DNA from: a virus
Taxonomy: Duplodnaviria; Heunggongvirae; Uroviricota; Caudoviricetes
Reading direction: 5' to 3' (one strand)
Length of the DNA: 64,000 nt
Virus record (IMG/VR): IMGVR_UViG_3300033074_000580
Span: 31,270 to 95,269 of that record
The notes under the pieces were generated by a model that ran no database searches, was not told the DNA's origin, and worked only from the letters and a program-made list of their open reading frames with translations. How positions within the stretch are numbered: position 1 is the stretch's first letter; each line of letters begins with the position of its first letter. Shown piece after piece: positions 1-64,000 of this stretch. Position numbers and translations under genes: made by a program.

Positions 1-711
1 CGCCGAATTTGTCCAACGGAAGTTAGTGATTTTACCTGGGAATCCGTCACCTGCGGTTTCACCATCAGCACCAATAAATAGGTCTTTCAATGCACCTGTA
101 ACATTTACTGAATCAGATTGTGCGGTTCCTACTGAAGAACCATCTATATAACATTTTGTAGAACCACTAGTTCTTACTAATGCAACATGTATCCAAGTGT
201 TTTGATATGTTTTACCAATCGCCCAGTTGTTTCCATTTGGCCAAGTATACACTTTATTACCTTCAATACTCACACCAAGTGTTGCTGCGGTGTCAGGACC
301 AATTGAGAATACTCTTGGGTGACTTGATAATGTAGTTTGGTATTGGAACCATTCGATTGTGTAATCACCTGTACCCGGCAACCATGTTGCAATTGTTCCT
401 TTTGGTGCAGATACATAAGAACCTCCACTAGCGGGGTCTAAACCATTAAATAAAATAGTTCCAGAACTTTCAGCAGGAGCTCCCCAATTTATCAAGTAAT
501 TGGTAAACGTACCCATTACATCCGTTTTTTTGGTAACATTATAACCATATGTTGTTGATAAAACATAGGCCATGTTATCATCCATTATTTTTTCATCCGC
601 AAAAATACTGTATTTTCCTTCCAATGTGGCACCACTTACCATTGTACTAATGTAAGTTAAATTACCTCTTGTTGAATTTGTTGTAGATGTTGCTGCCGAA
701 CCTGATATCAT
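1..711 (-). CDS. LamG/concanavalin-A-like domain virion protein (partial, runs off the window start)
   Basis: Not in the ORF track. ATG at 711, open to base 1. Translation contains GDYTIEWFQY...WIHVALVRTSGSTKCYIDG...LFIGADG...FPGKITNFRW, a typical LamG-like pattern. Confidence 0.75.
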   Translation of the reverse strand, partial: MISGSAATSTTNSTRGNLTYISTMVSGATLEGKYSIFADEKIMDDNMAYVLSTTYGYNVTKKTDVMGTFTNYLINWGAPAESSGTILFNGLDPASGGSYVSAPKGTIATWLPGTGDYTIEWFQYQTTLSSHPRVFSIGPDTAATLGVSIEGNKVYTWPNGNNWAIGKTYQNTWIHVALVRTSGSTKCYIDGSSVGTAQSDSVNVTGALKDLFIGADGETAGDGFPGKITNFRWTNSA

Positions 712-729
712 TTTGTATATAATTTTTTA

Positions 730-1101
730 TTATTCCATCGTAAATAGATACGCGTATTTATTTAATAATCCTAAAATCTCATCTCTAAGATTTAATAAAT
801 TTGTGTCTGAGGAGTCTAACTGTTCAGTCATTTGAACTAAAGCCTCTCTTGTGGTATTAACTAATCCTTTAATATCAATATCAGATAAATTTGCCAATTG
901 TATAGTATTTGTTTCATCATCCAATACAAATCTACCGTATTTACCCATTGCCTGCTCCACAAAATCGTCAATTAACTCGTCTAAATCAGAATAAAATCCA
1001 CCAAATGCCTCATGTCTAGCAATACCCTTAGTTTGCCAATGACATATTCTCATTTGTTGTTGTAAACCCACTAAAAAATTTACATTAGAATTTAACTTCA
1101 T
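730..1101 (-). CDS. Ferritin/Dps-like four-helix protein (DUF5856-like)
   Basis: HWQTKGIARHEAFGGFYSDLDELIDDFVE resembles the Dps ferroxidase helix pattern; start chosen at MKLNSN. Confidence 0.65.
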   Translation of the reverse strand: MKLNSNVNFLVGLQQQMRICHWQTKGIARHEAFGGFYSDLDELIDDFVEQAMGKYGRFVLDDETNTIQLANLSDIDIKGLVNTTREALVQMTEQLDSSDTNLLNLRDEILGLLNKYAYLFTME

Positions 1102-1729
1102 CTTCTTCATTTGGGTTAAAACTTGTTTTTATTTGGTCGGGTGAATAATTATCAACCTCATCTTTTGTTAATACATATTCATTCTTACCACTAGCCCTCA
1201 TTTCATCTTGTTTGTGTGCAAAGAATTCTTGTGGTTTTTGATTAAATGGATATGAATCTAAAGAACGCATTTCTAATTTTTCAACTTCTGTTTTTGGTTT
1301 GTTAGCCTCCACCGTAGCACCTAATTGGTCGATTTTAGCCATAACCGCATCCATTTGTGATAATTTACTTTCTAAATCACTTAGTTTACTGAACACATCA
1401 TCCATTTTAGTTACAATTTCAGTATGTGTACCATTACTATCTTCTTGGTCTTTTTTAACACTTTTAACCATGTTAACCAAATCCGTAATATCCACTTCTT
1501 CAGTTGAATCCATTTCAGGAGCCGGTGCTTCAGGTGATGCAGTTTCTGGTGCAACCTCCGCGTCAGCCGCAGGCTCAGTTTCCAATCCCGCAGCAGGGTC
1601 AGCCGCTGGGTCTGCACCTAAATCAGGTAAATCTGTTTCCGGTGCCTCTTGTTCTACTATCATTTTTGAGCCATATTTGTTTATTGCTCTAAAACGATTA
1701 ACTTCTTCTAATAATTTTTTTTCTAACAT
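1085..1729 (-). CDS. Acidic, Pro/Ala-rich hypothetical protein, probable internal head protein
   Basis: 214 aa ORF; N-terminal LLEEVNRFRAINKY tag, acidic linker, coiled coil. Confidence 0.55.
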   Translation of the reverse strand: MLEKKLLEEVNRFRAINKYGSKMIVEQEAPETDLPDLGADPAADPAAGLETEPAADAEVAPETASPEAPAPEMDSTEEVDITDLVNMVKSVKKDQEDSNGTHTEIVTKMDDVFSKLSDLESKLSQMDAVMAKIDQLGATVEANKPKTEVEKLEMRSLDSYPFNQKPQEFFAHKQDEMRASGKNEYVLTKDEVDNYSPDQIKTSFNPNEEDEVKF

Positions 1730-1733
1730 AGTA

Positions 1734-1934
1734 TTAGTCTTGTAATAATTGTCTACCGTCGTTGGTAATATATTTTTTATTTATTCTTTCAACAATTCCG
1801 TCTTTTTCTCTGATTGTATAACATTCACCTGTCATTAAATCACATTCTTCTCTTTCCATTCCGTCATTAGAAACATTTCTAATTTGTTTTGGACTTAAGA
1901 ATTGGTCTACAGCCTTTAATGTATTATTTTCCAT
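1734..1934 (-). CDS. Small hypothetical protein (CDLMTGEC motif)
   Basis: 66 aa ORF preceded by a TATTTATA motif at 1952-1959. Confidence 0.55.
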   Translation of the reverse strand: MENNTLKAVDQFLSPKQIRNVSNDGMEREECDLMTGECYTIREKDGIVERINKKYITNDGRQLLQD

Positions 1935-1979
1935 AATTTTTAAGTTATATGTATAAATATCCCAAATATCTTAATATTC

Positions 1980-4900
1980 TTACTCAATATTAAAATAAAC
2001 AACGTCTCCGTCTTGAATATTCAAATCCTTCATTAGTTGTTTTGACAATCCAATACCGTATCCAACAATATTAGGACCATTATTAACCGAACCAACAATA
2101 TCGTTTACCAATATTTGATTAGATGTATTTGGTATCGGGTTAACCGTTATTTCTTTACCAATGTCACTTGGTTTGTAAAATTTAGCCGTCTTACCTATTA
2201 TAATATCTGGTTTTGCAACACTATAGTCAAATTTAATAGAATAGAATCTTTTTTTAGAGTCTTTTATATTTGACCACTTTAACAATACCTTATCATCTGA
2301 ATTACCTAATGTGGTGTTATATACTGTGAATGTTGTTTGTCTTGCAATAACACTCATTGATGTATCGTCACTTATTGGATAATTTGGTCCACCCATTGTA
2401 ACCGCAAGTGCTCTTAGATATGTTTTATTGTTGTATGTTACTTTTTGTACATACTTTTCACCATTCCATCCATTATATGGTACACCCGCACTTGTACATC
2501 CCATTTGTTTCACTAATTCTTCACCTTTTACTGTTTTACCTCCATTATCAATTACAACAGAATTACCATCCGTTGTAGTAATTGTGTTTTGGAATTTAGT
2601 TGAACCAGTTAGTGTTGTATTTTCTTGTTCTTTTACCTTTGCAACCGCACTTCTTGTTACTTTATCAAACAATACTCTATAACTTGATAAGAATGAATCT
2701 GCCGGGTCTGGTAACGAAGCGTAAGGTATTCTTGTACCTTTAAAGGATGTTATAATATTATTATTTCTAATATTGTGTGTAACCTCTGTAATCCAATACG
2801 AACCTCTAAATAATGGCACATTTTTTAGATAAAAATACATTGTTGGTTGAACCATTACATTACCCATCATTGTCACATCACAAGTATAAGATGCTTGTCT
2901 ATATATGTCAAATAAACCTATATCAATTTGATGTGCACCCGCACCACTTTCTGAACGACCTAAATTTTCAATTACGTTGAATGATTCTGTTGTGTTTCTA
3001 ATTGACGTTTGGTCTAATTGTACACTTTTAAAAATTCCTTGGTTTTGGTCACCAATGCTAACTTCAAAAGCCACAACTTTATTTGATTTTGATAAATCTC
3101 CGTTTTGGAATACTTGTGGCGCGGTTATTACTAATGGACTACCCACACCGTTAAATAAATTACCACTATCGTTTTTAAAATTATATTTTTTGTTAATATC
3201 TTCTAATTCTAAATGTTTAGATGTTGGACCAACATATTGAATTACAATTTTAGGTGACGATTCTTGGTAATCCACATCTAAGAATGTACCAAACATATTG
3301 TTTGCAATTTTTTTAGATGGAACAATTTTAGATTTTGTTGTGTGATTTGTTCCATAAAAATTAACATATGACGGTAATGCTCTCATGTCAAATCCCGTTC
3401 CTTGGATTAACATTGATATAACACTATATAAGTTTGCATTATCATTTTTAGAATCTTCTAATGGTAATAATTTTTCCAAACTCAAATATGCTTGGTCTCC
3501 AATATCTTTATTTGCTTTATCTAAAAATAAAAATTCTTCTAATAATGTTCTTTGTCCTAACGAATTACCCGCAACCCACTTGTCGTTAAATGATTTAAAG
3601 AAATTATATAGTTCAAGTTTTAATGGAGTATCATTATACCCATTAAAAATTGTAGCCTCGTTCTTATTGTTCTTTATTTCAAGTGTGGATAATTTTGGTA
3701 TTAACCCGTTTAAAAATGCATCCATTCTATTGGTTGCAGGTGTTAATACTTTTAACTTTAGATAGTTTTGGAATTCTTCTTTTGTTGAAAACAATCCTTT
3801 ACTATATCCACCCGCAAAAATATGAATAAGTGGTCTAAATCTTAAAATATTCTCCTCACTTAATTCTACATTATTAACTGTAAAGAAGTTCTTATAACAA
3901 TTAGTTGTAGGTTCTTCACCTATATATAATTTAATGAAATTTTGATTTTCATTAGTATATTGTGATGAATCATATTCATTATAACTAAATGTGTTTACGT
4001 TATCAATACCCCCAAAACCATACCATGTGTTTGGAATGATTTCTTTAGGATTACCGATTGTAATTTTTAATAAGTTAGTTTCACTTAATATCTCCTTTGT
4101 TACGTTTTGTAATTTTTCTAATTGTTTTGTTTTTAATGTTTGTACGATTGCGTTTTTATCGGTATTGTCATTATTTGCATCAATATCGATAGTCACTAAA
4201 GCCTTCAATAAATCTTGGAAGTTAGAATATTTTACACTATATTTTTTTGTAACTTTGGTTTCATTATTTACAATTGAAGTTTCCTCAAAATCAGGGAACT
4301 TCTTGTATGGAATTTCCTCAACAATTTTCTCAGAAGCAAAATCTAAGAAGCAATCTTCAAATGAATCCAATATTTGTGGACTGAATGTTGCAATTAAATC
4401 TATGATTTTACGATTACTTCCATTCTTTTTTAATGAATACTTGTTATCGTCACTTTTATCTAAACCAGTGAAAAATCCACCATCAAAATCAACCATTTCG
4501 TAGAAGTTAACTCCTTCATCATATGACCTGTTATATTGGTCATATCCAAAAAATGTCTTTCCGCTAAATGTGGTGTTTACAAGTTCATCATCGTAACACC
4601 AAATGATTCTCATATTTTTTTGTTCGTCACCATTGTAATCAATTTCCGAACTAATATATTCATTTTTTAATCCACCAACAGAAGGTAATAATGTAAACCA
4701 CTTATCGTTAGATGAAGTTTTTGAGTTATTAACAAATGTTGTGAAATAATTACCACTATTACCAACAATATCTTCAACGGTGTTAATAACACCATTTGTC
4801 ACTTGTTGTGTGTATCCTGTGGTTGTACCTGAATAGTAATCAAAATGGGTATAACCATTTACAATTTGATGGTATACTGAATCATAGAATGGGTGTACAC

Positions 4901-7799
4901 CAACAACATTTGTTGTTGAGTATTTTATACTTTTTCCATTTATGGTGTATGTTTGGTCATTACCATTATCAAAGAACGTTCCCCCATTAAACGAATCTGT
5001 AATTGTTGTTGTGGTACCAGTAAAAATTGGTCTTAAAATATCAACACCCTCTGTTAGATATTTCTTATATCTGTGATATAATGAACCCCATTTAAGAATT
5101 AAATGGTATGGAACATAATGTGTTGCAGCAACTTCTTTAAACATACTAGATAATCTAGTTGTTCCATTAACAAAATCAAATTTATCTTCTAAATCGATAA
5201 ACGGTAACGAATTTAAAAGAAGATATGCTGAACCAACGTATTTTCCATATGAACTTTTGTTAAAATCACTACTAAGTTGTTTATGGAAATATGGTGTGTT
5301 TAAAATGTTCGTAGAACTCTTCTTATTTAATTGTATTTTCTCACCAAATATGTTTGAACTTTTACCTGACTTAACCCAGTTTATTGGTAACTTAGGTCCC
5401 ACAATAAAACCTTCAGTTGTTCTAACATTAAATAAATTTTTTAAATTTAAATCATCGGTATTGAATTCATCTTTACCCAAATAGTTCAAATATAAACTTG
5501 AGTTGAATGGATATATGTTATATCTATAACTTTGGTTAATATCGTACTCTAGGTTTTTTAAATTATTATTTATATGATTAAAACTACTGTCGTTATCTTT
5601 ATTTGTTGTATAACCATAGTTTGTACCTATTTTGAATGAATTATCTTCAATAGATTTAATATAGGTTACTGTCGGTATTTTATCTTGGTAATAAGGATAA
5701 CGTTCAAATGGTGAAAAAGATAGTAAGTAATTTTGTAGTTTTTCAATACTATCGATAGTCTTTAAAACTGCAATTATGTCACTATCTTCTGCAAACATTT
5801 TTTCAATGTTATTAAATTCAGATTTCCATAAGTCATCAATACCTGTTTTTGTAAATTCATCATTTAAAACGGTATATCTTGCTCTTTCCCAAATTTCATA
5901 TAATATAGAAGCAATTGATTTATTAACATAAGGTACATTGGATTGTAAACTAAACAATGTTGATGTGTTAACAAAATCTATGTTTGGTGAATCGTTCTCA
6001 AAAACAAATTCAACCTTACTTGCACTTCCTTCATTATTCGTTAATGAATCGTGTCTTTTAGTACCAACAGCTTGATAGTTTTCTAAAAATTCAATTTCAG
6101 GCCAAAGAGCTCTATTATATGTTTGTAATTTTTTCTGTAAGTCGGGGTCACCAGGATATGCAACAACTTTTTGTTTGTTGGATGTCTGTTTTTTAACCTC
6201 AGGCCAAGGGTATATCGAATCGTTTCTTTTTGATTCATCACTAAATCCCGATAATATTTCTCTTCTTGTTGAACCAACTTCAAAAGCCTTATAATGTACT
6301 TCTTTCATCAAACGAATGTACACTTCCGCGTTTGCAAGAATAACCGCAAATATATTACGAATTGTCGGTTCAAATCCAATTCCCTTATCTTTATCTTTAA
6401 CAATTTCGTTCATTCTTTTTTCAACCAAATCTTGCAATTTGTTTCTTTGTTCAACGAACGATTTTTGTATATCGAAAATATCCTTTAATAGACTTTGAAT
6501 TGCAACAAGATATCCATTTGAGCCGGGTCCTTTAACATAAAAGTCAATTCCTTTTATTGTGTTTGTAAAACTAAAAGTTTGTTTTTTAAAATCGTTAGAT
6601 GCTTTTTGAATAAATCCTTCAGCAAAAACTTTAGTTTCTAATAATTTTTTAGGGAAGTCTGTAATGATTTGTTCTAATGTACCTCCATTTTTACTTCCTT
6701 TTATTTTTAAATCACTATTTTTATTTTGACCCGCCATTCTGTTGTAGTCAACTCCGTCAACGTTAACAATTTCTGAACTCAAATTTACTTTAGCCCAATT
6801 TTTTACTGCGTTTTCAAAATCTTGAATTTTCTTTTCATAGTCTTGGATTCCTGCAAATAGTTTCATATCTACAAGTCCACCAAATATTTCTTTTTCTAAA
6901 ATTTTATCTAAACTTCTTGCAATAACAATTAACTCTCTAAGTGTTTTTGTTGGAAAGTCGTTTGCGATTAACCCTTTTTGTTTGTATTCATCATAAACTG
7001 ACTTCAACATAACATATCCCTTAGATGACTTTTTAATTTTCTTTTGCTGTACTCCCTTTGTTTCGATGTACTTTGCAGGTTCATCAGATTCAATCATGTA
7101 CATATAAGGTGCATTTAAAATACCATTCAATGGGATATCATTTAAATATGCATATGTTGAACCTACAAATGATGTGGCAATTTCAAAGTTACCGTTTGAC
7201 TCGTTATATTTTGAACTGAACTTAGTTAGATGTAATCTATATCTAATTGCTTTACCATAATAACCTTTTATTGTTAAATAAAATATGGGCCAAGGTAAAT
7301 GAAAAAACGCACCGTATGGTGAATTTTGTGGAGATTCAAATAATGTCTTTCCTCTAACATCAACAAAGTTAATATTGATTTGTGGTATAAAACTGGCACC
7401 TTTTATATTGATATTGATACTGTCTATTCCGAAAGATTGTGCGGTTTCGTCGTTTTGTGTTGGTAGTACTCCAAATATGGTGTCTTTACCTGTATATGAA
7501 TCAGTCCATGAAGTGTCAAAATCTTTGCCATTTTGACCTTTATTGCTTAAAAAATTTAAAGTTCCCTTCGCTATTGATGTAAGGTTACCGGTTGTTGATT
7601 GTCCTCCGTCAGCAATTAAAGTACTTCTTGGTACTAAATCCGCCTCAAGATTAACAAACATTACTAAGTTTTCTTGTTTTACACCCCTCTCTTCAACTTT
7701 ATCTCCATTTTGCACACTATTAGGGTCGATGAAAATTAAATTATTTACATCAACTTTAACTAGTATGTCTTCATTCTCATTTATTTTATTGTTCCCCAT
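1980..7799 (-). CDS. Large baseplate hub-like protein
   Basis: 1939 aa; segment YTCDVTMMGNVMVQPTMYFYL...GSYWITEVTHNI...TSFKGTR resembles the C-terminal fold of contractile-tail hub proteins (gp27/gpD-like); lies in the baseplate cluster. Confidence 0.6.
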   Translation of the reverse strand: MGNNKINENEDILVKVDVNNLIFIDPNSVQNGDKVEERGVKQENLVMFVNLEADLVPRSTLIADGGQSTTGNLTSIAKGTLNFLSNKGQNGKDFDTSWTDSYTGKDTIFGVLPTQNDETAQSFGIDSININIKGASFIPQININFVDVRGKTLFESPQNSPYGAFFHLPWPIFYLTIKGYYGKAIRYRLHLTKFSSKYNESNGNFEIATSFVGSTYAYLNDIPLNGILNAPYMYMIESDEPAKYIETKGVQQKKIKKSSKGYVMLKSVYDEYKQKGLIANDFPTKTLRELIVIARSLDKILEKEIFGGLVDMKLFAGIQDYEKKIQDFENAVKNWAKVNLSSEIVNVDGVDYNRMAGQNKNSDLKIKGSKNGGTLEQIITDFPKKLLETKVFAEGFIQKASNDFKKQTFSFTNTIKGIDFYVKGPGSNGYLVAIQSLLKDIFDIQKSFVEQRNKLQDLVEKRMNEIVKDKDKGIGFEPTIRNIFAVILANAEVYIRLMKEVHYKAFEVGSTRREILSGFSDESKRNDSIYPWPEVKKQTSNKQKVVAYPGDPDLQKKLQTYNRALWPEIEFLENYQAVGTKRHDSLTNNEGSASKVEFVFENDSPNIDFVNTSTLFSLQSNVPYVNKSIASILYEIWERARYTVLNDEFTKTGIDDLWKSEFNNIEKMFAEDSDIIAVLKTIDSIEKLQNYLLSFSPFERYPYYQDKIPTVTYIKSIEDNSFKIGTNYGYTTNKDNDSSFNHINNNLKNLEYDINQSYRYNIYPFNSSLYLNYLGKDEFNTDDLNLKNLFNVRTTEGFIVGPKLPINWVKSGKSSNIFGEKIQLNKKSSTNILNTPYFHKQLSSDFNKSSYGKYVGSAYLLLNSLPFIDLEDKFDFVNGTTRLSSMFKEVAATHYVPYHLILKWGSLYHRYKKYLTEGVDILRPIFTGTTTTITDSFNGGTFFDNGNDQTYTINGKSIKYSTTNVVGVHPFYDSVYHQIVNGYTHFDYYSGTTTGYTQQVTNGVINTVEDIVGNSGNYFTTFVNNSKTSSNDKWFTLLPSVGGLKNEYISSEIDYNGDEQKNMRIIWCYDDELVNTTFSGKTFFGYDQYNRSYDEGVNFYEMVDFDGGFFTGLDKSDDNKYSLKKNGSNRKIIDLIATFSPQILDSFEDCFLDFASEKIVEEIPYKKFPDFEETSIVNNETKVTKKYSVKYSNFQDLLKALVTIDIDANNDNTDKNAIVQTLKTKQLEKLQNVTKEILSETNLLKITIGNPKEIIPNTWYGFGGIDNVNTFSYNEYDSSQYTNENQNFIKLYIGEEPTTNCYKNFFTVNNVELSEENILRFRPLIHIFAGGYSKGLFSTKEEFQNYLKLKVLTPATNRMDAFLNGLIPKLSTLEIKNNKNEATIFNGYNDTPLKLELYNFFKSFNDKWVAGNSLGQRTLLEEFLFLDKANKDIGDQAYLSLEKLLPLEDSKNDNANLYSVISMLIQGTGFDMRALPSYVNFYGTNHTTKSKIVPSKKIANNMFGTFLDVDYQESSPKIVIQYVGPTSKHLELEDINKKYNFKNDSGNLFNGVGSPLVITAPQVFQNGDLSKSNKVVAFEVSIGDQNQGIFKSVQLDQTSIRNTTESFNVIENLGRSESGAGAHQIDIGLFDIYRQASYTCDVTMMGNVMVQPTMYFYLKNVPLFRGSYWITEVTHNIRNNNIITSFKGTRIPYASLPDPADSFLSSYRVLFDKVTRSAVAKVKEQENTTLTGSTKFQNTITTTDGNSVVIDNGGKTVKGEELVKQMGCTSAGVPYNGWNGEKYVQKVTYNNKTYLRALAVTMGGPNYPISDDTSMSVIARQTTFTVYNTTLGNSDDKVLLKWSNIKDSKKRFYSIKFDYSVAKPDIIIGKTAKFYKPSDIGKEITVNPIPNTSNQILVNDIVGSVNNGPNIVGYGIGLSKQLMKDLNIQDGDVVYFNIE

Positions 7800-8112
7800 A
7801 ATATAACTTATACAATTCTACACCACTTTTGTAATCTTGTAAAGAGGCAATCAATGGAAAGGGGATTCTAAGATAGAAATTGTTTGGAATTTCAAATTCA
7901 ATTCCTCCCGCCAATGGATTTGCCAACATGATTAACCAACCATATAATGGTGAGTTGTAATATTCTTGAGATAATTTATCTAATCTATCTTTACCTTTTT
8001 TATATTGTAGATACTTGTCAGATGTTTTAATAGGTATTTCAATACCGGGTACAATTTTAAATTCCCCATCAATTAAAAAATCTTGGTATCTATCGTAATA
8101 TTCTCTACTCAT
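7786..8112 (-). CDS. Baseplate wedge protein, LysM-like (T4 gp53-like)
   Basis: DRLDKLSQEYYNSPLYGWLIMLANP...LRIP motif. Confidence 0.7.
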   Translation of the reverse strand: MSREYYDRYQDFLIDGEFKIVPGIEIPIKTSDKYLQYKKGKDRLDKLSQEYYNSPLYGWLIMLANPLAGGIEFEIPNNFYLRIPFPLIASLQDYKSGVELYKLYYGEQ

Positions 8113-11100
8113 GGTTTATAATAATTTAAAGTTGTACCTATTATATCTACTCTACCATTATTAAAAATATTTGATAGACTTGTTTTAACGTCATCGTCTG
8201 TTATATAATCAGTGGTACCTATTTTATAAGTTATCTCGTTACTATTTTTTCTTTTAGGGAATTTACCTAATCTGAAAGTTTTTGGTTTAACTGTTGTTAT
8301 AAAATCATCATACTTGAAACAAAGTTTATCTGCAGTCCTAAAATCATATTTCTCTTTTAGTAACTTAAATAAATTTTCTCTTTGTCCTTGTAATAATACT
8401 TTTAAAAATTCAGTTAATAAAGTATCATCGATTGAATCTAATAAAAAGTCAAATGTTCCATCCAAATCAGATGTAAAATCTGAATGTTGTGCTTTAATAT
8501 ATGAAATTACAGAAGAATATTCAGAATAGAAATTTGAACTAGTAAATCCTGATAATTGTGATTTACTAAATGTTGTACCATCTATTTTACCGTCTCCTTG
8601 ATTTCTAACTAAGAAATTAACTTTATCTAATGTACTAATTACATTATTTCTTGATGATTCTAATTGTTTAACACTACCTATAGTTACAAATTTATCGATA
8701 ACATCTGAAACTATTTTTACAATAACTTCTCTTATCTTAACATTTTCCTCACTAAACATATTAGGTTCAAATATTTCTTCGAAACCTAATATTTTTACCA
8801 TATCATAGTTGTTGATTGAATACTTTAATGTTGCTTTGAAATTGTCAGCATGCCATCCTAAATTTCTTACTAATGGATATTCGCCTAATAATTCAATGTT
8901 ATCAGTACTTGTATCTCCACTAATTGTGTTAATTGTCATTCCACTAAAAGTTCTATACGTTGGTGAGAAAAACATATATCCAATTTTTTTACCATACTTA
9001 GGTATGATTTCATTATATGCGGATTGATATGTGTTAAAATATTCACCGACAGAACTATAAACCATATTAACTAAATTGGTGTACTTAATTGAATCTCCCG
9101 ATAAATCACCAATGTATTTTCCCTGTGTTACTTTTGGTTTATCTTTATTGTCACCAACTAATTTATATTCTGGTTTCTTTTGTAAGTCCGCTAAAAATTC
9201 TTTAGTAAACTTTTCTTTTTCTTGTCCATTTATAAGTGTTGCAGTGGAAATTGAACGTTCATCGTACATTTCAGTATTTGCATAGAAATTTGAAGATAAC
9301 GCATTTTGTAATCTTTCTACCGGTTTTTCAATTCCTTGTCCACCAATAAAACTAATTTGTAATGTTACATTAGCTAACATTGGTTGTACTCCAATTCCTT
9401 CAGGGTTTAAATCCCAAATATTTTCTTCAAATGTGATATTAACATCTCTAATAATAATTTTAGAGTGATAGAAATCACCAATTCTTAAAACACAAACAGG
9501 TGGAGGACCAAATGAAGTATTTCTTGCATTTAAGTCATTTATATCCGCAATTCCCTTTATAGGAATAGTATTACCCGGTCTCACACATTGGTGTAAAAAC
9601 GTTAAACGTGAATTTAATCCTTCAGGTGTTGTTGAATGGAAACCTGGATGGAAATATTTTAATTTTTCCTTTAACGATGAAAACGCAAGTGGTGAATCTT
9701 CTTCTAACTTTTTAAAGTAATGACATTCTGAAAGAGTTTTCATAATGATTCTCTTCATAATATCAATTGAAGGTTTTGGTGAAACTTTAGGAATAGGGTC
9801 ACCATCGGGTACACTTGTTAATTTTGGTATTTTGATTTTTTGTGGTTCGTCTTGTTTAGGTACATTTATTGCACTAAATTTAACACCGACTTGTCTACAA
9901 TAAAATGGATTAGGTGCGTGTATCTTTAATCCATTAGTATCGTAAATAACTGTTTTACAATCTAAATTACTATCATTTGGGTCTGGACTTTTTATAACAG
10001 CAGATTCTCCCTCACTTGTAAATTTAAATTTAATTTTACCTAAGTTATTTTCATAACCCAAATCTGAACATTTAACTGTTAAGTTAAAACTAAAACCATC
10101 ATCTTTTTTACTCGATACGTTTTCAGTTTTAGGCCATTTTATGTCAGGTATTTTACCATTTTCAATTTTATTTAACACATTCGTTACTATTGAATGTGCT
10201 CTTCTCATGCCTAAATAAAAATTATAAGTATCATTAGCCACTTCAGATGTGGTGGCAACAATCACAAATTCCGCAGTATCTATTTGATTTTTACTAATAG
10301 CTTCCTTTAATGAAGTTAATGAAGCATCAAATGCATTATAATTAACATTTAATGCGTTAAATCCATTACTTATTCTTTCTAATTGTTTATTAAGAGTTGT
10401 ACCCGTATCAGTAATCTGTGATTTTTCAACACCAAATATTGTTTTAATATCTTTTAATTGATTTGCTGATGGTGTACTATCGGTTAATAAATTGGTTAAT
10501 TCAGTTGTTGCATCACTATAATATGTTCCTGAATTAGCATTATATTCCGCAAATATATCACTAAAGGATTGTGTTGCTTTTGTATCGTTAGTAACATTAC
10601 CTTGTGGATAATCATTTGGGAAATATAATGACATAGAATACGGTTCGATTGTTGGTTTTGGATTTTCTCCTGTATTTGGTTTAACCTCTTCTACCGTTTC
10701 TAAATTGTATTTGTATTTTTGAATTGTTTCAGGTGATTTACCTTCATTCAAATATTCTTTAATTCTTCTGATGTCGTCAGTATCTAACATTGTATATGTT
10801 TTCACTAACGTATAAAAATCTTCATCTTTACATCCAGCAAAAAATGCATTGATGTAGTTATCGGCATCTTCATCTGACATTCCGTTGAAATGTTCTCTAA
10901 CAAGTAAATTCAAAATACTTGGGTGGTCAACTACAACTTTAAATGATACTTGACCAGTTCTTTCTGTATTTTGATATGTGTATATTGGTTCTGGTCTACC
11001 TAAAAACGCATTTGATTCCCATCTAGCACTATTTTGTTCACTAACTTTTAAATCGTATGGTGGAAACCACATAACACGACCTCCATTAGGTCCTCTTTCA

Positions 11101-12824
11101 CATGCCGGTAAATCTGTAACTCTAAAACCATCCGCATTAGATGTTTTCCAAGCTAAGTTCTCAATGGAGAACATATATTTTTTTGCATAAAAACCACCAC
11201 CATATTTGTAATTATCAAACATATTGGTTGAACCTTCAAAAGATTTTTTACCATTAGAAATTGGTGCGATATTAAGATTCCAAACTCTACTTTGTCCTCC
11301 CATTACGCTACCATCAAATTTTCTATATGTGTTGGTTTTTTTCATGGTATCTGAATAGTTCATATATGAACGGTCTTTTGTCCATACACGACAATATTCT
11401 ACACCTGATTCAACGTTTTTCTTGTCAACATATCTAACAGCAGAACCTCTTGAAATAACAACATCACCCTCTTTAAACATTCTACTTGTTTGGTCGATAA
11501 CATTCGCAACGTGTGAACGCGCTTCACCACCATTAGATGGCATACTATCTAATAATTCTTGTGTTTTACCTAAAATAGAATCTTCTCTAAAAGTATACTT
11601 TGTTGAAAGTGTTTCTTGTAATCTTGATTGTTCAGATGACCTATATTCTTTATTGTTAGCACCTAATACATTTTTAGAATTTTTACTATACCATGTAAGT
11701 TTACCTCCAATTGTACCTCCTTCAGTAATGTTTTTACTTTTTTGAAATACTTCGGCCGCAGTTTTATCAAACATCAATGTTAGATAGTAACTACTTCTAA
11801 CTTGATTGTCATTAAAGTCTGACATTGCGTATTTTACGTCGGTACCTCTATCGTCTCCAATATAAGCAATACCCGCAGGTGCTTCAACACCCAATAGTGT
11901 TTTAACTCCTTGTCCAATTTTATCAACAAAATTAAAAATCTTAGATGAATTTTGTGACCTTGCGGTTGTTGTATAATTTGGTGCGTATTTGTTGAATGTT
12001 AATGAATCAAAAAGTCTTTGTTTTGGACCTTGACCCATATATTCAATTAACAAATCAGAAGGTTTTCTTGATAACTTTGGTCTTCTTTGTATTCCAATAA
12101 GTGAACCTAACGCACCCGTAGTGTCTTGCCATAATTTACCTAATTCAGTAGATGCTTCAGGTCTATAATTTATAGGGTTTGTTGGATTGCTTAAATAATC
12201 ACCCGGTATTTCACTAAAAGGTAATTGTGTTCCAGATACTGTTTGTAAAAAATCAATTCCTTTACCAAAAACAGTACTTGCTACGGTAATCTTATTGTTT
12301 GGTTCCACTAATGGTTCACGACCCGTAATAATGTTTAATGCTGTTGCGGTATTACCATTTAACGCGTCTAATATTCTTACTTTACCATCAATGGTTCTTT
12401 CGGTATTGGCAGCAATTCTTGTATAAACAGGACCATTTTTATCTTTACCAATATAATTTGCCGCAAATTTAAATAACTCAGATTCTGTATCATATGTTTG
12501 ATTCTCAACTATACTAATTAAATTGTGATTAGTTTGAGTAAAATATGGGTATAAATTTAAATTTGCTCTTCTTGGTAATGTATCTAAATTTTCTTTTATG
12601 AAAAATTCAGTTGGTTTGTATATGTTGTTTTTTTGTGGGATTGTTAAATCTTGATTTCTGTTTGTATCAACAGCACCTGGGTCAACATTTGCAACCACAT
12701 CTAATCCTTGTAACTCATATGTTGTATTTGTAAATGATTGTGGACCATTAGGAACCTGTAAAGTCTTTCCTAATATGAAATCTCTAAATCGTTTTGTTGA
12801 ATCAAAATCTAAGTAACTTGGCAT
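8109..12824 (-). CDS. Large baseplate/tube-initiator protein with an embedded OmpA-like domain
   Basis: 1571 aa; tube-initiator-like segments (SEQNSARWES..GRPEPIYTYQNTER; PPVCVLRIGDFY...VTLQISFIG); OmpA-like LYFPND...YNFYLGMRRAHSIV. Confidence 0.55.
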   Translation of the reverse strand: MPSYLDFDSTKRFRDFILGKTLQVPNGPQSFTNTTYELQGLDVVANVDPGAVDTNRNQDLTIPQKNNIYKPTEFFIKENLDTLPRRANLNLYPYFTQTNHNLISIVENQTYDTESELFKFAANYIGKDKNGPVYTRIAANTERTIDGKVRILDALNGNTATALNIITGREPLVEPNNKITVASTVFGKGIDFLQTVSGTQLPFSEIPGDYLSNPTNPINYRPEASTELGKLWQDTTGALGSLIGIQRRPKLSRKPSDLLIEYMGQGPKQRLFDSLTFNKYAPNYTTTARSQNSSKIFNFVDKIGQGVKTLLGVEAPAGIAYIGDDRGTDVKYAMSDFNDNQVRSSYYLTLMFDKTAAEVFQKSKNITEGGTIGGKLTWYSKNSKNVLGANNKEYRSSEQSRLQETLSTKYTFREDSILGKTQELLDSMPSNGGEARSHVANVIDQTSRMFKEGDVVISRGSAVRYVDKKNVESGVEYCRVWTKDRSYMNYSDTMKKTNTYRKFDGSVMGGQSRVWNLNIAPISNGKKSFEGSTNMFDNYKYGGGFYAKKYMFSIENLAWKTSNADGFRVTDLPACERGPNGGRVMWFPPYDLKVSEQNSARWESNAFLGRPEPIYTYQNTERTGQVSFKVVVDHPSILNLLVREHFNGMSDEDADNYINAFFAGCKDEDFYTLVKTYTMLDTDDIRRIKEYLNEGKSPETIQKYKYNLETVEEVKPNTGENPKPTIEPYSMSLYFPNDYPQGNVTNDTKATQSFSDIFAEYNANSGTYYSDATTELTNLLTDSTPSANQLKDIKTIFGVEKSQITDTGTTLNKQLERISNGFNALNVNYNAFDASLTSLKEAISKNQIDTAEFVIVATTSEVANDTYNFYLGMRRAHSIVTNVLNKIENGKIPDIKWPKTENVSSKKDDGFSFNLTVKCSDLGYENNLGKIKFKFTSEGESAVIKSPDPNDSNLDCKTVIYDTNGLKIHAPNPFYCRQVGVKFSAINVPKQDEPQKIKIPKLTSVPDGDPIPKVSPKPSIDIMKRIIMKTLSECHYFKKLEEDSPLAFSSLKEKLKYFHPGFHSTTPEGLNSRLTFLHQCVRPGNTIPIKGIADINDLNARNTSFGPPPVCVLRIGDFYHSKIIIRDVNITFEENIWDLNPEGIGVQPMLANVTLQISFIGGQGIEKPVERLQNALSSNFYANTEMYDERSISTATLINGQEKEKFTKEFLADLQKKPEYKLVGDNKDKPKVTQGKYIGDLSGDSIKYTNLVNMVYSSVGEYFNTYQSAYNEIIPKYGKKIGYMFFSPTYRTFSGMTINTISGDTSTDNIELLGEYPLVRNLGWHADNFKATLKYSINNYDMVKILGFEEIFEPNMFSEENVKIREVIVKIVSDVIDKFVTIGSVKQLESSRNNVISTLDKVNFLVRNQGDGKIDGTTFSKSQLSGFTSSNFYSEYSSVISYIKAQHSDFTSDLDGTFDFLLDSIDDTLLTEFLKVLLQGQRENLFKLLKEKYDFRTADKLCFKYDDFITTVKPKTFRLGKFPKRKNSNEITYKIGTTDYITDDDVKTSLSNIFNNGRVDIIGTTLNYYKP

Positions 12825-12854
12825 TATTCTCTTTTATCTTATAAATAGATTTAA

Positions 12855-14744
12855 TTATCTTTTAGCTGTCGACGGTTGAGTATATTCTTTCTCATCAGTT
12901 ACAATAAAATCATTATAAATGCTTGAATTTTTAACAGTTTCTCTCATCCAACCATCAACTAATGTTGCACCTCCCTTAAATTCGTATTCATTTTTAACGG
13001 TAACTGTTTTATTAACACTCATTTCTTTTTGTTTCTTTTCGGTCTCCTCTTGTACCATTTTTTTAGCCTGTTCTTGAGTTACTGAATTTTTAGGTGATTC
13101 TACTTTACCTTTTTGTTTATCATCTTTTAATGTAGAACCAAGTCCCTTTATTTCATTTGTTAACGCCGCAGCTAATTTAGGCATCGACTCTCTTGTGATA
13201 TCAGCAATTTTGCCCATATCTACCAACTTGTTAAATAACTCTTTTCCTTCTCTACCTGCAGCTAATGCCGCCGCCTTTACTAAATAAGATACGTCTCTTC
13301 TAATGTTCTCAATATTTGTCGCCTGACCTCTAACAATATCTTCAGGTGACATTTCTTTAAATTGATTTCTATATTCTAATAATAATTTTGCTTGTCTATC
13401 ATCAATTTGGTCTAATGCAACTGAATTTGCACCATCAAATTGTCTCCTTAATTCTTCAGAATTTAATGCTATGGTCATTTTGCCATCTTGCATTTGTGCT
13501 AAATTCGATAAAAATTCTTTATCATCACTTTCAATTTGTAAACCTGACAACATTTGAGTTGATGAAAGTCTTTCTTGTGTTGCAATTGCAGTCTTAGTTA
13601 ATTCTTTGTAATCAACACCAAGAGCGGTTGCCATTTCTCTTACTTTTCTAAGATTAACACCAGTAACCTCAAATCTACCTTGTTCTTGATTATATGTCGC
13701 CAAAGAACCAGCAGCTTCAATTAAAGCGTCTTGTAGTCCTTCAACATTATTTGTTGCCATATACATCAATTTAAGTGGGTCATTAAAATCACCAATTGCA
13801 CCACCTAACACTTGTAAATTTGCTGATAATTCTAATGCACCCTCAGGACTAAACACCTTTTCCGCAACTGCAGCTACAGATTCCATACTTGATTTGAATT
13901 CAATTGATTTTTGAACCATTCTTGCAAGTCCATCAATACCTTTTTGGAAACCGTATTGGTTTAACATTCCTATATTTGTTTGTAAGGATTCTGCAACTTT
14001 TTTTGAACTCAAACCTAACTCTAATGAACGTTGTCCCGTTCTTTGAACCGCATCAATAGTACTTTTTGCACCGATACCCACTTTTTCAAATTCAGGTATC
14101 ATTTCCATCATTTTGGACATGTCACCAATATAAGCTTGACCTATTTTACCAACATCATATAATGTTTCTCTGTTTAAAACATTAAATCTTCCAGTTGTTT
14201 GTAATAAATTGGTTGATGCAATTGCTACCGTGTCAAAAGAAATACCTAATTTGGTTAAATCTCTACCCGCCTCACTAATTTGATTTCTAAAATCCGCAGA
14301 TAATTTACCTGTTAAACTAGTTTTGGTGTTAATATCTTCTAATAACTTAGTTTGATTTTGATATTCGTTTGAAACTTCTGTTAATCCTGCACTAAATAAT
14401 TTTTTAGCTAATTCATCGGGTGTGGCTAATCCTCCTTTAGAACCACTTAATGCACCAACAATAGAATCCGCATTTACTGTTTTTGATATGTCTGTATAGT
14501 ATTGTCCTGATTGTTGTGACCCCGCAAATTTTGAAACTAAGTTACCTAACGCTAATCCACTATCATTCGGAGTTCTACCTCCTCCATCCATCTGATATCC
14601 GTCATAGAGTGATTTAGCCTCTCTAGTTCTTGTGTCCATGGTTTTATTCTTGTCTCTATCAGCATATACATCATTATATGTTGTCAAGAATTTCATCCAA
14701 TTCTGCTGTTTTGCAAGTGTTTCTAAGTCTTTTACATTCGCCAT
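12855..14744 (-). CDS. Tail tape measure protein
   Basis: 629 aa helical, Ala/Leu/Gly-rich protein between the tail chaperone and baseplate genes. Confidence 0.65.
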   Translation of the reverse strand: MANVKDLETLAKQQNWMKFLTTYNDVYADRDKNKTMDTRTREAKSLYDGYQMDGGGRTPNDSGLALGNLVSKFAGSQQSGQYYTDISKTVNADSIVGALSGSKGGLATPDELAKKLFSAGLTEVSNEYQNQTKLLEDINTKTSLTGKLSADFRNQISEAGRDLTKLGISFDTVAIASTNLLQTTGRFNVLNRETLYDVGKIGQAYIGDMSKMMEMIPEFEKVGIGAKSTIDAVQRTGQRSLELGLSSKKVAESLQTNIGMLNQYGFQKGIDGLARMVQKSIEFKSSMESVAAVAEKVFSPEGALELSANLQVLGGAIGDFNDPLKLMYMATNNVEGLQDALIEAAGSLATYNQEQGRFEVTGVNLRKVREMATALGVDYKELTKTAIATQERLSSTQMLSGLQIESDDKEFLSNLAQMQDGKMTIALNSEELRRQFDGANSVALDQIDDRQAKLLLEYRNQFKEMSPEDIVRGQATNIENIRRDVSYLVKAAALAAGREGKELFNKLVDMGKIADITRESMPKLAAALTNEIKGLGSTLKDDKQKGKVESPKNSVTQEQAKKMVQEETEKKQKEMSVNKTVTVKNEYEFKGGATLVDGWMRETVKNSSIYNDFIVTDEKEYTQPSTAKR

Positions 14745-14757
14745 ACATATAAATAGA

Positions 14758-14919
14758 TTAGTCCGTATTTTCTATTTCCATTATGTAGTTTATATAATAT
14801 CTTCTTATATAAACAGGCATGGTTAAAATGTCTCCATAAGAGAATCCTTTTCTAACCAAATAATGTATTTCAGATAATTGATTTTTCTTATACTCCGTAG
14901 AAAGGGCGAAAAAAGTCAA
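14758..14919 (-). CDS. Tail/baseplate assembly chaperone C-terminal ORF (T4 gp51-like), probably reached by frameshift
   Basis: Unannotated frame: ...ALSTEYKKNQLSEIHYLVRKGFSYGDILTMPVYIRRYYINYIMEIENTD*; overlaps the end of the upstream gene in the +1 frame; only a TTG start is available at its 5' end. Confidence 0.6.
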   Translation of the reverse strand: MTFFALSTEYKKNQLSEIHYLVRKGFSYGDILTMPVYIRRYYINYIMEIENTD

Positions 14920-15637
14920 CCCCGAATCCAATAGTAAATTGGACTACTTCTCCTGACGGGGCGATTGCTTGTTGTGTTAAGTCTATTCCAGGTTTTACAT
15001 CTGAAATATATTTTCTAAAATCTTGTGAATCTTTAATTGGAAGATTTTCAATAAAATTACGAGTGTTCATCGGGTCTTTGTTTCCTTCGACCGATTTAAT
15101 CATACCCTCAAGTTGTTTGGTAATAACGGGAGCGAACCCAACACCATTCCAACTTTTATTCATTTCACGAATTTCATTTTCTTGTTTTTGTGTTAAAAAT
15201 TTAAATGTGATATGAATTTTAGATTTTTCCATATAATATGGATATTCACCGTTTGCGTCACTTTCTAAATCAAATGGTTTGAAATTAAGACTACTTAAAT
15301 CGATGTCAACTTCAAATTCCTCATTTGTTTTTGGGTCTGTTAATTTAACCTTATAATCTGAACCAAATGCAGTGTTTCTTAAAAATATAAGAATTGCTTG
15401 TCTATCCTCTTCAACAATATCGTCAATTGCAATATCCTTATCAATTACTTTTCTTTTTAAAAGTTCGGTAACGATTGCGTTTGTTTGAATTAAATTTGGT
15501 GACGCTAAAATATTTTCATCGGCAGCAGTTAAGTATGCAACTCTTAATGATTTCTTATTGTTAGCGTAATGAATACCTCTACTTGGTAATTCCACCACAT
15601 CATATGCAATTCGGGGGTCAATTCTATATTCTTCCAT
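14888..15637 (-). CDS. Tail/baseplate hub assembly chaperone (T4 gp26-like)
   Basis: VELPSRG..Y, LTAADENIL and DRQAILIFLRNTAFG motifs; located between tube and tape measure genes. Confidence 0.65.
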   Translation of the reverse strand: MEEYRIDPRIAYDVVELPSRGIHYANNKKSLRVAYLTAADENILASPNLIQTNAIVTELLKRKVIDKDIAIDDIVEEDRQAILIFLRNTAFGSDYKVKLTDPKTNEEFEVDIDLSSLNFKPFDLESDANGEYPYYMEKSKIHITFKFLTQKQENEIREMNKSWNGVGFAPVITKQLEGMIKSVEGNKDPMNTRNFIENLPIKDSQDFRKYISDVKPGIDLTQQAIAPSGEVVQFTIGFGVDFFRPFYGV

Positions 15638-15685
15638 AGTGTAAGTTTAAACTATAACTATTAAAAAGTAAAGTTTTGAGCAAAC

Positions 15686-15734
15686 AAAAAAACCGATAAC
15701 CTATTAGACAGATTTACTAATTTGGTTACCGGTT
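15686..15734 (-). terminator. Long hairpin intrinsic terminator after the tail tube gene
   Basis: Minus strand: AACCGGTAACC..ATTAG-loop-CTAAT.GGTTATCGGTT followed by a T run. Confidence 0.65.
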
Positions 15735-15754
15735 CTTTAAATAAAATGATTATA

Positions 15755-16243
15755 TTAGAATACTTGGATACAACGGTCCATTCTCAAATTACAAGTAATT
15801 GTTGAGATTTCGTCTCTTGAGTAATCAAGTTCACCGAAGTCTAAGTTTGTGATAAATGTTCCTTGAAGAATCCATTTTTCAACCACAACTCCAGTTGGGT
15901 CTAACATTTCAAGTTCAATGTCTTTTTTATAACCAGCAGCATATCCCATTCTACCTGTTACTGATTCTGCATGTAAACGGAACCATTCCATAAGAGCTTG
16001 AGAAGCCGAAGGACCGATTGGGTCTCTAAAGGTTACTCTAAGTTCTTCCCATGTGAAACGTCCAGCAACATAAGTTGAAGTATTCAAGAATTGAATTTCT
16101 GTTGAGTTAATTTTTGCTTTTGGTCTAGCTGCGGAACTTACAAACCATTCATTGATACCCAATGATGATGGGAAGCGAAGAATAAATCGATTCTGTCTTT
16201 TTGGTTCGTAAGGAACCGGCATTTTCATTAGTAAATCTGCCAT
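15755..16243 (-). CDS. Tail tube protein (T4 gp19-like)
   Basis: EPKRQNRF...YVAGRFTWEE...YKKDIELEMLDPTGVVVEKWILQG; follows the sheath gene. Confidence 0.9.
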   Translation of the reverse strand: MADLLMKMPVPYEPKRQNRFILRFPSSLGINEWFVSSAARPKAKINSTEIQFLNTSTYVAGRFTWEELRVTFRDPIGPSASQALMEWFRLHAESVTGRMGYAAGYKKDIELEMLDPTGVVVEKWILQGTFITNLDFGELDYSRDEISTITCNLRMDRCIQVF

Positions 16244-16367
16244 TTTGTGTTAGTTAAATTTTTTGTTATTTTTACTTCTTATAAATATATCTTAAATAGA
16301 AAATAAATTATTTATCGGACCAAACTTGATTTTATCAAAAATTTTTCGTAGTTTTTTACAAAATCCT

Positions 16368-16456
16368 CCAGTATCTAGTTCCAGTATAAATAATATATCT
16401 AGTTTATTATTTATTATTATATAAATACTAGTTCTAGTATATTCTAGTATACTGGG
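16368..16456. repeat. Cluster of C(C/T)AGT(A/T) short repeats with nested inverted repeats
   Basis: CTAG at 16375, 16399, 16428, 16434 and 16444; CCAGTAT at 16368 and 16381; ATACTAG-TT-CTAGTAT palindrome; CCAGTATA/TATACTGG inverted pair. Confidence 0.7.
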
Positions 16457-16486
16457 CAAATAAAATCATTTAATTATTATATCCAA

Positions 16487-16502
16487 TGTTCCACGTGGAA
16501 CG
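16487..16502. promoter_or_regulatory. parS-like palindrome
   Basis: TGTTCCACGTGGAACG, with a perfect 14-bp core; resembles the bacterial parS family (TGTTNCACGTGAAACA and its TGTTCCACGTGGAACA variant); intergenic. Confidence 0.6.
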
Positions 16503-16511
16503 TTCTACAAT

Positions 16512-16543
16512 AAAAAAAGGGAAGCTTTTCGGCCTCCCTTTCT
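16512..16543 (-). terminator. Intrinsic terminator after the tail sheath gene
   Basis: Minus strand: AAAGGGAGGC-CGAAAA-GCTTCCCTTT followed by a T run. Confidence 0.75.
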
Positions 16544-16566
16544 TATTTTTATATTCTCCTTTTAGA

Positions 16567-19023
16567 TTAGATATTCTCAAATGAAGCTCCTGTTGGAGTA
16601 ATTACGAATTCCAAATCAATAAATTCAAGAGAACGAGTTGGTTTTACATAGATTTTACCTCTTAATGTATTTGCGTCTATATCTTCAGGGTCACTTGATA
16701 CAGTTACCTTAAATTCATATAAACCTCTTTCTTTCTTGATTGATTCTAAGATAGGATTTACCAATCTCAAGAATTCTTGTCTTACTTGTTCGTCGTTTTG
16801 TTCAAACAATAATCTAACAGCAACAGCTGAAATTAACTTTCTTGCTCTCAATAACAATCTTCTTACGTTGATTCTATCTAATGCAGATTCTCTAACTTGA
16901 AGAGTTTTGTTACCCCAAATGATAGTACCTGTATCAGAGAATGTTGCAATTGGGTTAATTCTATTCTTGTAAAGAGTGTCTCTTTCGTCTAATGTTAATT
17001 TCTTTTTAGCTTTGATTGCATTTACCAAACCTCTTGAATAACCGGCAACCGCGAACCAAGGATATGAAACATTATCAGTTAAAGCAATATTCTTCAATAC
17101 TTCACCTGTTGGTGGAATGTAAAGTTGAGTTGCGTTATCTGTGTCTCTTACTTGAATCCAAGGCCAATATGTTGCTGAATAGTTAGAATCAATTGCTAAG
17201 TCATCAAGATATCCTGTTACAGTATCTGAATCATCAACATTTGGTGCTGAGATAATATATAATGAATCCGCTCTATCATTTTCAACCATATCAATTGCTT
17301 GATTTGTTAAAGATGAGTGGTCATAGAAGTTAATACCCGGAGTTGCAAATACGTTAATATCAACAGCTTCAGGGTTTGCAAATGTTTGAATACCAGTGTT
17401 ATATGCATAGTAATCAGAGTTACCAGCAGATGTACTAAACACCCCACCATTATCTGTGTTACCTGTTATATAAGTTGTTTTACCAAATATAAATTGGTCA
17501 CCGTATGTTCTTGTTTGTCTGTAAACATCCCAACCATCAAATCCACCACCTACTGCAAATGTAAACTTACGATAGTTTATATTTGTCAATTTGTTAGCGT
17601 TACCACCTGATTGACCTTCTAAATCATATGGTGTACATTGATATGTTGTACTTGTGATTGAAGATGCGTTAGTTGATAAGTGGAAACCGTTAGTTTCACC
17701 ATTAGCTGCCGTTCCTTTATATTTAAACAATGCAGCATCGTGTTGATATCCTTCTTGGCTAGATAAACCTAAAGATACTTTCTTTACTTTATCACCACTT
17801 GAAGTTGTTCCTGAGAATGTTGCACCTGAATAAATTACGTCACCCGCATCAAAATATTTTACTTTATAGTTAACTGCACCTAATGTAGTTGAACCCGATA
17901 ATGTTGCTGATGTGAATCCTTTAAATCCTGCAGGGAACGCATCTGTTGGGTGATTATCTGTCATACTTAACATGATATACTTAGAACGTAACTCATATTC
18001 ACCGTCTGAAGTACCCACTTTTCTTGCAACATATCCTGGCATGTCAGGATTCATTGAACATCTTGTAAATTTCTCAAGTACTACTTGATTTTCATCTGTA
18101 TCGTTAAAATCACGAACAATTAAATCAAATTCACCTGTTTCTAAATTTATATTTTGAATAGTAATTTTAACTTGTTCATTTGAAGAATCACCATCAGAAA
18201 TTGTAATAACGTCAAATAAATCTGCAACTTGACCACCTCTTACTTCAGATACTACTGTTGGTGAAGCTGCGGTTTTCCATTGAGTTAAATAATTGTCACT
18301 TTCTAAATTTATTACCGGTGTTAGACTTAATCCCGTTAAATTACCTTGTTTATAAGCCGATTCAACATAATTAGGATAAACTTCATGTACATATAACGGA
18401 AAATCGTCCATATTCTTATCAAAAACACTTGTGCCTAATACTTTTGAAATGTATTTTGGTGATGTTTTATCTAAAGAACATGTAAATGATTTAACTCCTG
18501 TATTTCCCGTTACCGATAATGTAAATTCAGCCAATGGGTTTGTTGTTAGACCTGAACCTGTAATTGCAATTGTTGTTGTACCTGTTTGAGTCATTCCAGA
18601 TGTCGCATATGTTAGATTTTGACCAACATATTGACCTCTAGACCTTAGAGATACAACTACTTTATTGTTATAGTTAGAATCACCACTTATTGTTTTAATA
18701 CCAAATGTTTTATAAGGTAGGTAACCTGTTAAACCAAGAATTCTTGTAACGAATAATTGATTTGATTCTTGTAAATAAGATTTAGCCACATAAGGTAATT
18801 CATATTTAGGATTTCCTGCACCGTCTTTTTCTGGTGAAGTTGAACCAAAATATGTTTTGAATTCGTCGAAACCACCAATTAAAATTGGTTCAAATGCCGG
18901 ACCTTTTAAAGTCTCACCCACTAAACCCAATGTTGTAACTCCGACACTTTGTGCCACGAATGTAAGATCCTTCTCTGATGTGTACACACCTGGAGATACG
19001 AATACTCTGTTTGAATTTGCCAT
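16567..19023 (-). CDS. Tail sheath protein (T4 gp18-like)
   Basis: VSPGVYTSEKD N-terminus; YSATYWPW, PWFAVAGYSRG, WGNKTLQ and RINVRRL motifs. Confidence 0.95.
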   Translation of the reverse strand: MANSNRVFVSPGVYTSEKDLTFVAQSVGVTTLGLVGETLKGPAFEPILIGGFDEFKTYFGSTSPEKDGAGNPKYELPYVAKSYLQESNQLFVTRILGLTGYLPYKTFGIKTISGDSNYNNKVVVSLRSRGQYVGQNLTYATSGMTQTGTTTIAITGSGLTTNPLAEFTLSVTGNTGVKSFTCSLDKTSPKYISKVLGTSVFDKNMDDFPLYVHEVYPNYVESAYKQGNLTGLSLTPVINLESDNYLTQWKTAASPTVVSEVRGGQVADLFDVITISDGDSSNEQVKITIQNINLETGEFDLIVRDFNDTDENQVVLEKFTRCSMNPDMPGYVARKVGTSDGEYELRSKYIMLSMTDNHPTDAFPAGFKGFTSATLSGSTTLGAVNYKVKYFDAGDVIYSGATFSGTTSSGDKVKKVSLGLSSQEGYQHDAALFKYKGTAANGETNGFHLSTNASSITSTTYQCTPYDLEGQSGGNANKLTNINYRKFTFAVGGGFDGWDVYRQTRTYGDQFIFGKTTYITGNTDNGGVFSTSAGNSDYYAYNTGIQTFANPEAVDINVFATPGINFYDHSSLTNQAIDMVENDRADSLYIISAPNVDDSDTVTGYLDDLAIDSNYSATYWPWIQVRDTDNATQLYIPPTGEVLKNIALTDNVSYPWFAVAGYSRGLVNAIKAKKKLTLDERDTLYKNRINPIATFSDTGTIIWGNKTLQVRESALDRINVRRLLLRARKLISAVAVRLLFEQNDEQVRQEFLRLVNPILESIKKERGLYEFKVTVSSDPEDIDANTLRGKIYVKPTRSLEFIDLEFVITPTGASFENI

Positions 19024-19150
19024 CGATTGTTGTTTGGTTAATTATTTTTATTAGTTATTCTATAAATATCTTTGTTTTTAGCAAAGATTTCCGTACTTTT
19101 TTGAAAAAAGATAGTTAATTATCCTTTTTTATCTTTATTTATCTTTTACT

Positions 19151-19309
19151 ATGGATAACAAAACTAAAAACGTAAAAATTAGTGAGAAACACCACGAAAT
19201 GTTAAAAAACCATTGTGATAGGAATGGTTTAAAAATTTATAAAGTTTTAGAGAAATTTATTGAAGACCTTTGTAAACCCAAAAAGAAAGACATTTACGGA
19301 GAAGATTAG
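19151..19309 (+). CDS. Small ribbon-helix-helix (Arc/CopG-like) DNA-binding protein
   Basis: Unannotated 52 aa ORF MDNKTKNVKISEKHHEMLKNHCDRNGLKIYKVLEKFIEDLCKPKKKDIYGED; beta-strand plus two helices pattern. Confidence 0.6.
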   Translation: MDNKTKNVKISEKHHEMLKNHCDRNGLKIYKVLEKFIEDLCKPKKKDIYGED

Positions 19310-20541
19310 TACAAATATGTAATACCAATTCTCGAACCGATAACAGGGGTTCCCAATATTGTTACTTCTTGATTACCTGTTATATCAAAACCCTGACCCT
19401 CCTCTTCAACAAGACCATTTATGTCTAATGTAACAACACTATTGATATTATTATAGGTTCTAAAAACTGGAGTTCCTCCTGAATATGTAAAATATTCTGT
19501 GGTAACTTGTATTAGTTTACCGTAATTGTCGATAATAACACTATTTCTACCTTTATAATATGAAATTACAATGGTACTACCTTCTAAAGGTGCCTCTGCA
19601 AATGTAACTTTAGATGTGTAAGCCACATGAAAATAATCCACGTCTCTTTCTTGTAAAAGACCATTTATTGTCACACTAAACAAGGTACCTATACTTTCAC
19701 CAACGCTAAATTGTGTCTGCATACCATCACCTGTAAATGACATTACAGTAATATCAATAGCTTTACTTACATATTTCTTTCTACCCGCACCTTCTTTTGC
19801 AAATTCATTCATTAAGAAAAATCTACTAATTGCCGGTTTTACTTCAAATTCTTCAGAATCAATTAAGAAACCTAACATTGTGAATGTATATTTCTGCATA
19901 TAAAATCTACGACCATCCATAGTATCTAAAGGTGTGTTATCTTCCACTCTATCCATGATGATTGGAATGTAATGACCTTTAACTTGAGTATAATCCTGTC
20001 TAGATGAGAAATTTTGAAGTACTACTTTACTGAATTTGTTTAAATCTCTAAACTTATTACAAGCAACATATACCTCATAAGTGATATCAACAGGTACAGG
20101 TTGAGGTATTTTGTATATATCAGCCCCCATTTGGGTACCGTTCCAAGTTGGTACGGATGCATAATAAAATTGATGTCTGTCAGGTATGGTTCTTTGTACC
20201 GATGGGTTTGTACCCGGTTGAACGTCTGGTTTTCTAACAATTGAAACAAATGGTAACATTGGGTTACCGTCTTCGTCTGAAAATTCCCAATTGTTTGAAA
20301 ATTCTCCCCATCTTTGTACAGTTAATATTTTCTTAATAACGGGTATTTTTTTACCGTCAGCGACAACATTAAAGTTTTTTTGGACATAATCTAAAAAACC
20401 ACCATCTAAATCGTCGTGTAAAATAGAATCAGGTAGATACGTGTCAGACTTTGTTATCTTATCTAATAACTCTTGTCTTCTTTCGGTAAGTTCTTTACCG
20501 GTATAAACCGAAATACTTGTTTTTCTTTTAGGTATTCCCAT
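19306..20541 (-). CDS. Tail completion/sheath stabilizer protein (T4 gp15-like) with C-terminal beta-repeat domains
   Basis: PQPVPVDITYEV motif; next to the neck and sheath genes; start chosen at MGIPKRK. Confidence 0.55.
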   Translation of the reverse strand: MGIPKRKTSISVYTGKELTERRQELLDKITKSDTYLPDSILHDDLDGGFLDYVQKNFNVVADGKKIPVIKKILTVQRWGEFSNNWEFSDEDGNPMLPFVSIVRKPDVQPGTNPSVQRTIPDRHQFYYASVPTWNGTQMGADIYKIPQPVPVDITYEVYVACNKFRDLNKFSKVVLQNFSSRQDYTQVKGHYIPIIMDRVEDNTPLDTMDGRRFYMQKYTFTMLGFLIDSEEFEVKPAISRFFLMNEFAKEGAGRKKYVSKAIDITVMSFTGDGMQTQFSVGESIGTLFSVTINGLLQERDVDYFHVAYTSKVTFAEAPLEGSTIVISYYKGRNSVIIDNYGKLIQVTTEYFTYSGGTPVFRTYNNINSVVTLDINGLVEEEGQGFDITGNQEVTILGTPVIGSRIGITYLY

Positions 20542-20542
20542 A

Positions 20543-21055
20543 TTAAACTCCTCTAAATTGGTTATCTTGAACAGGTGAACATAATATTGACCTGTAATAT
20601 GGTTTGTATCCAAACATATTATGTTTATTGTCCGACGTTACTCTACCGTCATTAGTTACTTGATAAAATCTTGTTCTTGTTTCAGATTCAGGGTAACCAA
20701 TGTAATCACCGTATCTAATATCTATTTTTAATTCTTCTAAATGTTTTATATAAACAGAAAGAGACATATTACCCGGCTCCAAATACCTCATCAATCCACC
20801 ATTATATGATGAATTTTTAGGTTCTTCAATTTTAACCAACGCATTAAATTCAACAGGAGGGAAAAATTTAGTTTGGTCAACTCCAACTTCAGCATATACC
20901 GAATCGGTATCAGTTTTTTCTCTATCTACACGATAAAGAACCAATTTCATGTTTAAATCCCCATGTAGATATTCTTGTCCTATTTGAATATTTAAATCAA
21001 AATCGTCCTGAGATAAGAATTTACCTAATCTGGTAATCGGTAGTTTATTGTTCAT
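20543..21055 (-). CDS. Head completion/neck protein (T4 gp14-like)
   Basis: VLYRVD...DSVYAEV...F.PPVEF motif and gene context. Confidence 0.55.
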   Translation of the reverse strand: MNNKLPITRLGKFLSQDDFDLNIQIGQEYLHGDLNMKLVLYRVDREKTDTDSVYAEVGVDQTKFFPPVEFNALVKIEEPKNSSYNGGLMRYLEPGNMSLSVYIKHLEELKIDIRYGDYIGYPESETRTRFYQVTNDGRVTSDNKHNMFGYKPYYRSILCSPVQDNQFRGV

Positions 21056-21103
21056 ATTCTAATAAATAGTTTAATGTTACATTCTAATTATTTATATTTT
21101 AAT

Positions 21104-22855
21104 ATGGAAACAAAGATTCCCGAAATTGAGGCAAGAAATATTCTGTCAACATATGAAGGTTCCAATAATCAATTATTGGAGTGGAAAAGAAAATTTACGG
21201 ACGTAAAGAATTTTAAACTTACTCGACCACAAGCTGAGTATGTTCAAAAATATCACAATATCACACCAAAGGTGGCTAGAAAATATATTGGTATAGTATC
21301 TACATTTGGTGAGAAAATTCAAGAAGATAGATTATTACCTAATGCACCACAAAAAATATGGTGTGAAAAATTGTTATGTGAATCTGACAAGGCGTATCAT
21401 ATATGGGGTAAAATATTAGAAAATGACCAACTTAGTGCAATGTGGTTACCTAAGGCGGCCATCATACAAGAAGAGAAAAAATTAAATCGTGTAATTGATT
21501 ATTCAAAATATAAAGAAAGACCACCAATGGAACATCAAAAAGTGGCCATTGAAAAATTATTAGCGAATGATAAATTTATACTTGCTGATGATATGGGTCT
21601 TGGTAAAACAACATCTGCAGTAATTGGTGCATTGGAAAGTGGTGCCAGAAAAATTTTAATCGTTTGTCCCGCATCGTTAAAAATTAACTGGCAAAGAGAA
21701 ATTTCAAATTATTCTGATAGACGTGTTTTAATTGTTGAAGGTCGTAAATGGGGGTCAACTTTTGATTTTTATATTATCAACTATGATATCATTAAGAATT
21801 ACCACACCACGGATAAAAGTGAAGATAGTGAAGATTATAAATTATTAGTTCACGCTAATTTCGATTTGGCAATTGTGGATGAGGCACATTACATTTCGAA
21901 TTCAACAGCAAATAGAACTCGTTTATTAAATGACGTACTTGAAACAATACCAAAAGTTTGGTTATTAACAGGTACCCCAATGACATCACGCCCAATAAAC
22001 TATTTTAATTTATTAAAAATTGTTGAATCTCCATTGACTTTGAATTGGCAATCATATGTTCGTAGATATTGTGCAGGTTATCAATTTAGAGTGGGACAAA
22101 GAAAAGTATGGAACACAAGTGGTGCAAGTAACTTAGATGAACTTCGTGAACGTACAAAGAATTTGGTTCTTCGTAGAATGAAAACCGATATTCTTGACTT
22201 ACCTGAAAAAATTGTAACACCAGTATTTGTTGAGTTGAATAGTAAAATGTATGATGAAGAGTTAGATGATTTTACTCGTATTAGTAATGACAATAAGGAT
22301 TCCGAAACAATTACCGTTACACTTAATCGTTTAATGAGAATTAGACAACTTATTGCATATGAAAAAATACCTTACACTTGTGAGTTAATTGATAAATGTT
22401 TGGAACAAGGTAAAAAAGTTATTGTGTTAACTAACTTCACAATGACGCTCGACATGTTACATGAAAAATATAAAAAGAATTCAGTAACACTTGATGGTCG
22501 TATGCATAAAGATAGAAGACAAGAAAATGTAGATAGATTCCAAAACGACGATAAAATTAAAGTTTTTATTGGTAATATTAAAGCTGCGGGTGTTGGTATT
22601 ACTTTAACTGCGGCTGAGGTTGTTATTATGAATGACTTATCATTTGTTCCCGCGGACCACTCACAGGGTGAGGACCGTGCATATAGATATGGACAAAAAA
22701 ATAGTGTCCTCGTTTACTATCCAGTATTTGAGAACACTATTGAAAAAGTTATTTATAATATTTTACAAAAGAAGAAAGGTGTAATTGACCAAGTTATGGG
22801 TGATGGCGAATATTCCGAATCGTTCAGTAGAGATTTAATTAAGAGTCTCCTTTAA
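21104..22855 (+). CDS. SNF2-family (SMARCAL1/HARP-like) helicase
   Basis: LADDMGLGKT, IVDEAH, LTGTP, GVGITLTAA and QGEDRAYRYGQ motifs; start chosen at METKIP. Confidence 0.9.
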   Translation: METKIPEIEARNILSTYEGSNNQLLEWKRKFTDVKNFKLTRPQAEYVQKYHNITPKVARKYIGIVSTFGEKIQEDRLLPNAPQKIWCEKLLCESDKAYHIWGKILENDQLSAMWLPKAAIIQEEKKLNRVIDYSKYKERPPMEHQKVAIEKLLANDKFILADDMGLGKTTSAVIGALESGARKILIVCPASLKINWQREISNYSDRRVLIVEGRKWGSTFDFYIINYDIIKNYHTTDKSEDSEDYKLLVHANFDLAIVDEAHYISNSTANRTRLLNDVLETIPKVWLLTGTPMTSRPINYFNLLKIVESPLTLNWQSYVRRYCAGYQFRVGQRKVWNTSGASNLDELRERTKNLVLRRMKTDILDLPEKIVTPVFVELNSKMYDEELDDFTRISNDNKDSETITVTLNRLMRIRQLIAYEKIPYTCELIDKCLEQGKKVIVLTNFTMTLDMLHEKYKKNSVTLDGRMHKDRRQENVDRFQNDDKIKVFIGNIKAAGVGITLTAAEVVIMNDLSFVPADHSQGEDRAYRYGQKNSVLVYYPVFENTIEKVIYNILQKKKGVIDQVMGDGEYSESFSRDLIKSLL

Positions 22856-23042
22856 TGGAAATAATTAAGTCTCTTATTGACGTGTCCAAATTCTTATCAC
22901 TAACATCACCGATTAAAACATTAACTTTTTTATTCATTAAATCTAACGATAAAACATTTTCTTCTCCTTCCTTCATTTTAAATGTAAATTCAAAATCATT
23001 TTTACCACAAATTTCAAATAATTCCAATAAATTCTTATTCAT
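22839..23042 (-). CDS. Small hypothetical protein
   Basis: ORF starting MNKNLLE, overlapping the stop of the upstream gene. Confidence 0.45.
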   Translation of the reverse strand: MNKNLLELFEICGKNDFEFTFKMKEGEENVLSLDLMNKKVNVLIGDVSDKNLDTSIRDLIISIKGDS

Positions 23043-23928
23043 ATATTTTTTCTTTAAAAAGTAAATCATTATTAAATAAAACCCCATTTTCTTCGAATGT
23101 CATTTTTTCTTTATCGTTCTTAAAAATCATAATTTTCGAATCGACACATACAAACACATAATATGTGCATTTTGATTTTTTACTCATACTAACATCAACA
23201 AAATATCCATTCTCTCTTTTTTGTATATTACATGTGGATTTTATTTGGTCAGTAGTTTTTGACCCATCATTATGAATTTTCCAAACATCAACACCCTCTT
23301 TTCTGTCATTATAATCCCCCCTTCCCTCTGTTGATTTATATTCTAATAAATCTGGGAAGAAAAAATAAATATCTTTTTCATAAAATTTCTGTGCCAAATC
23401 TCCAATAGACATTGTTTTATTAAAAAGTGATATTAAATTGTCATACATTTCGGTACCGATTAAAAATATTTCATTTTTTTTGTATTTTACAATTTTTAAT
23501 ATTTTTTTTAATTTATCGATAGTTTCAGTTTCAGAATCTTCTGATTTAAAAACAATTTGTTCTTTATAGGTAAACAGAGTCCCATCAATAATGATTTCCT
23601 CAATACCCTTTTTACGATATAATCCCAATAAAAATTTATTACATCGATTGAAAATTAAAGAATGACAAGTATAATTTGTATCTGCCTGCATTAAAGGCGA
23701 CCACTCGTTGTTTATGATAACCCCAAAATCGGGTTTATCTATTTTTTTCGGATTTTGAGCCCACATACCTAAGGGTTCATATATTTCTTTTAAAATTCCC
23801 AAAATTTCCTTAGCGAGATATAATTTGATATTATCGTTCCTTTGCCATGATTTTGATATATCATCGGTTAATGAAATCTTATAAAGTGGGTCTATTTGTA
23901 GATTTCTTAATCTTTCTTGTATATTCAT
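23035..23928 (-). CDS. Hypothetical protein, possible PD-(D/E)xK nuclease-like C-terminus
   Basis: 297 aa; DRKEGVDVW...TDQIKS pattern. Confidence 0.4.
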   Translation of the reverse strand: MNIQERLRNLQIDPLYKISLTDDISKSWQRNDNIKLYLAKEILGILKEIYEPLGMWAQNPKKIDKPDFGVIINNEWSPLMQADTNYTCHSLIFNRCNKFLLGLYRKKGIEEIIIDGTLFTYKEQIVFKSEDSETETIDKLKKILKIVKYKKNEIFLIGTEMYDNLISLFNKTMSIGDLAQKFYEKDIYFFFPDLLEYKSTEGRGDYNDRKEGVDVWKIHNDGSKTTDQIKSTCNIQKRENGYFVDVSMSKKSKCTYYVFVCVDSKIMIFKNDKEKMTFEENGVLFNNDLLFKEKIYE

Positions 23929-23967
23929 AATCTAAAATATAAACTATTTATTAGAATAAAACAAATT

Positions 23968-25080
23968 ATGGCGACAATCATTTCACCTACCGAAAAAGAA
24001 AAATTATATACACAAGTTTTCCATTTATTGGGTATGCCCGTTCGTGGTATTGAATTAACAGAAGAACAAATGGATACTTTTCTTGAATTATCCTTATCTG
24101 AATATGAACAATACGTATCAGATTGGTTAATCGAATCTCAATGGTCATCTTTAGTTGGACTGGATTTAGATACTCAATCTTTAACGAGAGCGTTTACCAC
24201 AAGAAGTTTAGATTATGAAACACAATTTAGTCATTCATATTCTAAAATTGTAGGTTTACAAGCGGGTGGGGATAGTGAACTTAAAAAAGATTTCATTACA
24301 TTAACAGGAGGTACTCAAACCTATGAAATACCTGCCGGTCGTGAAATCAATGAACTTTTATGGTTTAGTAGAGCGGAATTACAAGATTCTATTGTTGACC
24401 CATTTTTAGGCGGGTTTGGAGGTCTTGGTGGTGGTGGATTTGGTGGTGTGGGTGGTTATGGTCAAATCGGTAGTTCAGGTAATTATTTTATGATGCCCGC
24501 TTTCGATTTGTTATTGAGAATGCAAGATAGAAACATTAAAAACCGTTTAATCGGTGGTGATGTTACATATAGAATTACTGCAGGTCCCGAAGGGAAGAAG
24601 TTAATCCACTTATATAACGTACCAGGAGGTAAGTTTGATTTTAACAATATTAAACGTAACTATCAAGTTTGGTATTGGTATTATGAAACAACAGATAGAG
24701 ATAGTTGTTTGGCAAAAAATAAAGACATAGTTAAATTACCGTCGGATGTTGATACTGAACAATTAACTTGGGAAGCATTAAACAAACCGGCACAAAACTG
24801 GGTTAGAAAGTATCTAATAGGTTACTCAAAAGAAGGTTTAGGTAGAATTTGGGGTAAATTTTCAGGTGATTTACAAGTTCCCGATTCCCAAGTAAAATTA
24901 GATTATAGTTCTTTACTTACTGAAGGTAAAGACGAAAGAATGAAATTGGTGGAAGAACTTATGGCGAGATTAGAAAGACTCCGCCCCGATAAACTTCTTG
25001 AAAGAAAGGGTAACGAAGCGGAGAATCTTAATAAATCGTTAAAGTATAGACCATTCCAAAATCCATACAACGTAATTTAA
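23968..25080 (+). CDS. Neck/head-tail connector protein (T4 gp13-like)
   Basis: LGMPVRGIELTEEQM; WVRKYLIGYSKEGLGRIWGKF motifs. Confidence 0.7.
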   Translation: MATIISPTEKEKLYTQVFHLLGMPVRGIELTEEQMDTFLELSLSEYEQYVSDWLIESQWSSLVGLDLDTQSLTRAFTTRSLDYETQFSHSYSKIVGLQAGGDSELKKDFITLTGGTQTYEIPAGREINELLWFSRAELQDSIVDPFLGGFGGLGGGGFGGVGGYGQIGSSGNYFMMPAFDLLLRMQDRNIKNRLIGGDVTYRITAGPEGKKLIHLYNVPGGKFDFNNIKRNYQVWYWYYETTDRDSCLAKNKDIVKLPSDVDTEQLTWEALNKPAQNWVRKYLIGYSKEGLGRIWGKFSGDLQVPDSQVKLDYSSLLTEGKDERMKLVEELMARLERLRPDKLLERKGNEAENLNKSLKYRPFQNPYNVI

Positions 25081-27974
25081 CCTTCTGTTACGTGTAATAT
25101 AAGGTCACCATTATCATTACCGATAATTTCATCCTCATTACTTGTTGTACTTTGAGCTTGTGACAATAGTACTTTTCTGTTGTGTTCAACCCAATATTGG
25201 TCGGCTAATTCTAAACTATTTTCAACATACATGAAAAATGGGTCTCTACCTATTTTATTCCAAAATACAACCTCACTATCCGATAAGGTCATTACCTCAT
25301 CAAATTTATCTTGACCACTTTCTTTTAAAGGGAATCCATTTACAAGTTCACATTGAGATTTAGTAAAGTATTGTCTATCTTTTGGGTCCTCAATTAAAAT
25401 GTCTTCACGAATTGATGGATTAAACGCCACTAATAAAGGTTCAATTCTTTTATTGAAATTATTTAAATAACGAGGAACATTATAATCACCTTTTAGGTCG
25501 GGATTATTGGTTATTTCTTTTTCGTCAATCATATAACAGTTAACCTCAATATAACCATCCGGCATTGGATAACCGTTTTTAGCTGTGAATTCTTCCTGTT
25601 GTTTTTTAGTTGGTTTGGTCACCTTTTGAACATCACCCGAAGATTTCTTTTGACCGTTGTTTACATAATATATTGTGTCACCTAAACCAGCAGGATAATC
25701 GTTTTGAATGATTAGTTCCATATGTGCTTGTCTTGACATTAAAGACCCCGATTTAGTTGTTTTCTGTATGTGTTTTTTATAATCATTAACTGATTGTTTA
25801 ACACGTGCCTTATTTGCAATTTTAGATAAAGGTATCTCCTTATTGAAAATCTTTTCAACATAATCGTAATATAATTCAACAAACGAATGTCCATCACCAT
25901 TTAAAAGATGTTTTAAACCCTCATCTAAAAACTCCACAACATATGTTTGTAATTTTTTAGATTTAATTGTGTTTCCTGTAAGTTTAATTTTTTCTTTACC
26001 CTTTTTCATCAATTTAATGATGTAATTTTTACGAGAAACATTTATACATGCCGGTGCGGTATAATCGATATCGAGACCCATTTCGTTTCGCATAAAGATA
26101 TCATTAAATTCTGCGGTATCTGCTTCAATACCCACATATTCTTTACCCTCTTTAACCAATTCATTTAACCCCTTACCAATATATCTTGATTCTTTAGCAC
26201 TTTCAGGTGCTTCAAAGTTAACACCATCTGTGTCCATTACGAGTGGTTTATAACCTTTTTTCATAAAGAACATAATCATCATGCGTAAACATTGGCGACC
26301 GATACATGTAATGGTTTCACCTGAATCCATTTCACCCCAAGGGAATACATGTGGTGCAGATAATGAACCAAAATATGCGTTAATGAAAATTTTAATTGGT
26401 AATTGTTTACGGTCATACATTTCAGATGCAACGGGGTCACTATCTTTTAATTCACCCGCAAGATGTTTATACTTAATACGAATGTTACGGAAATATTTTA
26501 ACATGGATTTCTGTACACCCATAACATCACAATCAGGAAACACATCATATACTAATTGAATAGATGGATAAAGTGACGAGTAGTCAAACTTAACAATATT
26601 CTTTGCATAACCAACATTCAATAAACGAGATAAACCACCCGTAAATGGACGTTTCTCATCCTTAGCGGGAATTGCAAGATTATTCTCATACGACCAAGCT
26701 AACATGATAATCTTCCACAATGTTGCAGTACCCATTGTTGCAATTCTTTCATAAGTGGTCGGTACCAATTTAGAAAGTAAAAACGTTGATTGAGAAAACG
26801 AATCATCAACAACCATTGTCTCATACAAGTCATCGTCAAGATACTGTTCAACAATTTTTCTACCTGGCCATATTTCAAATTTGCCGGGATATTTTTCTAA
26901 TAATCCTTCTGTACCCGGTTCACCAATTTGTTTATATCCACCTGTTTTTGGATTAACATAATAACTTTCATTACTTAAATAAATTTGTGAAATTTTTCCA
27001 CCATCTACGTAAACACGATTAGGTTTTTCTTTTTCCAAATATTTTGTAATGTATTTCAAACTCCAAGATTTAATTTCAGAGTTAATTGCTTGTGCTCTTC
27101 TAACCGAATGTGCAATATCAATAATATTAAAACCCCAAATTACATGTTGAGTATAATCTTCAATTTCATTTGCCAATTTTAATACGCCTTTCTTTTCTTT
27201 AATTCCTGTTGATGTGAATACTGAAGTTAATCCGTTTACATCTACTCCTAATATTTCTGCTCTTTTTAAAATAAACGGCCAATCGAAAAATGCAGAGTTA
27301 TATCCTGCAACAATTGTCGGTTTTAAATCTTTTATGTATTGAAAAAATTTCTCAATACATTTCTTTTCGCCGTCCTCACCAAATGCAGGTATTGTTTCTT
27401 GTAGACCGTGATTATCCTTTACTCCAATCAAAATGATTTTACAAGTTTCAGGGTCTAATCCTGTGGTCTCAATATCGAATACAAATCTATATACGTCACT
27501 ATAGTCTTCGATTCCTTTGAAAAGTCTTTTTCTTGTTTGTACCAAATATTGTTCTACTGGTGATAAGATTGTGAAATGTTTTCTAACCTCCTCACCCCAT
27601 GGGTCTAATCCACCGGATTTAAAAAAGTTTATTAGGTCGGTATAACTTTTAATACTTTTAACTAAAAACTTCTGACCTTGTTCGAGTCTTTCATTTCCTT
27701 GTGTTTCAAGTTTTTCAATAATAATACCATATTTTCCCATCATCTGTTTTTGTAGGGATTTTGAATTATTATAGAAATTTAAACCCGATAAATCACCAAC
27801 CCACAAGAATGGAGTAAATGAATCTGATTTTACAATTTTACCCTTAATTGGGTCTTGAATAATTTTGGTAATTGAATTTGTGGGGTAATCATACTCGACA
27901 CCTACGATGTACTTTTCATCGTCGCCCCCATTAAGAAAGTTTTCGATAACTTCCTGAGAGATAACTTCTTTCAT
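25077..27974 (-). CDS. DNA polymerase, family B
   Basis: Exonuclease motifs FDIETTG and GYNSAFFDWPF; polymerase motifs DYSSLYPS, KIFINAYFG and DTDG. Confidence 0.95.
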   Translation of the reverse strand: MKEVISQEVIENFLNGGDDEKYIVGVEYDYPTNSITKIIQDPIKGKIVKSDSFTPFLWVGDLSGLNFYNNSKSLQKQMMGKYGIIIEKLETQGNERLEQGQKFLVKSIKSYTDLINFFKSGGLDPWGEEVRKHFTILSPVEQYLVQTRKRLFKGIEDYSDVYRFVFDIETTGLDPETCKIILIGVKDNHGLQETIPAFGEDGEKKCIEKFFQYIKDLKPTIVAGYNSAFFDWPFILKRAEILGVDVNGLTSVFTSTGIKEKKGVLKLANEIEDYTQHVIWGFNIIDIAHSVRRAQAINSEIKSWSLKYITKYLEKEKPNRVYVDGGKISQIYLSNESYYVNPKTGGYKQIGEPGTEGLLEKYPGKFEIWPGRKIVEQYLDDDLYETMVVDDSFSQSTFLLSKLVPTTYERIATMGTATLWKIIMLAWSYENNLAIPAKDEKRPFTGGLSRLLNVGYAKNIVKFDYSSLYPSIQLVYDVFPDCDVMGVQKSMLKYFRNIRIKYKHLAGELKDSDPVASEMYDRKQLPIKIFINAYFGSLSAPHVFPWGEMDSGETITCIGRQCLRMMIMFFMKKGYKPLVMDTDGVNFEAPESAKESRYIGKGLNELVKEGKEYVGIEADTAEFNDIFMRNEMGLDIDYTAPACINVSRKNYIIKLMKKGKEKIKLTGNTIKSKKLQTYVVEFLDEGLKHLLNGDGHSFVELYYDYVEKIFNKEIPLSKIANKARVKQSVNDYKKHIQKTTKSGSLMSRQAHMELIIQNDYPAGLGDTIYYVNNGQKKSSGDVQKVTKPTKKQQEEFTAKNGYPMPDGYIEVNCYMIDEKEITNNPDLKGDYNVPRYLNNFNKRIEPLLVAFNPSIREDILIEDPKDRQYFTKSQCELVNGFPLKESGQDKFDEVMTLSDSEVVFWNKIGRDPFFMYVENSLELADQYWVEHNRKVLLSQAQSTTSNEDEIIGNDNGDLILHVTEG

Positions 27975-28049
27975 CTTATAATTTTTTTAAATGTGACGTA
28001 TTAGCTTGTGATTAAATCACAGTTTGCCTTGTTTACATTTAATTATAAG
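27975..28049 (-). promoter_or_regulatory. Structured 5' region of the DNA polymerase gene
   Basis: Nested inverted repeats CTTATAATT/AATTATAAG, TTAAATGT/ACATTTAA and TGTGATT/AATCACA, directly abutting the ATG. Confidence 0.45.
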
Positions 28050-28063
28050 AAAAAAAAGTCGTA

Positions 28064-28432
28064 TTAAAAAATATTGATGTACAATTTCTCCTTAACAGGT
28101 AAAATTAACTTGTTTGTTGGATTTCCGTCAGTATCATTAAATTGAACAATGATTTTACCTTCATACTTACCAACTTCAGATGTTTGACTTTCAGTAAATC
28201 TATATGTAATATAATATTCGTCTGTGGTTTGATTGTAATGTTTTGTTCTTGTTGTAATATTACACGTTTCGTTTAGTAAAACCGGAGTATCTGTTTGAAC
28301 ATCGAACATTTCAAATGTAATATCGGCGTTTTCCAATAAGTCATTAAATGATGATTTATCGTTTTTACCATCATCTATCATTCTCATCTTCAATATTGGG
28401 TCAGATGCCCCTTGTCTTATAAAAAATTCCAT
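28064..28432 (-). CDS. BppU-N-like virion accessory protein
   Basis: FFIRQGASDP...YRF...T.EVGKYEG.I.V.F motif. Confidence 0.5.
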   Translation of the reverse strand: MEFFIRQGASDPILKMRMIDDGKNDKSSFNDLLENADITFEMFDVQTDTPVLLNETCNITTRTKHYNQTTDEYYITYRFTESQTSEVGKYEGKIIVQFNDTDGNPTNKLILPVKEKLYINIF

Positions 28433-28444
28433 ATATCTTAAATA

Positions 28445-29248
28445 TTATGTTAATCTAATCATTACAAAACTACCACTTCTATATAACCCTTGTAATGGGA
28501 CTCCAGCGGCGGCAGCTTCAGCGTCGTCTACAAAACTTGATGTTACACTAGAAAGGATTGTAAAATTATTAACGTTTAAATCATTTTTTAATTTAACACT
28601 ACCGCTAAATTCATATGTGTATCCATTTGATACTGAACCGGTATTAAACGCAATTTGACGAGAACCACTAATCGACATTTGTGGACTTTCCCATAAATTG
28701 TTTGCAAATAACTTTAATTGTGAAGGATGATTTGTCCCACCAACTGTACCGATATACATATCTTTTCCCACATTTAAAAGATATGAATCATTATCATATC
28801 CAACTAAACCTCCAGTATATGTTGATGAGTTAATACCTAAATCGACATAATGAACATTTTCCGTACCATTATCTGCAGTTAAAACTAAGTCAGTACTTGC
28901 GTTGTTACCTGAATTTGTATTAACTATGTTTACTTGTCCATAAACATTACTATTACCTTGAAAATGAACAATATTGAAGCTATTAGAGTTTTCAACGTGT
29001 AAAACTTCAGGATTATCTTCATGAAACGACCCCGTACCCACAATTAAATTTGGTATTTTCCCGTCGATTGTTAAATTTCCTGTTATATATTGACTACCCG
29101 TAAAATGATGAGAACCACTATCCACTAATACTTGTCTTAATGACGATAGTGTTTGTTGAAACGTTGTTCCGGAATATGAAACCGCAGTTACACCGGTTAA
29201 ACTTGGTATAGAACCACTGGTTAATTGAGAGATTTTTTTACTTGCCAT
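28445..29248 (-). CDS. Tail fibre/virion beta-strand protein
   Basis: MASKKISQL N-terminus, ASTDLVLTADNG..HYVDLGINSS core, DDAEAAAAGVPLQGLYR C-terminus. Confidence 0.6.
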   Translation of the reverse strand: MASKKISQLTSGSIPSLTGVTAVSYSGTTFQQTLSSLRQVLVDSGSHHFTGSQYITGNLTIDGKIPNLIVGTGSFHEDNPEVLHVENSNSFNIVHFQGNSNVYGQVNIVNTNSGNNASTDLVLTADNGTENVHYVDLGINSSTYTGGLVGYDNDSYLLNVGKDMYIGTVGGTNHPSQLKLFANNLWESPQMSISGSRQIAFNTGSVSNGYTYEFSGSVKLKNDLNVNNFTILSSVTSSFVDDAEAAAAGVPLQGLYRSGSFVMIRLT

Positions 29249-29261
29249 TTAGATAAATAGT

Positions 29262-30428
29262 TTAATAAATTAGTATGTCGTTATCTTCTGTAAATAGATA
29301 TTCACCATTTTCAGTTGTTATACCTACTGACGTAAATGCCGTTATTTCTTGACTACAAGGTGACTGACATTCGTTTATATTATAATTTGGATAAATTGTA
29401 GTTTTATAATGATGTTTAACGTGTACAAAATCTAGAGGTTCTTCAAAATACTTAACCTGTAATAATGAGAATTCAGTATTACCCGTGTGTAAAGTATTAT
29501 AACCAGTAGTTCCCCCACCCCAAGATTGTATTATTTGATTTTCAGACTCTCTTAAAGACGGTATTACTTCTTCCCAATTTTTTAATTTATATATTGGTTT
29601 ACCGTTTAGATAAATTGTTAATGTCCCTAATCTATTTAATCTATTATTCCACCATTTTTTGTTTAACTCTTCGATAAACTCGTTTGTAATTGTTCCCCCA
29701 CTCATCCAATCATAAATGTCGTTGCTTATGGTATAACCTGTCATTATTTGGGTTGATGTGGAACCGGTATCGTTTGGCGTATAGGAAACTGGATGTGGAC
29801 CTAAAATTAAATCATTCCACCCACCTTCGTTTTCTATTTCACAATTATTATATTCATTATTTCTTGTAAATGTAATTGTAACATTAAAATCGGACGACGT
29901 ACCACCGCTACATAATACTGGTGTTTGTCCTGATAATGTATAATATGATTCGGTATATCCCGATATGGTATCACAAACCCCCGAATAGTGGTATTTTTCC
30001 CATTTTATTCTACCGTCATTTGTAAATGAAAATGATAGATTATTGTCCGCGTAGTATCTTTCATTGGTTTCCCCACTAATACCCCAATAATAGAATGTTG
30101 TTCCTCCAGACCAATTTATGCTTTCTTTATTAAAAACAAAATCTAATGTCCACCCCTTTTCTGTACGTCTTCTAACCGTAAAATCACACGTATCTCCCGT
30201 ATAGTTATTGTTAATTTCATAAACCCACGGTTTAACATCATCTAATATATTTGTTAAACATGAAGAGTCCACAGTTAGTCCCGAATATAATATCTCAGTA
30301 TTAAAATCCAACACCTCGGAATTGTAATCGTCGGTTATTTTGGACAGTTCAAAATCATATAATTCAGAATAATCCAATTTTAAATCCAATTTACTACCGT
30401 AAAACTTTAAAATATTTTGGTTTGCCAT
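29262..30428 (-). CDS. Virion structural protein rich in [S/T]GxT motifs
   Basis: Start MANQ lies 5 nt after a late motif; lectin-like beta pattern; ends TENGEYLFTEDNDILIY. Confidence 0.55.
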   Translation of the reverse strand: MANQNILKFYGSKLDLKLDYSELYDFELSKITDDYNSEVLDFNTEILYSGLTVDSSCLTNILDDVKPWVYEINNNYTGDTCDFTVRRRTEKGWTLDFVFNKESINWSGGTTFYYWGISGETNERYYADNNLSFSFTNDGRIKWEKYHYSGVCDTISGYTESYYTLSGQTPVLCSGGTSSDFNVTITFTRNNEYNNCEIENEGGWNDLILGPHPVSYTPNDTGSTSTQIMTGYTISNDIYDWMSGGTITNEFIEELNKKWWNNRLNRLGTLTIYLNGKPIYKLKNWEEVIPSLRESENQIIQSWGGGTTGYNTLHTGNTEFSLLQVKYFEEPLDFVHVKHHYKTTIYPNYNINECQSPCSQEITAFTSVGITTENGEYLFTEDNDILIY

Positions 30429-30433
30429 CGTTA

Positions 30434-30466
30434 TATAAATATCTTTCATAACATTTGATATTTATA
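30434..30466. promoter_or_regulatory. Back-to-back divergent late-promoter motifs (TATTTATA on each coding strand)
   Basis: TATAAATA at 30434-30441 (serves the minus-strand gene) and TATTTATA at 30459-30466 (serves the plus-strand gene). Confidence 0.65.
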
Positions 30467-30482
30467 TAAAAAGTGTATTTAC

Positions 30483-31235
30483 ATGAATAATTTTATAAAA
30501 CAGGTTATTGAAGAGAAATTCGCCTCAAAAGCACAACAAAGATTCTTTTATGCGAAAGCAAACGAGAAGGGTGCATCCAAGAAAGAAAAAAAGAAATGGG
30601 GTAAATGGGCTAAAGAGTTTTCAGATAAGACGGATTATGAAAAAATACCTGATAAAGTTGAAAATGAAGTTGAAGTTGACGAAATTGTTGACAAAAATGG
30701 TAATATAGCTAGAAGTAAGAAATCGACAGATGCCAATACAAAAGGTATCACTTCAAATAAAACAACTGATGAAGTTGTTAAAACGGCTAGAGGTCAATCA
30801 GGTAGTTATCACACAAGTGGTACACAAAACTACACAAGATATTGGGGTGAATCTGACATTTCTAAAGCTTTAGGTGCAAAAGACACAATTATTCAAGATT
30901 TACCATATGACGACGCAAAAGACCATATGGAAGATGATTTGGGTTTAGACGATAACGAAGCGGAAGAGAGATTAGCACAAATGGGATATGACAAAAAATT
31001 ACCCGACGATAAAGTTAGACTTGTCGAAAATCCTAAAAAATTTATGGAAGAATACATCGAAAGTGTATTGAAATCCAAAGGTAAGGATAATGATATCGTA
31101 CCAAAAGAAGAAGAAATTGAAGAAAAAGAGATAAATCCAATTATTTTAAAGCAATTAAAATCGTTAAAAAATAGTTTACAAAGTCATAATTTATCGGTGA
31201 ATGATATTATGAAACACTTAAAAGACAATGAATAA
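30483..31235 (+). CDS. Hypothetical protein, probable internal head protein
   Basis: 250 aa; VIEE followed by a basic module KFASKAQQRFFYAK. Confidence 0.55.
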   Translation: MNNFIKQVIEEKFASKAQQRFFYAKANEKGASKKEKKKWGKWAKEFSDKTDYEKIPDKVENEVEVDEIVDKNGNIARSKKSTDANTKGITSNKTTDEVVKTARGQSGSYHTSGTQNYTRYWGESDISKALGAKDTIIQDLPYDDAKDHMEDDLGLDDNEAEERLAQMGYDKKLPDDKVRLVENPKKFMEEYIESVLKSKGKDNDIVPKEEEIEEKEINPIILKQLKSLKNSLQSHNLSVNDIMKHLKDNE

Positions 31236-31725
31236 AGAATTAAATGGTAGGGTATTTGACATACCTGAAAACATATTACATAAAATTACACAGACGGTTA
31301 ATAGTTTGGGTGGTCAACATATTCATGGTCTTAATAGAGCAAAAAAATTATTATCAGACAAAACTGTAAAATATAGTCAACTTAAAAGAATTATACATGA
31401 TTTAAAAAACATGGATAAAACTGCAGATAGAGTTAGATATGACCTTTATGGTGGTGAATTGATGGATAATTGGTCTAAACAATTTTTAAAAGGAGAAAGG
31501 GATTTAATAAGTAATAGAAAAGACTCAAGAAAAAGGGCAGATGAAATTGGTGGAATAACAGGAGAAAGAAAAAATAGTCACCTTAAATCACATTCAAAAA
31601 AACCCGATTTTCTTCCATCTTTAAACATGGTTAAGAGTAATTCACATAAAAACTCAATTAGTCCTATTGTATCATTGGGATTATTTGAAGAAATACAAAA
31701 ATTTAAAAAACTAATAAACTACTAA
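31228..31725 (+). CDS. Hypothetical basic protein with C-terminal LFEEIQKFKKLINY tag
   Basis: 165 aa ORF in the late operon. Confidence 0.55.
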   Translation: MNKELNGRVFDIPENILHKITQTVNSLGGQHIHGLNRAKKLLSDKTVKYSQLKRIIHDLKNMDKTADRVRYDLYGGELMDNWSKQFLKGERDLISNRKDSRKRADEIGGITGERKNSHLKSHSKKPDFLPSLNMVKSNSHKNSISPIVSLGLFEEIQKFKKLINY

Positions 31726-31726
31726 T

Positions 31727-32104
31727 ATGGCAACACAATTAGAATTATTGGCTCAAAAGTATAGAACAGAAGTTTTGGGACCAAACATCTACAAAGAAGA
31801 TAAAGGATATTCATCGAATAACAAAAACGCGTTATCTGACGGTGATGCAAAAGGTAAAGGTGAATTAGACGGGTCAATAGGTTCTTCTGTTGACGTACAG
31901 AATAGAATTGATAATCTTAATAGAAATAGATATAATAACGGTAACGAATACTCATCAACTAATAAAGACGCAATATCTGACGGAGATGAATTTGGAAAAG
32001 GTGAATTAGATGGTTCTGTAGGTTCATCGATTGATATTCAACAAAGAATTGATGCGGTTGGTAGAAATAAATTTAATGCAAAGAAGGGTTATCCTGATTT
32101 CTAA
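31727..32104 (+). CDS. Hypothetical protein made of two 47-aa repeats
   Basis: YSS.NK.A.SDGD..GKGELDGS.GSS.D.Q.RID...RN repeated with a 141-nt period (31808, 31949). Confidence 0.65.
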   Translation: MATQLELLAQKYRTEVLGPNIYKEDKGYSSNNKNALSDGDAKGKGELDGSIGSSVDVQNRIDNLNRNRYNNGNEYSSTNKDAISDGDEFGKGELDGSVGSSIDIQQRIDAVGRNKFNAKKGYPDF

Positions 32105-32107
32105 TAT

Positions 32108-32821
32108 ATGATTTTTAACGATATACTCTTTAAAATACTTGAAGAGCAAAACATAATTAAAACAACTAAAACTAAACCTATTGTTAACGCGATTAAAAAT
32201 AGGAATAAGATTAGTTTTTATTATAGTGGACCAAGAAAGGGGAAAGACGGTGTTAAATCAGGATATCGTGTTAAAGTGGAACCAGTTGCAATTGGGTTAA
32301 GTAAAAAGGGTAACTTAATATTAAGAGGATATACACAACCACCATCTACCACAAAAACCGGTTTCGCAAAACACGGATGGAGAACTTTTATTTTAGGTAG
32401 AATGAGTAACGTTCAAATTACCGATGAAGTCTTTAATCAAAAAAGACCAGGTTATAAAGAAGGTCCTGATGGTTCAATGACTACAACATATGTAACAGTA
32501 GATTGGGGTAAACAACCTGAGGTTAAAAAACCAAGAATTGTTAAACCTAAACCAGTCGACGTGAAACCAGAGGTAAAACCTTCAGAACCAGAAGTAAAAC
32601 CTCAACCTGAAAAAGTTGAACCTCAAAAACAAGAATTACCTCAACCAAAACCTGAGGTAAAACCACAAGCATCACCCGAACCCGAAAAGGAAATTCAGAA
32701 AGACGTTGAACTACCTCAACCAAAACCTGAGGAGACTCCAACTCCGAATCCTGAAGAAGATGAGGAAAATAAAAATTTACAAGAAAGTATAAATAGAATT
32801 AAAAGTTTAATGTTATTATAA
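32108..32821 (+). CDS. WYL-domain protein with Pro/Glu-rich tail
   Basis: AIKNRNKISFYY...RVKVEPVAIG...LILRGY...GWRTFILGRMSNVQIT. Confidence 0.75.
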   Translation: MIFNDILFKILEEQNIIKTTKTKPIVNAIKNRNKISFYYSGPRKGKDGVKSGYRVKVEPVAIGLSKKGNLILRGYTQPPSTTKTGFAKHGWRTFILGRMSNVQITDEVFNQKRPGYKEGPDGSMTTTYVTVDWGKQPEVKKPRIVKPKPVDVKPEVKPSEPEVKPQPEKVEPQKQELPQPKPEVKPQASPEPEKEIQKDVELPQPKPEETPTPNPEEDEENKNLQESINRIKSLMLL

Positions 32822-32852
32822 AAAACATTATATTATAAAAAATATTAGAACT

Positions 32853-33434
32853 ATGTCACAAGGTCAAGGAACAATATCATCGAACGATTTAATGATGAAA
32901 TTAGTACAAGCAAAGAAAGTAATGAATAAAGTAGATGGTGGAAATTATGAGAGAGGTCATGTTAATGAAAATGTACTTAGAAGTAATCCTGAAGATTTTA
33001 TGGGTGAAATGCAACAAATGCCAGTTGCTAACACAAGACCTGTGAATAATGGAGAATTAAATGTTTCCAAAATACAAAGTTCTAAATTACCTGAAGCAAT
33101 TAAAAAGGCTATGATTGAGAATCCAATTCCACAAATATCTTTAAGTGATACCTTAGATATGGATTTTGTTAAAGGTGCTAAACGTTTAATGGAACAGGAA
33201 GGTGTATCAACTAAATCAACTCCACAGCAACCACAAAGACAATCGTCAGGTGGTAATATCGATATGAACGCCATTGCGGTTTTAATCGAGAATACCGTTC
33301 GTAAGGTTATGGATGAAAAGTTAAATCAAATATTAACAGCATCACAAACGTCATCAATCAACGAAAATCTTGTATTAAAAGTTGGTGATTCAGTATTCAA
33401 AGGAAAAATTACTGGCGTAAATAAAGCAAAGTAG
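32853..33434 (+). CDS. Hypothetical protein
   Basis: 193 aa ORF (SKLPEAIKKAMIENPI). Confidence 0.6.
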   Translation: MSQGQGTISSNDLMMKLVQAKKVMNKVDGGNYERGHVNENVLRSNPEDFMGEMQQMPVANTRPVNNGELNVSKIQSSKLPEAIKKAMIENPIPQISLSDTLDMDFVKGAKRLMEQEGVSTKSTPQQPQRQSSGGNIDMNAIAVLIENTVRKVMDEKLNQILTASQTSSINENLVLKVGDSVFKGKITGVNKAK

Positions 33435-33435
33435 T

Positions 33436-33466
33436 TTTGTTTTTTCAATTTTTTTATCTATATTTT
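33436..33466 (+). promoter_or_regulatory. Bacteroidota-type sigma-A-like promoter
   Basis: TTTG-N19-TATATTTT upstream of the glycosyltransferase gene. Confidence 0.45.
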
Positions 33467-33485
33467 AGACATATAATGTTATATA

Positions 33486-34709
33486 ATGTCAAAAATTAAG
33501 ATTTTAGCAATACCGTCAGATAAATTTGGAGTGGGTAAATTTAGAGTATTAGACCCATACAAATATATTGGTGATAACCATTCTGACGATGTGCACGTAG
33601 ACATCACATTTGATGCAGAAAATAATGATGAATATTTTTTAAATTACAATATTGTAGTTTTTCATACGTTTATTCACCAAACAAATCACGAAGATAATGT
33701 TAACCGAATAAAATGGTTAAAAGAAAAAGGAATCAAAGTCATAATGGACATTGATGATATGTGGTTTGTTGACCAAAGACACCCAATGTATCTCCAAATT
33801 AAAAATTCTAAATTGGGTGAGATGAAAATTGAAATGATGAAATTAGTTGATTGTGTCACAACAACAACACCAATTTTCGCAAAAACAATAAAAGATAGAT
33901 TGAATGTTAAAAATGTTGAGATTTTTCCTAACGCGGTTAATGACGAGGAATTACAATTTCAACCAAACCCAAGTAAGTCAGATAAAATTAGATTTGGTTG
34001 GTTAGGTGGGTCATCTCACTTATATGATATTGAGTTAATGTCTGGAGGTATTTCGTCAACACATAATTCGTTTAAAGATAAAGTACAATTTGTTTTATGT
34101 GGTTTTGATTTAAGAGGTACGGTAACTGAGATTGACCAATATGGTAATAAAAGAAATCGTCCAATACAACCTTCGGAAACTGTTTGGTACAAATACGAAA
34201 AAATGTTTACCGATGATTACAAAGTTTTAGATGAACAATATAAAAACTTTTTGTTAACTTTCACAGAAATACCTTATGATGATGTGGACAAACCATATAG
34301 AAGAAGATGGACACAAAATGTTTCAACATATGCATCGAATTACAATACATTTGACGTATCTTTGGCACCGTTAGTTGAAAGTTTATTCAACGCTAATAAA
34401 TCACAATTAAAAGTGATTGAGGCGGGATTCCATAAAAAGGCACTAATTGCAAGTGAAACGGACCCATATACTTTAGACTTAATAAACGCAGTTGACAACG
34501 GGAACTTCAATAATAAAGGTAACGCCTTATTAGTAAATCCTAAGAGAAATCATAAGGATTGGGCAAAACAAATGAAGAGATTAGTTGAAAATCCAAATAT
34601 GATTGAAGACTTAGGTAATCGATTATATGAAACAGTAAAGGATACATACTCACTAAAAAAAGTGTGTAACGATAGAGTACAATTTTTTAAATCAATTATA
34701 AACAAGTAA
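33486..34709 (+). CDS. Glycosyltransferase, GT-B fold (GT4-like)
   Basis: MDIDD, FGWLGGSSH and DVSLAPL..FNANKSQLKVIEAG motifs. Confidence 0.85.
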   Translation: MSKIKILAIPSDKFGVGKFRVLDPYKYIGDNHSDDVHVDITFDAENNDEYFLNYNIVVFHTFIHQTNHEDNVNRIKWLKEKGIKVIMDIDDMWFVDQRHPMYLQIKNSKLGEMKIEMMKLVDCVTTTTPIFAKTIKDRLNVKNVEIFPNAVNDEELQFQPNPSKSDKIRFGWLGGSSHLYDIELMSGGISSTHNSFKDKVQFVLCGFDLRGTVTEIDQYGNKRNRPIQPSETVWYKYEKMFTDDYKVLDEQYKNFLLTFTEIPYDDVDKPYRRRWTQNVSTYASNYNTFDVSLAPLVESLFNANKSQLKVIEAGFHKKALIASETDPYTLDLINAVDNGNFNNKGNALLVNPKRNHKDWAKQMKRLVENPNMIEDLGNRLYETVKDTYSLKKVCNDRVQFFKSIINK

Positions 34710-34720
34710 ACAAAAAAAAC

Positions 34721-34954
34721 ATGCATTACTTAGTAACTATCGGTTATGAAACCGAACAAATGGACAGAGCAGGAAACCCAAGACTTCAAAAATTGAAATA
34801 CATTGTTGAAGCAGAATCTGTTGAAGAGGCAACTATTGTTGCATCGAAATACAGAGCTGGTGACATGAGGTCAAGTGAAAGCATTTCTATTGCAAAAATG
34901 GCAATTGAATGTGTAATTGACCAAAAAAACACACCAGAGTATTACAAAGGATAA
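34721..34954 (+). CDS. DUF4494-like small protein
   Basis: YLVTIGYE...KLKYIVEAESVEEA pattern. Confidence 0.45.
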   Translation: MHYLVTIGYETEQMDRAGNPRLQKLKYIVEAESVEEATIVASKYRAGDMRSSESISIAKMAIECVIDQKNTPEYYKG

Positions 34955-34978
34955 TAAACAATAAACACCAACAGTATT

Positions 34979-35194
34979 ATGGATTTTTATAGTAAAGATA
35001 TACAAATAATGCGTCAATCGCAGAGTAAAATGGCTTTAGAGTATCTTAATACTGTTGGTGTTAAAGTTACCTTTGAGGAACTTCAACGAGTAACTGATGT
35101 TTTCGTTGAGTGTTGCTTACGTCCACAAGACAATGACTTAAAAGAAAGAATTAAGAAATTGGATAAATGGATTTTAGATAAAAAAATGAGTTAA
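34979..35194 (+). CDS. Hypothetical protein
   Basis: 71 aa ORF within the operon. Confidence 0.55.
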   Translation: MDFYSKDIQIMRQSQSKMALEYLNTVGVKVTFEELQRVTDVFVECCLRPQDNDLKERIKKLDKWILDKKMS

Positions 35195-35195
35195 A

Positions 35196-35792
35196 ATGAA
35201 TCAAAAAGATTTAGAAGAATATCTTAAAAAATTAAAAGAATTTGAAACTGAATTAAGTTCTGAAGAAGATGTAGATGAAAATTTCTTAGAAGAAGTTAAT
35301 AAAGTTCTGGGTAGTTTATTAAATGACGCATCAAGACATGATAAAAGGGAAACTCCCAATTTTAATGTTAAAGTAGGTGTAAAAAAATTACATCCATACG
35401 CAGTAATCCCATCGTATTCAAAACCAGGAGATGCGGGTATGGATTTAACAATTACAAGAAGAATATCTAATACTACCTTTGACGTTACTTATGGTTTCGG
35501 TATTGCTATGGAAATACCCGAAGGTTACGTTGGGTTAGTATTCCCACGTTCATCTGTAAGAAACAAAGAACTATTGTTGTCAAATTGTGTAGGTGTTATC
35601 GATAGTGGATATCGTGGCGAAATACAGGCAACATTTAAAAAATTAAACGGATTAGATTCCACACAATACGAAGTTGGCGACAGAGGAGCACAAATCGTAA
35701 TATTACCATATCCAAAAATTGAAATGATTGAAAAAGAAGAATTAACTGATACCGATAGAGGTGAAGGGGGATTCGGTTCAACAGGAAAATAG
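35196..35792 (+). CDS. dut: Trimeric dUTPase with an acidic N-terminal extension
   Basis: AGMDL, PRSS, GVIDSGYRGE, AQ and RGEGGFGSTG motifs. Confidence 0.95.
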   Translation: MNQKDLEEYLKKLKEFETELSSEEDVDENFLEEVNKVLGSLLNDASRHDKRETPNFNVKVGVKKLHPYAVIPSYSKPGDAGMDLTITRRISNTTFDVTYGFGIAMEIPEGYVGLVFPRSSVRNKELLLSNCVGVIDSGYRGEIQATFKKLNGLDSTQYEVGDRGAQIVILPYPKIEMIEKEELTDTDRGEGGFGSTGK

Positions 35793-35834
35793 AAGATATT
35801 TATAAACAATAATCGTAAATAAAACCGATATATT

Positions 35835-36566
35835 TTGGCAGTAAAACCTAAAACTGGAAAAAGTAACCAACAAACCGTTACCATTGAGGAGAAAAAAACA
35901 TCACATAAAGATAAGATTAGACAAATTATAAAAAGGCCAAAAGAGAAATTCCTTACAAAAAATCAAGAAGAATATTGGAGAATTTTAGGTGAAAATCAAA
36001 TTACACTTTGCTTTGGTCCTGCGGGTGTGGGTAAATCATATATCGCAATGAAACGTGCGGTTGATTTATTGTACGACGATTCTAACAAATATGAAAAAAT
36101 TATTATAGTTAGACCTGCAGTTGAAGCTGAAGAAAAATTAGGTTCGTTACCTGGTGGATTGGAAGAAAAATTAGACCCATACATTTATCCGTCATATTAT
36201 CTTTTAAATAAAATTATCGGTAAAGAGGCTCGTGAATCTTTAAAAGATAATGGATATATCGAAGTTGCTGCACTTGCATATATGAGGGGATGGAATGTTG
36301 ATAATACTATTTTAGTATTCGAGGAAGCACAAAACGCAACTCCCGCACAAATAAAATTATTATTAACACGTATTGGTTTTAATTCTAAATTTTTCTTATC
36401 GGGGGACTTAGAACAATCCGATAAATTTAAAGATAAAACAAAATCAGGTTTATTTGATGCCAAAAAAAGATTACAAGGTGTTAAGGGAATTGGTGTCTTT
36501 GAATTTGGAAGTGAGGATATTGTTAGAAACCCAATCATCGGCGAAATATTAAATAGATACGATTAG
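35835..36566 (+). CDS. phoH: PhoH-family ATPase
   Basis: GPAGVGKS, RPAVE, LGSLPG, AYMRG, EEAQN and GDLEQSD motifs; TTG start. Confidence 0.92.
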   Translation: MAVKPKTGKSNQQTVTIEEKKTSHKDKIRQIIKRPKEKFLTKNQEEYWRILGENQITLCFGPAGVGKSYIAMKRAVDLLYDDSNKYEKIIIVRPAVEAEEKLGSLPGGLEEKLDPYIYPSYYLLNKIIGKEARESLKDNGYIEVAALAYMRGWNVDNTILVFEEAQNATPAQIKLLLTRIGFNSKFFLSGDLEQSDKFKDKTKSGLFDAKKRLQGVKGIGVFEFGSEDIVRNPIIGEILNRYD

Positions 36567-36603
36567 GGTTTACTTATAATTCTAATCGTATTATATTTCC
36601 CAT

Positions 36604-37254
36604 ATGGAAATATTCATTAGTATAGATGGTGTTTTAAGAAACACAATACAAAAATTCGATTATCACTATAATGACGCATATCTTTCAGGTGAATTACCTG
36701 AAGATAATACGTTTGAATATGGTGTTACCGAACCAATTCAAAACGATAATTTATTAAACTCATACAAATTCCAATCTAAGGAAGAGTTTGAGTTTTTTTT
36801 ATTTATCGAATACCCAATTGAAATTTTTGGTCACGCGGGATTGAGTTATTCAACCACATTTACTGATTTACATAAAATAATTTACGAAAATCAAGAACAC
36901 AATTTTACCTTGGTTGGATTAGATGAATTAGGTAAATCAAAACCGGCAACATTATTCTTTTTATCAAAAAATGGATTTTTGGGTAATAACATAAAATTCA
37001 TTAAAACTGAGGATATAAAAAATAATTGGGATAAATGTGATGTTTGGATTACCGATTCTAAAAAAATAATTGATGCCTGTCCTGAAGAAAAAACGGCTAT
37101 TAAATTCAATACGACTTATAATCAATACTTTACTTATAAAAAAGAAATATCTAAATTAACAGAAATAACAGAACCATGGTTGAACTATTCGGAAAAATCT
37201 ACTACATTGACATTGACGGAATCACAGACAAATGTAGAACAGGATACACAATAA
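36604..37254 (+). CDS. HAD-fold 5'-nucleotidase-like protein (motif I degenerate)
   Basis: IFISIDGVLRN N-terminus; CDVWITD; KFNTTYN. Confidence 0.55.
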   Translation: MEIFISIDGVLRNTIQKFDYHYNDAYLSGELPEDNTFEYGVTEPIQNDNLLNSYKFQSKEEFEFFLFIEYPIEIFGHAGLSYSTTFTDLHKIIYENQEHNFTLVGLDELGKSKPATLFFLSKNGFLGNNIKFIKTEDIKNNWDKCDVWITDSKKIIDACPEEKTAIKFNTTYNQYFTYKKEISKLTEITEPWLNYSEKSTTLTLTESQTNVEQDTQ

Positions 37255-37490
37255 AAGAAGAGGAATTAAATGACGAAGAAACCGAATCAACTGAAGCGAC
37301 TGAAATTAACATTTTTAAATATGAAATTATAAAAATGTGTTTAGAAAGAGTTTTAGGTGAAATAGATGAGGTTGACGATGAATTGGGTGCATTTGGTAAA
37401 AACACTTCAACTACATCATTTAAAATAGCATTTAATACTTTAATAAAACATAAAATCTTAATCGAAGAAATAAACGAAGACGATGAGTAA
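37176..37490 (+). CDS. Hypothetical acidic protein
   Basis: 104 aa ORF ending FKIAFNTLIKHKIL...; overlaps both neighbours. Confidence 0.55.
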   Translation: MVELFGKIYYIDIDGITDKCRTGYTIKEEELNDEETESTEATEINIFKYEIIKMCLERVLGEIDEVDDELGAFGKNTSTTSFKIAFNTLIKHKILIEEINEDDE

Positions 37491-38547
37491 CAAAGAAAAC
37501 ATAGAAAAATTAGAATCTGCAATTGGTAGATTAAAAACGAGTGAAAGTAGTGTGTATTTTTTAACATACGACACTAAAGGTAATGCTAGAGCATCTGTAA
37601 AATACATTTACGATTTGGCTCTTACTTTACATAAAAATGGAATACCTTCCAAAATTTTAGTTGAGGATAACACATATAAGGGTGTTGATTCTTGGTTAGG
37701 TGAGGAATATAATGTCTTACCAGTTGTTTCGATTAAAGAAGATAAAATTGAATTAAAAATTGATGATACATTAGTTGTCCCTGAATATTTCTCAAACGCA
37801 TTACAACAATTATCAAATATCAAATGTATTAAAGTAATGTTAGTACAACAAAAAGATTATATTTTTGAGACATTACCAATTGGAAGTCGTTGGAGTGATT
37901 ATGGATTTGATAGAGTTATCACAACTAACGAATCTACTAAAAAATACATTATGGAATATTTTCCAGAATCGTTAGTATTTGTAATTCCTCCAATCATTGG
38001 GGATAATTTTAAACCAATCAATTTACCACTAAAACCAATTGTTGCAATTAGTTGTAGAGATAGAGCGGTACATAGAAAAATCATTTCGGAATTTTATTTA
38101 AAATATCCACAATTGAGATGGGTTACATTTAAGGACATGGTTCAAATGTCATATAATGAATTTGCAGATGCGTTAAAAGAATGTATGGTTTCTGTGTGGG
38201 TTGATGATGAATCTACATTTGGTACATTCCCATTAGAATCCATGAAAAGTGGTGTACCAATTATTGGTAAAATTCCTGATGTTGAACCAGATTGGTTGTC
38301 TGAGAATGGTATGTGGACCTATGATGGTAATAAAATCGTAGATTTATTGGGTACATACATTTTAGCTTGGATTGAGGGGGTTGAACTTACAGACGAGGTG
38401 AAAGATAAAATGAAAGAAACTCTTTTACCATATGAAAAAACAATAACTGAAAATAACATTAGTTCTATTTTTAATTCATTAACCAATAAAAGAATTGAAA
38501 CATTGGAAAACGCGTTAAACAAATTAAAACAAGAAGAAACAGTATAA
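37483..38547 (+). CDS. Glycosyltransferase, GT-B fold
   Basis: VVPEYF and DDESTFGTFPLESMKSGVPIIG (GT4-like E-x7-E region). Confidence 0.75.
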   Translation: MSNKENIEKLESAIGRLKTSESSVYFLTYDTKGNARASVKYIYDLALTLHKNGIPSKILVEDNTYKGVDSWLGEEYNVLPVVSIKEDKIELKIDDTLVVPEYFSNALQQLSNIKCIKVMLVQQKDYIFETLPIGSRWSDYGFDRVITTNESTKKYIMEYFPESLVFVIPPIIGDNFKPINLPLKPIVAISCRDRAVHRKIISEFYLKYPQLRWVTFKDMVQMSYNEFADALKECMVSVWVDDESTFGTFPLESMKSGVPIIGKIPDVEPDWLSENGMWTYDGNKIVDLLGTYILAWIEGVELTDEVKDKMKETLLPYEKTITENNISSIFNSLTNKRIETLENALNKLKQEETV

Positions 38548-38548
38548 T

Positions 38549-39331
38549 ATGAAAAATATCACAGTAATCCTACCCGTTCATAAGTTAGATGACGATTATA
38601 GGGAAATGTTAAATAAAGCAATAGAATCTACTGAAGATTTTCATAATGATGTAAAGATATCCATTGTTTGTCCTGAAAATGTAAAAAAACAATTAGGGGA
38701 CTTATCTTCTGATAAGTTAGAAATTAACATTGTAGTTAATAAAAATGAAACCGACTTCTGTTCTCAAGTCAATTTAGGTATTGAAAAATGTGACACGGAA
38801 TGGTTTACAATTTTAGAAATCGATGATGAATTCAAACCTATTTGGTTAAAATCAATAAACGAGTATGTTAAAATATATCCTGATGTTGATGTGTTTTTAC
38901 CAATAGTGAAAGATATAAACACCGATGGTAAATTTGTTAGTTTTACTAACGAATCTGCATGGGCATATGGATTTACAGAAATTCAAGGATTCATCGATAA
39001 TGAGGTTTTATTAGAATTCCAAAACTATCAAATTAGTGGAGGTTTATATAGAACAAACAAAATTAAAGATAATGGTTCCTTAAAGAGTAATATTAAATTA
39101 ACCTTTGGTTATGAGTTTTTATTGAGATTAACACACAACGGAGTAAAGGTATTAACTGTACCAAGAGTTGGTTATCAACACGTTAATTTAAGAGAAGATT
39201 CATTATTTTGGATTTATAAAAACAATGAAGATAGTAAACTTTCAGAGAAAGAAGTTAAATTTTGGCTCGACACCGCGAAAAAAGAATTTTTCTTTAAAAA
39301 TAAACGAGATGTAAATTATACAGAAGCGTAA
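38549..39331 (+). CDS. Glycosyltransferase, family 2-like (GT-A)
   Basis: ITVILPVH, VNLGIEKCDTEWFTILEIDD and EFLLRL motifs. Confidence 0.8.
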   Translation: MKNITVILPVHKLDDDYREMLNKAIESTEDFHNDVKISIVCPENVKKQLGDLSSDKLEINIVVNKNETDFCSQVNLGIEKCDTEWFTILEIDDEFKPIWLKSINEYVKIYPDVDVFLPIVKDINTDGKFVSFTNESAWAYGFTEIQGFIDNEVLLEFQNYQISGGLYRTNKIKDNGSLKSNIKLTFGYEFLLRLTHNGVKVLTVPRVGYQHVNLREDSLFWIYKNNEDSKLSEKEVKFWLDTAKKEFFFKNKRDVNYTEA

Positions 39332-40033
39332 ATGCCAAGAAAAAGAACCCAAAAAATTTATTTTGGGGAGGACCAAGAACAAGCGGTAGTAAGATACTTA
39401 GAATCTGATTCCGATGATGAAAGAAATAAGATATTCAATGAATATTTAAGAGAACCCCTAATAATAATGGTCGAATCAATTATTCGACGTTATAAATTGT
39501 ATAGAAAAGACTTAGAATTTGAAGAAATCCATAACGATACCATGTCGTTTTTGATTACCAAGATTAGTAAGTTTGACCATACTAAAAACCATAAGGCATA
39601 TTCATATTTTGGTACAATCTGTAAAAACTACCTAATGGGTGCAATACAGAAAGACACAAAAGAACAGAATAGACAAGTTTCATACGATGACATTTCCTCA
39701 GATATTGAGGAAAATCGTCCTGATTTGTCATATGTTATTGATGAATATGTAATCGATTATAGAGATGTTATTATTAAACTTACCATCGATTTAGAAGAAT
39801 TTGTTGAGAATGAGGATTTAACTGAAAATGAACAAAAATTGGGTTACGCCCTATTGGAAATCTTCAATAATTTCGATAAAATCTTCCAAGTAGGTGACGG
39901 TAATAAATTTAATAAAAACCTTATCCTGTTATCTTTAAGGGAAATGACTTCCCTCTCAACTAAAGAAATTAGAGTATCGTTAAAAAGATTTAAAAAATTG
40001 TATGACGGTATTATGGGTGGGTTTTTAGAATAA
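39332..40033 (+). CDS. Late-transcription sigma factor (T4 gp55-like)
   Basis: KFDHTKNHKAYSYFGTICKNY, a region-2-like motif. Confidence 0.65.
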   Translation: MPRKRTQKIYFGEDQEQAVVRYLESDSDDERNKIFNEYLREPLIIMVESIIRRYKLYRKDLEFEEIHNDTMSFLITKISKFDHTKNHKAYSYFGTICKNYLMGAIQKDTKEQNRQVSYDDISSDIEENRPDLSYVIDEYVIDYRDVIIKLTIDLEEFVENEDLTENEQKLGYALLEIFNNFDKIFQVGDGNKFNKNLILLSLREMTSLSTKEIRVSLKRFKKLYDGIMGGFLE

Positions 40034-40047
40034 ATCTATTTATTGGT

Positions 40048-40428
40048 ATGAGAGAGAAAAGAAATTTGATTTCCTTGGAAGTCGACTCTGCATTATCCTT
40101 AATGCAAGAGATTTACAACGATATTGTAGAACAAAAAAATACCGCGTCTATGATAACTAAAAAGATGTTATCTTTCATGAAAGACGCAGAGGACATGAGT
40201 GTTATTGGTCCCGTTATTAAAGAACAACAAAAAATACTTAACGATTGTACTGAGAAGAAAATCTCCTTAGTTAAACTACAGGGTGTGTTATTAAAACAAA
40301 CACAATCCGCTGCGGGTGGTAAAGGTGCACCTATGGGTAAATTAACGTTGTCTGACGAAGATAGAGAAATATTGGATAAGTTGATGAATGATACTTCAGA
40401 TAATAAATCTAACAATTATAAACTATAA
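40048..40428 (+). CDS. Helical hypothetical protein (possible small terminase subunit)
   Basis: 126 aa coiled-coil ORF with a late motif 3 nt upstream; the function is a guess. Confidence 0.4.
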   Translation: MREKRNLISLEVDSALSLMQEIYNDIVEQKNTASMITKKMLSFMKDAEDMSVIGPVIKEQQKILNDCTEKKISLVKLQGVLLKQTQSAAGGKGAPMGKLTLSDEDREILDKLMNDTSDNKSNNYKL

Positions 40429-42359
40429 TGTCCAATAAGATTAAAGAAACCAGAAAGAAGATTAAAAGCAAAGTCGAGGCCATTAAAAGGAGTAAAGACA
40501 ATGCAAAAAAAGACGTCCAAAAGTTTATCGATGGGTATGAAAGTAAAGCACTACACGGTGCAGAAGACCTATCAAAAACACTTTCTGATTTTGTTTCTAA
40601 AAAATCAAAAAAACTTGAAAATGGAGCTAATCGTGCCGGTGACGTTTTTTCAGATTTAATCGATACTATTGAGGGTTTCTTAAATGGTAAAGGATTAAAA
40701 GTTGAACCGACGGATAGATTATTTACAAAACAAAGATTAAGACAAATAACCAACGAATCGGCAAATGCTACATTAAAATCTGCTCAACAAATAATACTTG
40801 AGGCGGCACAAAAAATATTATTTGCGGGTGACGGTATCTGTGGTACAAATACCACGTTTGGTGCAACTACAAGTATCACTTTAAGTCCAAAAGAATTTGA
40901 TTTCATGAACATATTAACAATTTCACCAACAACTTGTTCGGGAAAAATTGTATATGAACCAGTATCACCAAATAAAGGATACGTAAAAATGAATCGAAGT
41001 TTATACAATACTTTTAGTGGAAATACACAAACATTCAATTCCGTTAACGGTAATAAATTGTTTGATTTATTATGGAGTGGAGATACCCAACAATATGTGG
41101 TTAGTGGATTAGGTACGAGTTCAAATAGTATAAAAACATTTTTAACGGATTATTATTCGTCAATTGAACCTGTCGATTTTAGTGGTGTGACAAAAACCGC
41201 AATTTATTTAACATTACACGGGTGTGGGGATGAACCACCTCTTTTTGATAAAGGTTGGAACGATTTAAACCGTTTATTACAAAAATTATGTGCATTATGC
41301 GGTAATCCAAGTAATGGTAAAATACCAAACGCCACAAGTGAATTTAACGAAAATGACGAAGATATCCAATCATATTTTAATTTTGATGATGTTGAAGGTA
41401 TTGATTTAGATGATGAAAAAGACAGATTAGATAAGGTATTAAAATTTAGAGATTGTAATAACTTTAAAGTTCCTGTTAATTCATCTCATTTTGAAGATTT
41501 TGTCGATGACGATGGTAATTTAAACGATGCGGTAAATGATGCTTTATTAAATTCTGCAATGGATGCACATAACCAATCTGATGGTAATATACCACCAGAT
41601 AATTTTCATTTAACATTGTTAAATACTTTTATCTTAAATCTACCTAAAGCACTAATAGGTTCGGTATTATCCCCAAAATTCTTTTTACCGATTATTATAA
41701 TTTACAAAGTTGTTGTAGCGGGAGTTGGTGCGGCAATTAAAAGTGCGAAAGAAATTATGAAAGTGTTATGGAAACTATTCTATTACGTTATTACAAAATT
41801 ACTTTGGAAATTTATATCCGAATTTTGGAAAAGAGTTAAAAGAGATTTGTTGTTATTTTTAGTTGATATTGCGGCAACGATATTAGGTAACAAGACCAAG
41901 AGATATCGTAAAATGTTACTTGCACTTATTGCTATTTTAACAAAAATTTTAGAAAATGGTTTAGATAACTGTAAAGACCTATATGAAATGATAAACCTAT
42001 CTATTGATTTGGCATTATCAGGTTTGGGTGGTGGTCTTAACGGTGGGTTTTCATCTAGTGGGATTAGTGCATTTATGTTACCTTTCTTTTTAAAGAAACC
42101 GGGTTATAGTGAGGATAGAGCAACAATAAATGCGATACAAAAAATGGAAGAAAAAGGATTATCAACAGCACCAATATTTGGTGAACCGAATAATCTTATA
42201 AAATTTGTTCAATCAGTAATTGAAGGTCATACTGAAGAAATGGATAATAGTTCATATGTTGCGGTTGGTAATAAAGAAGTTGTAATACCTGTACCTGGAT
42301 TATCAGGACCATTGGTTATACCACCGGGAGTTATTTTAAGTGGAGGAGGTACTTTTTAA
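40428..42359 (+). CDS. Hypothetical virion-associated protein with hydrophobic helices
   Basis: 643 aa; precedes the gp5-like gene; contains SGNT, SGDT and SGVT motifs. Confidence 0.5.
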   Translation: MSNKIKETRKKIKSKVEAIKRSKDNAKKDVQKFIDGYESKALHGAEDLSKTLSDFVSKKSKKLENGANRAGDVFSDLIDTIEGFLNGKGLKVEPTDRLFTKQRLRQITNESANATLKSAQQIILEAAQKILFAGDGICGTNTTFGATTSITLSPKEFDFMNILTISPTTCSGKIVYEPVSPNKGYVKMNRSLYNTFSGNTQTFNSVNGNKLFDLLWSGDTQQYVVSGLGTSSNSIKTFLTDYYSSIEPVDFSGVTKTAIYLTLHGCGDEPPLFDKGWNDLNRLLQKLCALCGNPSNGKIPNATSEFNENDEDIQSYFNFDDVEGIDLDDEKDRLDKVLKFRDCNNFKVPVNSSHFEDFVDDDGNLNDAVNDALLNSAMDAHNQSDGNIPPDNFHLTLLNTFILNLPKALIGSVLSPKFFLPIIIIYKVVVAGVGAAIKSAKEIMKVLWKLFYYVITKLLWKFISEFWKRVKRDLLLFLVDIAATILGNKTKRYRKMLLALIAILTKILENGLDNCKDLYEMINLSIDLALSGLGGGLNGGFSSSGISAFMLPFFLKKPGYSEDRATINAIQKMEEKGLSTAPIFGEPNNLIKFVQSVIEGHTEEMDNSSYVAVGNKEVVIPVPGLSGPLVIPPGVILSGGGTF

Positions 42360-42360
42360 T

Positions 42361-42561
42361 ATGGATAAAGAGAAACTAATTGAAATAGCAAAAGATGTAA
42401 AAAATAAATCTAATAAAGATTTATTTATTGTTGTTAATGAACTATATGGTGAATTTGAAAACACAAAAAAACTTATTGTTGATTTAACAAGACATTTAGA
42501 AAGTGTTGAATCACTTTATAATGAAGTTAATTTAGAAATAGAAAAAAGAATTAAAAAATGA
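42361..42561 (+). CDS. Small coiled-coil hypothetical protein
   Basis: ORF starting MDKEKL. Confidence 0.5.
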   Translation: MDKEKLIEIAKDVKNKSNKDLFIVVNELYGEFENTKKLIVDLTRHLESVESLYNEVNLEIEKRIKK

Positions 42562-44120
42562 GTGATAATTCGACAAGAATAATTGAGTTAGGTATTTGTA
42601 TTGATAACAAAGACCCATTAGGATTAGGTAGAATTCGTGTACAAACCTTTAGTGGTGGTGCGGGTCCTGCTGCTCAAGCATTTAAGTACGAACCATGGGA
42701 TGAAAAAGACCCATTTATTGCATTACCCTTTTTACCTCAAAATATTAACTACATTCCGTTAGAAAAACAATCTGTAAAAATTATAAATTACGACCCTGTT
42801 AAAGATATTGTTAATCGTGAATACATTTCAGGTCCTTTCACAACAATACATGATTTTAACAATCAAGTTTTTTCTTCACAAACAAAACATACAACATACG
42901 GAGGTGCAGATAAAGAATCACCAAAAATCGTTAATCAAAATGACGGTGAAATAATTGACGGGTTTGCTAAATCATCAATTGCAAAATATGAAGATTATGC
43001 AATTTATGGTAAAAATGGTTCCGATATTATCCTTACCGAAAATGGTGTCTCTATTAGAGGAGGTAAATTTTTACCTAAAACAATGTTGAATAAAATTTGG
43101 ACTCCGAATATTAGTAACAAACCATATATGTCTGAAAAATCTGCAAATTTATATTTGAAAAAATTTGACGATTTAAGAGAAGAATATTACGAAAATGTAA
43201 CTGAAGTTGTTGTTGAATCTAGGTCACTTAAATCGATTATTGAATATGATATAAGTAAATTTGACGGTAGTGACTCTGTAATAAACTTTTATGTTTATTT
43301 AATCAAAGGTGCAACAGATTCAACCAAAACCGCATACGGTAATATCTACAACACCGATAACCCTAATTTGTCGACAGTTCCTCTATATGATAATGTTACA
43401 CAATTGATTACAACCGGTTCAACATATACATTTAGTTTTACGGTATATGATTTATTATCAAACGGTGTTACGGGAATTTATAAAAAAATTAGAAAAACTT
43501 TAAAAAATATACACACAAAACTATCTTTAAATCATATCGATAGTTCATTACCATTTAAGGACGAAGATTTACATCCGTTCTATTTTAGACCAACGGTTGA
43601 ATGTGCAACAAGAACTGGATTAAATCAGAGTGAGATTAACAATAGAGTTGAAATTTTTAATAATATTGTTGTTGCAACGGGTGTTGGACCTAAATCTGGT
43701 TTGGTTTATTCTAAATATTCATTAAACCCACCAATAAAGACAGTAACAAAAAATGTAAGAAAAGTAAAAATTACTCCTCGTAAAGAACAAACTTATTCCG
43801 CATTAAAATCGGATAAAATTTACCTTTTATCGACAACCTCAACACCTCCAACAAATGAATTGAGTATTGATAATAAAAAATTAAATCCATACGAACTTAC
43901 TCATGAAAACTATACTGATGATATTAACCCACATACATATGCGACGGTTAGGGGAGATAAGTTAGTTGAGTTGATTGAATCTATTGTTAATTTAATTTAC
44001 AGTCACCAACACAATGTTGTAGGACCACCAGTACCAACTGACCCGAATTACATACGTTTACAGGTTTTAATGTCATCAATCAAGAAAGATATTTTAAATG
44101 ACCAAATTAGAATCAACTAA
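42558..44120 (+). CDS. Baseplate central spike protein (T4 gp5/VgrG OB-fold)
   Basis: GICIDNKDPLGLGRIRV N-terminus; C-terminal HQH metal-binding tip motif. Confidence 0.75.
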   Translation: MSDNSTRIIELGICIDNKDPLGLGRIRVQTFSGGAGPAAQAFKYEPWDEKDPFIALPFLPQNINYIPLEKQSVKIINYDPVKDIVNREYISGPFTTIHDFNNQVFSSQTKHTTYGGADKESPKIVNQNDGEIIDGFAKSSIAKYEDYAIYGKNGSDIILTENGVSIRGGKFLPKTMLNKIWTPNISNKPYMSEKSANLYLKKFDDLREEYYENVTEVVVESRSLKSIIEYDISKFDGSDSVINFYVYLIKGATDSTKTAYGNIYNTDNPNLSTVPLYDNVTQLITTGSTYTFSFTVYDLLSNGVTGIYKKIRKTLKNIHTKLSLNHIDSSLPFKDEDLHPFYFRPTVECATRTGLNQSEINNRVEIFNNIVVATGVGPKSGLVYSKYSLNPPIKTVTKNVRKVKITPRKEQTYSALKSDKIYLLSTTSTPPTNELSIDNKKLNPYELTHENYTDDINPHTYATVRGDKLVELIESIVNLIYSHQHNVVGPPVPTDPNYIRLQVLMSSIKKDILNDQIRIN

Positions 44121-44143
44121 TTTGATATTTATAAAATAAAAAG

Positions 44144-45535
44144 ATGTCATATTTTCGTTCATATTTTGAAAAAAATAATACTATAATTAAGAATAGTCAG
44201 GTTAATACATCAAAAAACCCGACTACCGAGATATTCTACGGCTCAGGATTTTCTAAATTTTTATTTAAATTAGACCTTTCAGACTTACAAACTAAAGTCG
44301 ATAATGGTGAACTTGTTATAAATTCAGGTACAACCCATAAATTAAAAATGACTAATACCATTTTTGGTGATGAAGGGTTAAGAGGTCAAAATAGAAGTAC
44401 TGGTAGAAATAGAGCAACATCATTTAATTTAATCTTATTTAAAGTTCCTGAATTTTGGGACGAGGGTGTTGGTTTTGACTACGAACAACAAAGTTACGAT
44501 TTTACCGCAGGAAACAATACATTTGATGAGAGACCATCCAACTGGTTTAATAGAACTACAATTGACGAATGGACTAGTCAAGGTGTTTATGCAACTGACC
44601 CAATTATAATATCGGGTTCGACACATACAGATGGTTTAATACATTTTGATAACGGTAACGAGAATTTAGATGTTGACATTACTGATTATGTTAACGGTAT
44701 ATTGATTTCGGGTGATACAAACCATGGATTAGGATTAGCGTTTGCGGTTATCTATCAAGATATTACACCTGAAGTTGACCAATCAGTTGCGTTTTTTACT
44801 AAGTACACACAAACATTCTTTGAACCTTATTTAGAAACGATATTTGACGATAGAATTAACGATAATAGACATAATTTTATCGAGAAACAAGACCAAAATT
44901 TATACCTTTATGTAACTAAAGGAACCAATTTTTATGATTTAGATACATTACCAACTGTTGATATTTTAAATGGTACTACAGTTATTGATGGTTTATCTGA
45001 CATTGAGGCGGTTAAGGTAAGAAAGGGAATATATAAGATTACCTTTGGATTGGATGGTGTTACTTGTGATGGTAAAAGATTTTTCACAGATAAATGGAAA
45101 GGATTGTCGTTAGATGGTGTTTCTATTTCTGATGTATCTCAAAAGTTTATACCTAAACCATATACGTCTCTTTTTACTGTGGGTGAAAATCAAACAGAAT
45201 TACAAAGATATTCAATCCAATTTTTCGGGTTGAAACAAAGTGAAAAAATATTAAGGGGAGAAAAAAGAAAAGTTGTGGTAACATTTAGGTCAATAAATAA
45301 TCCTAAAAATGTTCTTTTTGATGAAGTTTTCTATAGAATGTATGTTAAAGAAGGTAGAACGGAAGTAATCGTACACGATTGGACTCAATTAGATGTAACA
45401 AATGAAAACTCTTTTACTTTTGACACATCATATATGATTCCTAGAGAATATATTATCGAAATAAAAGCAAAAACACATACAGAAGAAATCTTCTATAACG
45501 ATGAGATTAAATTTGAGATAGTCTCCGAAAAATAA
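44144..45535 (+). CDS. Virion structural protein
   Basis: 463 aa beta-rich ORF (W.EG.G, VDITDYV, FFTKYTQTFFEPYL) with a late motif at 44126-44133. Confidence 0.55.
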   Translation: MSYFRSYFEKNNTIIKNSQVNTSKNPTTEIFYGSGFSKFLFKLDLSDLQTKVDNGELVINSGTTHKLKMTNTIFGDEGLRGQNRSTGRNRATSFNLILFKVPEFWDEGVGFDYEQQSYDFTAGNNTFDERPSNWFNRTTIDEWTSQGVYATDPIIISGSTHTDGLIHFDNGNENLDVDITDYVNGILISGDTNHGLGLAFAVIYQDITPEVDQSVAFFTKYTQTFFEPYLETIFDDRINDNRHNFIEKQDQNLYLYVTKGTNFYDLDTLPTVDILNGTTVIDGLSDIEAVKVRKGIYKITFGLDGVTCDGKRFFTDKWKGLSLDGVSISDVSQKFIPKPYTSLFTVGENQTELQRYSIQFFGLKQSEKILRGEKRKVVVTFRSINNPKNVLFDEVFYRMYVKEGRTEVIVHDWTQLDVTNENSFTFDTSYMIPREYIIEIKAKTHTEEIFYNDEIKFEIVSEK

Positions 45536-45549
45536 AACTATTTATTGAT

Positions 45550-46011
45550 ATGAAAAATATAAGTGAGTTAATTAAGAAACATTTAAATAATATTGTGAAA
45601 GAACAAGAAGAATCACATATTTCGGAAGACGGTACTTACATGGTTCTAACAAACCTTGTAAAAATAAAAGATGACATTGAAACAATTTTATCTTTTAAAC
45701 ATCAAACCGATTTCCCAAAATTAGTTACGGGCGAACATGCTTGGGCTGGTGACCATATAACAACATCTGCAGATGATATTGAAGAAGTTGCTAATTTTAT
45801 AAAAGGTTATTTTGAACAAAAAAATCTTTCAGAATCAGAGAAAAAAAGTCATAAACTTTGTTCTCGTGGTATATCTGCAGCAAAGTCTAAGTTTAAAGTT
45901 TATCCATCGGCATATGCAAATGGATATGCTGTACAAGTATGTAAAGGTAAAATAAAGGGATTAGACGGTAAAAAACACTGCTCAGGTTCATACTGTTCAG
46001 GTAAGAAATAA
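45550..46011 (+). CDS. Probable internal head protein with a C-terminal Cys-rich basic module
   Basis: LCSRGISAAKSKFKVYPSAYANGYAVQVCKG module after LSE. Confidence 0.55.
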   Translation: MKNISELIKKHLNNIVKEQEESHISEDGTYMVLTNLVKIKDDIETILSFKHQTDFPKLVTGEHAWAGDHITTSADDIEEVANFIKGYFEQKNLSESEKKSHKLCSRGISAAKSKFKVYPSAYANGYAVQVCKGKIKGLDGKKHCSGSYCSGKK

Positions 46012-46012
46012 T

Positions 46013-46774
46013 ATGAAAATACAAGTAAACGAACAGGATTTACAATACATTAAATTATCACTTAAAAATGGTGAAGTAATCCAAGAAGATTTAGGTAGAT
46101 GGTTTAAAGAAAAATGGGTGGATGTGAGTCGTAAAATTGATGGTAAACATCCGCCATGTGGTCGTAGTAGTGCTGATGGTGAAAAAGGTAGAAAGGCTTA
46201 TCCTAAATGTAGACCATCAAAAAAAGTGTCAAAAGACACCCCTAAAATTGCATCTTCATATGATAAAAAAGAAAAGAAGGCAATGACCTCTCAGAAAAGA
46301 AGAGCGGAAAAAAAAGACCCTAAAATTGGTAAGGGTAATAAACCAACAATGACTAAATTTGATGAAAATATGGAAAAAAGAAAAGTTATTCAAATTTCCG
46401 AAGAACAATTTAAAAGATTATTCGAGTATAACGAAGAAATACCTGTATTGATTTATGAGGATGAAGACGGTTCGGTAGAAAATACTAACTTTGAATCTAA
46501 CGGATTATTAAATGAAGCCGAATATCAAGGGCGTAAAGTCCAACTTGGAAAAATCATGCAAGGTGATATTAAAAAATTTAAAGTGTACGTCAAGAACGAT
46601 AAGGGTAAAGTGGTTAAAGTAAATTTTGGTTTTGGAGGTAAATCTGCGAAAGGAAAGAGAATGGTTATTAAGAAAAATAATCCTAAAAGACGTAAATCGT
46701 TCAGAGCTAGACATAATTGTGAAAATCCAGGACCACGTTGGAAACCAAGATATTGGGCTTGTAAAACTTGGTAA
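46013..46774 (+). CDS. Probable internal head polyprotein with two basic Cys/Trp modules
   Basis: DLGRWFKEKWVD..PPCGR..YPKCRP and AEYQGRKV..VNFG..RRKSFRARHNC..YWACKTW, separated by an acidic linker. Confidence 0.6.
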   Translation: MKIQVNEQDLQYIKLSLKNGEVIQEDLGRWFKEKWVDVSRKIDGKHPPCGRSSADGEKGRKAYPKCRPSKKVSKDTPKIASSYDKKEKKAMTSQKRRAEKKDPKIGKGNKPTMTKFDENMEKRKVIQISEEQFKRLFEYNEEIPVLIYEDEDGSVENTNFESNGLLNEAEYQGRKVQLGKIMQGDIKKFKVYVKNDKGKVVKVNFGFGGKSAKGKRMVIKKNNPKRRKSFRARHNCENPGPRWKPRYWACKTW

Positions 46775-46783
46775 AAAAATTAA

Positions 46784-47554
46784 ATGAATATTCAAGAAAA
46801 TATAGATAGAATAAAAAAACTAATCATCTCTGAAGGGATGGTTCAGTCTGATGCATATAAATCTTTAAAAACTACATTGGATATTCTTAAAACTAAGAAA
46901 AAAGTTTTATTACTAAGTTGCTCCAATAGATACAATTGGGACGATAAAAACATCGACATACCTAAATCTAAATTGATTGCAATGTATCTTAATGAGGAAT
47001 TAGGTGATAAATCAACATTGATAGACGTTTCAGAACTCAATATTATTCCATGTGAGGGTAATGTATCAAGAAAAGACGGGAACGGTTGTGGGGTCTTAAA
47101 ATCAAAATTAAAGGATAAAGAAAAAAATCCATCAGGACACCATAGATGTTGGGCTAGTTTTAACGACCCTAAGGATGAACTATGGAAAGTAAGTAAGGAA
47201 TTATTTGAGTCAGATGCGGTTATATTTTTCAGTTCTATCAGATGGGGACAGACAAATATGTTTTATCAAAATTTAATTGAACGTTTAACTTGGATTGAAA
47301 ATAGACACTCTACCCTAAATGAATCTAATTTAGTTAAAAACATAGAAACAGGATTTATTTGTGTCGGACAAAATTGGAACGGTAAAAACGTTAATGAATT
47401 ACAAAAAAAGGTTCATGAATTTTATGGGTTCAAAATAAATAATGATTTATATTGGAATTGGCAATACACTAAAGATATGAATGATGAATCTGAAAAATCC
47501 TATAAAGATTCACATAAAAAATTCATCAAAGACACTAAAATCGACAATCTTTAG
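46784..47554 (+). CDS. NAD(P)H-dependent FMN reductase / iron-sulfur flavoprotein-like protein
   Basis: VLLLSCSNR, IIPCEG...C...RCWAS and SDAVIFFSSIRWG..QNLIERL motifs. Confidence 0.75.
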   Translation: MNIQENIDRIKKLIISEGMVQSDAYKSLKTTLDILKTKKKVLLLSCSNRYNWDDKNIDIPKSKLIAMYLNEELGDKSTLIDVSELNIIPCEGNVSRKDGNGCGVLKSKLKDKEKNPSGHHRCWASFNDPKDELWKVSKELFESDAVIFFSSIRWGQTNMFYQNLIERLTWIENRHSTLNESNLVKNIETGFICVGQNWNGKNVNELQKKVHEFYGFKINNDLYWNWQYTKDMNDESEKSYKDSHKKFIKDTKIDNL

Positions 47555-47991
47555 TAAAAATATACTTGAACATTACATTCGTTTAAAAGTTGTAAGGATT
47601 TCATTTGTGATTCCTCCCACTTCTCTTTATTTTTAGTCGTACATACTTGTTTACAATAAACCGTAGTGATACCACTATTTACAATTCCTCTTGCACAGTC
47701 CATACATGGTAATCCTGAAGTAAGATATATCGTAGAACCTTTTAAAGGTGTTCCCACACGTGCGGCATTATAAATTGCATTACGTTCAGCATGTTCGAAC
47801 CAGAAGTACTTTTCAGGTCTTTCCTGACGTTCTTGTTTAGAATCATCCATTCCCCTCGGAAATGAATTATAACCCGTAGAAAGGACCTCATTGTCCTCTC
47901 CGACGATAACTGCACCTATCTGTGTAGATTGGTCCTTAGATTTGAGTTTTACCTGTTCTGCAATGTTTAAAAAGTATTCTGTCCACTTCAT
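47551..47991 (-). CDS. dCMP deaminase
   Basis: SKD.STQIGAV, TGYN, HAERNAI and PCMDC motifs. Confidence 0.92.
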   Translation of the reverse strand: MKWTEYFLNIAEQVKLKSKDQSTQIGAVIVGEDNEVLSTGYNSFPRGMDDSKQERQERPEKYFWFEHAERNAIYNAARVGTPLKGSTIYLTSGLPCMDCARGIVNSGITTVYCKQVCTTKNKEKWEESQMKSLQLLNECNVQVYFY

Positions 47992-48302
47992 ATTAACTTA
48001 ATTTTTGACCAATACCATATTCTATTATCAGAATATCTTCCCAATGATTTAGCTTCTTTTTTTTCCACAAATTTACCCATTTGGATTAAATCCGAATTGT
48101 TTCGTATATCTATACCCACATTAAACCCACCATCAAATTTTTCATAAACGGTGTTACCCATAGGTGGTTCGTATTTACCCTCATCGTCAAGTTTTAATAT
48201 CTTAATCATTTCATCCTTTTTCATTTTACACTCAATACCTCGTTGGTGTATCATTTTCTCAAGGACGTCTAATCTTAATTTATTGTAATCTACTTCTGAC
48301 AT
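47988..48302 (-). CDS. Hypothetical protein with a SAP/HeH-like N-terminus
   Basis: YNKLRLDVLEKMIHQRGI...KKDEMIKIL. Confidence 0.5.
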   Translation of the reverse strand: MSEVDYNKLRLDVLEKMIHQRGIECKMKKDEMIKILKLDDEGKYEPPMGNTVYEKFDGGFNVGIDIRNNSDLIQMGKFVEKKEAKSLGRYSDNRIWYWSKIKLI

Positions 48303-48306
48303 AATG

Positions 48307-48338
48307 CAAATATAAGAAATATTCTGGAATATACCAAA
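48307..48338 (-). promoter_or_regulatory. Bacteroidota-type sigma-A promoter
   Basis: Minus strand: TTTG-N20-TATATTTG, an exact match to the -33/-7 consensus; the ATG is 4 nt downstream. Confidence 0.65.
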
Positions 48339-48341
48339 AAT

Positions 48342-48372
48342 AAAAAACCCCCGATTTCTCGAGGGTTTTTTT
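48342..48372 (-). terminator. Intrinsic terminator after the major capsid gene
   Basis: Minus strand: AAAACCCTCGA-GAAA-TCGGGGGTTTTTT. Confidence 0.8.
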
Positions 48373-48388
48373 ATTGATAATTTTAAGA

Positions 48389-50113
48389 TTATCTTAAAGT
48401 ATCCAAGCTGAATGTAGTGATACCTCTCACGTCGATTACACCGAAGTAACGGTTGTTAACCATTTTCTTCGCGTATCTTGTCATGATACCTTTGATAGGT
48501 GTCATTGTGAATGGATTATACATTGTTGGAGTTAATTGTAAAGGTACATATGGTGCGTAGATGTAACCAGCATCCAATAATGATTTACCTTTGTGACCAA
48601 TTAACATTTTGTTAGCTGGGAAGTAAGGGTCACGATATACTTGATATCTACCTGCTAATGAACCGATTTTCTCGATACCCATGTTGTATGAGTCTTGCTC
48701 AGGAGCTGCATTAGATACGTGGAAATATTCTAAATCATCGAATACTGCAGAAATTTCTGAAGAAACAACAATCCAGTTAGCACCACCTCTTAATGTAGTC
48801 TTATGGATTTGAGCTGAAATTTGGTTAACTTTAGTTACCAAAGTTTGGTTCCAGTCTTTTTGAGTGTAACCTTGTAATGTAGCACCTGATGCTCCACCGT
48901 ATTTCCACTCATTGTAATCCCATTTAGCTTTCCAAGCTGCACCTTTACGTAAGTCACGTAAGATTTCACGGTCAACTTCTGCTGCAATTTGCTCAGATAA
49001 TAAAGCTGTTAATTCAGCTTCAGCATCGATGTTGTGGAATGCACTAACGTCTTGAGCTAATTCAGGAGACCAAGTTGCTCTTAATTTTCTTTCAGTTACA
49101 GAAACTGTTACTGATTGTAAATCGAAAGAAACTTCACCGATTGCATCTTCGAATTCTAATGTATCGTATGTTCTGTAAGTTAATGTCCAGTCACCGATAG
49201 CAGTTGCACCTAACACAGCGTTAGAGAAACCTGAAGTTGCTGAATAAGTTTGGTGGTCTACTTGTAAGTAGATTGTACCTTCTTCATCACAAATATCATT
49301 GTACTTACCTGATGGGTAGTTACCTGAAGTTGCAGTAGAACCGTATTCAACAATACCTTTACCATATTTTTGAGTTACCACGTTGAATGGTAATGCAGTA
49401 CCTTGGTAAGATACAACAGCACTTGCTAAGAATTCTTCTGTATCCATAGCGTTACCGTTAGGTCCGATTAACTTACCTTGACCATCTTTTACGAAACCTG
49501 TGAACTTAGCGATTACACTAGAAACACCTGTACCACCTGTGATAGATGATAAAGTTACGTTTGTAGTTGAACCGTTAGAGAAAGTTACTAAAGTTGATGC
49601 AGATAATGTGATTGCTGAATAAGAACCTTTTGAATAATCAAAAAGACCTGAAGTTACAGCATCACCATCACCATTCTCATAGAAACGGTCATATAAGTTA
49701 CCACCAGTATATCCTTCACCTGGGTTAGTAGAGTTTGAAGGGTATCCGTAAGGAGAGTAGTGGTTAGCTCCTGTTCTTTCCTGAATTTTAGGAATGAAGT
49801 AGAATAATTTACCAATTGGTAAGTTCATAGCTTGTACAGACACGATGTCGTTAGCTAATAATTTAGAGAATACACGACGAATGATAGGGAATACCACAGT
49901 CTCGAATGAACCAGACGCATCTGCTACTGCAGCTTCGTTGATTAAGTAAGACGCTTGGTTTTCATATAATTGCGCGATGTTATCTTTTTGGTGACCTTCT
50001 AAACCTTCTAAAAAGCCTAAGTCATCCCATTTTTTGATGGTATCTTCTTTGATAACACGTAAGTGCTTAAGACCGATGTTACCTACCATACCTGATTCTA
50101 ATAATGCTCCCAT
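48389..50113 (-). CDS. Major capsid protein (T4 gp23-like)
   Basis: LLANDIVSVQAM, RKLRATWSPELAQD, EIL.DL and GYIYAPYVPL..MTRY motifs. Confidence 0.95.
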   Translation of the reverse strand: MGALLESGMVGNIGLKHLRVIKEDTIKKWDDLGFLEGLEGHQKDNIAQLYENQASYLINEAAVADASGSFETVVFPIIRRVFSKLLANDIVSVQAMNLPIGKLFYFIPKIQERTGANHYSPYGYPSNSTNPGEGYTGGNLYDRFYENGDGDAVTSGLFDYSKGSYSAITLSASTLVTFSNGSTTNVTLSSITGGTGVSSVIAKFTGFVKDGQGKLIGPNGNAMDTEEFLASAVVSYQGTALPFNVVTQKYGKGIVEYGSTATSGNYPSGKYNDICDEEGTIYLQVDHQTYSATSGFSNAVLGATAIGDWTLTYRTYDTLEFEDAIGEVSFDLQSVTVSVTERKLRATWSPELAQDVSAFHNIDAEAELTALLSEQIAAEVDREILRDLRKGAAWKAKWDYNEWKYGGASGATLQGYTQKDWNQTLVTKVNQISAQIHKTTLRGGANWIVVSSEISAVFDDLEYFHVSNAAPEQDSYNMGIEKIGSLAGRYQVYRDPYFPANKMLIGHKGKSLLDAGYIYAPYVPLQLTPTMYNPFTMTPIKGIMTRYAKKMVNNRYFGVIDVRGITTFSLDTLR

Positions 50114-50145
50114 TTTTGAATTGTATTTTTGTTTTATTTAATTTA

Positions 50146-51342
50146 TTATTTTATTTTGCTCATCAAATCTTTCATTCTCTTGAATTGTGGATTTTCGTAA
50201 GCTTTCGCTTCTGCCAATACTTCTTGAGATGCTGATGTTGATGGTGCGTTAGAGATTTTTTCAACAACTGATTCGGTTACTGTAGTTTTTGTTCCTAATT
50301 CAGCTTTGATTGTGTTGAATAAGTTTTTAGACTCATTCATGTTAGAAACTGAATCAAATCTCTTCAAAATGTTCATTTTCTCTTGTTTTGTTGTAGAGTG
50401 TTCAGTAAATAAACGAGTAGCATAAGCTAAGTTTGCGTTGAATACTGCAACTTCGTTAAGTTTCTCTTTAAATAATACTAATGCTTTCTTGTATTCAGCA
50501 TTTTGTTTCTTTAAAGTTTCAACTTCTTCATTCATTTCATGACGACCTGCCTTGTATTTTTTACCTTGGTCAGCTGGTTTTCTAACGTCATTTGCAAATG
50601 TTCTAGCTGCTTCACCAACTTCTTCTTCGTGAGCCTCTTCTTCCTCTTCTTCTTTTACTTCTTCTTCCTCTTCTTCATCTATCTCGATTTCGTAGATTGT
50701 TTCTTCGTTTGATTCTTCTTCCTCTTCATTCCATTCGCTTTCATCGATATCATCCGCTTCAGCGCCGAATTCAGGAGTTTCATCATCATTGTCGAGTTTA
50801 ATGATATAGTCGTCTTCTCCGTCACCAAATTCAACGGTATCACCGTCTTTCTTTACTACAATACCATCTTCAGGTTTCATAGCTTTGAAAACTTTTAATA
50901 CATCTTCATCAGATGCACCGGTCATATCCATTACATCTTCGTCATCCATTCCTTCTTCAGTTGATGGTTCGTCTAATGATGGTAACTCATCGTCACCCAT
51001 TTCATCTTCTTCACCCTCATCGTCACCAGAATCTAATCCTTCGATGTCTTTGTTTGGTTCGTTATCGAGGTCGTCTACATTTTCAGCGTCATCTGCTTCC
51101 GCATCTTCGTCTGACATATCATCTGTGTCCTCTTCGTCAGAAATAGGTTGTTCTGAAACTGCTTCCTCTTCGTTAGCAACTTCTTCTCCAACTTCTTCCT
51201 CTTCTTCCAATGATTCTTTAAGCAAATCTTTAAGTTCTTCCTTCATAGTTGAAGCAAGTATACCTTTTGCATTTTGCTTTACTGCTTCTTCAAGAGTTTG
51301 TACTTGAAGTAACGCTTGTTCTAAAATTGATTTTTCAGTCAT
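50146..51342 (-). CDS. Prohead core scaffold protein
   Basis: Very acidic protein with a coiled-coil C-terminus, between the protease and capsid genes. Confidence 0.75.
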   Translation of the reverse strand: MTEKSILEQALLQVQTLEEAVKQNAKGILASTMKEELKDLLKESLEEEEEVGEEVANEEEAVSEQPISDEEDTDDMSDEDAEADDAENVDDLDNEPNKDIEGLDSGDDEGEEDEMGDDELPSLDEPSTEEGMDDEDVMDMTGASDEDVLKVFKAMKPEDGIVVKKDGDTVEFGDGEDDYIIKLDNDDETPEFGAEADDIDESEWNEEEEESNEETIYEIEIDEEEEEEVKEEEEEEAHEEEVGEAARTFANDVRKPADQGKKYKAGRHEMNEEVETLKKQNAEYKKALVLFKEKLNEVAVFNANLAYATRLFTEHSTTKQEKMNILKRFDSVSNMNESKNLFNTIKAELGTKTTVTESVVEKISNAPSTSASQEVLAEAKAYENPQFKRMKDLMSKIK

Positions 51343-51428
51343 TGTGAAATTTTTGTTTTATTACCTTATAAATAGTGCCAAATATTGAAAAATCCTTTTT
51401 TTCAATATCATTAGCCCTATAAAATTTA

Positions 51429-52112
51429 TTATTTGGATAAAAAACTATCCAATCTACCCATTAGTTTCTTCATTCTGTCGTCAACCATTGGTTTTTCTTC
51501 AACTTGTTCTTGGTATTGTTCTCTTTCAGATGGGTCAGAAAATACATAAGCACCTGGTGTTGATGGTGACGATACTAAATCGAAACAAACCAATTCAAAA
51601 TCCTCCTGTACTATGTTTTGACCTTTTACATTTTTTAATGAACCAACTCCACGAGAAGATATACCTAAAGTCGCTCCGTTCATTATTAACATTGCGGCTT
51701 GGTCACCTTTTGTTGATACAATACCCATTTTTCTCCAACCTGGTGATGTGAATAATTTTATCTTACCCATTAACATCTTACCATCCCACCAAGTCTCAAG
51801 GATTGAATGTGATACTCTATCTAAGTCAATTAAAGAAGAGGATGGGTGATTTAATTCATTTAACGCACCACCTTTTTTAATTAAATTTTGGTATTTCTCG
51901 TTTTCTCTTTTTAGAATTATCTCGGGATAGATTCTCCCGTTCTTATTTGGAGTGTCGTATTTTTGCAAAACGGCATAAAGGATAAGGTCTTGTGAAAAGT
52001 CCATATCCTTCATTTCCGAAATTATTTTCTTATTGTCATCGGGGGACACATGACCTGCATCATATTCAATTAAAATCCCTTTCCCCGTTTCGTTTGGTCC
52101 TAATATCTTCAT
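51429..52112 (-). CDS. Prohead core protease (T4 gp21-like)
   Basis: NKNGRIYP, ELNHP, GISSRGVGS and DLVSSPS motifs. Confidence 0.93.
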   Translation of the reverse strand: MKILGPNETGKGILIEYDAGHVSPDDNKKIISEMKDMDFSQDLILYAVLQKYDTPNKNGRIYPEIILKRENEKYQNLIKKGGALNELNHPSSSLIDLDRVSHSILETWWDGKMLMGKIKLFTSPGWRKMGIVSTKGDQAAMLIMNGATLGISSRGVGSLKNVKGQNIVQEDFELVCFDLVSSPSTPGAYVFSDPSEREQYQEQVEEKPMVDDRMKKLMGRLDSFLSK

Positions 52113-52150
52113 TTATAGATTTTATTACTATAAATACATCAATATCGAGG

Positions 52151-52576
52151 TTATTTTTTGCTTTTGTGAAAATTGAATAATTTTTTATTGGTTAAACCAT
52201 TATCGATTATGTTTTCTATGATATCCCCAATAGATTTTTTTATCTCTTTATTTTTAACATCGAACTGCCTTTCCACAAATAATGTTACTTCTAAATTCAT
52301 AAAAGACCTCTTTTCTAACTTAATACCCTTTGTTCTAACATCTAAATCAACAATTGTTTGTTGTTTAAAATTTGGGTTTTTTAGATTATATAAAATTTCT
52401 TTTATTACTCTTCTAGATTTTAAAATTAAATAATCAAAATCTTCGGTTTCGTTTTCAGGTTGTACCCAAGAGTTTAATTTTAAATAAATGGTTTTAAGAT
52501 TTTTAAAATCTACGGTACCATAACCATACTTTACGTTTTTGTAAGTCCCTAATGGGATGTACTTACCTGTTTTCAT
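52151..52576 (-). CDS. Hypothetical protein
   Basis: 141 aa ORF (YGTVDFKNLKTIY...IVDLD...KRSFM.LE). Confidence 0.6.
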   Translation of the reverse strand: MKTGKYIPLGTYKNVKYGYGTVDFKNLKTIYLKLNSWVQPENETEDFDYLILKSRRVIKEILYNLKNPNFKQQTIVDLDVRTKGIKLEKRSFMNLEVTLFVERQFDVKNKEIKKSIGDIIENIIDNGLTNKKLFNFHKSKK

Positions 52577-52681
52577 TAAATTTCATTCATTTACATTTAT
52601 TATGGTGTTGAGTAAAATATAGTTAAAAAAGATTACAAATCCAAAAAATATTTTGTATATTTACAAATATATTTATAAGAT

Positions 52682-52873
52682 ATGATTATAATTGATTTAT
52701 CAAAAGAAAGGAGTATAGAATCTGCATTAAGAACTTACAAAAGTAAAGTTCAAAAAACCAAGCAAATTCAAAAATTGAGGGAAAGACAAGAATTTGTTAA
52801 ACCTTCAGTTACTAGAAGAAAAGAGGTTTTAAAAGCAATCTATGTTCAAAAACAAAAAAATGGTCTTGACTAA
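52682..52873 (+). CDS. rpsU: Ribosomal protein bS21
   Basis: SIESALRTYKSKV...LRERQEFVKPSVTRR..KAIY; late motif at 52670-52677. Confidence 0.88.
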   Translation: MIIIDLSKERSIESALRTYKSKVQKTKQIQKLRERQEFVKPSVTRRKEVLKAIYVQKQKNGLD

Positions 52874-52888
52874 TCAAGACCATTTTTT
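52855..52888. terminator. Bidirectional hairpin terminator between convergent genes
   Basis: AAAAAATGGTCTTGA-CTAA-TCAAGACCATTTTTT, a perfect 15-bp stem. Confidence 0.75.
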
Positions 52889-53604
52889 AATTGTACTAAT
52901 CTGTAGTAATTATATTTTGATACATCCATTTGTTGGACTTCTCCTTTAACTTTACTTAATTTTTCTGAAAGTGTGTCGTTTGATTCCGATAATAACGAAT
53001 CAACTTTATTTAAGATAGATTCTCTTAACTCAGTTGTTTTATTATTTAAATCTTCATCTGACAATGATAAAATATCTTTTAATTCATTTTTTTGTTCTTC
53101 AGATAATGTGTTATTATAAAGAACATTAAAATTGTTTGCTAAAACTGCATGTAAAAGATTTTCATTTGACGTATACGTCGTTTGTTCTGCGATTTTAGTT
53201 TCTTTCTTTGTTATTAAATGTTCTACTAATTTTTTCTTTGCAATTACTTTCTTATCAATATTATTTAAATTGTCATTCTCAGATAATTGGTCTAATAATG
53301 TATAAATTTCATTTTCATTTATCTCGATATTTCCAATTTTTTCATCTAATGATTTTGAAAATTCAGAGATATTCTTTGTTTGGTTTTTTAAAATTGAACT
53401 AACTTCTTCAACATACAGTTTAGCAATATCTTTATCTTCAAAATATTTGCTCTCAATTTCTTCGTAGAACAAATACATTTCTTTGAATTCTTTATTTTCT
53501 TTAATTGTGTTTAATATCTCTTTAACTTCTTTCTTATTATTTTGTGTATAAGATTCAGTAAGTTTTGATAACATTTTACTTTTTAAAACCCCGAATTTGT
53601 TCAT
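52870..53604 (-). CDS. Hypothetical helical prohead-associated protein
   Basis: 244 aa directly downstream of the portal gene; contains LTE, LSE and IAE sites. Confidence 0.55.
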   Translation of the reverse strand: MNKFGVLKSKMLSKLTESYTQNNKKEVKEILNTIKENKEFKEMYLFYEEIESKYFEDKDIAKLYVEEVSSILKNQTKNISEFSKSLDEKIGNIEINENEIYTLLDQLSENDNLNNIDKKVIAKKKLVEHLITKKETKIAEQTTYTSNENLLHAVLANNFNVLYNNTLSEEQKNELKDILSLSDEDLNNKTTELRESILNKVDSLLSESNDTLSEKLSKVKGEVQQMDVSKYNYYRLVQLKNGLD

Positions 53605-53606
53605 TT

Positions 53607-55436
53607 TTAATCGTTTAAAATATCTTTTATTTTTGTCTCTATTTCATAAATATTCTGTTGTGCACGTTCCATATCAAATAAATCACTAAATTCGATTTGT
53701 TCTTCACCCAACATTCCTAATATCTTTGATTTCTTAGATTTTGTTCCTTCACTAAGTGGACCTTCTCCACCTGCAGGTGTTGGTGGTGTCGGAGCTGCTC
53801 CTCCACCTAACGCACCTAATCCCCCACCTTCAGCACCTTCCGCACCAAGTGCTCCTGAGGCCTCTAATGCCTTTCTTTCTTCTTCAGGTATTCCATACTT
53901 ACTATCCACTTCATCAAACACACCCGAACGTTTAATAATATTTGCGGTACCTGTTAATTCAGCACCCATTGCTCTTTCTAAACGTTGTTGTTGTAAATCA
54001 AGTAACACTTCACTATCACTCATACCAAGAATATTTTTCTTAGCCCATGTGTGAGAAACTGGTAGAATACCTATTTGTGATTGGTCAGATGTTGCGTCTT
54101 TATACAATGTAATCTTCTCTTTCCAAGTTTCAATTTTAAGTAAATCGGCTTGTGAAGACGGGTTAGTTAATGATAATTCAAAATTATTTAATTCGTCTTC
54201 CATACCTAAAAGATATAGATGAATTAACGCTACTTTATTTAATTCTTGAATTAAAGATTTTTGTATTTTGTTAATGGTTCTTGCAAAACGAATATCCATT
54301 AAGGCAAGATTTTTACCATCACCAACTACTTCCTCAAAACCTAAGAACGCCTTAGGAATACGTAACGCCGCCAATAATTTCTTTTGGATATATTCAATAT
54401 CCGCAATCTCACCTAAGTTTTGTGCTCCTGGTAATGTCTCAATTGGATTTGTTTGTGATGGGTCACGAACAGGGATGAAATAATCTTGGTCTACCGCCAT
54501 TTGATTATATCTCATGTCTACTTGACCGTTACGTGGGTCTGATACTTGGTCACGTTTAAATTTACTAGCAACACGTTGTACATATGGTTCAATGTCCTTA
54601 TCGTCCATGTTACCAACGAATACTTTGAATACACGTCTTTCAGGTGCTCTTGATGTTCTGTAAATTAACATTGCATCCTCCGCTAGTAAAAGTTGTTTCC
54701 AAATTCTTCTAATTTTATCTAACATAGAAGTGCCGTATGGTAACTTTCTATCATCACCCAATAATCTAAAGTGTGCAATTTCCCATGCTTGGAATTCTAA
54801 ATCTTTGTTTTTCCATTGAAAACGTAATTCTCTTGACGGTACTTTTTGGTCTTGTTGTATAGGTGTTTTTGATGATGCACCTTCGATTCTTTCAATTTCA
54901 ATGTTCGGTAATTGTTGACATCCTACAATACCCTTTTCTGGATCAATTTTTAAGTAAACGAAATCATCTCCATACTTACAAACACCTCTAGCCCACATTT
55001 GTAGGTTAGTGTTTATATCTAACTTATTATTAAACAAATCATCTAATATACCTTTGATTCTATCTGATTCAGAATAAATTGTTAGTATTTGACCTTTTTC
55101 AGACATAGTTGTGGATTCTTCCGCATATATGTCTAAAGCCGCAGATATTTCAGGAGTAAACTCCATTGATTCATAATCATAATAAGCGGCTAGTCTATTT
55201 GGTTCATAATAAACCGATTGATTGTATAGAGATTGGTCTAATTTTGTCCATTTATCAGCAATATATTGACTTTGTTGAGCTTGTAACATCGCTCTTTCAA
55301 AGTCTTCTCTATTATCTGTTTTCAGTAACTCGTCTTTATTGAAATTAAATGATGGTGTTTGTGGTTTCTGTACTTGTCCAGGGAACCCAAACATTCTCGT
55401 AAGTTTCTGAAAGACTGTAATATTCTGTTCTGCCAT
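53607..55436 (-). CDS. Portal protein (T4 gp20-like)
   Basis: EDAMLIYRTSRAPERRVFKVFVGN, DYFIPVR and IETLPGAQNL motifs. Confidence 0.95.
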   Translation of the reverse strand: MAEQNITVFQKLTRMFGFPGQVQKPQTPSFNFNKDELLKTDNREDFERAMLQAQQSQYIADKWTKLDQSLYNQSVYYEPNRLAAYYDYESMEFTPEISAALDIYAEESTTMSEKGQILTIYSESDRIKGILDDLFNNKLDINTNLQMWARGVCKYGDDFVYLKIDPEKGIVGCQQLPNIEIERIEGASSKTPIQQDQKVPSRELRFQWKNKDLEFQAWEIAHFRLLGDDRKLPYGTSMLDKIRRIWKQLLLAEDAMLIYRTSRAPERRVFKVFVGNMDDKDIEPYVQRVASKFKRDQVSDPRNGQVDMRYNQMAVDQDYFIPVRDPSQTNPIETLPGAQNLGEIADIEYIQKKLLAALRIPKAFLGFEEVVGDGKNLALMDIRFARTINKIQKSLIQELNKVALIHLYLLGMEDELNNFELSLTNPSSQADLLKIETWKEKITLYKDATSDQSQIGILPVSHTWAKKNILGMSDSEVLLDLQQQRLERAMGAELTGTANIIKRSGVFDEVDSKYGIPEEERKALEASGALGAEGAEGGGLGALGGGAAPTPPTPAGGEGPLSEGTKSKKSKILGMLGEEQIEFSDLFDMERAQQNIYEIETKIKDILND

Positions 55437-55489
55437 GTATATAAATACTTTTATCTATAATATAAAATAAATTATTAGAATAATAAAGG

Positions 55490-57265
55490 TTACTTAGACT
55501 TGGCGAAAAGCCAATTATATTCCTGATATTGACTCTTACCCGGTACATTTCGTATATCCTTAAAATTAGGGTCATTATCTAATCCACTCATTGACCCTAT
55601 TTGGTCAAATGCCGTTCCATAGGAATAAAACGATTTATTTGGTTCGTATGTTCTTTCAGATAATGTCCACGATTCTAACATCGCAACATTCTTTGCGGTA
55701 TTTCTTTCTAATTGATTAAAACATATGTCCCCCGCATATAATGCCATTGACATACTCATAATCGCATCGTCGTGAGCACCTTTCATATGGTCGGGTCTAC
55801 CATTTATGTAAACAAACGTATTAAGTTCATTTAATAATCTGGCAGAACGTATTTGGAATCCTTTTCTAATTTGTTCTTCAAATGCCGCAACTATTTGAGT
55901 TCTTTTATTATTAAAATTAAGACCCGGAATTTTTTCTAAAGCCTTTCTATTGTAATCCCAAACATTTTGTGTATTAACACCATCAATATACAAATGTTTA
56001 TAATTCATTTCTTGTAATTTTCTTGATGTGGCAATTCCCATACCACCTGTTATATCAATAACAATGAAAGAATTATAAAGGATTCCCCATTTATATGCGA
56101 TATCTGCTAAATTATCAGGTTCAATTTTACCTACATACTCTAAAACTTGTTCTCTATCATCAAAATCTATAATGTTAATAGCACTAAAATCTTCACTATC
56201 TCCTCTACTAACATCAACACCCATAATATATCGGTGACCCTGAATCGGTTCTTTCCATTGCCACATAGTGGCTTGCATATATTTTTCTTTAGGTTCTCTA
56301 ATTTGATTTTTTGCAATATCTTGTTGGACATCGTTTGATATTACACCATCTCCCGAACCTAAGAAGTCACATTCTAATTCCTGAGCAATCTTACGTCTAT
56401 CGTATTTGAATTTCTTAGACATAGACTCAAACCAAGATGAAAATGGTTTATAACCTTGTTCTAAATAAACATTATAGTTAGAAATATCATATTCGGTCAT
56501 AACAACCTCATCGTCATTGTATTGGTCTCTATTTAACATGTAATGAACAATATCATTACACTTAACCCAACGTAAATCTTTTGTATAACGAGGGTCTTTA
56601 AACCATCTTAAATCGGTTATATGAAAATCGTTTAATCCTCTCTGTGCTTGTTCATATACACCATAATAAATTGGGTCATAACCGTTTGGTGTTGATACAA
56701 GTATTACTTTACCTCCCGTAGATAAAGACGCCATGGATGCCGCCCAAAAATCTTCACCCGCATCAATAAATGCCGCTTCATCAAATACAAGTATTGTTGG
56801 TGAGAAACCACGAAGTGCATCTGGAGATGTTGCAACCGCTTTAACCTCACACCCATTGTTTAATCTAAATCTACTCTCAGAGTTTTTATCGGGAGAAAAT
56901 CCCACATTCAACCATTCAGGCCATTGTTCTAAAAAATGACGAACCTTGTTTGCCATTTCAATTGCGGTATCTCTTTTATTAGCAATGATAAGAACTCTAT
57001 CTGGTTGTTCTGGTTTGGCTAATTGTAATCTTTTTGATAACCATGCTGCGGTTACTGTTGTAACACCCGCTTGACGATATTTTCTTGTAATATTTTCATT
57101 ATACATTTCATAGTCCTTCAACAACTGAATTTGGTCGTCGAATAATTCCAATGGAACGTATCTTTTTTGGGTATTATCGTATGTTTGTAAATATGTTTTT
57201 AATGCATATGGAGTATCTTTCATAATCCTCGCATATTCCATTAGTTGTTCCGCTCTTGAATTCAT
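55490..57265 (-). CDS. Terminase large subunit
   Basis: KYRQAGVTT Walker A-like motif, FDEAAF, STPNG, GVDVSRG and HDD. Confidence 0.93.
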   Translation of the reverse strand: MNSRAEQLMEYARIMKDTPYALKTYLQTYDNTQKRYVPLELFDDQIQLLKDYEMYNENITRKYRQAGVTTVTAAWLSKRLQLAKPEQPDRVLIIANKRDTAIEMANKVRHFLEQWPEWLNVGFSPDKNSESRFRLNNGCEVKAVATSPDALRGFSPTILVFDEAAFIDAGEDFWAASMASLSTGGKVILVSTPNGYDPIYYGVYEQAQRGLNDFHITDLRWFKDPRYTKDLRWVKCNDIVHYMLNRDQYNDDEVVMTEYDISNYNVYLEQGYKPFSSWFESMSKKFKYDRRKIAQELECDFLGSGDGVISNDVQQDIAKNQIREPKEKYMQATMWQWKEPIQGHRYIMGVDVSRGDSEDFSAINIIDFDDREQVLEYVGKIEPDNLADIAYKWGILYNSFIVIDITGGMGIATSRKLQEMNYKHLYIDGVNTQNVWDYNRKALEKIPGLNFNNKRTQIVAAFEEQIRKGFQIRSARLLNELNTFVYINGRPDHMKGAHDDAIMSMSMALYAGDICFNQLERNTAKNVAMLESWTLSERTYEPNKSFYSYGTAFDQIGSMSGLDNDPNFKDIRNVPGKSQYQEYNWLFAKSK

Positions 57266-57277
57266 ATATATAAATAC

Positions 57278-57303
57278 AAAAAAAGGTGGTTTAAAACCAC
57301 CTT
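57278..57303 (-). terminator. Intrinsic terminator
   Basis: AAGGTGGTT-TAA-AACCACCTT with an adjacent A run (U tract on the minus strand). Confidence 0.7.
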
Positions 57304-57306
57304 CTA

Positions 57307-58728
57307 TTATTTTCCGACAGGTACACCACCGTCGTCATCGTCATCATCATCTGATAATCCGATACCTAAACTACCTAAGAAATCTTTAAAATCATCTTCA
57401 GATTCCATTGAGGTTGTTACTCCCGGTATACTTTTTATAAAATTGGATAAATCATCCATATCTGTACTATCTGTAACATTTTCTAAATCATTATGAAAAA
57501 CTTCCATTGATTCTTCATAATCCATTTGTTGTACCATCTCTTCAGCACTTTTAAGCATTTCACCTAATAGTCTGATACCATTTTTAGTTTGTCCCATAAT
57601 TTCTTTCATTAAAACTAAGAAATTTTTTGCGGGTAAACTATAAACACTCTTTAAAAAGAAGTTTTGAATGGTTGGAAAGTTTTCCTTTGCCACAATATCA
57701 TCAGGATATAAATCAATAATTCTACTATAGATAACAGGACCTAATCTAATATCCCAAGTTTCTTTACTTAAAGTATCTTCACTTTTTTGAATTTTTTCCC
57801 ATTTATCTAAGTCATATTCACCGGCATTATTTTTTGGAATACCATGTGTTGCCATAAAATCCATATATCCTTTGAAACATTCATGAATCATTACAGGAAA
57901 ATTTACAGCCCTAACTGTGATTGTTGGTAAATCGTCTTCATCTTCACCAGGTTCAACTTCTTCAGTTCCTGCCGGATGAAAATTTGGATTTTCAGTTTTA
58001 GCATCGATTCCTTCATCGTGATATTGCCAATACATTGCATCATTAACTGACATCATTATACCATACAATTCAGATAACGCATCACTACCGGTTATTTTCT
58101 TTAATTCATCAAGAACTAAATGAAACTTATAATGACCTACTTCCGCAGCACCTTGAGTTAGTGTGTTGATAAATCTTCTTTTTGCGTTTTCTAAATTTAA
58201 ATCTTCAAGGTCGTCATAAATTTCTTTTTCAAGGTCAACCGCCTCTGGATTTATTTTATTATCATCCATTTCAAAATTATCTAATGACATTTCCTTTAAT
58301 GGACGTAATTGGACATCCCATTTCACAAGACCATCAGGAATTTGGAAATGTTCTATCGTCATTCTAACCGCTAAATCTTCTAATTCTTTTTCGTGACCAC
58401 TTTCTATTTGAACAATTGCATTTGCGGCTTCTTTCATCATATCGGTTAACTCATAAAATCTATGGTCACCAGAAAGATTCATTCTTAATTTACCACCTAA
58501 ATAACGTTTTACCTTTTCTACAACCTGTTTGTATCTTTCAGATGCCAAAAATTCCAAGAAATTTTGGTCTCCTGATTTTAATTCAGGGAATGGTATTTTA
58601 TTAAGTGGAGTATTACCAGATTTTAATTTATCCTCAATGTCTTTATGTGGTCTATGTTGTGAATCATAGTCCATAGCCATTTCATAAATCTGTTCTGCAA
58701 TAATTTGCATTAAATCTTTCTTTCTCAT
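57307..58728 (-). CDS. Hypothetical protein, probable head-associated
   Basis: 473 aa; IIAEQIYE leader; FPVMIHECFKG motif. Confidence 0.55.
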   Translation of the reverse strand: MRKKDLMQIIAEQIYEMAMDYDSQHRPHKDIEDKLKSGNTPLNKIPFPELKSGDQNFLEFLASERYKQVVEKVKRYLGGKLRMNLSGDHRFYELTDMMKEAANAIVQIESGHEKELEDLAVRMTIEHFQIPDGLVKWDVQLRPLKEMSLDNFEMDDNKINPEAVDLEKEIYDDLEDLNLENAKRRFINTLTQGAAEVGHYKFHLVLDELKKITGSDALSELYGIMMSVNDAMYWQYHDEGIDAKTENPNFHPAGTEEVEPGEDEDDLPTITVRAVNFPVMIHECFKGYMDFMATHGIPKNNAGEYDLDKWEKIQKSEDTLSKETWDIRLGPVIYSRIIDLYPDDIVAKENFPTIQNFFLKSVYSLPAKNFLVLMKEIMGQTKNGIRLLGEMLKSAEEMVQQMDYEESMEVFHNDLENVTDSTDMDDLSNFIKSIPGVTTSMESEDDFKDFLGSLGIGLSDDDDDDDGGVPVGK

Positions 58729-58732
58729 TATC

Positions 58733-59665
58733 TTAGTCTTTCTTTTTTTCAGCTAATGCTTTTGGTTTTTGCTTTGGAAATTTACCCGGATTTAATGGGT
58801 GTTTTGGTTTTGTACCAGGGTCAACTTTTGGTTTAACTGGTACAGTTTTTGTTCCATTTTCTTGTACATCTTCTTCTTTTTCGGCCTTTGGTTTTTGTTT
58901 TGGAAATTTACCAGGACTTAATGGATGTTTAGGTTTTGTACCGGGGTCAACCTTTGGTTTAACAGGTGCTGTTGTTGTACCGTTTTCTTGCATCTCGGTT
59001 TTTTTCATTTTACCCGCTGCAGCCTTTAATGAGCTCCATTTTAAAAAATCAGGTAAAGGTGATAATTCTTCACTAACAACTTCACTCTTCATTTTTGTTG
59101 CAATCATTTCCATAATTTCGTTCTTTGACGTTAATATATGAAAAAATTTCTCTTCTGCCAAATTTTCAATCCATTTTTTTGTTTCATTCTCTTCTCTTTG
59201 GATATTTTTCCACATTGCAGCCGCAGCCACTTTCTCACCTTTTTCTTTACTACCGTATTTTTTTGCCGCCTTATCCTCAATTTTTTCAAAACCTTTACCC
59301 TTTTTACCAATATCTTCACCTTTTTTTGCTTTCTTAACCACTTCACTCTTCTTTTCTTTAGTAAGACCCGCTGATGGTTTTTCTTCTTCTAATTCTTTTG
59401 AATCCATAAATTCAGGAATACCATTGTGACCTTTGGTTACTTTAGAACCAACTCCATGTTCCTCATATGTTTCAATGGTCTTATTAGCCTTTTGAGCGGC
59501 AGCTAAATCACTTTGGAATGTTGGACTTTTTTTAGAAATCATAACGGTTCCTTCTCCTAACATTCTTTCAGCTAATTGATTAAGTTGATTATCTGTTAAG
59601 TTTACTAGTGCCTTTTCAGATAAACCTTCGTTCATAAGTTTTTGAACTAATTCTGACCTTTTCAT
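58733..59665 (-). CDS. Probable internal head polyprotein with a duplicated Pro/Lys module
   Basis: 310 aa; QENGT...KPKA duplicated. Confidence 0.55.
   Translation of the reverse strand: MKRSELVQKLMNEGLSEKALVNLTDNQLNQLAERMLGEGTVMISKKSPTFQSDLAAAQKANKTIETYEEHGVGSKVTKGHNGIPEFMDSKELEEEKPSAGLTKEKKSEVVKKAKKGEDIGKKGKGFEKIEDKAAKKYGSKEKGEKVAAAAMWKNIQREENETKKWIENLAEEKFFHILTSKNEIMEMIATKMKSEVVSEELSPLPDFLKWSSLKAAAGKMKKTEMQENGTTTAPVKPKVDPGTKPKHPLSPGKFPKQKPKAEKEEDVQENGTKTVPVKPKVDPGTKPKHPLNPGKFPKQKPKALAEKKKD
58757..58990 (-). repeat. Tandem coding repeat with a 126-nt period
   Basis: QENGT(T/K)T(A/V)PVKPKVDPGTKPKHPL(S/N)PGKFPKQKPKA present twice. Confidence 0.85.
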
Positions 59666-60063
59666 ATATCGTTTAATTTTACTTCTTCTTTTATAAGTTC
59701 GAACTCTCTTAGTTTTAGTTTTTTAGTAACACTCTCAATTGTTTCACCAAATCTGAATGTTAATCTTTCATCTTCTGAATTTATATCATACTTCTCCCAA
59801 GCAAGTGCAATTACACCATCTACAGCGTCAATAACTCCGAAATAATCGGAGTTTTGAACTAATTCTAATTGTAAATCTGTATTTTTTAAGAGACCAACTA
59901 AGTCGACATATTCAACGTCAGGTGACTTAGGTAGAGATGTTGCAGAAGCTGGAATTATAAACCATTCGTCCATGTCAATTTCAGTACTTGTGCTGAAAAC
60001 AAACTCGTACTGTTTTTGACCTTTATAATCGGAACCAATTTCATTAACATATATCAATCTCAT
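59662..60063 (-). CDS. Hypothetical protein
   Basis: 133 aa (DAVDGVIALAWE..L.FRFG). Confidence 0.6.
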   Translation of the reverse strand: MRLIYVNEIGSDYKGQKQYEFVFSTSTEIDMDEWFIIPASATSLPKSPDVEYVDLVGLLKNTDLQLELVQNSDYFGVIDAVDGVIALAWEKYDINSEDERLTFRFGETIESVTKKLKLREFELIKEEVKLNDI

Positions 60064-61176
60064 TTATTTGAAGTATTTTCCTAACGTAGCGTTGATACTA
60101 TTGTTAATTTCTTTTTTAATTTCTTCTAAATCTATTTCAACCTCTTCATCCATATGCTCTTCTCCATGTGCACCAATTTCAGGTCTTGGCATTGGTTGTT
60201 TTGGTTTTGCCTCATCGATATCACCTTCGCGATTGAAAGTGTATGAACGAGAATCCGCATCATAGTTACCTGATTCATCTAAATCTTCTTCCAAATCTGC
60301 ATATTTTGATAAATCAATCTCATCTGTATCCATTGGAGTATTGATGAATCTTTCTAATGCATCCATAGTTACATCTTCTTCACCTAACTCTTCATCACCT
60401 GTTGGTTCCTCTGCAGGTACCTCATCTTCAGGTTCTACTGCTGGTTCTTCAGATGGAACTTCTTCTTCATCTCTTTCGAATTTTTTACCGATTTCTTCGA
60501 TATCATCATCTTCTAATTTATCTAAATCAACCGCAGAAATAATCATATTAAGAACATACTTAATATCATCACTTTCCATCTTGTCATGTAAATCTCTCAA
60601 TTCTTGACCTAATTTACCTGCATATTTTTGAACTTCTGCCATGTAATCTGAACGTTTTGATTCACTTGGAGCCTCTGGTTCAGTTTCTGCAGATGGTTCT
60701 TCAGAACCAACTTCAGGTTCCGCAGGAACATCACTAGGTTCTTCTGCAGGTGCGGGAGCCGGTTCATCGATTGGAGGTTCAATCGGTGCATCTGCAGTTG
60801 GGTCCGCCAATGGGGATTCCATTTTTGGTGAATTTGTTTTTAAAACATATTTTGTAGCTTCATTTAATTCCTCTTGACCTTTGATAAATTCAAGTCTCTT
60901 AAATGCATCGGCATATGATGAGAATTTATTTTTATTCTTCATAAACATACCACCAATATAATCAAGTGATGATTCGTTTAATCCACTTTTTACATAGTAT
61001 CCGTCTTTTTCTTTAACGATACCGTAAACATAACCTGTTTTAGATTCTTTTACTAATTCCGGTTTGTTTGATGTGGACTTTTTATTTTTTTCATTGTAGT
61101 AAGTTAATTCAAGAATTCTTTTTAATTTCTCGTCTCCGTTTAATTTCTCACTACCAAGAGGTTTGATATCTGCCAT
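60064..61176 (-). CDS. Acidic hypothetical protein, probable prohead core component
   Basis: 370 aa; late motif at 61210-61217; many LxE sites. Confidence 0.55.
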   Translation of the reverse strand: MADIKPLGSEKLNGDEKLKRILELTYYNEKNKKSTSNKPELVKESKTGYVYGIVKEKDGYYVKSGLNESSLDYIGGMFMKNKNKFSSYADAFKRLEFIKGQEELNEATKYVLKTNSPKMESPLADPTADAPIEPPIDEPAPAPAEEPSDVPAEPEVGSEEPSAETEPEAPSESKRSDYMAEVQKYAGKLGQELRDLHDKMESDDIKYVLNMIISAVDLDKLEDDDIEEIGKKFERDEEEVPSEEPAVEPEDEVPAEEPTGDEELGEEDVTMDALERFINTPMDTDEIDLSKYADLEEDLDESGNYDADSRSYTFNREGDIDEAKPKQPMPRPEIGAHGEEHMDEEVEIDLEEIKKEINNSINATLGKYFK

Positions 61177-61246
61177 TGTTTTAATATTAAGTTAAACTTA
61201 TTCTTATCCTATAAATACATTGTAATACAGAAAAAAATAAGGTTCT

Positions 61247-62002
61247 TTATTGTGTTATAGACAATTTTTTGTCCGTGATATTTGTTTTAAGTTTTAATAA
61301 TTTCTCAATATACCCGTTTCTACGAAGTAATTTAAAGGTTAAATTTTCATATGAATACTCACCACCCGATTCTAAACCACTTTGTCTGAAGTCCTTAATT
61401 TTCTTTCTAAGGTCTTCAATTTTAGTTAATAAGTTTTGATTTTTAGGTGATTTTAAAAGATTATCTATTTTTTTTGCAAATTCCTCACCCTTTTGTATTA
61501 TCATTCTGTCATCAATATTAGGAGTTTCTTTTTTAGGTTCGACCACCCATTTATTATGTAGAACAGAATAAACACCCGATGATATGTGAGGTTCATTTAC
61601 ATCCTGAACGTATAATTCGACATCATAACCTTTTATTTTAATGTCGTGTTTTTCATTCCAAACGTTCTTTTTTGCATCGAAAAATTCCTTTAATAGATCT
61701 ATTGGATATTCAGATTCTTCAAAATCTATCAAAATATGTAAATCGACATCTGAAAAATTGGACCAATTATAATTTGCCAATGACCCCGTTAAAACCACAT
61801 CATGAATAAAAAATTCAATACCTAAAGTTTCAATAAATTCATCGCTAATCTTCAATAGACTTTTTCTTATATCCTCACGCATTGAAAATTCACCATCAAT
61901 ACCATCAAATATTTGGTTTGAAAGTGAATCTTTCGGTTCAAATGACTTTACGATTTTTTCGTCTTCTTGTCTATCTTCAATTAACTCTTCAAATAAACTC
62001 AT
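61247..62002 (-). CDS. Pol-beta superfamily nucleotidyltransferase
   Basis: LTGSLANYNWSNFSDVDL and VELYVQD catalytic pattern. Confidence 0.8.
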   Translation of the reverse strand: MSLFEELIEDRQEDEKIVKSFEPKDSLSNQIFDGIDGEFSMREDIRKSLLKISDEFIETLGIEFFIHDVVLTGSLANYNWSNFSDVDLHILIDFEESEYPIDLLKEFFDAKKNVWNEKHDIKIKGYDVELYVQDVNEPHISSGVYSVLHNKWVVEPKKETPNIDDRMIIQKGEEFAKKIDNLLKSPKNQNLLTKIEDLRKKIKDFRQSGLESGGEYSYENLTFKLLRRNGYIEKLLKLKTNITDKKLSITQ

Positions 62003-62244
62003 TTAACTTTTGTGTATGTGTATTTCTTACCGATATTCTCGTTGAAAAATTTACCTTGAGATTCAGATAATCTAAACTTGGTAAATACATTCCACGGAAC
62101 TTTATTATATTCATAAATACTACCATTGTTAAATGTTATGTCTAACTTCTCAGTTTCAGTATTGTAGGATGCAATTTTTAAATTGGATGATTGAATAGTA
62201 ACCTCAATAATTTTACCGTCAATTTTTTCAGATATAATTCCCAT
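61999..62244 (-). CDS. KTSC-domain protein
   Basis: SSNLKIASYN....L.ITFNNGSIYEY..VP......F....SQGKFFN. Confidence 0.85.
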   Translation of the reverse strand: MGIISEKIDGKIIEVTIQSSNLKIASYNTETEKLDITFNNGSIYEYNKVPWNVFTKFRLSESQGKFFNENIGKKYTYTKVK

Positions 62245-62280
62245 ACGTGTTTTTTATTTAATATAATCAATAAATATCAA

Positions 62281-62309
62281 AAAGAAAACCCCCGATTTCT
62301 CGGGGGTTT
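62281..62309 (-). terminator. Intrinsic terminator between the KTSC paralogues
   Basis: Minus strand: AAACCCCCGA-GAAA-TCGGGGGTTTTCTTT. Confidence 0.8.
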
Positions 62310-62313
62310 AATT

Positions 62314-62559
62314 TTAATCTACCTTTTTAAACTTATAATCTTTAGCGATGTATTTGTTAAAATACGTCCCTTGAGATTTTGCAAGTCTAAATTTAGTAAA
62401 CTCTAACATAGGAACTTTACGATATTCGTACACAGTACCCGAGTTAAAAGTTATTGTTAGTCTTTCAGACAACAAATTATAAGATGCCGATTTAAGACTT
62501 GAAGATTTGATTGTCACATCAATAATCTCCCCTGCAATTTTTTCTTTTTTAATACTCAT
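62314..62559 (-). CDS. KTSC-domain protein (paralogue)
   Basis: SSSLKSASYN...ITFNSGTVYEYRKVP...SQGTYFN. Confidence 0.85.
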   Translation of the reverse strand: MSIKKEKIAGEIIDVTIKSSSLKSASYNLLSERLTITFNSGTVYEYRKVPMLEFTKFRLAKSQGTYFNKYIAKDYKFKKVD

Positions 62560-62613
62560 GTGAATTATTTTTTGTTATACTGAAATATAAACAAAAAAAT
62601 TCAAACAAAAAAA

Positions 62614-62982
62614 TTAGTTTAAAGAAATGAAACGTTCAATCGACTTCTTCTTGTCAATAGGTAGAGTTAATTCTAAAATACCATTTTCAACTTTACCTAC
62701 GATATCTTTTTCTTTAACATCATCAGGTATTGAGTACGATTTAACAAAACTACCCATAAAGTGATGAATATCATCCGATTCTTCTTTTTCGAATGAAATT
62801 CTTAACACACCTTCTTTTGTGGTAATTTTCAAATCGTCCTTTGTTAAACCTGGCACACTTATCGAAACCTTATATTCGGTTTCACTCTTAGACACCTTAG
62901 TTTCTGGCGTCTTTAAGAATTTTGAAGTGTCGAACGCACTTTCAAAACCTTGAAAAAATGGGTCTTTAAATAATGTTATCAT
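62614..62982 (-). CDS. Small heat-shock protein (Hsp20)
   Basis: VPGLTKDDLKI, FVKSYSIP and VENGILELTLP motifs. Confidence 0.9.
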   Translation of the reverse strand: MITLFKDPFFQGFESAFDTSKFLKTPETKVSKSETEYKVSISVPGLTKDDLKITTKEGVLRISFEKEESDDIHHFMGSFVKSYSIPDDVKEKDIVGKVENGILELTLPIDKKKSIERFISLN

Positions 62983-62998
62983 AATATATTGTTTTTAA

Positions 62999-63082
62999 TT
63001 TACAATTTACAAATTGTAAACCAAATGTCTAAAACTGACATTTAGACATTCGTTAGACATTTTTTTAGACATTTTGACATTT
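62999..63082. promoter_or_regulatory. Palindrome plus GACAT repeat array (operator-like)
   Basis: TTTACAATTT-AC-AAATTGTAAA at 62999-63020; ATGTC at 63025; GACAT at 63037, 63045, 63056, 63068 and 63076. Confidence 0.6.
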
Positions 63083-63083
63083 A

Positions 63084-63115
63084 TTTGTTTTTTAGAATGA
63101 AATGTGTTATGTTTG
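63084..63115 (+). promoter_or_regulatory. Bacteroidota-type sigma-A promoter for the Clp ATPase gene
   Basis: TTTG-N20-TATGTTTG, an exact match to the consensus. Confidence 0.65.
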
Positions 63116-63137
63116 TACAAACTAAACTCATAATAGA

Positions 63138-64000
63138 ATGGCAGTAGATTTTTTTGAAGAAGGACCAACAATCAATCCTAAAAAAACAAGAAAGGGTTCT
63201 AATACTCCGATATTAGATAATTTCTCAAGAGACCTAATCAGATTAGCTGAAGAAGGTAAAATTGACCCTGTGGTTGGTAGGGATAAAGAAGTAAGACGAA
63301 TTGCGCAAATTCTTTCTCGTAAGAAAAAGAACAATGCGGTAATTGTGGGAGATGCGGGAGTTGGTAAATCTGCACTTGTTGAGAAACTTGCACTAATGAT
63401 TGTGAAAGGAGACTGTCCAACAAATCTTTTAGATAAACGTATAATGTCTTTAGATTTGACTTCACTTGTTGCAGGTACAAAGTATAGAGGACAATTTGAA
63501 GAACGTATTAAAGCGATTTTAAATGAATTACAAGAAGCACCAAATGTTATTGTTTTCATTGATGAATTACACACAATGGTAGGTGCGGGTAATGCTAGTG
63601 GTGCTATGGATGCGGCTAACATTTTAAAACCTGCTTTGGCTCGTGGAGAAATTCAATGTATAGGTGCAACAACATTCGATGAATTTAAGAAACACATTGA
63701 GAAAGATGCGGCATTAGTAAGACGTTTCCAAAAAATTATTCTAAAAGAACCAACGATGGGTGAAACTATTGAAATTCTGAATAATTTAAAAGATTCGTAT
63801 GAAAATTTCCATAGAGTAAAATACGAAGATGGAGTTATTGAAACAATTGTTAAATTGTCGGGTAGATATATCACGGATAGACAATTCCCTGATAAAGCAA
63901 TTGATGTGATTGACGAATTAGGTTCTGAAAAAAGAATTTCAATGAGAGTTCCCGAATCAATTGAAAAATTAAAAAAGGAAGTTGACGAAATTAAAGAGAA
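63138..64000 (+). CDS. Clp/Hsp100 AAA+ ATPase (ClpB/ClpC-type), partial, lacking the N-terminal domain
   Basis: Not in the ORF track. MAVDFFEE...IDPVVGRDKE..LSRKKKNN..GDAGVGKS..AGTKYRGQFEER..FIDELH..KPALARG..DRQFPDKAID. Confidence 0.92.
   Translation, partial: MAVDFFEEGPTINPKKTRKGSNTPILDNFSRDLIRLAEEGKIDPVVGRDKEVRRIAQILSRKKKNNAVIVGDAGVGKSALVEKLALMIVKGDCPTNLLDKRIMSLDLTSLVAGTKYRGQFEERIKAILNELQEAPNVIVFIDELHTMVGAGNASGAMDAANILKPALARGEIQCIGATTFDEFKKHIEKDAALVRRFQKIILKEPTMGETIEILNNLKDSYENFHRVKYEDGVIETIVKLSGRYITDRQFPDKAIDVIDELGSEKRISMRVPESIEKLKKEVDEIKE

Follow-up and report, generated by a model that had tools for sequence, protein, structure and literature searches.

The tetrapeptide [ST]GxT is heavily over-represented in a small set of proteins of a 323,865-bp T4-like jumbo phage, and the data support the view that the motif is real and selected at the protein level. 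It is most plausibly a tag recognised in trans, namely a putative O-glycosylation sequon. The window analysed here, a 64,000-nucleotide stretch of the phage genome, encodes candidates for both acceptors and enzymes. In the mechanism that we favour, hydrophobic-[Ser/Thr]-Gly-x-Thr would be a short tag selected in its own right and placed in loops, where these border beta-strands, in a few tail-module proteins and in a ConA/LamG-like protein. A trans-acting phage factor would read the tag, a soluble 407-aa GT-B glycosyltransferase would O-glycosylate its first Ser/Thr in the cytoplasm, and a second GT-B enzyme (354 aa) together with a GT2 enzyme (260 aa) may then extend the glycan, such that tail and fibre parts would become coated with sugar. 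We put the probability of this reading as a whole, with the 407-aa enzyme as the likeliest writer and the other two as possible extenders, at roughly 45%. Modification of the tag, its nature as a sugar and the identity of the writing enzyme are each inferred.

The excess is confined to seven proteins, in which 69 motifs are observed against 7.4 ± 2.7 expected from shuffles (about 9–10-fold); the remaining ORFs of the genome hold 105 against 112 expected. These seven comprise the ConA/LamG-like protein, the tail sheath with its insertion region, and five proteins encoded upstream of the window, for which Pfam and PHROGs gave no match. A 191-aa protein at genome 5543–6118 carries 8 motifs. Expectations for window proteins were derived from 5000 composition-preserving shuffles. 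The ConA/LamG-like protein carries 11 motifs (SGLT, TGDT, SGGT three times, SGET, SGYT, SGQT, TGST, TGYT and TGNT) against 0.64 in shuffles (Poisson about 1e-10), and the tail sheath 8 against 1.29 (6e-5). A first-pass annotation had counted motifs by eye, and every one of its counts was reproduced exactly. Enrichment over composition-matched shuffles, the check that it proposed, is strong for these two proteins and marginal for four others: the hub-sized protein, not convincing when taken alone, the 643-aa protein, which has no family match, the 1571-aa protein (4 motifs, P 0.046) and protein 44144 (3 motifs, P 0.017). No such excess is seen in the capsid, with 2 motifs against 0.69 in shuffles. 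The polymerase has 2, and there are none in the helicase, terminase, portal and scaffold-sized ORFs or in the tube-sized ORF at 15755–16243. The “virion-wide” glycan coat envisaged earlier is therefore too broad, because the capsid shows no enrichment and the genome excess is carried by seven proteins.

Table 1. Coordinates of the features discussed. Positions are those of the window unless marked otherwise.
Feature	Position	Strand	Basis
P0001, 395-aa ConA/LamG-like jelly-roll protein, 11 [ST]GxT	29262–30449	−	Motif count and model
Sheath insertion region, residues 142–523 of the 818-aa sheath (gene 16567–19023)	17455–18600	−	All 8 sheath motifs
Hub-sized protein, 1939 aa	1980–7799	−	5 motifs against 1.39; P 0.013, marginal
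643-aa protein	40428–42359	+	3 motifs against 0.40; P 0.006, marginal
Soluble 407-aa GT-B (GT1/GT4-like), candidate writer	33486–34709	+	Distribution and family matches
354-aa GT-B with weak similarity to AmGGT, a retaining glucoside-glucosyltransferase; possible chain extender	37483–38547	+	PDB 8XSG, E 4.3e-7
260-aa GT2-family glycosyltransferase, third member of the trio	38549–39331	+	PF00535, 27.6 bits (cut-off 23.3)
310-aa protein of unknown function	58733–59665		Distribution
705-aa TibC/Aah-family protein O-glycosyltransferase	Genome 242651–244768, outside the window		TIGR04414

The most enriched window protein is a core gene of its lineage, and its 629 homologues have a median of 8 motifs against 0.67 expected. 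The ORF lies on the minus strand and could begin at 30449, which extends it by 21 nt at the 5' end, and the MKDIY start at that position is retained by many homologues. At the sequence level, no match was obtained in Pfam (up to E 1) or PHROG (up to 0.1), including the Laminin_G and CBM models. The predicted structure (pLDDT 80, pTM 0.74) was matched by Foldseek to CBM40 (probability 1.0, E 1.6e-7) and, at E 1e-7, to the half of clostridial neurotoxin binding domains that resembles a lectin, with target-normalised TM values of 0.52–0.55 for these matches. The model thus points to a concanavalin A-like lectin/LamG jelly-roll beta-sandwich, a resemblance at fold level only. We consider it a candidate virion protein, and the enriched proteins are presumably located on the exterior of the particle. 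In the tail sheath, Phage_sheath_1 matches residues 533–708 and Phage_sheath_1C residues 713–809, and all motifs, being located in the insertion region, therefore precede the Pfam sheath domains.

All-against-all BLASTP among the seven enriched proteins revealed no mutual similarity, and hidden homology was on this basis rejected as the source of the shared motif. Where models are readable, the predicted folds appear to differ (ConA/LamG jelly roll, FNR-like beta-barrel, sheath insertion), a claim for which the basis is a single good model, a sub-domain predicted with confidence and the absence of sequence similarity, because the second model, of a 591-aa protein, is poor (pLDDT 56). The sole comparable part of that protein, residues 192–283, gave middling structural matches (Z about 8), and a search of the ESM Atlas with it returned nothing useful. 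With this qualification the recurrence of the motif in unrelated folds, as first described, stands: sequence similarity is not detectable and folds differ as far as the models permit a call.

The motif is sharply defined at the residue level. At the position preceding GxT, only Ser (4.9x) and Thr (3.1x) are raised, and following [ST]Gx only Thr (5.1x), with Ser at 0.9x; no excess is seen in the enriched proteins for the variants [ST]GxS, [ST]AxT and [ST]xGT or for TxG[ST], the motif in reverse. The residue at −1 is hydrophobic in 63% of motifs against a background of 34%. Both the AGY and the TCN codons are used for Ser, as are GGT and GGA for Gly, and this codon diversity rules out a motif acting at the DNA level. 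Across homologues, the motif Thr is retained in 73–75% of sequences compared with 47–48% for other Thr, Ser and Thr interchange at position 0 in 5/11 and 5/12 sites, and the number of motifs is held (median 12) while the sites scatter over 48 alignment columns. Two established sequons were considered in its place and rejected, as neither is enriched in the seven proteins: the Bacteroidota sequon D-(S/T)-(A/I/L/V/M/T) shows no excess and is if anything depleted (13 against 20.2 ± 4.1), and N-x-S/T occurs 59 times against 61.9.

Comparison with other phages shows that the motif is restricted to certain lineages. With enrichment defined as a protein at P<1e-4, none was found in six control phages (T4, immuto, Mel-JY01, LR756508, LR756504 and KP2025), which rules out a generic feature of T4-like virions. 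By the same definition, a 310-kb relative (G003), complete as judged by terminal repeats (100%), has eight enriched proteins, and eleven are found in LR756501, a very distant phage of 735 kb, with a specificity like that seen here. LR756501 shares only 49 of 993 genes with this genome, none of them enriched proteins; its enriched proteins gave zero BLASTP matches to this genome and no match in Pfam or PHROGs. The three motif-positive genomes represent two independent lineages, G000 and G003 being kin. Sheath homologues follow the same division, with 8, 7 and 6 motifs in the motif-positive genomes against 0–3 in five negative ones.

These data bear on the alternative of a motif with a structural role only, an idiom for turns or strand starts in beta-rich tail proteins that undergoes no modification: a hydrophobic strand end, a Ser/Thr cap, a Gly turn and a Thr that opens the next strand. 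We regard this as unlikely, but it accounts for several observations. In the pLDDT-80 model of the ConA/LamG-like protein, read for secondary structure only, 9 of the 11 sites have motif position 0 in coil or at the edge of a strand, for example in a strand-TG-strand arrangement at 237 and as the first residue past a strand at 84 and 125; this placement, seen in the second model too, also counts in favour of a glycosylation tag. Some sites at turns are strongly conserved (173 and 250, each in 43–44 of 48 sequences), sporadic sites are about as frequent as chance predicts, and the control proteomes themselves show a mild general excess of [ST]GxT of 1.3–1.7x. Against it, the 9-fold excess is limited to certain genomes, and the homologous sheaths and beta-rich fibres of six phages lack it; a structural idiom would also have to arise with equally sharp specificity in the dissimilar proteins of LR756501. 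Nor does it account for the failure of Ser to replace Thr at +3 or for the turnover of sites at a held number.

Twenty-six genes are common to all three positive genomes, and only three of them are absent from, or distantly matched in, the negative ones: the 407-aa GT-B enzyme, a DNA methyltransferase and the 310-aa protein of unknown function. Among 26 shared genes, three that are missing or distant in six controls would not by themselves be surprising, and the chance of drawing a glycosyltransferase among three picks from the shared genes is roughly 1 in 8. The 407-aa enzyme nevertheless appears, from sequence comparison, to be the only glycosyltransferase whose distribution matches that of the motif. 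It has a weak match to Glyco_trans_1_4 and a match to phrog_7162 at 1.6e-40, and falls in viral glycosyltransferase clusters. The family is present in all three positive genomes, which however amount to two independent lineages only; the G003 homologue is 62% identical and that of LR756501 34% identical over 416 aa. The family is absent from five of the six negative genomes, and the sixth, KP2025, has only a distant homologue (about 27% identity, tblastn) and no motif excess. A profile scan for remote relatives returned the enzyme's own lineage only.

The two remaining members of the glycosyltransferase trio have a narrower distribution. The 354-aa GT-B is conserved within the lineage, absent from LR756501 and without a counterpart among the records of the phage collection; the GT2 enzyme has 64% identity to its counterpart in G003 and no homologue in LR756501. 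No membrane segments were found in the three enzymes. Within the lineage the trio forms a core gene block, with all three genes present wherever the flank extends far enough, and neither relatives with the motif and without the trio nor the reverse were found. Co-occurrence of motif and trio, a check suggested earlier, is thus seen in all three positive genomes for the 407-aa enzyme and not for its two companions, which LR756501 lacks. The trio lies among genes for a dUTPase, PhoH and a sigma factor, none of them structural. A thymidylate-synthase-family gene, which may encode either a synthase or a base hydroxymethylase, is also carried by the genome. Given this gene and the non-structural neighbours, DNA or host polysaccharide could be the target of the trio.

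Recognition in trans does not by itself specify the chemistry, and both the statistics and the phyletic pattern would fit equally well a tag that is phosphorylated, acylated, bound by an assembly chaperone or a docking decoration protein, or used as a shared ligand-binding loop. Such a reader other than a glycosyltransferase seems to us quite improbable. One candidate is the 310-aa protein, which is distributed like the 407-aa enzyme; its match in LR756501, however, spans just 66 residues, and the 26 shared genes include no kinase or acyltransferase with a matching distribution. A Ser/Thr hydroxyl beside Gly at the start of a loop is, moreover, a documented context for glycosylation (PMC3835316).

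The phage also encodes, outside the window, a 705-aa enzyme that scores 292.4 bits on TIGR04414 (hepto_Aah_TibC; cut-off 200) and matches TibC (4RAP) over residues 39–386 of 406 at E 5e-54. Key residues of the BAHT family are the iron-finger cysteines C339, C342, C358 and C370, the catalytic Asp110 and the sugar-binding Thr226, Lys230, Arg286 and Trp305 (PMC4358343). The four cysteines, Asp110, Thr226, Lys230 and Trp305 are kept, which argues for a true member of the BAHT (TibC/Aah) family; Arg286 is replaced by Ile and Pro300 by Ser, the latter as in Aah, and the donor sugar may therefore differ. In known substrates of such enzymes Ser-Gly-Gly is found where loops begin, and 12 [ST]GxT against 4.6 expected occur in an AIDA-I-like passenger domain, which would suit [ST]GxT as the acceptor site of this enzyme. 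The phyletic pattern nonetheless largely refutes it as the writer, and makes this origin of the motif highly unlikely: the complete G003 lacks the enzyme and its neighbours and still has eight enriched proteins, Mel-JY01 and LR756504 have the enzyme and zero enrichment, and a motif-rich ORF occurs in 0 of 80 viral homologue loci, as against a proline-free (G[ST][ST])n run in 27 of 80, in keeping with the proline-free, collagen-like (G[ST][ST])n fibre that adjoins the enzyme in this genome.

To our knowledge, particles coated with sugar have been documented for some actinophages only, and we know of no phage for which an acceptor sequon has been defined. We tentatively propose, as somewhat less likely than not, an undescribed phage glycosylation system in which a family of soluble GT1/GT4-like enzymes would read a portable sequon, hydrophobic-[S/T]-G-x-T, written independently into loops of unrelated tail and fibre proteins in at least two deeply divergent lineages of aquatic jumbo and huge phages, whose tail apparatus would thereby be coated with sugar. 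If true, a four-residue tag would make glycosylated phage proteins predictable from sequence and could be transferred to other proteins for glyco-engineering in bacteria. It might also help to explain how the tail fibres of large aquatic phages are masked or tuned with respect to host receptors, proteases or grazers. Even with another purpose, a sharp motif that has arisen independently in unrelated proteins would point to an unknown recognition system.

The proposed system resembles several known ones in part. General O-glycosylation in Bacteroidota also places a short sequon, D-(S/T)-(A/I/L/V/M/T), on many unrelated proteins; both the sequon and the periplasmic site of modification differ from those proposed here. 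The weak similarity of the 354-aa GT-B to AmGGT recalls the ApNGT/ApAgt system of Actinobacillus, because AmGGT is homologous to ApAgt, the enzyme that extends glucose chains on adhesins glycosylated in the cytoplasm (PMC12159676). Its glycans are N-linked at N-x-S/T, a sequon that shows no excess in the seven proteins. According to the summary in PMC12619734, mycobacteriophage glycosyltransferases are thought to decorate the phages' own structural proteins (Freeman et al. 2023), with glycans on the C-terminal tails of capsid and tail-tube subunits. Phage-encoded glycosyltransferases with the phage's own structural proteins as presumed targets are common to both cases, but here the capsid and the tube-sized ORF are not enriched, the sites are internal tetrapeptide loops of tail-module proteins, and the phage is a metagenomic T4-like jumbo phage rather than an actinophage. 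The same source describes a “moraphage” group that has four core glycosyltransferase groups and Bacteroidota hosts (PMC12619734). In the E. coli BAHT systems Aah/AIDA-I and TibC/TibA, as predicted here, a soluble cytoplasmic GT-B-type enzyme modifies many Ser/Thr of a beta-rich surface protein, and Aah and TibC act on Ser/Thr at the loop start of a strand-loop-strand element (PMC3835316). Unlike in these systems, the distribution of the motif does not follow that of the BAHT homologue encoded by the phage, and the candidate writer is GT1/GT4-like and not detectably similar to TibC. Acceptor folds are varied here instead of beta-helical, and the motif requires Thr at +3, a constraint that the AIDA-I repeats do not share.

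Among the 387 ORFs of the whole genome of this T4-like jumbo myovirus (a single contig of 323,865 bp, 31.5% G+C, of which the window spans bases 31270-95269), seven proteins bear the excess of the [ST]GxT motif: P0001, the tail sheath and five proteins encoded just upstream of the window. With 5000 shuffles per protein as the baseline, the motif count of P0001 is 11 where 0.64 are expected (P about 1e-10) and that of the sheath 8 where 1.29 are expected (P 6e-5). Pooled, the seven have 69 against 7.4 +/- 2.7. The ORFs outside the seven have 105 motifs against 112 expected, with a mild excess (29 against 10.9) in the window once P0001 and the sheath are set aside. The motif counts of the first-pass annotation were each obtained again on recount. 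The enrichment that it proposed for outer virion proteins holds for P0001, a putative virion protein, and for the sheath, is marginal for the hub, the 1571-aa protein and the proteins at 40428 and 44144 (P 0.006-0.05), and fails for the capsid protein (2 against 0.69). Every sheath motif lies in residues 142-523, upstream of the conserved sheath domains (533-809). The P0001 gene, placed at 29262-30428, is present, but the ORF is longer (395 aa), the proposed start being the internal Met8; homologues have either the upstream start or Met8.

Features discussed, in window or genome coordinates of this phage unless another genome is named
Feature	Frame	Coordinates	Strand	Remark
P0001, 395 aa	window	29262-30449	-	11 motifs
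Tail sheath	window	16567-19023		8 motifs
Gp23-type capsid protein	window	48389-50113
Upstream motif-rich protein	genome	588-2153		14 vs 1.2 expected
Upstream motif-rich protein	genome	2188-4593		8 vs 0.8
Upstream motif-rich protein	genome	5543-6118		8 vs 0.6
Upstream motif-rich protein	genome	14622-16397		12 vs 0.7
Upstream motif-rich protein	genome	16397-20932		8 vs 2.1
GT-B (33486 enzyme)	window	33486-34709	+	phrog_7162
GT-B	window	37483-38547	+	weak similarity to AmGGT, PDB 8XSG
GT2	window	38549-39331	+
310-aa protein	window	58733-59665	-	no family match
Thymidylate-synthase-family gene	genome	212242-213264	-	PF00303, 320 bits
Glycosyltransferase cluster	genome	about 218.8-230 kb		outside window
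TibC-family module	genome	239-248 kb		outside window
1049-aa fibre	genome	239445-242594	-
705-aa protein	genome	242651-244768	-	about 211 kb past window start
Very large protein	LR756501	391944-395495		58 motifs vs 9.6
Very large protein	LR756501	411185-419344		77 motifs vs 44
TibC-like gene	G001	249108-249924		near contig end

BLASTP reveals no mutual similarity among the seven proteins. The five upstream proteins have no family match, and a neighbouring gene matches one weak PHROG of unknown function. P0001 matches nothing in Pfam or PHROG and has 629 homologues (45-83% identity) on contigs of up to 334 kb. Its model, built from 48 sequences (pLDDT 80, pTM 0.74), predicts a ConA/LamG-type jelly roll, a likeness of fold only, and resembles both CBM40 modules and, in the binding domains of clostridial neurotoxins, the lectin-like half. 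The model of the 591-aa protein, one of the upstream five, is poor (pLDDT 56); its confident part (192-283) is predicted to be a small FNR/EF-Tu-domain-type beta-barrel (Z about 8, middling) rather than a jelly roll. Both models place the first Ser/Thr of the motif in coil or at the edge of a strand, often apparently directly after a strand (P0001 84, 125 and 237; 591-aa protein 176 and 226), and the motif Thr often seems to begin the following strand.

The motif is narrowly defined. Ahead of GxT only Ser (4.9x) and Thr (3.1x) are raised, between [ST] and xT only Gly (5.8x), and after [ST]Gx only Thr (5.1x; Ser 0.9x), and 63% of the motifs are directly preceded by a hydrophobic residue, where the background is 34%. 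No enrichment is seen for [ST]GxS, [ST]AxT, [ST]xGT or the reversed TxG[ST], nor is any seen for N-x-S/T or the Bacteroidota sequon D[ST][AILVMT]. Ser is encoded by both AGY and TCN and Gly by both GGT and GGA, and this mixed codon use places selection at the protein level. For P0001 family members of at least 300 aa the median count is 8, where 0.67 motifs are expected, and the 591-aa family has 5-17 (median 12). The motif Thr is kept in 73-75% of sequences and the remaining Thr of the same proteins in 47-48%, and position 0 is kept as Ser/Thr in 72-77% against 58-61% for the remaining Ser/Thr, with free Ser-Thr exchange at about half of the sites; the motif Gly is conserved no better than the remaining Gly. 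Columns conserved in at least 80% of sequences hold just 16-24% of motif instances, those of the 591-aa family are scattered across 48 columns, sporadic sites occur at about the frequency predicted by chance, and at one site the motif occurs in either of two registers, WSGGTTF or WVSGSTF. Retention and scatter thus indicate a conserved core with turnover, the number of sites being held.

Motif-enriched proteins (Poisson P<1e-4) and two glycosyltransferase families in nine phage genomes
Genome	Size	Enriched	33486-family	TibC-family
G000 (this phage)	324 kb	6 (seventh P 1.5e-3)	yes	yes
G003 (complete relative, terminal repeats)	310.5 kb	8	yes, 62%	no
LR756501 (very distant)	735 kb	11	yes, 34% over 416 aa, E 5e-58	yes, 41%
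T4	169 kb	0	no	no
Flavobacterium phage immuto	160 kb	0	no	no
Microcystis phage Mel-JY01	190 kb	0	no	yes, 47%
LR756508	484 kb (400 kb analysed)	0	no	no
LR756504	636 kb	0	no	yes, 34%
Klebsiella phage KP2025	150 kb	0	distant only, about 27%	no

The enriched set of the complete relative comprises orthologues of the seven and two proteins without a homologue here. LR756501 has only 49 of 993 genes in common with this phage (capsid identity 23%), and its enriched proteins are all without a homologue here; the specificity is as in this phage (position +3 Thr 5.3x, Ser 0.9x; position 0 Ser/Thr only). Two very large LR756501 proteins rich in the motif are probably Thr/Ser/Gly-rich repeat proteins. The whole-proteome motif ratio is 1.2-1.7x in the negative genomes, and the homologous sheaths of the positive genomes have 8, 7 and 6 motifs, those of five negative genomes 0, 0, 0, 2 and 3. 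The motif follows the genome, not the protein family, which points to a trans-acting reader.

The reading that we rate highest is that the motif is, as first proposed, a glycosylation sequon, and that it is written by the 33486-family enzyme; we give this a rough probability of 0.45. Three of the 26 genes common to the three positive genomes have the distribution of this enzyme: the GT-B gene itself, a D12-class DNA adenine methyltransferase and the 310-aa unknown protein (66-residue match only). On these comparisons the link between motif and enzyme is suggestive but not strong, because it draws on two independent lineages, and the enzyme is the one plausible gene of the three candidates. The 310-aa protein is distributed like the motif in the nine genomes, its 66-residue stretch being 74% identical to an LR756501 protein. 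The enzyme belongs to a trio of glycosyltransferases, all without membrane segments, that forms a fixed block within the lineage about 3 kb from P0001; LR756501 lacks the other two. DNA or polysaccharide is a possible target of the trio, because it lies among dUTPase, PhoH and sigma-factor genes and a thymidylate-synthase-family gene occurs elsewhere in the genome. The product of the latter may be a synthase, or else a base hydroxymethylase able to supply DNA glycosylation. That the motif is instead a structural idiom is doubtful, a purely structural one being made unlikely by the statistics, specificity, turnover and genome-dependence. Some other kind of trans-recognition of the motif is rather improbable.

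The genome encodes many glycosyltransferases. About a dozen plus-strand genes at about 218800-229900, several with GT1 and GT2 matches, look like a glycan-synthesis island. By its sequence, the 705-aa protein truly belongs to the TibC/Aah family of protein O-heptosyltransferases (TIGR04414, 292 bits, cut-off 200; TibC match E 5e-54). Compared with TibC (key residues from PMC4358343), its C-terminal 345 residues keep the four iron-finger cysteines, the catalytic Asp110, Thr226, Lys230 and Trp305, with Arg286 replaced by Ile; the N-terminal 340 or so residues are unexplained. Homologues occur in 4 of 50,697 phage records and on at least 80 IMG/VR contigs; in a 251-kb relative (G001) the gene lies in several frames with many stops, and is either decaying or an assembly problem. 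Its more likely substrate, over the motif proteins, is the adjacent proline-free, collagen-like fibre, which has two long (GSS/GTS)n runs (residues 141-371 and 564-776) and, as other neighbours, a methyltransferase and a GT4-FkbM methyltransferase fusion. Such runs lie within 4 kb of the enzyme at 27 of 80 loci, compared with 11 of 80 for controls, whose flanks were larger; a motif-rich ORF is near the enzyme at none of 80 viral loci.

As writer of the motif, a TibC-like enzyme is very improbable, since its distribution does not follow the motif: the complete relative keeps the motif without the enzyme, the fibre and the rest of the module or any homologue of the 218800-229900 genes, and Mel-JY01 and LR756504 have the enzyme without the motif. 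In its favour, the TibC/Aah family targets the Ser/Thr that begins the loop of a strand-loop-strand element (PMC3835316), and [ST]GxT occurs 12 times, mostly as SGGT, in an AIDA-I-like passenger domain where 4.6 are expected. Aquatic 'moraphages' are reported to have Bacteroidota hosts and four core groups of glycosyltransferases (PMC12619734).
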